DNA from: Phycisphaera mikurensis NBRC 102666 | GTDB taxonomy: Bacteria; Planctomycetota; Phycisphaerae; Phycisphaerales; Phycisphaeraceae | Length of the DNA stretch: 32,000 bases | Assembly: GCF_000284115.1 (NCBI RefSeq) | Contig: NC_017080.1 | Coordinates: 3,450,001-3,482,000, forward strand | Reading direction: 5' to 3' | In this document: one piece after another, positions 1 to 32,000 of the stretch | Numbering within the stretch: position 1 is the stretch's first letter | How the letters are laid out: each line of letters begins with the position of its first letter | Program-made: the position numbers and the translations under genes | The notes under the pieces: generated by a model | Databases searched by the model: none | What the model saw: only the letters and a program-made list of their open reading frames with translations | Told to the model about the DNA's origin: nothing

Positions 1-872
1 TCCAGCCGCGCGAACACGCTGTCGTCGCCCACGCCCGCGGTGCGGCCCAGCAGCAGCGTGGTCCGCCGCCCCCCCTCCTCGATGAGGTCCCACGCCGCCG
101 CGGGCTGGCTGAGCCCGAAGACCGCCGGCCGGGCCGTGGCCGCGCCGCCTTCGAGCAGCTCGCGGGCGTAGAGCCCGTCGGTGAGCTCGCGCATGGTCTC
201 GATCACGCCCGGCCGCACGGGCGCTCCGTCGTCCGCCAGCCGCCACCGGTCCCGGTCTCGCAGCAGCGTCACGGAGGCCCGCTCCCCCTCGCCGCGGAGG
301 GCCATCTCCACGACGGCCCCCAGCGGCGGCAGCGGCACGCGGGGGTCGAACCAGCCCGCGTCGCGGCGGGCGTAGACGAAGGTGTGGAGCCCGTCCGGCA
401 GCGTGATCAGGCGGCCCCGGAGCCGCGCGTCCTCCGACTCTTCGACCTGCGCGAAGCTCCGCCCGCCCGGCATGCTCTCGCCGAGGGCGACGCGGGTGAC
501 GCCGGAGTCGTCCACCACCTCCACCACCGCGCGGGGGGGGTCCAGCGAGGCCTCCCGCGGCGTTGGCCCCTCACCCGGTGCATAGATCTGCTGCGTCACT
601 GCGCCGGCCAGCGTTCGCGTGATCTCCCGCCCGGCGGCCTCGGACAGCGGGAACCACACCGGGCTGACCTGGCTCCAGTAGCCGCCTTCGCGTCGGAAGA
701 CCGTCGCTTCGGCCCCCCGCTCGACGCGGACCGCCAGCGGCGAGGAGCCAAAGAGGGGCTGCCCGGCCGGCGCTCCCGCCCCGGGCACGCTCCCGCCCCC
801 GCGGCTGGCGAGCCAGAGCACGCCGAACGTGGCGAGGGTGACGAGCAGCAGCGCAGGGGTTCGCAGGTTCAT
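1..872 (-). CDS. hypothetical membrane-anchored/secreted protein (partial, 3' end outside window)
   Basis: Manual reverse-complement translation from ATG 872..870 stays open to position 1 (about 290 codons). It is missing from the ORF track because no stop lies in the window. The N-terminus MNLRTPALLLVTLATFGVLWLASRGG looks like a signal anchor, and third-position GC is high. Family not recognisable; a weak DUF4340-like impression from memory only. Confidence 0.5.
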   Translation of the reverse strand, partial: MNLRTPALLLVTLATFGVLWLASRGGGSVPGAGAPAGQPLFGSSPLAVRVERGAEATVFRREGGYWSQVSPVWFPLSEAAGREITRTLAGAVTQQIYAPGEGPTPREASLDPPRAVVEVVDDSGVTRVALGESMPGGRSFAQVEESEDARLRGRLITLPDGLHTFVYARRDAGWFDPRVPLPPLGAVVEMALRGEGERASVTLLRDRDRWRLADDGAPVRPGVIETMRELTDGLYARELLEGGAATARPAVFGLSQPAAAWDLIEEGGRRTTLLLGRTAGVGDDSVFARL

Positions 873-966
873 GGCGGCCACGCAGACCCCGGAGGGGATC
901 CACCCGGGTGCTATCGGTCCGATCCGCCCGCGGCCTGCCGCCGCGGCGGGAGAGGCGCGGCGCGGA

Positions 967-1836
967 TCACCGGCCGTCGGTCAGCACGTCGCAGCCGGTC
1001 TCGGTGACCGCGATCGTGTGTTCGTAGTGCGCCGCCGGGAGCCCGTCTGCGGTCACGACGGTCCAGCCGTCCGCCAGGGTCTGCACGTCGGCCGTTCCCT
1101 GGTTGCACATCGGCTCCACCGCCAGCACCATGCCCGGACGCAGGTCGATGTCGTGGCGGAGCAGGTCGCGGTTCACGAAGTTGGGCACCTTGGGTTCCTG
1201 GTGCATCGTGTCGCCGATCCCGTGACCCACGAAGTCGCGGACGACGCCGTAGCCGCGGGCCTCCGCGTAGCCCTGCATCAACCGGGCGACCTGGCTCCAC
1301 CGGCGGCCGGGCTTGATGTTCTCCACGGCGATGCGCAGCACGTGCTCGGTCTCCTCGCAGAGCCGCCTCGTCGCCGGCGCAACGTCGCCGACGAGGATCG
1401 TTGTCGCCGCGTCACCGCACCACCCGTCGAGGCGGACGCCGCAGTCCACCCCCACGATGTCGCCGTCGCGGATCGGCTCGTCGTTCGCGATCCCGTGCAC
1501 CACCACCTCGTTCACCGAGATGCACAGGTTCGAAGGGAAGCCCTCCCCGGGCACGTAGGTCGGGTAGTGCTTGAAGAGGCCCTCTGCGCCCCGCTCCGCG
1601 ATGAGAGCGCCCGCCGCCTCATCGATCATGCGGGTGGTGTTTCCGGGCTTGGCCATCTCCCGGCACAGGTCGTGGACCTCCACCACCAGCCGCCCCGCCA
1701 CCCGCATCTTCTCGATCTGCTCTCGCGTCTTCAGCTGGATCCCCGCGTTCCCCCCGCGCGTGGACCCGCTGGCCTTGGGCTTCTTCGCCTTCGGCCGCTT
1801 CGCCAGCAACCCTCGTCGCCCACGCTTAGCGGCCAC
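967..1836 (-). CDS. map: methionine aminopeptidase type I with basic N-terminal extension
   Basis: 289-aa ORF with MetAP motifs (IQLKTREQIEKMR, VVHGIAN, GDIVGVDCG, FVGHGIG, MVLAVEP, AHYEHTI). The start is GTG at 1836, preceded by GGAGG 5 nt upstream. Position after secY is canonical. Confidence 0.93.
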   Translation of the reverse strand: MAAKRGRRGLLAKRPKAKKPKASGSTRGGNAGIQLKTREQIEKMRVAGRLVVEVHDLCREMAKPGNTTRMIDEAAGALIAERGAEGLFKHYPTYVPGEGFPSNLCISVNEVVVHGIANDEPIRDGDIVGVDCGVRLDGWCGDAATTILVGDVAPATRRLCEETEHVLRIAVENIKPGRRWSQVARLMQGYAEARGYGVVRDFVGHGIGDTMHQEPKVPNFVNRDLLRHDIDLRPGMVLAVEPMCNQGTADVQTLADGWTVVTADGLPAAHYEHTIAVTETGCDVLTDGR

Positions 1837-2120
1837 GGGAACCTCCGGAGCTCAGCGGGATGGGGAGCCGCGAACAAGCCGTGGATGCACGCGGATGAAG
1901 AGGGACACGAAACCCGTGGCGATGCCACAAGGCGTACGCGGGCGCAGCGGCAGCGGGCCTGGAAGAACCAGCACGTCGCAGAAGCAAAGCGGAAGCCACC
2001 ATGGCAGAGCAAGTCGAAGAGCCGGATCGTCGAGAAAGCACCTGGATCCGCACGCTCATCGGGGTCCATCCGCGTTCATCTGCGGCTCGGCCGCATGCTC
2101 CCCGGGCATGCACCGCCGCC

Positions 2121-3587
<1,467 letters not shown>

Positions 3588-3752
3588 GCCGCCGCGGAAT
3601 GAGAGGGATGCCCGGACACCGGTCCGGGCGGGCGGGCGGATCCTAGGGAACCGCCGGGGCCACCGTTCGGGTTCGGGACCACGGGGCGCGGGTCGCGGCC
3701 GTGCGGCGAGAGGGAGAAGCCTGGCTCGCCCCCCGACCGCGGCCCGAGGGCA

Positions 3753-4265
3753 TCAGCCCGCGGCGGGGTCTGCGGGCTGGTCCTTCGCGGCCTTCTTGAC
3801 GCCCTTGGGCCGGCGGGCACCGACTTCCGCGGCCTCGGTGACCGAGCCGCCGGCCGCGGTGATCTTCTCCCGGGCGCTGGCGCTGACCGCGGCGACGGCG
3901 AGCGTGAGCGGCTTGGTGACGTCACCGAAGCCGAGCACCTTGACGTCGCTCTTCACCGAGCGGACCAGGCCCTTGGCGGCGAGCAGCTCCGGCGTCACCG
4001 TCGTGCCCGCATCGAAAGCCTCCAGCGACTTGAGGTTCACCACCTCGAAATCGCGCCGGAAGTTGGCGTTGGAGAACCCCCGCTTCGGGAAGCGTCGGTA
4101 GAAGGGGATGCCGCCGCCCTCGTGGTGGCCGCTGCTGCCCGAGCGGCTGCTCATGCCCTTGTGGCCGCGGCCGGAGGTCTTGCCGTGCCCGGATCCGGGG
4201 CCGCGGCCGATGCGCTTGCGGCGCTTGTGGGCGCCCGCGTGGGGCGTGATCTCGTGAATCATCAT
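3753..4265 (-). CDS. rplO: 50S ribosomal protein L15
   Basis: The ORF track gives 3753..4484. I trimmed it to ATG 4265 (MMIHEITPHAGAHKRRKRIGRGPGSGHGKTSGRGHKG), which is the canonical L15 N-terminus. The upstream part of the ORF is Pro/Arg-rich junk. Confidence 0.9.
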   Translation of the reverse strand: MMIHEITPHAGAHKRRKRIGRGPGSGHGKTSGRGHKGMSSRSGSSGHHEGGGIPFYRRFPKRGFSNANFRRDFEVVNLKSLEAFDAGTTVTPELLAAKGLVRSVKSDVKVLGFGDVTKPLTLAVAAVSASAREKITAAGGSVTEAAEVGARRPKGVKKAAKDQPADPAAG

Positions 4266-4407
4266 GGCGGGTCTCGCTCTTCGGGGGGCGGCGTAGCCGC
4301 CGGGTGTTCTGGGGGAGAGGGCCGCCCGACCCGATCGAACGGGCTCGGCGGCGGATTCGGAGGATAACCGGTGCGACGACCGGAGCGGACGCCCGGGCCG
4401 CTCCCGG

Positions 4408-5358
4408 TCAGGCCTTGCCTTCTTCGGTCTCGGCGTCCCGGGGCACGTCCGCGGCGTCGGGCGTCGCGGGGGCGGCGGCCGCACCGACGTCGTCGCCGTC
4501 GGTGGTCTCGGGCTTGTCGCCCGCGGTGTCGGAGCCGCCGGTCACCGCGCCAAGCACCGCGCCGACCGCCCCGCCGGCGACGCTCGCGACCGCGCCCGCG
4601 GCACCGGCGACCGATCCGGCGATGCCGGTGGCCACGTTGCCCTCGCCGTCGGCGGTCTGGGCGTCCTTGTCCGCGTCGGGCTTCGGAGCCGCGGGTCCGC
4701 CGGCGTTGCCGCCACGCCCGCCGCCGGGGCCGCCGCGGCCGCCGCGGCCGCGGGTCTTCTTCGCGTCCTCGTCCTTCTGGTTCGTCGGGCCCTTGGCTTT
4801 CTTCTTGGGGCCGGCGTCGCCCTCCTCGGTCATGTACCGCTTGTTGGCCTCCAGAGCCTCGTCCACGGTCGACTTCTCGATCTCGACGCCGCGGAGCTTC
4901 GCGATCTCCTCGCGGGTGCGCAGCTGGTCGAGCGCGTCCATCACGGCGCGGCACAGGTTGATCTTGTTGGTCGAGCCGTACGCCTTGGTGAGGCAGTCAC
5001 GCACGCCCGCCATCTCCAGGACGGCGCGGACCGTGCCGCCGGCGATGACGCCGGTGCCGGGCGCCGCGGGGATCAGCTTCACCGTGGAGGCGCAGCTGCG
5101 GCCGATGACCTCGTGCGGCACCGTCGCCCCGAGCCGCTTGATGGCGACCATCTCCTTGCGTGCGACCTTCTGCGCCTTCTCGATGCCCACCGGCACGCCG
5201 CGGCCCTTGCCGTAGCCGATGCCGACCTTGCCGTCGCGGTTGCCCACGACGACGAGCGCGGAGAACGACAGCCGGCGGCCGCCTTTGACCGTGGTCGATG
5301 TGCGGTTGATCGCGACCGTGGTGGATTCGAGCTGGTTTCCGTCGAGGGTTTCGGCCAT
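4408..5358 (-). CDS. rpsE: 30S ribosomal protein S5 with ~150-aa low-complexity C-terminal extension
   Basis: The first ~165 aa are canonical S5 (GRRLSFSALVVVGNRDGKVGIGYGKG, GTGVIAGGTVRAVLEMAGV). The frame then continues with high GC3 through a K-rich segment, an RGG segment and a G/A/V-rich segment to the stop at 4408. Confidence 0.88.
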   Translation of the reverse strand: MAETLDGNQLESTTVAINRTSTTVKGGRRLSFSALVVVGNRDGKVGIGYGKGRGVPVGIEKAQKVARKEMVAIKRLGATVPHEVIGRSCASTVKLIPAAPGTGVIAGGTVRAVLEMAGVRDCLTKAYGSTNKINLCRAVMDALDQLRTREEIAKLRGVEIEKSTVDEALEANKRYMTEEGDAGPKKKAKGPTNQKDEDAKKTRGRGGRGGPGGGRGGNAGGPAAPKPDADKDAQTADGEGNVATGIAGSVAGAAGAVASVAGGAVGAVLGAVTGGSDTAGDKPETTDGDDVGAAAAPATPDAADVPRDAETEEGKA

Positions 5359-5536
5359 GGTGTGGGCTCAGCGTGGGGGAACAGGGGGCTCGCGGGAGCG
5401 AGACGGTCGCGGGGAGCGACATCAGCGGCCCGTGGGCCGGACGAACGCCGCCGCGGCCCATTGCGACCGCGGCGGTAGGGGAAGTTCGGGGAAGAGGGGA
5501 AGGAACGCGGCTCTTTTTTCGACCCGCCTCCGGCGG

Positions 5537-5893
5537 TCAGAAAGAAAGCCCGCCCTCGCGGGCGGCGTCGGCGAGGGCCTTGACGCGGCCGTGGAAGCGG
5601 AAGCCGTTGCGGTCGAAGGCCACGGCTTCGATGCCGGCCTCCTTCGCGGCCGCCGCGACCTTGTTCCCGATCTGCTTGGCCGCCTCGACGGTCGCGCCGT
5701 TGTCCAGCTTCGCGGCCACGCTGCTGGCCGAGGCCAGCGTCTTGCCGGTGCTGTCGTCGATGACCTGGGCGTACACGTGCTTGCTGGAGCGGAACACGGT
5801 GAGCCGGGGCTGGTCCGCGGTGCCGTAGAGGCGCTTGCGGATGCCGGCCTTGCGGCGGGTTCGGCGGGTGTTCTTGAGTCGGGAGGCCTGCAT
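5537..5893 (-). CDS. rplR: 50S ribosomal protein L18
   Basis: 118 aa; [18 protein letters not shown] and [26 protein letters not shown] are L18 hallmarks. Synteny between rplF and rpsE. Confidence 0.93.
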
Positions 5894-5995
5894 GGCGATC
5901 GTCGGTTTCTTGGGTCGCGGCCGGAACGACGGCGTGTTCCGGTCGGGGTGGAGGTTCTGCGGGGGCGGCGGAGCGGCGGGGCCGGCCGAAGGTGC

Positions 5996-6535
5996 TTACT
6001 TCGCGAAAGCCTTGCCCTGCTTCCGCAGGATGACCTCGTCGATGTAGCGGATGCCCTTGCCGTTGTAGGGCTCGGGCTTGCGCTCGGCACGGATGGCCGC
6101 GGCGGTCTGGCCGACCAGCTGCTTGTCGGAGCCGGAGACCCGGATCCGCACGCCGTTGACCTCGCAGGTCACGCCGTCGGGGATCTTCACCGAGCGGGTG
6201 TCGGCGAAGCCGACCTTGAGGTCGATCTGCTTCGGCCCCTTCATGGCGGCGACGTAGCCAACGCCGGAGACCTCCAGCTCCTTGACGAAGCCCTTGGTCA
6301 CGCCCTCGATCATGTTCTGGATCAGGGAGCGGGTGAGGCCGTGGAACGCCCGGGCGGCCTTGTTGTCGCCGTGGCGGGTCACCACGACGTTGTCGTCCTC
6401 GAGCTTCACCTCCACCTCGGGACGGTGAGAGAACGCGAGCGAGCCGAGCTTGCCGGAGACGGAGATCTTGCGGCCCTGGATGTCGACCTTGGCGCCGTCG
6501 GTGACGGGCACGGGGGTTTTTCCGATACGCGACAT
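5996..6535 (-). CDS. rplF: 50S ribosomal protein L6
   Basis: 179 aa; MSRIGKTPVPV..., two-domain L6 pattern, PEPYNGKGIRY motif. Synteny. Confidence 0.93.
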   Translation of the reverse strand: MSRIGKTPVPVTDGAKVDIQGRKISVSGKLGSLAFSHRPEVEVKLEDDNVVVTRHGDNKAARAFHGLTRSLIQNMIEGVTKGFVKELEVSGVGYVAAMKGPKQIDLKVGFADTRSVKIPDGVTCEVNGVRIRVSGSDKQLVGQTAAAIRAERKPEPYNGKGIRYIDEVILRKQGKAFAK

Positions 6536-6596
6536 GGCGGTTCTTTCGGTTTCCCGCTTCGCGGGGAGGAGGCCGCGGACGGCCGGGGTTTTGGGG

Positions 6597-6620
6597 AAAA
6601 AACGCCCGCGGTCCGCGGGC
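6597..6620 (-). terminator. intrinsic-terminator-like hairpin plus U-tract between rpsH and rplF
   Basis: Minus-sense GCCCGCGG-A-CCGCGGGC, then G and TTTTTT, beginning 13 nt after the rpsH stop. Confidence 0.4.
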
Positions 6621-6632
6621 GGAGGGCCAGGC

Positions 6633-7040
6633 TCACTCGACCGTGCAGATCAGCTCGCCGCCGACGTTCTTCTCGCGGCACTGCCGGTCGGACAGCACGC
6701 CGACGGGGGTCGTCAGGATGGCGACACCGAGGCCGGCCAGCGGCCGGGGGAGGTCCTTCACCTTCGTGTACACGCGGCAGCCCGGCTTGCTCGCGCGCTT
6801 CAGCTTGTGGAACAGCTTCTCGCCGAAGGGGCCGTACTTGAGCGTCACGCGGAGCACGCCCAGGCCACCGAACTGCTCGCCGGCCAGCACCTCCGAGGAA
6901 GTGATGTAGCCCTCGTGCTCGAGCGCGGCGGCGATGCCGCGGCAGACGCGGGAGTTGCGGCAGTCGACACGCTCGGCACCGTTGGCCGAGGCGTTGCGGA
7001 TCCGCGTGAGCATGTCGGCGATGGGGTCGCTGAGGGCCAT
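6633..7040 (-). CDS. rpsH: 30S ribosomal protein S8
   Basis: 135 aa; MALSDPIADMLTRIRNA N-terminus and C-terminal GGELICTVE-type end. Synteny. Confidence 0.94.
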   Translation of the reverse strand: MALSDPIADMLTRIRNASANGAERVDCRNSRVCRGIAAALEHEGYITSSEVLAGEQFGGLGVLRVTLKYGPFGEKLFHKLKRASKPGCRVYTKVKDLPRPLAGLGVAILTTPVGVLSDRQCREKNVGGELICTVE

Positions 7041-7174
7041 GGGGGTGTTTCCGGGCCCCGCTTCGCGGGGCGGTTCCGGCGGCGTGCCGGAGGGTCAATC
7101 AAGAGGAAGCGAGCGATGGGTCGCTCGGTTGTGCGCGGGGCACGGCGTCGGGGCGGGCGCCTGCCGCGGGAGGA

Positions 7175-7441
7175 TCACCAGGAAGCCTTCTTCATCCCGG
7201 GGATCTTGCCCTGGAGGGCGAGCTCGCGGAGAACGATGCGGCTGACGTTGAACTTGCGGTAGACGGCGCGGGTCCGGCCGGTGATGGCGCACTGCGTGAC
7301 CAGCCGTGTCGGGCTCGCGTCCCGCGGGAGCTGCGAGAGCGCGGCGTAGTCGCCGGCCTTCTTCAGCTCGCGGCGCTTCTCCGCGTACTTGTCGACGGTC
7401 TTCTGGATCCGGTCCATCCGGGTCTTGGTGGATTTGGGCAT
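7175..7441 (-). CDS. rpsN: 30S ribosomal protein S14 (long, non-zinc form)
   Basis: 88 aa ending [15 protein letters not shown]. It has only one Cys, so no CxxC zinc ribbon. Synteny between rplE and rpsH. Confidence 0.9.
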
Positions 7442-7550
7442 GGTGGGGTCTCCGGCTGCGCCGGCGATGGGGTTTCCGGCTTCGCCAGAGGGTGGGGGGA
7501 TCCCGCGGCGCGGGGAGAGAGGTTACCGGATCCACCGGCAACCGTCAGGG

Positions 7551-8162
7551 TCAGGCGGCGCTCCGCTTCTCGTCCTTCTTGACGAAGGGGAAGCCGAGGC
7601 CGGTCATGGCCGACCGGCTCAGCTCGTCGGTGGAGTTGCTCCAAACGAGCGTGACGTTCATGCCGAAGGTGTGCTGGGCGGAGGTCATGTCGACCTCGGG
7701 GAAGATGCCCTGCTCCTGGAGGCCGAAGCTGAAGTTGCCCCGGCCGTCGAAGCTCTTGTCCTTGATGCCGCGGAAGTCCTTGATCCGCGGGATGGCCAGG
7801 CTCACGAGGCGGTCGTAGAACTCCCACATGCGGTCCCCGCGGAGCGTGACGCGAGCGTGCGTCTCGTAGCCCTCGCGGACCTTGAAGTTGGCCACGCTCT
7901 TCTTCGCGGCGACGGCGACGGCCTTCTGACCGGCGATCTTCGCGAGGTCGCTGAGGACCTGCTCCTTGACGGCCGCCTTCACCTTCGTGCCGTCGAGGTG
8001 CTTGCCCATGCCGGAGGTCAGCACGATCTTCTGCAGGCGCGGGAGCGCCTGGCGGTTCCGGGTGCCCGCGGCTTCGGAGAGGCGCGGGAGCACCTCCTCC
8101 TCGAATCGCTGCTTCATCCGCGGGGTCGCGGCGGGGGCCTGGTTGTCGGTGGCGTCGGCCAT
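7551..8162 (-). CDS. rplE: 50S ribosomal protein L5
   Basis: L5 body (NFSFGLQEQGIFPEV, GMNVTLV). The ORF track starts at GTG 8174. ATG 8162 (ACCCACC-ATG context, as in neighbouring genes) is preferred, and ATG 8117 (MKQRFEEEVLPRL) is an alternative. Confidence 0.9.
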   Translation of the reverse strand: MADATDNQAPAATPRMKQRFEEEVLPRLSEAAGTRNRQALPRLQKIVLTSGMGKHLDGTKVKAAVKEQVLSDLAKIAGQKAVAVAAKKSVANFKVREGYETHARVTLRGDRMWEFYDRLVSLAIPRIKDFRGIKDKSFDGRGNFSFGLQEQGIFPEVDMTSAQHTFGMNVTLVWSNSTDELSRSAMTGLGFPFVKKDEKRSAA

Positions 8163-8259
8163 GGTGGGTTGCACTTGGGGCGGGGGATCGGGGGGTGGGG
8201 GCGGGTCGACCGCCGGAGCTTGGAGCGGCGCCGCGGCGGTGCTGCTCCGGGCTGCGGTC

Positions 8260-8610
8260 TCAGTCGCGGCTCTTCTTGAGTTCCGGGCCCAGCACGTCGC
8301 CGGTGGTCGCCGCGACGCGGACCTTCGAGCCGTCGTCGCGGGTCTGGTAGCGGACGCGGGTGGGCTTGCCGTTGGCGTCGACCGGGCTCACGTTGGAGAT
8401 GTGGATGGACACCTCGGTGTTGATCGTGCCGCCCTGCGGGTTGCTCTGCGTGGCGCGGACCCGCTTGGTCCGCAGGTTGACGCCCTCGACCAGCACCCGC
8501 TCGTCGTTGGGGCGGTCGCTCGTGAGGACCTTCAGAACGGTGCCGGTCTGGCCCTTGGAGGAGCCGGAGAGGACCTTGACGGTGTCACCTTTGCGGACGT
8601 GGCGCTTCAT
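8260..8610 (-). CDS. rplX: 50S ribosomal protein L24
   Basis: 116 aa; KGDTVKVLSGSSKGQTGTVLKV KOW motif. Synteny. Confidence 0.92.
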   Translation of the reverse strand: MKRHVRKGDTVKVLSGSSKGQTGTVLKVLTSDRPNDERVLVEGVNLRTKRVRATQSNPQGGTINTEVSIHISNVSPVDANGKPTRVRYQTRDDGSKVRVAATTGDVLGPELKKSRD

Positions 8611-8694
8611 GGGGATTCCGCTTCGCGGGTGGTGGATCAGGAGGGGTTGGGGGGAAGAGCCGCTCGGAGCGGCGGTGTCGCGGGCGGCGAGGAT

Positions 8695-9081
8695 TCAGAC
8701 GACCTCGGAGGCGAGGCTGACGATCTTCATGAACCGCTTCTCCCGGAGTTCGCGGGCCACGGCCCCGAAGATCCGGGTGCCGCGGGGGTTGCCCTCGTCG
8801 GTGATGAGGACGATCGCATTGGAGTCGAACTTCACCAGCGAGCCGTCGTTGCGGCGCACCGGGTAGCGGGTCCGCACCACGACGCCCTTGACGATCGTGC
8901 CCGTCTTCAGGTCGCTGCCCGGCAGCGACTTCTTCACGGAGCAGACGACGGTGTCGCCGACCGTGGCCGTCGGGCGGCTGAACTTGCCGCGTGCCGTGGA
9001 GGCACCGAGCACCCGGATCACGTACGCGATCTTGGCGCCGCTGTTGTCGGCAACATCAACTCGGGATTCCTGCTGGATCAT
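8695..9081 (-). CDS. rplN: 50S ribosomal protein L14
   Basis: 128 aa; [18 protein letters not shown]-terminus and [10 protein letters not shown] motif. Confidence 0.95.
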
Positions 9082-9186
9082 CTCGGTTGGCTCCCGGTGG
9101 AGAGCCCTTTCATTCGGGGTGGGTGCGGCCGGAACCGCGGGAAGGCGAGGCGCGAGCGTTGGCCCGCGGGACGCCGGATCGGCGGC

Positions 9187-9534
9187 TCAGCCGCCGCTGG
9201 TCTCGTCGGCCGGGGCCGTGCCCGCCGCGACGTCGTCGGAGACGAAGGCGTCGACGGCCATCGGGGCGGCCTCGACCACGCGGACCAGGCGGTGGCTCTT
9301 GGTCTTGGACAGCGGGCGGCAGGAGCCGATCTCCACGCGGTCGCCCTCCTTCAGCTCGTTCTTGCCGTCGTGGACCTGGAACTTCTGCGCCTTCTTGATG
9401 TACTTGCCGTACTTGGGGTGCTGCACCTTGAACTCGACGACCACCGTGGCGGTCTTGTCGCGCTTCACCGAGGTGACGACACCGACGCGGGTGCCCAGGA
9501 GCGGGCGGGTGCTGGTGGGGGTGGACTGGCTCAT
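9187..9534 (-). CDS. rpsQ: 30S ribosomal protein S17 (with acidic C-terminal tail)
   Basis: 115 aa; GVVTSVKRDKTATVVVEFKVQHPKYGKYIKK and RPLSKTKSHRLV are S17 motifs. Confidence 0.92.
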   Translation of the reverse strand: MSQSTPTSTRPLLGTRVGVVTSVKRDKTATVVVEFKVQHPKYGKYIKKAQKFQVHDGKNELKEGDRVEIGSCRPLSKTKSHRLVRVVEAAPMAVDAFVSDDVAAGTAPADETSGG

Positions 9535-9574
9535 GATGGCAGCGCCGAAGGTGGCGATCGGGAGGTTCTGGGGA

Positions 9575-9784
9575 TCAGGCGGAGGCGGGGGCGTTCCCGA
9601 GGACGCGGCGGCGCTGCTCGGTGAGCACGCGGGCGACGTCGCGGCGGAGCCGGCCGAAGGTGCGGTTGTTCTCGACCTTCTCGGTGACGGCTTTGCTCCG
9701 CAGGTCGAAGAGCTCCCGGCGGACCTGACCGAGCGTCTCGGCGAGCTGCTCGTCGGTCATCTTGGTGACTTCGTCGTTCTTCAC
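9575..9784 (-). CDS. rpmC: 50S ribosomal protein L29
   Basis: C-terminal part of the 254-aa track ORF. GTG at 9784 gives (M)KNDEVTKMTDEQLAETLGQVRRELFDLR. This aligns position for position with E. coli L29 [29 protein letters not shown] (from memory). ATG 9760 is an alternative start. Confidence 0.85.
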   Translation of the reverse strand: MKNDEVTKMTDEQLAETLGQVRRELFDLRSKAVTEKVENNRTFGRLRRDVARVLTEQRRRVLGNAPASA

Positions 9785-9846
9785 GTGGGTCTTTCGGGCT
9801 CCGGCCGTGGCCGGGGAGGGGTTGGGGAGGTCGGGGGCGCGTGCGC

Positions 9847-10263
9847 TCAGGCGGAGCGACGGACGACGAAGCGGCAGCGGAAAGGCATCTTGTGGGCGAC
9901 GCGGGCGAAGGCGGCCTTGGCCATCGACTCCGGGACACCGGCCATCTCGTAGACGATCGTCCCGGGCTTCACGACCGCGGCCCAGTACTCCGGCTCCGCC
10001 TTGCCCTTGCCCATCCGCGTCTCCAGCGGCTTCTTGGAGATCGGCTTGTCCGGGAAGACCCGGACGAACAGCTTCCCCTCGCGGGAGACGTACTGCCGGG
10101 CGGCGATGCGGCCGGCCTCGATCTGCCGGGCCGTCAACCAGCCGCCCTCGAGCAGCTGCAGCGCGTAGTCGCCGAAGGAGACCTTGTTCCCGCGGCAAGC
10201 CACGGTCTTGTTGGAGCCGCGCTGCTGCTTGCGGAACTTGACTCGTTTGGGGAGGAGTGGCAT
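9847..10263 (-). CDS. rplP: 50S ribosomal protein L16
   Basis: 138 aa; [16 protein letters not shown] and [12 protein letters not shown] motifs. Confidence 0.95.
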
Positions 10264-10310
10264 GGCTGTGGCTCGCGGCGTCGCCGCGTGGGGTGGTTCG
10301 GGGAGGCGGG

Positions 10311-10356
10311 CCGCGGACCGCGGCCGGTTTGAGGCTCAAAGAGCCACGGTCCGCGG
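10311..10356. repeat. REP-like palindromic element (CCGCGGACCG ... CGGTCCGCGG) in the rpsC-rplP spacer
   Basis: 10-bp perfect arms with a 26-nt loop that contains the inner hairpin TTTGAG-G-CTCAAA. Shares the 12-mer GCCGCGGACCGC with the elements at 18801 and 25108. Confidence 0.6.
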
Positions 10357-10375
10357 AAGGATCCGCGGGTTCGGA

Positions 10376-11083
10376 TCAGCGGCGTCCGCGGGCCCGCGCG
10401 GTCGCGCCGGCGGCGGAGGACTCGTACTCCTGCTCGCTGTCCTGCGTGTACAGACCCTTGTAGATCCAGACCTTCACGCCGATGGTGCCGTAGGTGGTCT
10501 TGGAGATGGCGAAGCCGTAGTCGACGTTCGCCTGGAGGGTCGCCAGCGGGATGCTGCCGAGCGAGACCACCTCCGAGCGGCTCATCTCGTGGCCGCCGAG
10601 GCGGCCGGAGAGCATGATCTTGACGCCCTTGCAGACGCCGCAGTTCATCGCGGCTTCGGCCTTCATCTTCATGACGCGGCGGAAGCTGGCCCGCTTGGCG
10701 AGCTGCTCGGCGATGGACTCGCCGATGAGCTGGGCGTCGGCGTCGGGCGTGGGAACCTCGACGCAGTTCATCGAGACGTTCCGCCCGGTGAGGTGCTGCA
10801 GCTCGTTGGTCAGCCGGTCGATCTCCGCGCCCTTGGGCCCGATGACCAGCCCCGGACGCGCGGTCCGGATGATGATCTTGAGCTCTTCACGCGTCCGCTC
10901 GATGTGGATGTCGGCGACGGCCGCGTACGGGGGCTTGCGGTTGAGCTCGTGGTCGAGGTACCGCCGGATGCGGAAGTCCTCGACGAGAAGCTCGCCGTAG
11001 AGCGCCTTGGGGGCGTACCAGCGGCTGCGGTGTGCCTGCGTGATCCCGACGCGGAATCCAAAGGGGTGGACTTTCTGACCCAT
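10376..11083 (-). CDS. rpsC: 30S ribosomal protein S3
   Basis: Track ORF trimmed to ATG 11083 (MGQKVHPFGFRVGI...), the canonical S3 start. KH domain and GRLGGHEMSR motif present. Confidence 0.93.
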   Translation of the reverse strand: MGQKVHPFGFRVGITQAHRSRWYAPKALYGELLVEDFRIRRYLDHELNRKPPYAAVADIHIERTREELKIIIRTARPGLVIGPKGAEIDRLTNELQHLTGRNVSMNCVEVPTPDADAQLIGESIAEQLAKRASFRRVMKMKAEAAMNCGVCKGVKIMLSGRLGGHEMSRSEVVSLGSIPLATLQANVDYGFAISKTTYGTIGVKVWIYKGLYTQDSEQEYESSAAGATARARGRR

Positions 11084-11156
11084 AACGGTTCGAGGGGTTG
11101 CGGCGTCGCTTCGGGACGCGGGGAATGATCGGATCGGGCGCGTTTCCGCGGGAGCT

Positions 11157-11486
11157 TCAGGCTTCGGAGACGCCGACGGTGATGTGGCTGGTCCGCTTCT
11201 TGATCGCGTGGGCACGCCCGCGATCCTTCGGCTGGAAACGCTTGATCGTGGGGCCGCTGTCGACGCGGGCGTCGCTGACCTTCAACCGGCGGACGTTCGC
11301 TTCGCCCTGGTCTGCGTTGGCGATCGCGGCGAGGAGCGTGGTCTTCACGAAGAGCGCGGCGCGGAGCTTCGAGAGCTCCAGGGTCGTCACGGCCTCGGCC
11401 GCGGGCTTGTTGCGGATGAGGTTCACGACCTGGCGGACCTTGAGCGGGCTGATCCGGGCGTTGCGGTGGGTGCTGGTGAAGGCCAT
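11157..11486 (-). CDS. rplV: 50S ribosomal protein L22
   Basis: Track ORF trimmed to ATG 11486 (MAFTSTHRNARISPLKVRQVVNLIR...KRTSHITVGVSE). Close to the E. coli L22 pattern. Confidence 0.92.
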   Translation of the reverse strand: MAFTSTHRNARISPLKVRQVVNLIRNKPAAEAVTTLELSKLRAALFVKTTLLAAIANADQGEANVRRLKVSDARVDSGPTIKRFQPKDRGRAHAIKKRTSHITVGVSEA

Positions 11487-11556
11487 CGGGGGCGTCCGTC
11501 GGGAAAAGGGGGAGGGCTCGCCTCGCGGCGAGATCGGGCGTCGATCGGGGCGTCGC

Positions 11557-11847
11557 CTAGGTGCGGCCCTGGGCACGCTGAGCCTTGGTGCCGGTGGTGT
11601 GGCTCCGGAAGTTGCGGGTGAGCGAGAACTCGCCGAGCTTGTGCCCGACCATGTCCTCGGTCACGAACACGCTGGGGAAGGCCTTGCCGTTGTGCACGAG
11701 GAAGGTGTGGCCGACGAACTCGGGCACGATGGTGCAGGCGCGGGCCCAGGTCTTGATGGGCTGGCGGCGGTCCATCTGCGTCAGCTGCTCCACCTTGCGG
11801 TACAGCTTCAGGTCGACGTAGGGGCCTTTTTTCAGCGAGCGGGACAT
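11557..11847 (-). CDS. rpsS: 30S ribosomal protein S19
   Basis: 96 aa; [24 protein letters not shown] and GHKLGEF motifs. Confidence 0.95.
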
Positions 11848-11922
11848 CGTGTCTTCTCAGGAGTGGGGTCCCCTCGGGGACCGGAACAGGCTTGGGGATC
11901 GGTGGCGGTCGCCACCGCTTCA

Positions 11923-12780
11923 TCAGCGGAGCTTCAGCTGGCCGAAGCGCTTCGAGACGCGGCGGCGGATGATCCGCTTGTTCGAGGCCTTGCCCGGCTT
12001 GCGGGTGCGGCCGCCCTTGGCGAGCGTGCCCGACCGCTGGGCCGGGGGGCGGTTGCCCGACGACTTGTTGTCGCCGCCGCCCATCGGGTGCTCGTGGTGG
12101 TTCTTCGCCATGCCGCGGTTGTTGGGCCGGCGGCCGAGGTGGCGGCTCTTGCCGGCCTTGCCCAGCACCGTCTTGTTGTGGTCGGTGTTGCCGACCTGAC
12201 CGACGGTGGCCCGGCACATGACGCTCACCTGGCGGGTCTCGCCCGAGGGGAAGGTCAGCGTCGCCCACTTGCCCTCGCGGTTGGTCAGACGGGCGTAGGT
12301 GCCGGCCGCCCGGCACATCTGGCCGCCGCCGCCGGGCTGGAGCTCGATGTTGTGGACGTTCAGGCCGGTGGGGATGTCGCGGAGCAGCAGGCAGTTGCCC
12401 GGCTTGGGCTCGATTCGCTCGGCGGACGACAGGATCACTTCGCCGTCGGTCAGGCCGATCGGGGCGAGGATGTACCGCTTCTCGCCGTCCTCGTACCGGA
12501 TCAAGGCGATGTTGGCGGAGCGGTTGGGGTCGTACTCGATGCCGACGACCGTGCCGGGCACGTCCAGCTTCTTGCGGCTGAAGTCCATGCGGCGGTACCG
12601 CTGCTTGTTGCCGCCGCCGCGGTTCTGGACCGTGATCCGGCCCTGGCAGTTGCGGCCACCGTGCTTCTTCTGAGCCTCGAGCAGCGTCTTCTCGGGCTTG
12701 GTCTTGGTGACCTCGCTGTAGAGGTTGACGCTGGCGTTGCGACGCCCGGGGCTGGTTCTCTTGTAGATCCGAATGGCCAT
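11923..12780 (-). CDS. rplB: 50S ribosomal protein L2
   Basis: 285 aa; GGRNCQGRITV, NRGGGNKQRYR and HEHPMGGGD motifs. Confidence 0.96.
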   Translation of the reverse strand: MAIRIYKRTSPGRRNASVNLYSEVTKTKPEKTLLEAQKKHGGRNCQGRITVQNRGGGNKQRYRRMDFSRKKLDVPGTVVGIEYDPNRSANIALIRYEDGEKRYILAPIGLTDGEVILSSAERIEPKPGNCLLLRDIPTGLNVHNIELQPGGGGQMCRAAGTYARLTNREGKWATLTFPSGETRQVSVMCRATVGQVGNTDHNKTVLGKAGKSRHLGRRPNNRGMAKNHHEHPMGGGDNKSSGNRPPAQRSGTLAKGGRTRKPGKASNKRIIRRRVSKRFGQLKLR

Positions 12781-12870
12781 GGTGGTTCCGGGCGACGCCC
12801 GTCCTGGGGTGCTGGGTGGCGGGGGGACCCTGAGGTCCGAGAGCGAGCCGCCGGGGCGGCCCGTGGAAGA

Positions 12871-13152
12871 TCAGTACAGGTCGATCGAGTCTTCCGCGTG
12901 GAGCTGCACGATCGCCCGCTTGACCGTCGGCGTCGTCGTGGTGCCGTAGCGGTTCCTCTTCGCCTCGCCCTTGCGGTTCATCGTGGCGACGGACTCGACG
13001 CGGACGCCGTAGAGCTTCGCGATGGACGCGGCCACCTGGGGCTTGGTTGCGTCTTTGTGGATCTCGAAGGCGTAACGGTTGCGGCTGCCCGCTTCCCACG
13101 TCGTCTTCTCGGTGATGATCGGGCGCTTGATGATCTGAGTGGCGTCGAGCAT
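12871..13152 (-). CDS. rplW: 50S ribosomal protein L23
   Basis: 93 aa; IIKRPIITEKT and YAFEIHKDATKPQV motifs. The ATG overlaps the rplD stop by 1 nt (TAATG). Confidence 0.92.
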   Translation of the reverse strand: MLDATQIIKRPIITEKTTWEAGSRNRYAFEIHKDATKPQVAASIAKLYGVRVESVATMNRKGEAKRNRYGTTTTPTVKRAIVQLHAEDSIDLY

Positions 13153-13871
13153 TACGCGGCCTCCGTCGTCTGGCTGCTAAAGGAGTGGGTCCGAGCGTCG
13201 AGGCCTTCGACCAGCTTGTCGGTCTTGCTCGTGGCGGGCTTCTCGTCGTTCACGAACTTCGCGAGGTAGGCCTCGAAGGCGTCCTTGTGCATCACCAGGT
13301 AGCGGTGGTTCAGGAGCTCGAAGACGTCGAGCTGCTCGCTCTGGGTGACCGTGACGCCGGGGATGTTCCGGGCGGACTTCGCCTCGACCGTGCGGGTGTC
13401 GGCGAGGGCGACGAGGCAGGTGCGGTCGACCCCGAGCGCCTCCATGAGGGCGATGAAGGATTTGGTGCTGGGGGCACCGGAGGCGGGCACGTCGACCAGC
13501 TTGATCTCGCCGTCGACGGCCTTGGCCAGGAGGGCGTTGCGGTTGGCGAGGCGGCGCATCTTGCGGGGCATCTCCTGCCGCCAGTCGTGCTTGATCTTGG
13601 CCTTCGCCGAGCCGCCGCCGCGGAGCAGGTTGGCCTTCTTGTCGCCGCGACGCGCGTTGCCGGTGCCCTTCTGCTTGTAGAGCTTCCGGGTGGAGCCTTG
13701 CACGTCGGCCCGCGACTTCGTGGGCGAGTTGATCGAGCGGCGGTTGGCATGACCGCGGACGAAGGCCTGCTTGAGCAGGGCCGGGCGGACCTCGCCGCCG
13801 AGCTTGGCCTCGTCCAGCTGGACGGAGCCGAGCCGCTCGCCGGTCTCGTTGTAGTAGGGGACTTCAATCAT
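13152..13871 (-). CDS. rplD: 50S ribosomal protein L4 (with ~30-aa C-terminal extension)
   Basis: 239 aa; KQKGTGNARRG motif and L4 body. Synteny between rplC and rplW. Confidence 0.92.
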   Translation of the reverse strand: MIEVPYYNETGERLGSVQLDEAKLGGEVRPALLKQAFVRGHANRRSINSPTKSRADVQGSTRKLYKQKGTGNARRGDKKANLLRGGGSAKAKIKHDWRQEMPRKMRRLANRNALLAKAVDGEIKLVDVPASGAPSTKSFIALMEALGVDRTCLVALADTRTVEAKSARNIPGVTVTQSEQLDVFELLNHRYLVMHKDAFEAYLAKFVNDEKPATSKTDKLVEGLDARTHSFSSQTTEAA

Positions 13872-13961
13872 CGGGGTGCTGTTCCTGGGCCGGCGGGGGC
13901 GCCTTCTGCGGGCGGGTTGCGCGAACCGCTTCAGGGCCCGCGGGTCGGAGCGACGCGGGCT

Positions 13962-14693
13962 TTATCCGGCGGCCTCGAGGGCGTGGATCTTCCGCTTCCA
14001 CAGGCGGCGGGCGGTGCGGACCTCCACCAGGCCGCCCTTGGGGCCGGGGATCGGCCCCTTCACGAGCAGGAGGTCGTTCTCCGCATCCACCGAAACCACC
14101 GGCAGGTTGCGGACGCTGACCCGCTCGTCGCCCATGTGGCCGCTCATGCGGATGCCTTTCTTGGGCTTGCCCGTGCCGAGGTTCGAGCTCCGCCCGCCGA
14201 TGGAACCCGGGGACCGGTGCTTCCGCTCGACGCCGTGACTGGCCTCCTGGCCGCCGAAGCCGTGCCGCTTCATCGCTCCCTGGAAGCCCTTGCCCTTGGA
14301 GGTGCCGACGACGTCGACGTAGGTGACGTCCTCGAAGTCGGCGGCGGTGACACGCTGCCCCAGCTCAAAGGCCACGCCGTGGTTGGATTCTCCATCACCC
14401 GCCGCGGGCCCTTGCAGCCGGAGCTCGCGGTGGAACCGCTGGGGGGCCGCGCCGGCCTTGGCGTCGTGGCCGATGAGCGGCATCGTCGACGAGCGACCCT
14501 TGATCTCGGCGAAGCCGAGCTGCACGCCGTGGTAGCCGTCGAGCTCCAGGGTGCGGACCTGCGTCACCACGCAGGGCCCGACCTGGATGACGGTCACGGG
14601 CTGGTCGATGCCGTTCTCCCCGAAGAGGCGCGTCATCCCGACTTTGCGGCCGAGGATCATCCGGTTGGGCTGGGGGTTCTCTGGAGCGGACAT
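13962..14693 (-). CDS. rplC: 50S ribosomal protein L3
   Basis: 243 aa; ILGRKVGMTRLF and GKGFQGAMKRHGF motifs. Confidence 0.95.
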   Translation of the reverse strand: MSAPENPQPNRMILGRKVGMTRLFGENGIDQPVTVIQVGPCVVTQVRTLELDGYHGVQLGFAEIKGRSSTMPLIGHDAKAGAAPQRFHRELRLQGPAAGDGESNHGVAFELGQRVTAADFEDVTYVDVVGTSKGKGFQGAMKRHGFGGQEASHGVERKHRSPGSIGGRSSNLGTGKPKKGIRMSGHMGDERVSVRNLPVVSVDAENDLLLVKGPIPGPKGGLVEVRTARRLWKRKIHALEAAG

Positions 14694-14975
14694 CGGGTGG
14701 CTTTCAGGTTGCGGTTGCGGGTTTCGCTGGCGCCCCCGGTTTGGTCCGGGGCAGACAGCCGCGGCCCGGTCTTGACGGACTCTCCCAACTCGCGGCGGGC
14801 CGCGGCGTGGAGGTCTCCGTCAGAGGAACGGGCCTTGCCGGGAGCCGACACCTCGAGGCGGAGGGTCGGGGATCCCGGCTCCGGCATCGCGTCTTCGCCG
14901 GAGCGGAAACGGGCCGAGCGTGGGAGCGGGCAGCGGATCGAGCCGTCGAGGCCCGGCACGCTGCGGCGGGCGGGG

Positions 14976-15004
14976 AGGATAGCGGTGCGTCACACGCATC
15001 GCAA
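14976..15004 (-). promoter_or_regulatory. candidate internal sigma70-like promoter in the rpsJ-rplC spacer
   Basis: Minus-sense TTGCGA (15004..14999), 17-nt spacer, TATCCT (14981..14976). Each hexamer matches consensus at 4/6, and the spacer contains a TGCGT-GTG-ACGCA hairpin. Pattern match only. Confidence 0.2.
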
Positions 15005-15026
15005 ATCCCCCCCCCGGCGGACGGGC

Positions 15027-15335
<309 letters not shown>

Positions 15336-15463
15336 CGGTACTTCTTGCGGTTCGGGGGTGCGGGGTGGGGATCCATCCACCGCCCAGCCGGCGGCGTCTG
15401 CGTCGATCGGCGACCACAGGAGCGAGACCCGGAAGCCGGTCCCGTCGCTGCGCCGCGTCGGGC

Positions 15464-15491
15464 AGCGTAATCAGGCGTCGCGGGCTGTCAA
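15464..15491 (-). promoter_or_regulatory. candidate sigma70-type promoter of the S10-spc cluster
   Basis: Minus-sense TTGACA (15491..15486), 16-nt spacer, TACGCT (15469..15464). Lies in the 280-nt gap between the uvrA stop and the rpsJ start, about 120 nt upstream of the rpsJ ATG. Confidence 0.35.
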
Positions 15492-15615
15492 CCGGGCCCG
15501 CGGCGCCGGCCCGGGCCGCGGAGGGACGCGTCGGGCCGGCGGGCGGCCCCGACCGCTTCTCGCGGGCCGCGGCACGGCCCCGTCGGGGCTGCGAGCGGGG
15601 TCCCGCAGCGGCCCG

Positions 15616-18765
<3,150 letters not shown>

Positions 18766-18800
18766 GGCCGCGAGCGTAGGAGCGGCGGGAGCGGGGTCCC

Positions 18801-18848
18801 GCCGCGGACCGCGGGCGTTTCCGGCCCGAGCGTGCCGCGGTCCGCGGC
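18801..18848. repeat. REP-like palindromic element (GCCGCGGACCGCGG ... CCGCGGTCCGCGGC)
   Basis: 14-bp perfect arms and a 20-nt loop, in the gap between the uvrA start and the upstream membrane-protein stop. The right arm touches that stop codon. Confidence 0.65.
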
Positions 18849-19288
18849 TACTCCGGAGCGCCGTAGTGGAACGGCGGCTCGACGTAGATGAGGTGCGGCT
18901 CGGCCATGCCCGCGTCCTCCTTCTCCCGCGGGTTCAGGGCGACGATGCCGGCGACCGCGACCACCAGCAGCACCACGACCTCGGCCCAGCCCAGCAGCGT
19001 GGCGCGGGTGACGGGCATCGCGCCCGCCTGCGTCGTGCCGCGGCGGCGGGGCGTCAGCATCGCCTCGCGGTACTGGTAGATGCCCACCAGCGGCAGCGCG
19101 ATCCCCACGGCCACCAGCAGCGGCGGCACGAGGGTCGCCACGCCGTACATGACGAGGTTGAAGACCGTCACCGGGACGCTGACCCCGACGCTGTGCCCGG
19201 AGAGGTCCTCCCCCAGCAGCGAGACGACCGGCTCGGTGCACACCGACGCGGCCACGGCCGCCCCCACCAGCACCGCGCCGAGCACCAT
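18848..19288 (-). CDS. hypothetical integral membrane protein (about 3 TM helices)
   Basis: This is the 3' part of the 529-aa track ORF; its 5' part overlaps fmt in another frame and is rejected. ATG 19288 gives MVLGAVLVGAAVAASV... with three hydrophobic helices. GTG 19357 is an alternative start that adds a basic cytoplasmic N-terminus. Confidence 0.55.
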   Translation of the reverse strand: MVLGAVLVGAAVAASVCTEPVVSLLGEDLSGHSVGVSVPVTVFNLVMYGVATLVPPLLVAVGIALPLVGIYQYREAMLTPRRRGTTQAGAMPVTRATLLGWAEVVVLLVVAVAGIVALNPREKEDAGMAEPHLIYVEPPFHYGAPE

Positions 19289-19458
19289 CCGGCCGCGGAA
19301 GCGCAGCCACTCCCGGCGGGCTGCGTCGGGTCGGCGTGGCGCGTGAGGATCGAACACGGGGGCTTCGGTCGCGTGGGAGGACGGGAGGGTTCCCGGGCCG
19401 GGACCGAAACCTAAACGCTGTCGCCGCCGACGCCAACCGGGGGATTGGACCGCGGCGC

Positions 19459-20412
19459 CTAGGCCTCCACGGCGTGCAGCACCGAGCCGCGGGGGAGGCC
19501 GCCGCCGCGCCGGAACCCCGCCAGCGGGATCACGCCGCGGCCCGGCACCTGCACCTCGAGCAGGCGGACGATCCCGCCCGCCGCGGCCACCCGGCCCTCC
19601 TCGTCGACGGTCCCGGCCGCCGGCGGCTCCCCGTCCACCCGGTCGCCTCCCGGTTCTGCCCGCCGCAGCAGCAGGAAGCCGGCTTCTTCGCCGGCGGGCC
19701 CGCGGACCGCGACGCGGCACCCCGGCCAGGGGTTCAAGCCGTTGATCCGTGCGGCCACCGCGGCGGGCGGGGCGTCGAAGGCGGTCGTTCCGTCGGCCTT
19801 CCGCAGCTTCGCCGCGTGGGTCGCGGCCGACGCGTCCTGTTCCCAGGGGGCCAGCGTCCCGTCCTCCAGGCGGGCGAGCACGGCCAGAACCGCGGCCGGG
19901 CCCAGGGCCGCGAGGCGGTCGTGCACCTCGCCGGCGGTCTCGTGGGGCTGCACCGCCAGCTCGGCCTGCTCGTAGACGGCGCCCGCGTCCATCCGCTCCG
20001 CCAGCGCGATCACGCTCACGCCGGTCACCGCCTCGCCCGCCATCACCGAGCGCTGCACCGGCGCCGCCCCCCGCCAAGCGGGCAGCAGCGAGCCGTGCAG
20101 GTTGACGGACAGACGCCCCATGGCGGCGAGCAGCGGCGGCCCGAGCTTCTGGCCGAAGGCGATGACGACCGAGGCGTCGACGCCGGCGTCGGCCGCGCGA
20201 GCCACGAACGCGGGATCGTTGACGTTCTCGCTCCGCCACGGCTCGACCCCGGCCTCCCGGGCCCAGGCGACGGCGGGGGCGGGCGTCAGCACCCGCTTGC
20301 GGCCGGCCGGCCGGTCCGGCGGGCCCGCCAGCGCGACCACCTCGTGCGCGGCGTGCAGCGCCGCGAAGGTGGGCACGCCGAAGGCGCCGGAGCCGAACAG
20401 GAGCAGCCGCAT
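19459..20412 (-). CDS. fmt: methionyl-tRNA formyltransferase
   Basis: 317 aa; MRLLLFGSGAFGVP, NLHGSLLPAWRGAAPVQRSVMAGE and a C-terminal tRNA-binding domain pattern. Confidence 0.92.
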   Translation of the reverse strand: MRLLLFGSGAFGVPTFAALHAAHEVVALAGPPDRPAGRKRVLTPAPAVAWAREAGVEPWRSENVNDPAFVARAADAGVDASVVIAFGQKLGPPLLAAMGRLSVNLHGSLLPAWRGAAPVQRSVMAGEAVTGVSVIALAERMDAGAVYEQAELAVQPHETAGEVHDRLAALGPAAVLAVLARLEDGTLAPWEQDASAATHAAKLRKADGTTAFDAPPAAVAARINGLNPWPGCRVAVRGPAGEEAGFLLLRRAEPGGDRVDGEPPAAGTVDEEGRVAAAGGIVRLLEVQVPGRGVIPLAGFRRGGGLPRGSVLHAVEA

Positions 20413-20433
20413 GCGCGGAGGCTACCCCCGGCC

Positions 20434-21513
20434 TCACCCGGCCGCGGCGGCGGAGCGGGCGGTGTCGAGCGCGGCCCGGAGGCCCGGCAGCCGCCCGTCA
20501 CGCGGGTCGATCCGCTCGAGCACGACCAGGGTGGCCGCCGCCTGCTCCGGATCGCCGGCGGCGAGGTACCAGCGGGTGGCCTCCGCGGCGGCCAGGGCGT
20601 TGGCCGGGTCGAGCGCCAGCCAGCGCTCGTGGTAGTTGGCGGCCGCGCCGGGCTCGCCGGCGGCGGCGAGCGCCTCGGCGTGGAGCGCCATGACCGCGGG
20701 GGAGTAGAAGTCGTCGGGGTCGGGCAGCCGCAGCACGCGGGCGGCGTCGAGCGGGCGGGCGTCGACGAGGAGGAGCCGCGCCAGCGAGAGCGCGTAGGCG
20801 CGGGCCTCGGGACCCCCGGTTTCCGCCGTCAGGCCGACGGCCCGATCGAGGGCGGCGCGGGCGCCCGCGTCGTCGCCGGCCTCCGCCCGCAGATGGCCGA
20901 GCAGCCCCCAGGCGGTGGCCAGCCCCGCGTCCAGCCGGGTCGCTTTCTCCGCGAGCGTGGCGGCGACGTCGCCGCGGCCGAGCCGCCGGGCGGCGTGAGC
21001 CAGGCGGAGGGTGGCGCGGGCGTCGCGCGGGGCCAGCCGCGTGGCGGAGGCGAAGTGTGCTTCGGCCTCCTCCAGCCGCCCGACCTGCTCCGCCGCCCCG
21101 CCGGCGAGCAGGTGCAGCTCGGCGTCGGCGGCGTCGGCGCCCCCGGCCGACCGCAGCTCCAGCGACCGGGCGAGCGCCGCGTGGGCCGCCTCGCCCCGTC
21201 CCGCGAGGAGCCGGACCTGCCCGAGCAGCGTCCAGCCGGCCGCGAGGTCGGGCCGCTCGGCCACCAACGCTTCGAGGTCGGCGGCCAGCGGCCGCACGTC
21301 GCGGCCGTTCTGCACGCCGGCCCGCATCCGCTCGCCCAGCTCCGCCGCCCGCGCCTGCGCCGCCTCCAGGCTCAGCGGCTCCGCCGGCCGCAGCCCGCCC
21401 AGAAGGACCCACGCCGCCACGAGCGCCACCAGCGACGCGAGCACGACGCCGACCGCGCCGACCGCTGCCCGGCGACCTCCCCCCCGCTCTTCACCAGTCC
21501 GCTCGCTGTGCAT
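20434..21513 (-). CDS. TPR-like repeat protein with N-terminal transmembrane anchor
   Basis: 359 aa; a TM helix (AAVGAVGVVLASLVALVAAWVLLGG) is followed by Ala/Leu-rich repeats of TPR character (AAGWTLLGQVRLLAGRGEAAHAALARSLEL ...). The stop lies 21 nt before the fmt ATG. Confidence 0.7.
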   Translation of the reverse strand: MHSERTGEERGGGRRAAVGAVGVVLASLVALVAAWVLLGGLRPAEPLSLEAAQARAAELGERMRAGVQNGRDVRPLAADLEALVAERPDLAAGWTLLGQVRLLAGRGEAAHAALARSLELRSAGGADAADAELHLLAGGAAEQVGRLEEAEAHFASATRLAPRDARATLRLAHAARRLGRGDVAATLAEKATRLDAGLATAWGLLGHLRAEAGDDAGARAALDRAVGLTAETGGPEARAYALSLARLLLVDARPLDAARVLRLPDPDDFYSPAVMALHAEALAAAGEPGAAANYHERWLALDPANALAAAEATRWYLAAGDPEQAAATLVVLERIDPRDGRLPGLRAALDTARSAAAAG

Positions 21514-21548
21514 CCCCCGAACGTACCGGCTCTACCCTCGCGACCGCC

Positions 21549-22316
21549 TTGTTCGAGCTGACCCGAACCCTCCGCTTCTGCCCCTCGGGCGACCCCGGGG
21601 CCCCGCGGGACAACGCCCACGCCGCGTGGCCGCCGCCGCGTGGGCTCGCGGGCGTCCTGAGCCTCGATCTCACCATCGCCGGCCGGCCCGACCCCGGCAC
21701 CGGCGTGCTGCTGAACGTCAAGGACCTCGACGCCGCCTTCGCCGCCGCGGCGCTGCCGCGCTTCCGCGCCGCCGCGGGAGCGGAGCCCGCCGGCCTGCTG
21801 CGGGGCGTGGCGCAGGCGCTGGCGCCGACGCTGCCCTTCCCGCTCCTGCGGTTGCGGCTCTCCGCCTCCGCGTCCGCCTCCACCGAGCTCCGACCCGCCG
21901 ACATGTCCCGCGTCATCCTCCGCCAGCGATTCTCCTTCTCCGCCGCCCACCGGCTGCAAGCCGACGCCCTGAGCGAAGAGGAGAACCGGACGCTCTTCGG
22001 CAAGTGCAACCGTCCGAGCTTCCACGGCCACAACTACGAGCTGGAGGTCGCGGCCGCCGCCGCAATCGCCCCCGATGGACGCTCGCTGGAGCCCGCCGCG
22101 CTCGACGCCGCCGTCCGGACCCGCGTGATCGACACGCTCGACCACCGCAACCTCAACACCGACGTCGCCGCCTTCGCCACCCGCAATCCGACCGTCGAGC
22201 ACATCGCCCAGACGTGCTGGGACCTGCTCGCCGGCGGTCTGCCCGAGGGGGCCGAGCTCCAGGAGGTGGTCGTCTGGGAGACCGACCGGACCAGCTGCGC
22301 CTACCGCGGCGGCTAG
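21549..22316 (+). CDS. 6-pyruvoyl-tetrahydropterin synthase / QueD family protein, two tandem T-fold halves
   Basis: The C-terminal half carries the family signature FSFSAAHRL...EENRTLFGKCNRPSFHGHNYELEV...LDHRNLN. The N-terminal half (FELTRTLRFCP...GVLLNVKDLD) resembles a degenerate second copy. No ATG is available after the divergent TPR gene start, so TTG 21549 is proposed as the start and is uncertain. Confidence 0.75.
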   Translation: MFELTRTLRFCPSGDPGAPRDNAHAAWPPPRGLAGVLSLDLTIAGRPDPGTGVLLNVKDLDAAFAAAALPRFRAAAGAEPAGLLRGVAQALAPTLPFPLLRLRLSASASASTELRPADMSRVILRQRFSFSAAHRLQADALSEEENRTLFGKCNRPSFHGHNYELEVAAAAAIAPDGRSLEPAALDAAVRTRVIDTLDHRNLNTDVAAFATRNPTVEHIAQTCWDLLAGGLPEGAELQEVVVWETDRTSCAYRGG

Positions 22317-22336
22317 AGCGGCTTTACGGTGGGCCG

Positions 22337-22705
22337 ATGCGCCCCGCTTCCCTGCTCGCCGTTGCGGCCGACACCACCTCCGGGGCGGACTTCGACGAGC
22401 AGAAGGCCGTCGTCGCCGCCGCCGCCGGCCTCGTGCTCATCCTGCTGCTGCTGCTGATCGCGCTGGTCATGGTCACGCTGCTGTGGCGACGCACCGGCAA
22501 GCGGGGCAACGGTCTGGAGCGTGACCTCTCGGCGCTGCGGGCGAAGGTGGACAGCCTCGAGGACCTCTGGGCCGAGGCCGGAACGCGCTACGGGACGGGC
22601 GCCTCGACCTCGAAGCGACCGCGGGGCGGGGACGGCCCGCCGCCGGGGGGCCGGAGCCTCGACGCCGGCGGCGACGACGACGGCCCGCCGCCGCCGGGGT
22701 TCTGA
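22337..22705 (+). CDS. hypothetical single-pass membrane protein
   Basis: ATG 22337; 122 aa with one TM helix (AAAGLVLILLLLLIALVMVTLLW), a positively charged flank, a short coiled segment and a Pro/Gly/Asp tail. High GC3. Confidence 0.5.
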   Translation: MRPASLLAVAADTTSGADFDEQKAVVAAAAGLVLILLLLLIALVMVTLLWRRTGKRGNGLERDLSALRAKVDSLEDLWAEAGTRYGTGASTSKRPRGGDGPPPGGRSLDAGGDDDGPPPPGF

Positions 22706-22740
22706 CGCGCCAAGCCCGAGCGGGCCGGTAGTTTGCTTCC

Positions 22741-23817
22741 ATGAGCCTCTCCATCGCTGTGATCGCCGGTGACGGCATCGGTCCCGAAGTCGTCGATGCC
22801 GCGTTGGAGGTGCTCGACGCAACCGGGCTGGCCACCGAGCGGGAAGCGTTCCCCTTCTCCGCCGCCCACTACCTCCAGACCGGGGCGGTTCTCACCGACG
22901 CCGACGTCCGGCGTCTCCGCCGCTTCGACGCGATCCTGCTCGGCGCCGTGGGCGGGCAGCCCAACGACCCGCGGCTCGCGGGCGGCGTCATCGAGAAGGG
23001 GATCCTGCTGAAGCTCCGCTTCGACCTGGACCAGTACGTCAACTACCGGCCGGTCAAGCTCTACCCCGGCATCGACACGCCGCTGCGGGGACGCGGGCCG
23101 GAGGACATCGACTTCGTCTGCATCCGCGAGAACACCGAGGGCCTCTACGCCGGCATGGGCGGCGCCGCCCGCGTGGGCACGCCGCAGGAGGTCAGCACGC
23201 AGACCATGCTGACGACCGCCTTCGGCGTCGAGCGTTGCGTGCGGTACGCCTTCGGCGTCGCGCAGCACCGGGAACGCGCGCACCTCACGCTGATCCACAA
23301 GACCAACGTCCTGACGCACGCCGGCGCGACCTGGAAGCGCGTCTTCGACGGCGTCGCCGCGGAGTTCCCGCAGGTCGAGACCGGCTACCACCACGTCGAC
23401 GCCTGCTGCATGCACATGGTCGCGAACCCCGGCCAGTACGACGTGCTCGTGGTGCCCAACATGTTCGGCGACATCATCACCGACCTGGGCGCCGCCATCG
23501 CCGGCGGCATGGGCATCGCCGCCAGCGGCAACCTCAACCCCGACGGCACCGCCCCGTCGATGTTCGAGCCCGTCCACGGATCCGCTCCCGACATCGCCGG
23601 TCAGAACCTTGCCAACCCCATCGCCGCCATCGACTCGCTCGGGCTCCTGCTCCGCGAGACCGGCCGCATCAAGGGCGACGGCGAAGCGGTGGAGGCCGGC
23701 GACCGCGTGGGCGAAGCCGTGCGGGCGGTGACGCCGCGCTTCGCCGGCAAGGGGCTCGACCGCAGCGGCTACGGCACGGACGAGGTGACCGCGATGGTCA
23801 TCGCGGCCCTCGCCTGA
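22741..23817 (+). CDS. leuB: 3-isopropylmalate dehydrogenase-type enzyme (isocitrate/isopropylmalate/tartrate dehydrogenase family)
   Basis: 358 aa; IAVIAGDGIGPEV, LLGAVG, NYRPVKLYPG, IRENTEGLY, LIHKTNVL, NMFGDIITDL and SMFEPVHGSAPDIAGQ motifs. Closely resembles short actinobacterial-type LeuB (from memory). Confidence 0.8.
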   Translation: MSLSIAVIAGDGIGPEVVDAALEVLDATGLATEREAFPFSAAHYLQTGAVLTDADVRRLRRFDAILLGAVGGQPNDPRLAGGVIEKGILLKLRFDLDQYVNYRPVKLYPGIDTPLRGRGPEDIDFVCIRENTEGLYAGMGGAARVGTPQEVSTQTMLTTAFGVERCVRYAFGVAQHRERAHLTLIHKTNVLTHAGATWKRVFDGVAAEFPQVETGYHHVDACCMHMVANPGQYDVLVVPNMFGDIITDLGAAIAGGMGIAASGNLNPDGTAPSMFEPVHGSAPDIAGQNLANPIAAIDSLGLLLRETGRIKGDGEAVEAGDRVGEAVRAVTPRFAGKGLDRSGYGTDEVTAMVIAALA

Positions 23818-23825
23818 AGCGTCCT

Positions 23826-23848
23826 CCCGCCGGGCGGAACCCGGCGGG
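23826..23848 (+). terminator. GC-rich hairpin after leuB (possible terminator, no U-tract)
   Basis: CCCGCCGGG-CGGAA-CCCGGCGGG, a 9-bp perfect stem starting 9 nt after the TGA. No T-run follows. Confidence 0.25.
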
Positions 23849-23941
23849 GCCCCGGCTCCGTACACCTCTACCTCCCGGCGTGGCGGAACCCCGCTGCGCC
23901 CCGCCCGCTTCGACCCACCGCCCCCTCCCCCGGAGACCCTC

Positions 23942-25054
23942 ATGCGCCTCGCTCCTTCCACCCTCGCCCTCCTCGCCGCCGCCCTCCTCGCCGGCCCCGC
24001 CGCCGCCCAGGAAGCCCCCGCGGCGGAGGCGCCCGCGGCCGACGCCCCCGCGACCGGGGCGGCCCCCCTCCCCGAGCGCCTCCAGGCCGCCGGTGCGGAG
24101 CTGCGGCAGGTGCTCGCCTCCCCCGACGCGGTGCTCGATCCGGAACAGCGCGAGGCCAATCGGGACCGGGTGGTGCCGGCGATCTTGAAGATGCGCGGCC
24201 TGCTCAGCGAGGGCATCGAGGCCGGCATGGTGCCGCCCGCCGCCACCGGCGAGTTCGACATGATGCTCGCCCTCTACGAGCATGAGGAGACGGTGGAGCG
24301 GCTGGAGGCCGAAGCGGAAGCCGAAGGCCCCGCGGCCGACGGCGCCTTCGGCTCGCTCGTCGCGGCCGACGCCCTGGCCGCCACCGACGACGCCGGTCGC
24401 GACGCCGCGGTCGGGCGCTTCGCCGACCGGGCCGCCGAGCGGCCCGACAGCGAGGCGCTGGTCGGCGTCGGCGGCATGCTCATGAGCCTGCCGGGGATGG
24501 GTGAGGCCCAGCGTGAGCGGGTGATGGCGGTGCTGGACGAGACGCTCACCAGCGAGGGCGCCGCCCGCGTGGTGGCCGGGATGAAGGCGGAGTCCGAGGC
24601 CGAGGGCAAGCTCGACGCGCTCGTCGGCCAGCCGCTGGTGCTCGCGGGAACGACCGCCGACGGCGGCACGGTCTCCACCGCCGACTGGAAGGGCAAAGTC
24701 GTGCTGGTCGACTTCTGGGCCACCTGGTGCGGGCCGTGCATCGCCGAGCTGCCGAAGGTGAAGAAGGCCTACGCCGACTACAAGGACCAGGGCCTGGAGG
24801 TGCTGGGCGTCAGCTGCGACGCCTCCGCCGAGGACGTCACCTCCTTCGTCGCCGACCAGGACGGGATGCCGTGGCCGAACCTCTTCGAAGAGGGCCAGGA
24901 CGGCTGGCACCCGCTCGCCACCGAGCTCGGCGTGCGGGCGATCCCGACCATGTTCCTCATCGACCGGGCCGGGATCGTCCGCAGCGTGACCGCGCGGGAG
25001 GATTACAAGGAGCTGATCCCGGTGCTGCTCGCCGAGGAAGCGCCGTCGATGTGA
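23942..25054 (+). CDS. secreted TlpA/ResA-like thiol:disulfide oxidoreductase with N-terminal domain of unknown function
   Basis: 370 aa; signal peptide MRLAPSTLALLAAALLAGPAAAQE. The C-terminal thioredoxin fold carries the FWATWCGPC active site and a GVRAIPTMFLIDRAG motif. Confidence 0.8.
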   Translation: MRLAPSTLALLAAALLAGPAAAQEAPAAEAPAADAPATGAAPLPERLQAAGAELRQVLASPDAVLDPEQREANRDRVVPAILKMRGLLSEGIEAGMVPPAATGEFDMMLALYEHEETVERLEAEAEAEGPAADGAFGSLVAADALAATDDAGRDAAVGRFADRAAERPDSEALVGVGGMLMSLPGMGEAQRERVMAVLDETLTSEGAARVVAGMKAESEAEGKLDALVGQPLVLAGTTADGGTVSTADWKGKVVLVDFWATWCGPCIAELPKVKKAYADYKDQGLEVLGVSCDASAEDVTSFVADQDGMPWPNLFEEGQDGWHPLATELGVRAIPTMFLIDRAGIVRSVTAREDYKELIPVLLAEEAPSM

Positions 25055-25107
25055 GCGGCGAGGCGGCCGCCCCGGGCCGCCGACCCCAGGAGCCGAGGAG
25101 CCGCGAC

Positions 25108-25155
25108 GCCGCGGACCGCCGGCCGGCCGAGCCCCCCCGCCCCGCGGTCCGCGGC
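25108..25155. repeat. REP-like palindromic element (GCCGCGGACCGC ... GCGGTCCGCGGC)
   Basis: 12-bp perfect arms and a 24-nt loop, about 55 nt downstream of the TlpA-like stop. May double as a terminator hairpin, but there is no U-tract. Confidence 0.6.
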
Positions 25156-25187
25156 GCGGGCGCAGAACCCGCACGCGCCGCCGGCGT

Positions 25188-25199
25188 ATTGTCGACAAT
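25188..25199. promoter_or_regulatory. perfect 12-bp palindrome ATTGTCGACAAT, candidate operator upstream of the hydrolase gene
   Basis: Self-complementary, locally AT-rich in a very GC-rich context, 58 nt upstream of ATG 25257. Confidence 0.3.
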
Positions 25200-25256
25200 C
25201 AACCGGCCCCGCACCCGGGCGTCGGCCGATTCGCCGCTCCCCTCCCCAGGCCGCTC

Positions 25257-27464
25257 ATGCCCACGCTCCCCCGCCTCCCTCACGCCGTGCTCGCCGGGCT
25301 CCTGCTCTGCCCCGCGGGGGTTGCCGCCGCCGCGGCGGACACCGCTCAGAACGCCAACGACGCGCACGGCGAGACCCGCACCGCCTCCGCGCGGCCTGAC
25401 ACGCCGCTGACCACCGCGTCGGAGACGCTCATCGACTTCTCGCCGGAAGCCGGCTACGACGCGCCGCTCGCCGGCAACGCGATGACCGCCGAGCGGACCG
25501 AGCACCGGGGGCAGACCTGGCTGGAGGTCCGCACCGGCACCGGCAACGACTACCCCGGGATGAGCCTGCCGGCGCCCAACGGCTCCTGGGACCTCCGCGG
25601 CCGCCGGACGGTGGCCCTGGACGTCGTCAACCTCACGGACGAGCCGATGCAGCTGGCGATCGGCGTGAACATGCCCGGCGGCGACCAGGACGCCCAGAAG
25701 CGCATCTGGAACGCCCGCGACTTCGGCCCGCGCGAAGCCGCGACGCTGGAGATCGAGCTGTGCAACACGCCCTGGGTGCTGGACCCGCCGCTGGACCTGG
25801 TGGGCATGCGCTCCGCCCCGGGCCAAAGCCCGATCGACCTCCGCGAGATCGTCAAGGTGGTCCCCTTCCTGCGGACCCCCAAGACCGAGCACCACTTCCT
25901 GTTGGGCAACCTCCGCGCCGAGGGCATCCTCGACGTGCTCGACTCGGCGGACTTCCTGCCCTTCATCGACCGCTACGGCCAATTCAACAAGAGCGAGTGG
26001 CCCGGCAAGATCCACAGCGACGCCGAGCTGGCCGAGCAGCTCGCCGCCGAGCGGGCCGCGCACGCCGCCCGGCCCGAGCGGGCCGACGTCAACCGCTGGG
26101 GCGGCTGGACGGCCGGCCCGCAGCTGGAGGCCACCGGCCACTTCCGCACCGCGAAGCACGGCGGCATGTGGTGGCTGGTCGACCCCGACGGCCGGCTGTT
26201 CTGGTCGCACGGCGTCGACTGCGTGGACCCGCGTTTCGGCGGCACCGGCGTCGAGCACCGCGAGTCCTACTTCGCGTGGCTCCCGCCGGTCGAGGCGGGC
26301 GGGGACGACCCGCTGAGCGAGCACTACGGCGTGGGCGGCTGGGCCCCGCACGGCTTCTACGCCGACAAGGTGCCCTTCCGGATGTACGACTTCTACAACG
26401 CGAACCTGCACCGCAAGTTCGGGGACGACTGGCGGACCGGCTTCGCCGACCTCGCCCACGACCGCATCCACGCCTGGGGCATGAACACCGTCGCCGCCTG
26501 GGGCAGCGCCGCCGTCTACGGCCAGAAGAAGACGCCCTACACCGCCTTCGTCTGGATCAACGAGAGCCCGAAGATCGCCGGCAACAGCGGCTACTGGGGC
26601 CAGATCCACGACGTCTTCGACCCCCGCTTCCGCGCCGCCGTGCGGAAGAGCATCCAGGACGTGGAGACCGACGCCGGCGAATCCACCGATCCCTGGAACA
26701 TCGGCTACTTCGTGGACAACGAGATCCAGTGGGGCTCGCCGACCGGACTCGCCATCGACGTCCTGACCAGCCCGGCCGAGCAGGCTGCGAAGAAGGTTCT
26801 CGTCGAGGACCTCCGGGAGACCCACGGCGAGATCGCCTCGCTCAACGCCGCCTGGGGCACGTCCTACGCCTCTTGGGATGCGCTGCTGCGGAGCACCGCC
26901 GCCCCGCCCGATGCCGAGCGTGCCGCGCCGGACCTCCGCCCCTTCAACCTGAAGATCTACGACACCTACTTCCGGACCGTGAAGGAGGAGCTGCGGAAGA
27001 TCGCCCCGGACAAGCTGTACCTCGGCTGCCGCTTCGCGTGGCAGAACGACGAGGTCGTCCGCGCCTCCGCCCGGTACTGCGACGTGGTGAGCATGAACAA
27101 GTACGAGTTCGACGTGTCGACGCTGCGGCTGCCCGCCGACATCGACCGCCCGCTGATCATCGGCGAGTTCCACTTCGGCGCCAACGACCGCGGCATGTTC
27201 CACGCCGGCCTCAAGAAGGTCGACGACGCGGCCGCCCGCGGCGACGCCTACCGCCACTACGTCGGCGGCGCCGTCCGCAACCCGCAGATCGTCGGCACCG
27301 GCTGGTTCCAGTACATGGACCAGGCCAGCGTCGGCCGCGCCGACGGCGAGAACTACAACGTCGGCCTGGTCACCACCACCGACACGCCCCACGCCGAACT
27401 CGTCGAAGCCATCCGCGACGTCGGCGACGCGATGTACGAGGACCGCCTGGCCGCGGGGCAGTGA
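25257..27464 (+). CDS. secreted clan GH-A (beta/alpha)8 glycoside hydrolase, GH50 (beta-agarase)-like
   Basis: 735 aa; signal peptide, then an N-terminal beta-sandwich-like region. The TIM-barrel part has an Asn-Glu acid/base motif (FVDNEIQWG) and a nucleophile motif (IIGEFHFGANDRG), plus GTGWFQYMDQASVGRADGENYNVGLV. I recall this pattern from proteins annotated as agarase/GH50, so the family assignment is tentative. Confidence 0.6.
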   Translation: MPTLPRLPHAVLAGLLLCPAGVAAAAADTAQNANDAHGETRTASARPDTPLTTASETLIDFSPEAGYDAPLAGNAMTAERTEHRGQTWLEVRTGTGNDYPGMSLPAPNGSWDLRGRRTVALDVVNLTDEPMQLAIGVNMPGGDQDAQKRIWNARDFGPREAATLEIELCNTPWVLDPPLDLVGMRSAPGQSPIDLREIVKVVPFLRTPKTEHHFLLGNLRAEGILDVLDSADFLPFIDRYGQFNKSEWPGKIHSDAELAEQLAAERAAHAARPERADVNRWGGWTAGPQLEATGHFRTAKHGGMWWLVDPDGRLFWSHGVDCVDPRFGGTGVEHRESYFAWLPPVEAGGDDPLSEHYGVGGWAPHGFYADKVPFRMYDFYNANLHRKFGDDWRTGFADLAHDRIHAWGMNTVAAWGSAAVYGQKKTPYTAFVWINESPKIAGNSGYWGQIHDVFDPRFRAAVRKSIQDVETDAGESTDPWNIGYFVDNEIQWGSPTGLAIDVLTSPAEQAAKKVLVEDLRETHGEIASLNAAWGTSYASWDALLRSTAAPPDAERAAPDLRPFNLKIYDTYFRTVKEELRKIAPDKLYLGCRFAWQNDEVVRASARYCDVVSMNKYEFDVSTLRLPADIDRPLIIGEFHFGANDRGMFHAGLKKVDDAAARGDAYRHYVGGAVRNPQIVGTGWFQYMDQASVGRADGENYNVGLVTTTDTPHAELVEAIRDVGDAMYEDRLAAGQ

Positions 27465-27487
27465 CCGGCACGCGGACCCGACCGCGC

Positions 27488-28670
27488 CTCTGAGCCGCCA
27501 CATCCACGGAGTGGATGAGCCACCCGCCCAGGTGGCTCATCGACTCCGTCGATGTAGAAGCCGAATGCAACCGGAACCGCCCGAAGCCGCGACCGGGCGT
27601 CGTTCCCGCTTCCAGCTCATCCGTCCGTCTGAGCCGCCACATCCACGGAGTGGATGAGCCACCCGCCCAGGTGGCTCATCGACTCCGTCGATGTAGAAGC
27701 CGGATGCAACCGAGACGGCCCGGAGCCGCAACCGGGCGTGGTTCCCCGCTCCCGCTCCTCCGTCCGCCCGAGCCGCCACATCCACGGAGTGGACGAGCCA
27801 CCCGCCCAGGTGGCTCATCGACTCCGTCGATGTAGAAGCGGATTGCAACCGAGACGGCCCGGAGCCGCAACCGGGCGTGGTTCCCCGCTCCCGCTCCTCC
27901 GTCCGTCTGAGCCGTCACATCCACGGAGTGGACGAGCCACCCGCTCAGGTGGCTCATCGACTCCGTCGATGTAGAAGCCGACTGCAACCGAGACGGCCCG
28001 AAGCCGCGACGGGGCCGGCTTCCCACTTCCAGCACATCCGTCTGCCTAAGCCGCCACATCCACGGAGTGGATGAGCCACCCGCTCAGGTGGCTCATCGAC
28101 TCCGTCGATGTAGAAGCCGGATGCAACCGAGACGGCCCGAAGCCGCAACCGGGCGTCGTTCCCCGCTCCCGCTCCTCCGTCTGCCTAAGCCGCCACATCC
28201 ACGGAGTGGATGAGCCACCCGCTCAGGTGGCTCATCGACTCCGTCGATGTAGAAGCCGACTGCAACCGAGACGGCCCGAAGCCGCGACCGGGCGTCGTTC
28301 CCCGCTCCCGCTCCTCCGTCCGCCCGAGCCGCCACATCCACGGAGTGGATGAGCCACCCGCTCAGGTGGCTCATCGACTCCGTCGATGTAGAAGCCGACT
28401 GCAACCGAGACGGCCCGAAGCCGCAATCGGGCGTGGTTCCCCGCTCCCGCTCATCCGTCTGCCTCAGCCGCCACATCCACGGAGTGGATGAGCCACCCGC
28501 TCAGGTGGCTCATCGACTCCGTCGATGTAGAAGCCGACTGCAACCGAGACGGCCCGAAGCCGCAACCGGGCGGGCTTCCCGCTTCCCGCTCATCCGCGCC
28601 CCTACGCCGCCACATCCACGGAGTGGATGAGCCACCCGACCGCAGGTGGCTCATCGACTCTGCCGATTGG
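27488..28670. repeat. tandem array of 139-bp units (8 full + 1 degenerate), each with a 54-nt near-perfect hairpin
   Basis: Unit starts are 27492, 27631, 27770, 27909, 28048, 28187, 28326, 28465 and 28604. The (A[T/C]G)AGCCACC landmark recurs at 27515 + n*139 for n = 0-8. The consensus hairpin is CATCCACGGAGTGGATGAGCCACC / CGCYCA / GGTGGCTCATCGACTCCGTCGATG, for example 27501-27554. Confidence 0.95.
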
Positions 28671-28784
28671 GAGGCTCGACGAATCCCGAGGCGGCCGGCA
28701 GCCGCTCCATCCGCGGGATCTCCTCCCGCTTGGTTGGGGCGTCCTTCGTCGTCTCCATCGCGCCACCCGGACGAGCGACCCGAC

Positions 28785-30986
28785 TCACCGCAGGAACGCG
28801 TCCGCCAGCCCGCCGTCCACGTGGATGATTTGGCCGGTCGTCCGGCTGCTCGCGTCGCTCAAGAGGAACCACGCGGCCTCGGCTTGGTCCTCGGGCCGGA
28901 TCGGGTTGTGCGTGAGCGTCCGCTCGGCGTAGAACTGCGCGAGCCGGTTGCGCAGGTCCTCGGTCTTGCCGTTCTCGGCATCGTGCTCGATGCCGTACTT
29001 GGCGAGGCTCGCGAGCACGCGCTGGCGCGGAAACATCGTCGAGCCGGCGACGACGGTCGCGGGAGCGATCGCGTTCACGCGGACCGTCGGGCTCATCTCC
29101 ACGGCCAGCTCGCGAACGAGGTGATCCGCCGCGGCCTTCGAGCAGTCGTAGGCGACGCTGCCCTTCTTCGCGACCACGGCGTTGACGCTTGTCGTGAGCA
29201 CGACCGAGCCCTCGAGGCCTTGGGCGTCGAAGACGGGCTTCATCTCCCAGACGGCGTTGTACGAGCCGCGTACGTTGACGTCGAAGGTGAGCTGCCACTG
29301 CTGCGGCGTCACCTGCCCGGTCGCCGGGTCCTGCGGGACGAAGACGCCGGCGGTGACGACGAGGTGGTCGATGCCGCCGTAGGCGAGCACCGCGTGCTTG
29401 ATCAGGCCGGCGAGCGACACCGTGTCGGTGATGTTCGCGGCGGCCGCGGTCGCTGGACCGCATCCCGAGACGCCCGTCCCCGCGACGCCGATGCCCTGGC
29501 CGTACGCGGCCGTCAGATCGTCGGCGGTTTCCTGGGCGGCCTCGAGCTTCATGTCGGCGGAGACGATGTGCCCGCCCTGGGCGGCCAGCTTCTCGGCCAC
29601 GGCCCTGCCGATGCCCGAGCCGGCGCCGACGACGACGACCACGCGGCGGGCCAGCGGCTTCTCGGCGGGCATCCGCTGGAGCTTCGCCTCCTCGAGCGCC
29701 CAGTATTCGATGTCGAAGGCCTCCTGCTGGGGCAGCCCGACGTACGCGTCGATCGCCTCGGCCCCCCGCATCACCTCGACGGCGCAGCAGTAGAACTCGG
29801 CGGTGACGCGGCTCTCGCTCTTGTTCTTGCCCCACGCGATCAAGCCCAGGCCGGGGATGAGCACGACCGTGGGGTTCGGATCCCGCATCGCGGGCGAGTC
29901 GGGCTTCTTGCAGGCTTCGTAGTAGCTCCGGTAGTCGGCGCGATACCTCTCGAGGCCCTCGTCGAGCCGCTGCTTGAGCACGTCAACGTCGCCGGACGCC
30001 GGATCCCAGTCGACGTAGAGCGGCTTGATCTTCGTCCGCAGGAAGTGGTCCGGGCAGGAGGTGCCCAGCTCGGCGAGGCGGGCGGCGTCGTGCGAGTTGA
30101 CGAACTGCAGCACGCTCTCGCGATCGTCGACCGTGCCGATGAAGCGCTGCTGCTGCGAGACGCGGCCGCGGAGCCAGGGAAGGACTTGCACGAGCAGTGC
30201 CTCACGCTCGTCGAGTCCCGGGGTGCGGTACTTCGCACCGCCGAAGGTCTGCTCGTGCTTGTCGTGGTCGGCGATGTAGCGAGCGGCGGTGTCGATCAGG
30301 TCCAGCGAGAGGTCGTAGCAGGCTCTCGCGTCGTCGTGCCAGTTGATGAGCCCGTGAGCCGCCATCAGCAGGCCTTCCAGCCGCGGGTTCTTCTTCTGCT
30401 CCTCGTGCATGAGCAGGCCCAGCTCGAAGCCGGGCCGCATCCACGGCACCCAGCCCAGCCGCCCGCCCCAGATTGTCTGCGTCAGCTCCTGGTTGTTCTT
30501 CGAGGCCGCCACCGCGATCACCGCGTTGGGGTGCATGTGGTCGACGTGCCGGGCGGGCAGAAAGGCGTGCAGCGGCGTGTCGATGCTCGACGCCCGCGGA
30601 TTCAAGTCGAAGGTGCAGTGCCTGTAGTTGGCGACCTGCTCGTCCTCGGCCGGCGTCTTGAGGCCGGTGTCCGAGCGGGCTTCGTAGGACGCCTTCAGCT
30701 GCTCCAGGCTCGCCATCGAGAGCGAGGCGAAGTTCTCTCTCTTCGACGTCCGCAGGTCGCCGCCTGAGCCCTTCACCCAGAGCACGTCGACCTCTTCGCC
30801 GGTGAGCGGGTCCTTCTGCTTGACCTTCGAGGAGGTGTTGCCGCCGCCGGTGTTGGTGATCCGCTGGTCGGCGCCGAGGATGTTGGAGCGGTAGACGAGG
30901 GCGTCGACCGGATCGGAAGGCGCCTCGGCGTCGTTCCAGAGGTACGCGACGTGGGGGCTGTTCTTCAGTGCGGCGGGATCGGGCAT
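28785..30986 (-). CDS. bifunctional rhamnulose-1-phosphate aldolase / short-chain dehydrogenase
   Basis: 733 aa; N-terminal class II aldolase/adducin-like region (NTGGGNTSSK, WVKGSGGDL, HVDHMHPNAVIA). C-terminal SDR domain (VVVVGAGSGIGRA, YDCSKAA). This architecture matches the RhaEW/YuxG-type enzymes of L-rhamnose catabolism. Confidence 0.88.
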   Translation of the reverse strand: MPDPAALKNSPHVAYLWNDAEAPSDPVDALVYRSNILGADQRITNTGGGNTSSKVKQKDPLTGEEVDVLWVKGSGGDLRTSKRENFASLSMASLEQLKASYEARSDTGLKTPAEDEQVANYRHCTFDLNPRASSIDTPLHAFLPARHVDHMHPNAVIAVAASKNNQELTQTIWGGRLGWVPWMRPGFELGLLMHEEQKKNPRLEGLLMAAHGLINWHDDARACYDLSLDLIDTAARYIADHDKHEQTFGGAKYRTPGLDEREALLVQVLPWLRGRVSQQQRFIGTVDDRESVLQFVNSHDAARLAELGTSCPDHFLRTKIKPLYVDWDPASGDVDVLKQRLDEGLERYRADYRSYYEACKKPDSPAMRDPNPTVVLIPGLGLIAWGKNKSESRVTAEFYCCAVEVMRGAEAIDAYVGLPQQEAFDIEYWALEEAKLQRMPAEKPLARRVVVVVGAGSGIGRAVAEKLAAQGGHIVSADMKLEAAQETADDLTAAYGQGIGVAGTGVSGCGPATAAAANITDTVSLAGLIKHAVLAYGGIDHLVVTAGVFVPQDPATGQVTPQQWQLTFDVNVRGSYNAVWEMKPVFDAQGLEGSVVLTTSVNAVVAKKGSVAYDCSKAAADHLVRELAVEMSPTVRVNAIAPATVVAGSTMFPRQRVLASLAKYGIEHDAENGKTEDLRNRLAQFYAERTLTHNPIRPEDQAEAAWFLLSDASSRTTGQIIHVDGGLADAFLR

Positions 30987-31126
30987 GGGGGGTGCTCGGA
31001 GGAGACGAAGCGGGTGCTTGGGGCAAAAGCAACATAACCGGAAATCCTGGCGGGGTCAAAACCAACCAAACGGACATTCTCAGCTTGAAGTCGGGTCGAA
31101 TCGGCGGTACGCTCGGTGTGGCTCCG
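30987..31126. promoter_or_regulatory. divergent promoter/operator region between the aldolase-SDR gene and the DeoR regulator
   Basis: The most AT-rich stretch of the window. Contains imperfect direct repeats GGGGCAAAAGCAAC (31020-31033) and GGGGTCAAAACCAAC (31052-31066), with cores 33 bp apart. Confidence 0.35.
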
Positions 31127-31951
31127 ATGATTGCCCCGCACCGCCACCGATCCATCCTCGTCCGCATCCAAGCCGGCGGCGTCGCCCGCGTGAGCGAACT
31201 CGCGCGGGAACTCGACGTCACCGAGGAGACGATCCGCCGGGACCTCAAAGCGCTCGCCGACCGCGGCGAGGTCGAGCGGGTGCACGGCGGCGCGGTCGCT
31301 CCGCCGGCCGAGCCCGAGCGGGAGCTGCCCTTCGCGCAGCGTCACGCCGCCCACGCCGCGGCCAAGCGGGCGATCGCCGCGGCGGCGGCGAGCGCCGTGG
31401 AGCCCGGCCAGGCGATCGCGCTGGATCCCTCGACCACCGCCTGTCAGCTCGCGCTGCTGCTCCCCGACGCGCCGCTGACGGTCGTCACCAACTCCCTGGT
31501 CGTCTGCTCGCTGCTCGCCGAGAAGCCAGCCATCGAGGTGATCTGCACCGGCGGCACGCTCGATCCCGAGGCGATGGCCTTCTTCGGCCTCGCCACAGCC
31601 GAGGCGCTGGAGAAGCTCCGCGTGGACCGGCTGTTCTTCTCCTGCCGTGGGGTCGATCTGGGTTTCGGCGACGGGGCGGGGCGCGGCCTCTCCGAGACCA
31701 ACGACCGTCACGCCGCCCTGAAGCTCGCGATGCTCCGGTCGGCCCAAGCCGCGACGCTGCTGGTCGACACGAGCAAGCTTGGCCACGCCTCCACCGTCCT
31801 CTACGCGCCCGTCGACGCCGCCGACCGCGTGATCGTCGAACGCTCCGCCGATCCCGAGCGTGCTGCCGCGGTCGCGCGCTTGCGCTCCTCCGGCGTGGAG
31901 GTGGAGGAAGCCCAAGCCTCCGCACCGCCCCGCGGCGTCGCCGCCGCCTGA
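31127..31951 (+). CDS. DeoR-family transcriptional regulator
   Basis: Track ORF trimmed to ATG 31127. N-terminal wHTH (HRSILVRIQAGGVARVSELARELDVTEETIRRDLKALADRGEVERVHGGA) and a C-terminal DeoR sugar-phosphate sensor domain (LDPSTT, VVTNS, LFFSCRGVD). Confidence 0.88.
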   Translation: MIAPHRHRSILVRIQAGGVARVSELARELDVTEETIRRDLKALADRGEVERVHGGAVAPPAEPERELPFAQRHAAHAAAKRAIAAAAASAVEPGQAIALDPSTTACQLALLLPDAPLTVVTNSLVVCSLLAEKPAIEVICTGGTLDPEAMAFFGLATAEALEKLRVDRLFFSCRGVDLGFGDGAGRGLSETNDRHAALKLAMLRSAQAATLLVDTSKLGHASTVLYAPVDAADRVIVERSADPERAAAVARLRSSGVEVEEAQASAPPRGVAAA

Positions 31952-32000
31952 ACCCCCTTCCTCAACGCACATGCCCTCCACCCCCGCCCACGACCGCGCC

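Follow-up and report, generated by a model that had tools for sequence, protein, structure and literature searches.

A tandem array of hairpin-forming palindromic doublets in Phycisphaera mikurensis that looks like a species-specific relative of REP/REPIN/BIME clusters

Classic REP sequences are found in tens to thousands of copies across extragenic space, and the cognate Y1/HUH transposase (RAYT) gene has REPs on its flanks. Canonical REPs carry a GT[AG]G tetranucleotide 5′ to the foot of the hairpin (PMC6006769), and larger assemblies have been described, in which REPIN doublets are reiterated with flanking DNA to form clusters of more than 700 bp with periods of about 184 bp, or in which large REP clusters are confined to a few loci (PMC3116915, PMC3733652). 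In Pseudomonas fluorescens SBW25, tandemly repeated REPIN clusters and GI-GIII REP arrays are known (Bertels & Rainey 2011, PMC3116915); the clusters hold up to four REPINs and are outnumbered by hundreds of dispersed REPINs, which have cognate RAYT genes. The BIME-2 clusters of E. coli and large REP clusters from other phyla (Di Nocera et al. 2013, PMC3733652) consist of alternating REPs and conserved linkers in tandem, are located behind genes and in the gaps of convergent ORFs, have proposed roles in transcription termination and mRNA stabilisation, and form just a few large blocks in some families, e.g. GTAG-23 of Thermomicrobium roseum. A further mark of BIMEs is that they are bound by IHF, DNA gyrase or Pol I. 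The class 3 TnpA(Y1) hairpins of Planctomycetes and Acidobacteria (Quentin et al. 2018, PMC6006769) are repeated, non-canonical hairpins without a GTAG foot and are thought to be substrates of HUH-Y1 enzymes; their foot, 5′ CnGA, immediately adjoins the hairpin, and they are found on the flanks of a transposase gene. Phycisphaera mikurensis, a member of the same phylum, is not among the genomes of that study or of its supplements.

In a window of 32,000 nt from P. mikurensis NBRC 102666 (NC_017080.1, positions 3,450,001 to 3,482,000), we analysed a tandem array (Table 1) that seems to be related to the palindromic REP/REPIN/BIME clusters and specific to this species, rather than a new kind of system. 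As in SBW25, two inverted REP-like palindromes are combined into one hairpin, the doublet is reiterated head-to-tail with its adjoining sequence at periods in the range of 140-185 bp, and several extragenic arrays exist in a single genome; as in BIME-2 and the large REP clusters, alternating REP-like arms and conserved linkers are set in tandem downstream of genes and between convergent ORFs, and the few loci known so far recall the large blocks of T. roseum. The 24-nt arms agree with the description of a REP, an imperfect palindrome of 20-40 bp that has a stem of 5-13 bp and a loop of 2-20 nt, their inverted arrangement around a short spacer into one long hairpin agrees with that of a REPIN, and the nine units agree with that of a BIME, i.e., alternating REPs with conserved linkers and tandem reiteration. 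The initial annotation had set these analogues aside on the basis of unit size and hairpin length, an argument that fails because tandem REPIN clusters and few-locus REP clusters of large size are on record (PMC3116915, PMC3733652).

The differences are also clear. Unlike SBW25, P. mikurensis carries nine units in the array, has so far yielded arrays alone, keeps the linker at a fixed length across loci and lacks the 5′ GT[AG]G foot. Unlike BIME-2 and related clusters, the array belongs to another sequence family, resides in a Phycisphaerae host, shows another tag polarity and has a much longer linker of 83-85 nt. The guide GT[AG]G was found 5′ of the hairpin foot on neither strand; the feet read 5′-C[CT]AC ... 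GT[AG]G-3′ on both strands, the polarity being opposite to that of a canonical REP. With the class 3 hairpins the array has in common the repeated, non-canonical hairpins and the missing GTAG foot. In contrast to them, CTGA or CCGA stands 6-7 nt ahead of the hairpin, and this in no more than 5 of the 8 units, and no such transposase gene is known nearby.

Table 1. Features of the array and its flanking genes (positions within the 32,000-nt window)
Feature	Position	Strand	Evidence
Tandem array of 8 well-conserved 139-nt units (27490-28601) plus ninth hairpin	27490..28667		Tandem Repeats Finder, in-register copies, unit listing
Unit 1 hairpin, ACATCCACGGAGTGGATGAGCCACC-CGCCCA-GGTGGCTCATCGACTCCGTCGATGT; two inverted 24-nt REP-like arms, each a 7-bp/3-nt-loop palindrome	27500..27555		Repeat and motif scan, folding
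Unit 2 hairpin	27639..27694		Repeat and motif scan
Unit 3 hairpin, GGACGAG variant: C.A mismatch on + strand, G.U/G.T wobble on − strand	27778..27833		Motif scan, unit comparison
Unit 4 hairpin, GGACGAG variant	27917..27972		Motif scan, unit comparison
Unit 5 hairpin; units 5-6 are the 278 nt absent from the second assembly	28056..28111		Motif scan, assembly comparison
Unit 6 hairpin	28195..28250		Folding, motif scan
Unit 7 hairpin	28334..28389		Motif scan
Unit 8 hairpin	28473..28528		Motif scan
Ninth hairpin, decayed: 8-nt loop CGACCGCA; right arm with 2 arm-motif mismatches and an extra T	28612..28669		Unit listing, motif scan, alignment
Example of 83-nt linker, C-rich on + strand, recurring in every unit; contains sub-repeat GAAGCCG(nnn)GCAACCG...GAAGCCGCRACCG	27556..27638		Unit comparison
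Degenerate linker copy after ninth hairpin: decayed array edge with indels	28668..28735		Local alignment
Left flanking gene BAM05087.1, 735 aa, no Pfam domain; UniRef name beta-agarase	25257..27464	+	ORF scan, domain and protein search
Right flanking gene BAM05091.1, 733 aa, bifunctional rhamnulose-1-phosphate aldolase/short-chain dehydrogenase (Aldolase_II + adh_short), converging on array	28785..30986	−	ORF scan, domain and protein search

The array fills the 1320-nt gap between the stops of two convergent genes (27464 on the + strand and 28785 on the − strand), in agreement with the 1.32-kb gap first described, and the stop of BAM05087.1 lies 25 nt ahead of it. A DeoR sugar regulator is the sole DNA-binding gene beside the array, and no partition gene adjoins it. 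Tandem Repeats Finder gave a period of 139, 8.5 copies, 92% matches, 0% indels and a score of 1877, and a repeat search of the window yielded nine in-register copies, each 139 nt apart, in full accord with the strict spacing noted before; the recurrent decamers (ATGAGCCACC or ACGAGCCACC) are located exactly where they had been reported, at 27515, 27654, 27793, 27932, 28071, 28210, 28349, 28488 and 28627. Each of the nine units is composed of a left arm, a 6-nt spacer, a right arm and a linker; the linker measures 83-85 nt instead of the approximately 70 nt once assigned to this tail, and does contain the internal sub-repeat, GAAGCCG(nnn)GCAACCG ... GAAGCCGCAACCG. A 23-nt arm motif occurs 18 times (9 per strand), all within the array, against 0.00 expected from shuffled sequences. 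Eight units are well kept and the ninth is degenerate, units 1 and 8 at the edges and unit 4 being among the most divergent of the others, and the decayed tail reaches to about 28735, the linker copy at this end giving a local alignment score of 43 versus 25.7 ± 4.5 in 500 shuffles, three of which reach 43.

In a second, independent assembly of the same strain, the array is present with 6.5 copies versus 8.5, exactly two units (278 nt) fewer, the flanks being identical over 11.3 kb and the order of units identical; the copy number is thus uncertain. Short-read assemblies break at the array. Such a difference in unit number between assemblies, together with the assembly breaks, is what one expects if a tandem cluster recombines.

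The 54-56-nt hairpin includes 22 Watson-Crick pairs out of 24, with identical C/C and G/G mismatches in every full unit. Its earlier description as a uniform 22/24 structure stands for these full units, but the GGACGAG variant of copies 3 and 4 adds one further mismatch to each, and in the ninth copy the loop is 8 nt long and the right arm is decayed. On both strands the fold of minimum energy is the long hairpin, as RNA (−42.9 kcal/mol for the + strand and −48.0 for the − strand) and as DNA (−24.4), the three-hairpin alternative fold reaching −29 kcal/mol. Whole units fold far better than shuffled sequences (z-scores of −5.4 to −6.5), with −83.4 kcal/mol on the − strand versus −64.6 on the + strand. 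Four mismatches are of the transition type, one being the GGACGAG variant and the other three lying at the base of the stem; all four are G.U on the − strand and C.A on the + strand.

Each 24-nt arm is by itself a palindrome with a 7-bp stem, CATCSAC/GTSGATG, and a 3-nt loop; this nature of the single arms is absent from the initial annotation. Direct reading of the sequence indicated that, once the right arm is reverse-complemented, it departs from the left arm at positions 5 and 13 only, which are partners in the arm stem, forming C-G in one arm and G-C in the other. According to our own calculation, the chance of two arm differences falling as a compensated pair is about 7/276 × 1/3 = 0.009. 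With this compensated pair each arm retains its own hairpin at the price of two mismatches in the long hairpin, and the C/C and G/G mismatches are thereby explained.

At least two further loci of P. mikurensis carry sister arrays, which have been mis-annotated as the genes PSMK_01230 (period 139) and PSMK_04550 (period 141, 8-nt loop). For detection of arrays mis-called as genes, the consensus unit was translated in six frames and searched as a protein query, leading to PSMK_01230; a longer six-frame query at E ≤ 10 gave nothing beyond it, and exhaustive phmmer search with PSMK_01230 led to PSMK_04550 and to nothing outside P. mikurensis, no relative outside this species being found among 1.84 billion protein representatives. 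In PSMK_01230, the N-terminal 115 aa match nothing in the window, indicating that the flanks of the sister arrays differ, and their presence at sites with unrelated flanks implies that the unit, or blocks of units, moved. The known loci are thus three, all of them arrays and all with the linker length conserved. As judged from the accession and the locus-tag numbering, they map to about 4%, 14% and 91% of the chromosome, a distribution of only three points with detection biased by ORF calls.

Searches for other copies were made at several levels. Dispersed single copies of the arm were absent from about 42 kb around the array. The exact hairpin pattern detected, in GTDB species representatives, JGI metagenomes and viral contigs, merely unrelated single terminator-like hairpins, which upon inspection and by blastn match through the inner GAGCCACC/GGTGGCTC palindrome with no similarity beyond; this pattern demanded GATGAGCC, and PSMK_01230 units may read GACGAGCC. 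Since the source genome itself was not among the GTDB matches, the P. mikurensis genome must be masked in or absent from that collection. Neither PLSDB plasmids, searched by blastn, nor the protein collection, in which ten ORFs inside the array were looked up exactly, gave a match, and in the literature on Phycisphaera repeats, RAYTs and PSMK locus tags we found no description of the array element.

The arms are conserved far better than the linker, both inside the array and across loci. Within the array, 2 of the 56 hairpin columns vary versus 28 of 83 elsewhere (Fisher p = 1.3e-5), leaving 55 of 83 linker columns invariant among units. PSMK_01230 differs from the array at 4 of 62 hairpin codons versus 19 of 81 tail codons (p = 0.006), and PSMK_04550 at 0 of 32 versus 25 of 54, its tail being equal in length to that of the array and its loop alone longer. 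From this pattern of sequence differences we propose that selection may act on the arm sequence, with the linker exempt.

Several other identities were considered and rejected. The array is non-coding, as GC3 in all six array frames (0.67-0.69) is far below that of the flanking genes (0.94-0.97), and the initial annotation was correct that it is not a protein repeat. It was also correct in excluding CRISPR: both are regularly spaced palindromic repeats, but CRISPR arrays consist of 24-48-bp repeats with unique spacers and nearby cas genes, whereas the repeat here is 54-56 nt, the segments that separate the hairpins are mutually homologous, and the scan of window ORFs gave no cas domain. An integron attC array (CALIN) was rejected, the core sites RYYYAAC and GTTRRRY being on neither strand of the consensus unit. 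The DnaA box is TTATCCACA, to which ATCCAC/GTGGAT corresponds at 6-7 of 9 positions, a resemblance that was set aside as too weak.

We give about even credence to the reading of the array as an extragenic cluster of palindromic repeats that is restricted to P. mikurensis and built like a REPIN/BIME cluster. Its basic element is the 24-nt REP-like CATCSACGGAGTSGATGAGCCACC, with a 7-bp stem, a GGA loop and then a 7-nt tail; two such elements, inverted around a 6-nt (sometimes 8-nt) spacer, can form one long hairpin, and the doublet plus a linker of 83-85 nt makes up the 139-nt unit. The unit would have been multiplied in head-to-tail order, for which unequal recombination or replication slippage offers the simplest route, with the inner units homogenised and the edge units left to decay. 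By analogy with the HUH/Y1 (RAYT-type) transposases acting on REPs, a protein might recognise the small arm hairpins on one strand. As a local consequence, both convergent transcripts would meet very stable hairpins (−43 to −48 kcal/mol), which may stall or terminate read-through and shield the 3′ ends from exonucleases, so that a transcription barrier or RNA-stabilising hairpin is the likely local role. No U-tract follows the hairpins, indicating that they are not canonical intrinsic terminators, and a terminator/insulator function, as proposed in the initial annotation, is plausible as a local by-product. One point against the REP reading is that a linker of conserved length belongs to the unit at all three loci, which is not predicted if flanking DNA were simply carried along. 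Further points against it are the missing 5′ GT[AG]G foot, the lack of a Y1/HUH gene in the window ORFs scanned and on record within 10 kb to the right of the window, and the three known loci, all arrays, set against the tens to thousands of copies of classic REPs.

A plain satellite, in which slippage or unequal crossing-over amplified a terminator-like hairpin along with the sequence beside it and recombination copied them to a few other sites, with neither a dedicated transposase nor a function, appears unlikely, yet it accounts for a number of observations: only three loci are known and all are arrays, the edges decay, the copy number is unstable, and the canonical REP foot is missing. Likewise, no transposase (including Y1/HUH), integrase, RT or ParB was detected among the window ORFs scanned, bearing out the initial annotation, or is on record for genes called within 10 kb to the right of the window. 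Arm conservation would then reflect homogenisation or hairpin-templated repair, but homogenisation of whole units leaves unexplained why the arms are near-invariant when as many as about 45% of linker codons are different between loci, as well as the compensated C-G/G-C difference that preserves the hairpin of each arm. As the flanks of the sister arrays are unrelated, a mechanism of transfer is needed even for a satellite.

It is rather improbable that the array specifies a multi-copy structured RNA, as hypothesised in the initial annotation; its transcript, probably of the − strand, would be processed within or between the hairpins to give functional RNAs of about 139 nt. The stability of whole units relative to shuffles, in particular on the − strand, and the exclusive G.U pairing of mismatches on this strand agree with such an RNA, as do one-sided changes that keep the pairing of a predicted − strand tail helix. 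The wobble bias of 4/4, however, gives a two-sided p of about 0.12 by our own calculation, and the tail helix includes no both-sided changes, shuffles performing equally well; the arms are conserved in sequence without covarying. Besides, consensus scans detected neither promoters nor terminators, no tRNA or tmRNA was found, and no homologue exists in another organism among the collections searched. Rfam 15 gave no match in the window at the gathering score, and at E ≤ 10 the matches were merely of miRNA-type and Actino-ugpB, far under the threshold.

About as improbable, in our estimate, is the broader view that the arrays are a Phycisphaera-specific functional element, neither selfish nor neutral, of which the active part would be the invariant triple palindrome, serving either as a precursor of structured − strand RNAs of about 139 nt or, in segregation, nucleoid organisation or factor titration, as a platform on which a protein specific for hairpins or palindromes is loaded at a small number of places in the chromosome. 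If so, the constant length of the linker across three diverged loci and the sequence conservation of the arms would mark a host function.

Still less probable is an array of double-stranded DNA sites for dimeric proteins, of which the initial annotation suggested centromere-like or nucleoid-organising ones and which might also be factor-titrating, even though each unit offers three adjacent palindromes of invariant sequence, the unit length shows no indels within or between loci except for the loop, and the three loci, by the numbering, lie near 4%, 14% and 91% of the chromosome. Such clustering is based on three ORF-biased detections; periods of 139 and 141 bp correspond to non-integral helical turns (139/10.5), and a duplex site does not need the compensated pair that preserves the intra-arm hairpins. 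The array shares tandem units, each with an inverted repeat, with sopC of the F plasmid and iteron-type centromeres, but sopC consists of 43-bp units beside sopAB, whereas the units here are 139 bp, contain intra-arm hairpins and occur at several chromosomal loci. Features of a sopC/parS-type centromere are missing: the window ORFs scanned contain no ParA or ParB domain, the unit lacks a parS-like motif and, apart from the DeoR regulator, no partition or DNA-binding gene adjoins the array.

An assembly artefact, to which the difference of 8.5 versus 6.5 copies and the ending of short-read assemblies at the array might point, is hardly credible, given that both independent assemblies contain the array with the same flanks and unit order and that sister arrays exist elsewhere in the genome, doubt being restricted to the copy number.

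The current understanding of bacterial repeats is unchanged by these findings. In practice, arrays of this type break or collapse short-read assemblies, as seen from the two copy numbers for one strain, and have given rise to the spurious 'hypothetical proteins' PSMK_01230 and PSMK_04550 in public databases; the array could be used as a VNTR-type marker for strain typing. If the REP-like reading is true, REPIN/BIME-type clusters would extend to the class Phycisphaerae, in the form of a P. mikurensis family that differs from canonical REPs in the absence of the 5′ GTAG foot, in its occurrence so far as arrays alone and in the inclusion of a fixed-length linker in the unit, and this family would be small and tractable enough to ask how REP-like hairpins are maintained in the absence of a known RAYT.

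The array is repeated with a period of 139 nt (8.5 copies, 92% matches and no indels by Tandem Repeats Finder), and the repeat search of the window gave nine in-register copies, each interval being 139 nt, in agreement with the regularity described in the initial annotation. A scan of the 32-kb window for the arm motif ATCSACGGAGTSGATGAGCCACC (23 nt), allowing 3 mismatches at most, gave 18 occurrences (9 per strand), every one within the array, and none is expected in shuffled sequences. The linker is 83-85 nt in length in the array units, and not about 70 nt as proposed from the sequence. In the ninth hairpin the loop is 8 nt long and the right arm is decayed; 3' of this hairpin follows a degenerate linker copy (alignment score 43 vs 25.7 +/- 4.5 in shuffles). 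Directly before the stop of the right-hand gene, the sequence GACGAGCGACCCG, similar to the inner-arm start GATGAGCCACCCG, stands in the register of a tenth, wholly decayed unit, possibly by chance.

The proteins of both flanking genes match P. mikurensis NBRC 102666 exactly and place the window on its 3,803,225-bp chromosome. The array fills an intergenic gap of 1320 nt, the sole convergent junction within the window, and lies as claimed between the 3' ends of two genes, identified by GC3 analysis and Pfam. The array is non-coding, with GC3 of 0.67-0.69 across six frames vs 0.97 and 0.94 in the flanking genes, confirming that it is not a protein repeat. Elsewhere the window carries the S10/spc ribosomal protein operons, secY, map, uvrA, fmt and small metabolic genes. 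The ORF for ribosomal protein S5 has 316 aa, with Pfam domains up to residue 156; its C-terminal half, overlapping GCC-rich short tandem repeats, represents a low-complexity extension, or else the ORF was called too long. No gene for transposase, integrase, reverse transcriptase, Cas or partition protein was found among the window ORFs scanned, as the initial annotation had stated, or recorded among the genes called within 10 kb of its right-hand edge.

Features of the array and of the surrounding window
Feature	Position	Strand	Description
S5 ORF	4408-5358	-	ribosomal protein S5
GCC-rich short tandem repeats	4697-4753		within S5 ORF
Second palindromic family, copy	6571-6619		intergenic
Second palindromic family, copy	10309-10357		intergenic
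Second palindromic family, copy	18800-18848		intergenic
Second palindromic family, copy	25107-25155		intergenic
Left flanking gene	stop at 27464	+	735 aa; without Pfam domain; UniRef name beta-agarase
Array	27490-28667		139-nt units
Segment absent from GCA_014207395.1	~28049-28326		278 nt; L011 8144-9266 in the second assembly
SNP between assemblies	28427		T/C
Degenerate linker copy	to ~28735		3' of ninth hairpin
GACGAGCGACCCG	28770-28782		before right-hand stop
Right flanking gene	stop at 28785	-	733 aa; Aldolase_II + adh_short (Pfam); rhamnulose-1-phosphate aldolase/dehydrogenase

Since GCA_014207395.1, an independent JGI assembly of the same strain, carries the array with identical flanks (0 mismatches over 8144 + 3160 nt), the array is real, and the earlier concern of an assembly artefact is thus confined to copy number, which is 8.5 or 6.5 depending on the assembly. 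The second assembly is shorter by exactly two units, and apart from one SNP the remainder matches throughout (11.3 kb). Contigs from short reads (Logan) terminate at the first and last hairpins, and the two-unit difference reflects collapse of short reads or else true instability of the array.

A hairpin of 54-56 nt opens each unit. The initial annotation gave it 22 of 24 Watson-Crick pairs, with C/C and G/G mismatches that recur in every copy; this holds for the full units, except that units 3 and 4 carry one further mismatch (GGACGAG). The predicted folding energy of the hairpin is -42.9 kcal/mol (+ strand) or -48.0 kcal/mol (- strand) as RNA and -24.4 kcal/mol as DNA, and for whole units the folding z-scores relative to dinucleotide-shuffled sequences are -5.4 to -6.4. 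The left arm, CATCCACGGAGTGGATGAGCCACC, and the reverse complement of the right arm, CATCGACGGAGTCGATGAGCCACC, are two copies of one 24-nt element, differing only at positions 5 and 13. Each arm holds its own small hairpin (7-bp stem CATCSAC/GTSGATG, loop GGA), which had been overlooked. Because positions 5 and 13 are mutual partners in this intra-arm stem, as C-G in one and as G-C in the other arm, what appear as mismatches in the long hairpin amount to a compensated base pair, which keeps the hairpin of each arm; by our calculation, two differences would land on such a pair by chance with a probability of about 0.009. Hence the unit is an inverted doublet of small palindromes, folding either separately (-29 kcal/mol) or as a single long hairpin, and in this it matches the definition of a REPIN. 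All 4 transition-type mismatches form G.U or G.T wobbles on the - strand, weakly suggesting (p about 0.12) that this strand is the folded one.

In the search for sister loci, the consensus unit was translated in six frames and used as a protein query, which matched one database protein, PSMK_01230 of P. mikurensis. Its C-terminal 147 residues correspond to 3.2 repeat units in register, so that its period is also 139, and nothing in the window matches its N-terminal 115 residues, indicating a second locus with unrelated flanks. Exhaustive phmmer search with PSMK_01230 against 1.84 billion representatives gave a single further match, PSMK_04550, representing a third locus, in which the repeat recurs in frame every 47 residues. 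The period of 141 nt, a multiple of 3, leaves the frame open through the units; the 2 extra nt are in the loop, as in the ninth hairpin of the window array, and the tail length is the same. Being translations of sister arrays, both 'hypothetical proteins' of GenBank/UniProt are almost certainly spurious gene calls. Among eight full units of the window array, 2 of 56 hairpin columns are variable vs 28 of 83 linker columns (Fisher p = 1.3e-5), and the bias has the same direction between loci: relative to the window consensus, PSMK_01230 differs in 4/62 hairpin and 19/81 tail codons (p = 0.006), and PSMK_04550 in 0/32 and 25/54, respectively. The arm sequence is therefore under selection or some arm-specific homogenising process, and the linker drifts with its length kept.

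No relative was found in other species among 185,579 species-representative genomes, JGI metagenomes and viral contigs, where the scans gave only unrelated single terminator hairpins with the same inner palindrome, or in PLSDB plasmids; Rfam, likewise proposed as a check, gave 0 matches at the gathering score and only noise below it. The species-representative scan (GTDB) did not return P. mikurensis itself, despite seven exact pattern matches in the window; that collection thus either lacks the source genome or has it masked, and the scan is informative for other species only. Comparison with CRISPR, integron attC, parS/sopC-type centromeres, tRNA-derived elements and Rfam families placed the array in none of these classes, and its non-CRISPR nature was thereby upheld. 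No single copy of the arm was found in about 42 kb around the array. A second palindromic family, consisting of paired 13-mers CCGCGGACCGCGG ... CCGCGGTCCGCGG, each itself palindromic, with arms about 19-21 nt apart, is present in the window; its 4 copies per 32 kb suggest a dispersed REP-like family of this genome.

In its architecture the array is a REP-like doublet that recurs head-to-tail together with adjoining sequence, downstream of convergent genes and in few arrays per genome, as is known from several described systems; most likely it works like a REPIN/BIME cluster and perhaps belongs to that family. Canonical RAYT-associated REPs are defined by a GT[AG]G foot 5' of the hairpin (PMC6006769), whereas the hairpin feet of the array, on both strands, are 5'-C[CT]AC ... 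GT[AG]G-3', in reverse polarity, and thus we do not assign the element to this class. Array growth and homogenisation would proceed via unequal recombination, which fits because the edges decay and the assemblies differ by two units; the arms may be maintained through a protein that recognises the small hairpins when the DNA is single-stranded, in the manner of RAYT/Y1 transposases. At this site the hairpins may also form a barrier to both convergent transcripts and protect their 3' ends.

A plain satellite with no dedicated enzyme is rather unlikely, leaving both the arm-specific conservation and the compensated pair unexplained. A processed RNA array is improbable, with no promoter, no covariation and no homologue found, and a double-stranded binding platform is marginally less probable, the intra-arm compensation arguing to the contrary and the helical phasing being non-integral. 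An assembly artefact is practically negligible. The array is uncatalogued and most likely a species-restricted variant of the well-known bacterial palindromic repeat clusters rather than a novel type of system. That the array is a host-functional element is quite improbable, and if true would be of greater interest.

Follow-up and report, generated by a model that had tools for sequence, protein, structure and literature searches.

The tandem array of 139-nt units found in a 32,000-nt window of Phycisphaera mikurensis NBRC 102666 (positions 3,450,001 to 3,482,000 of contig NC_017080.1, hereafter the window) is best read as a tandem cluster of species-private REPIN/BIME-like repeats, and we put the probability of this reading at roughly 0.65. 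The array represents a new sequence family of an otherwise ordinary kind of bacterial intergenic repeat, and no publication on these repeats in P. mikurensis was found in the literature searched. The small genome of this planctomycete (a 3.80-Mb chromosome and an 81-kb replicon, 73 % GC) carries several unrelated REP-like families, mostly as tandem arrays, and a family without an obvious transposase partner offers a test case for whether such repeats are selfish, domesticated, or both.

A single long-period array was detected in the window by TRF (27490-28667), with a period of 139, 8.5 copies, 92 % matches and 0 % indels, which bears out the claim of a first-pass annotation that unit length is strictly kept in tandem. 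For the unit table, eight units were taken from 27492 in 139-nt steps. They are followed by a decayed ninth unit that fades near 28706, the last match to the unit profile being 28606-28706 (nhmmer). Further decayed units in the array flanks were not supported, as the left flank is at chance level and the right flank gave p ~0.03. Within the array, cores of two types, A and B, occur in alternation 17 times, with linkers of 6 nt and 79 nt throughout (Table 1).

Table 1. Positions of the array, its parts, the flanking genes and related loci; positions prefixed C1 lie elsewhere in the genome, all others are counted within the window.
Feature	Position	Strand	Remarks
Whole array	27490..28706	+	8 full 139-bp units (27492-28603) and a decayed ninth; TRF, nhmmer
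A-type core, first of 8	27531..27557	+	copies at 27531 + 139 x (0..7); pattern census
B-type core, first of 9	27498..27524	-	copies at 27498 + 139 x (0..8)
6-nt junction between facing cores (loop of the long hairpin)	27525..27530	+	recurs every 139 nt
79-nt spacer, first of 8	27558..27636	+	one per 139 nt
Decayed terminal A-type core closing the array	28645..28675	+	inverted repeat I2, 77 % complementary
Upstream gene, 735 aa	25257..27464	+	weak glycoside-hydrolase-like Pfam signal; codon-position GC
Downstream gene, 733 aa	28785..30986	-	class II aldolase and short-chain dehydrogenase domains (RhaEW-like)
139-bp arrays	C1 128k, 198k, 456k, 505k, 678k, 1099k, 1166k, 2014k, 2866k, 2934k, 3677k		
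112-bp variant of the 139-bp unit	C1 3534k		
RAYT-like genes	C1 3005.6k and 3573.6k		flanks are their own repeats, not the GGTGGCTCA core
E. coli-like RAYT	C1 1041k		flanked by a classic GTAG-tagged palindrome
RAYT	C1 3788k		flanked by the 103-bp family
~350-aa Y1/HUH-like class	C1:199287-200342		paralogues e.g. at 582487, 584107, 954307, 959046, 1201607, 1205537, 3485896

The first-pass annotation had described offsets 1-66 of the unit as one hairpin module. Instead, two neighbouring elements meet in this stretch, each contributing one copy of a 27-nt REP-like core; the two copies are inverted relative to one another and differ in their stems (TCCAC/GTGGA vs TCGAC/GTCGA). The core has the form GGTGGCTCA-N5-YCC-N5'-TGTRG and combines a conserved head of 9 nt (GGTGGCTCA) with a 7-bp hairpin, whose loop is YCC, and a tail reading TGTRG. 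All eight A-type copies in the window are identical, with the stem TCGAC/GTCGA, the loop TCC and the ending TGTAG, and the B-type core, read on the minus strand, has the stem TCCAC/GTGGA, likewise the loop TCC, and ends in TGTGG. Two B-type copies (at 27776 and 27915) carry a wobble-type change, namely plus-strand T-to-C at 27794 and 27933, positions that had been given correctly. Together, the facing cores build a long hairpin of 25 positions, 23 of them paired, with a 6-nt loop, and either strand has this hairpin as its minimum-energy fold (62-nt module, z = -7.5 and -7.7 against shuffled controls). Both arms of the long hairpin are small hairpins in their own right (left ATCCAC-GGA-GTGGAT, right ATCGAC-TCC-GTCGAT), and the two mismatches of the long hairpin sit exactly where the inner stems of A and B differ. 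The compensated swap of C-G to G-C thus keeps the 7-bp hairpin of each arm and breaks the long hairpin at two positions.

The contrast that had been claimed between an invariant module and a variable tail holds in the eight window units, where 4 columns vary in offsets 1-66 (1, 7, 25 and 37) as compared to 26 in offsets 67-139 (Fisher exact p = 2.1e-5). As had been noted, units 1-3 have C and units 4-8 have T at loop offset 37, the 6-nt junction reading CGCCCA and CGCTCA, respectively. A variant placed at offset 8 of unit 4 is real but was off by one and belongs at offset 7 (27915). It is a C-to-T change in a weak outer extension of the stem, so that the statement that T-to-C is the only stem substitution is true for the 25-position stem but not beyond it.

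With 33 full units in a single genome, the family allows the constrained parts of a REP-type repeat to be told from the others, in what amounts to a clean natural experiment. In the alignment of these units from all arrays, the facing-core doublet is almost invariant and the spacer is variable, and the module/tail contrast reappears genome-wide, with a mean pairwise diversity (pi) of 0.028 at offsets 8-66 versus 0.213 in the rest (30 units, Mann-Whitney p = 8e-11). The 79-nt spacer, which comprises the tail of the first-pass annotation together with offsets 1-6 of the next unit, is a mosaic in the window, variable in sequence, fixed in length, and pyrimidine-rich in its 3' part. Most arrays have a spacer of 79 nt between the TGTRG ends, and none departs from 77-80 nt, not even those at 1099k and 1166k, where the spacer sequence has largely diverged. 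Tail length is identical in 31/33 units, and for at least one well-supported site, in addition to the site in unit 3 that had been proposed earlier, the loss of 1 nt offset by the gain of 1 nt close by is the best reading. Between the GGTGGCTCA heads, the junction spans 6 nt in the window array and 6-14 nt in sister arrays. Since core, spacer and core form a constant whole and the junction varies, we take the element to be a REPIN-like unit of 133 nt, repeated at distances of 6 nt to give the array. Solo elements with their heads outward and the tendency of most arrays to start with an A-type core agree with this reading; examples are a near-solo 133-nt element (C1:2934576-2934708) and a solo 92-nt relative (C1:1844918-1845009), both with the conserved head outward. 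Cores that are frozen in sequence and a spacer that is frozen only in length argue that the two ends are recognised together with a defined distance between them.

Exchange between units, rather than simple divergence, had been proposed for the tails, whose named variants were all found, and two lines of evidence agree with it. In the eight window units, 53/105 pairs of the 15 informative biallelic sites fail the four-gamete test, which requires at least 6 exchange or recurrent-mutation events, and when all 33 units are placed in a maximum-likelihood tree, the eight window units do not group by array (6 label changes are needed) but lie beside units of the arrays at C1 128k, 456k, 678k and 2014k. 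A distance-dependent (PHI-like) recombination test on the window units was not significant (p = 0.38). Variants of the window recur elsewhere: the T-to-C change at offset 25 is also present in two units at 128k and in one at 3677k, and the unit-3 allele is also found at 678k, with a similar form at 128k. The reading of unit 3 as a compensated 1-nt indel stands, but not as an event private to this array, and the presence of window variants in other arrays points to old haplotypes common to several loci instead of array-private events. These shared haplotypes spread by exchange or unit copying.

A genome-wide pattern search returned 125 exact cores (strands 58 vs 57), as compared to 0 matches for a reversed control pattern, and the 5-nt stem is fully complementary in 114 of them. 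Among the complementary cores, four stem sequences occur (TCGAC, TCCAC, CCGCC and CGCAC). Of all core copies, ~60 % end in TGTAG and ~40 % in TGTGG. If two mismatches are allowed, 149 cores fall into 28 clusters, within which orientation strictly alternates; nearly all cores lie outside ORFs with coding-type codon GC. The 139-bp unit recurs in ~12 further arrays of the same genome, and the CCGCC version of the core, combined with other linkers, builds a second array family with periods of 46 and 193-263 bp. Beyond P. mikurensis, the core pattern was absent from 40 relatives, and a search of genome and metagenome contig collections with a fairly degenerate pattern gave 226 matches, all single and 0 with a 5/5 complementary stem. 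On this sequence comparison, the repeat family is private to one species among those searched.

The chromosome also holds long-period arrays of several unrelated hairpin families, which occupy 79 stretches and 36 kb in total. A second hairpin-repeat family, with ~164 matches to a 15-nt head and arrays of 96-138 bp periods (e. g., C1 47461-47955, 1576906-1577755 and 3788319-3788797), has a RAYT-like gene (3787740-3788270) between its doublets. A third tandem family consists of 106-108 bp units with two 17-nt perfect palindromes each in ~15 arrays (e. g., C1 895872-896491, 2240573-2241325 and 3547340-3548051), with no transposase seen adjoining these. At C1:1345941-1349771, several arrays of a 336-bp repeat occupy ~4 kb without genes according to a crude gene finder, and two CGTGGCTCA core variants lie just upstream of them. 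Among seven REP-like families examined, five begin with GGTGNC, namely the GGTGGCTCA core, the repeats flanking the RAYT genes at 3005k and 3573k, the 103-bp family, and the repeat flanking the ~350-aa class; the motif was noticed post hoc in a genome of high GC content and could be a shared recognition tag in this lineage.

The genome encodes at least five classes of Y1/HUH genes at ~19 loci, two of them PF01797 genes and the further classes recovered via tblastn. Among these ~19 loci, no Y1/RAYT gene is flanked by the GGTGGCTCA core; four RAYT-like classes are each flanked by a different repeat of their own. The ~350-aa Y1/HUH-like class has 12-13 copies and a borderline PF01797 score (22.8 bits vs a cut-off of 23), with conserved untranslated ends and short GGTGTCCAGGCCCCGG-type repeat arrays on both sides, and looks like an active IS-like element. 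One copy lies 361 bp from the 198k array and truncates a core, which looks like an insertion at the array edge; adjacency of this kind is expected by chance about one time in four. Another copy lies 3.9 kb beyond the window. With the exception of the probable insertion at 198k, the core nearest to any intact RAYT is >7 kb off, and 59 RAYT loci of relatives contained nothing like the GGTGGCTCA core. A synteny check of the 1166k array in 19 relatives showed no Y1 homologue less than 1.5 kb away from the orthologous ABC gene. The gene C1:1845291-1846535 was rejected as a transposase partner, as it encodes a 414-aa endonuclease/exonuclease/phosphatase-like protein; this gene is bracketed by a solo element and a CCGCC-core array. 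One of the Y1/HUH enzymes may mobilise the family in trans.

The reading of the array as a REPIN/BIME-like cluster may be spelled out as follows. An element would run from an A-type core through a 79-nt spacer to a B-type core in inverted orientation (133 nt), and elements placed head to head 6 nt apart would bring two cores face to face in the 62-nt near-perfect hairpin. The cores are presumably conserved because a folded single strand is recognised by a protein, most likely a Y1/HUH (RAYT-like) transposase acting in trans, so that only copies with intact cores would propagate or be retained; the spacer may serve as a length-constrained linker. Changes in array length and the reshuffling of units would come from in-register unequal recombination and from gene conversion, whether inside one array or from one array to another, and this would yield both the exact period and the mosaic tails.

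A more novel reading would be an orphan REPIN family that has become independent of a neighbouring transposase and is kept by host-level selection. A 79-nt spacer strictly held in length, with compensated indels, near-invariant cores at 13 loci, and one-sided wobble in the stems (see below) would point in this direction. We nevertheless regard it as rather unlikely. If it were true, both cores of an element would be read jointly, with their distance fixed and on one strand in particular, either by a dimeric protein or as a folded transcript, and the arrays would serve the cell in some way, for example by helping it to cope with convergent transcription.

A similarly doubtful proposal concerns transcription itself and holds that the units act as RNA, their hairpins shielding the 3' ends of convergent mRNAs from exonucleases or causing pausing or termination, with selection on the minus strand. 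The setting of the window array invites this idea, as it fills a convergent gene gap, beginning 25 nt after the stop codon of the 735-aa gene and ending ~80 nt before that of the aldolase-dehydrogenase gene. Moreover, E. coli REPs are reported as 3'-UTR regulators, and as RNA the minus strand is more stable than the plus strand (-83 vs -65 kcal/mol, z = -6.1). Genome-wide, by crude gene calls from codon-position GC, clusters occupy convergent or co-directional gene gaps, one possibly being divergent. However, the sequence 3' of the hairpin is AGAAGCC, without a T/U run, a scan of 27000-29300 returned 0 terminator- or promoter-like sites, and no Rfam family reached its gathering score. Array orientation, furthermore, is not fixed relative to flanking genes, with 5 minus vs 3 plus among the 8 arrays in co-directional gaps, and shows no bias relative to replication direction (7/14 co-oriented).

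The strand argument goes back to the first-pass annotation, which had taken the T-to-C changes as a weak hint at a functional minus strand. Across the 33 units, all five stem transition sites are plus-strand G-to-A or T-to-C, changes that leave a G.T or G.U wobble on the minus strand and an A.C mismatch on the plus strand; non-stem columns have 21 sites of this wobble type vs 30 of the opposite type. The bias of 5 sites against 0 goes in the proposed direction, but is not significant by itself (binomial p = 0.06), and against non-stem columns it gives p = 0.017 (Fisher). The B-type core, which has the minus strand as its sense strand, contains four of these five sites, so that a model in which every core folds on its own sense strand fits the result just as well. 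Transitions of the opposite type were seen in three decayed terminal cores. The minus-strand hint is thus slightly stronger than it first was, and still weak and unproven. In addition, stems within the 139-bp family never covary, the sequence being invariant including loops and flanks, which fits protein recognition better than a pairing requirement alone.

Several simpler assignments were considered and rejected. The array is not a known structured RNA, as the only Rfam matches, to mir-9080 at a permissive threshold, are spurious (29-31 bits vs a gathering score of 100), nor an intrinsic terminator, since the GC-rich hairpin has no following T run and the scan gave 0 sites. It is not a CRISPR array either, as its "spacers" are homologous to one another (~80-95 % identity); a genuine CRISPR-like array exists at C1:768789-772775, with ~60 repeats of ~30 nt, unrelated spacers and a period of ~66. 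ORFs of 64-127 aa that cross the array were not accepted as genes either, since the 139-nt period cannot be divided by 3 and the frame shifts from unit to unit. In annotation, these arrays should accordingly not be called CRISPRs, genes or sRNAs. At the 3' end of the aldolase-dehydrogenase gene, 28798-28828 has a borderline similarity to the tail-to-core junction of the unit (9/300 shuffles scored as high), which is probably due to chance.

A further and very unlikely explanation sees the arrays as DNA sites that the host maintains for a nucleoid or topology protein, or as insulators separating convergent genes, with period and spacer setting the phasing. The spacer length that is strictly held despite 21 % diversity, with compensated indels, would suit such sites, as would cores conserved without a cognate transposase nearby and the location of arrays at gene 3' ends. 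A family restricted to one species among those searched would, however, be odd for a housekeeping function, arrays with the same core differ in period (46, 112, 193-217 and 263 bp), and the covarying stems (four stem types) point to a folded single strand and not to a duplex site. Least probable of all is a neutral satellite whose hairpin is kept by templated repair or short-tract gene conversion instead of selection: exchange is clearly active, but arm-versus-arm correction would erase the two mismatches that are present in essentially every unit of every array, and the tracts that shuffle tails would also cover the adjacent cores, so that conversion alone cannot give a 7-fold difference in diversity.

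The preferred reading as REPIN/BIME-like repeats can also be set against the definitions of known elements. The core, at 27 nt, falls within the 20-40 nt of a short imperfect palindrome and is present in many copies and extragenic, and its inverted hairpin doublets are better conserved than their surroundings, as expected of REPs; furthermore, two alternating subtypes with fixed linkers stand in tandem as in BIME-2. A REPtron, that is, a cognate RAYT flanked by the same REPs, was not found among the ~19 Y1/HUH loci. As this cognate RAYT was not found and the fit to the 5' GTAG tag is doubtful, the family is filed as REPIN/BIME-like.

With MITEs, the element shares its non-coding 133 nt, inverted termini (27 nt) and presence at many loci. 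Its termini, in contrast, are themselves hairpins, a tandem organisation is atypical of MITEs, and no target-site duplication is visible at the element. Closer parallels are offered by BIME-2 of E. coli, in which Y and Z2 REPs alternate with fixed linkers, the GTAG stands at the 5' side, and gyrase, IHF or Pol I is bound. BIME-2 and the window array have in common the alternating subtypes, one short and one long linker, and a location in 3' gaps (PMC2817692). They differ in that the 79-nt linker is longer here and in that TGTRG lies 3' of the hairpin, as opposed to GTAG at its 5' side.

REPs are defined by a GTAG tetranucleotide at the 5' foot of the hairpin, and the GTAG superfamily comprises clustered families with members in Planctomycetes (Di Nocera et al. 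2013, PMC3733652). Like these, the core is a short stem-loop with an unpaired conserved tag and forms dimers with different stems (PMC3733652). The two units of a REP heterodimer may each fold by themselves or join in a single large stem-loop, and in the head-to-head and tail-to-tail (HH/TT) dimers of the superfamily, as a rule of thumb, one dimer type has a conserved spacer and the other a variable one (PMC3733652). The difference lies in the tag, as GTAG occurs in only ~60 % of cores, on the opposite (3') side of the hairpin and overlapping its last stem pair; the invariant feature here is the 9-nt head GGTGGCTCA.

A further counterpart is found in P. fluorescens SBW25, where two REP types alternate at fixed spacings in tandem arrays (GI-GIII at 112 and 72 bp, up to 12 of each, 11 arrays), and where solo REPs were interpreted as decayed doublets (Bertels and Rainey 2011, PMC3116915). 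In SBW25, each group has a RAYT beside its own REPIN cluster, whereas no Y1 gene is flanked by the core in the window family. The two systems also have unrelated sequences, belong to different phyla, and differ in layout, as the repeats described here mostly form arrays instead of being dispersed as single REPINs. In both, the repeats are inverted REP doublets with a spacer, they form hairpins, and they are better conserved than their surroundings (PMC3116915).
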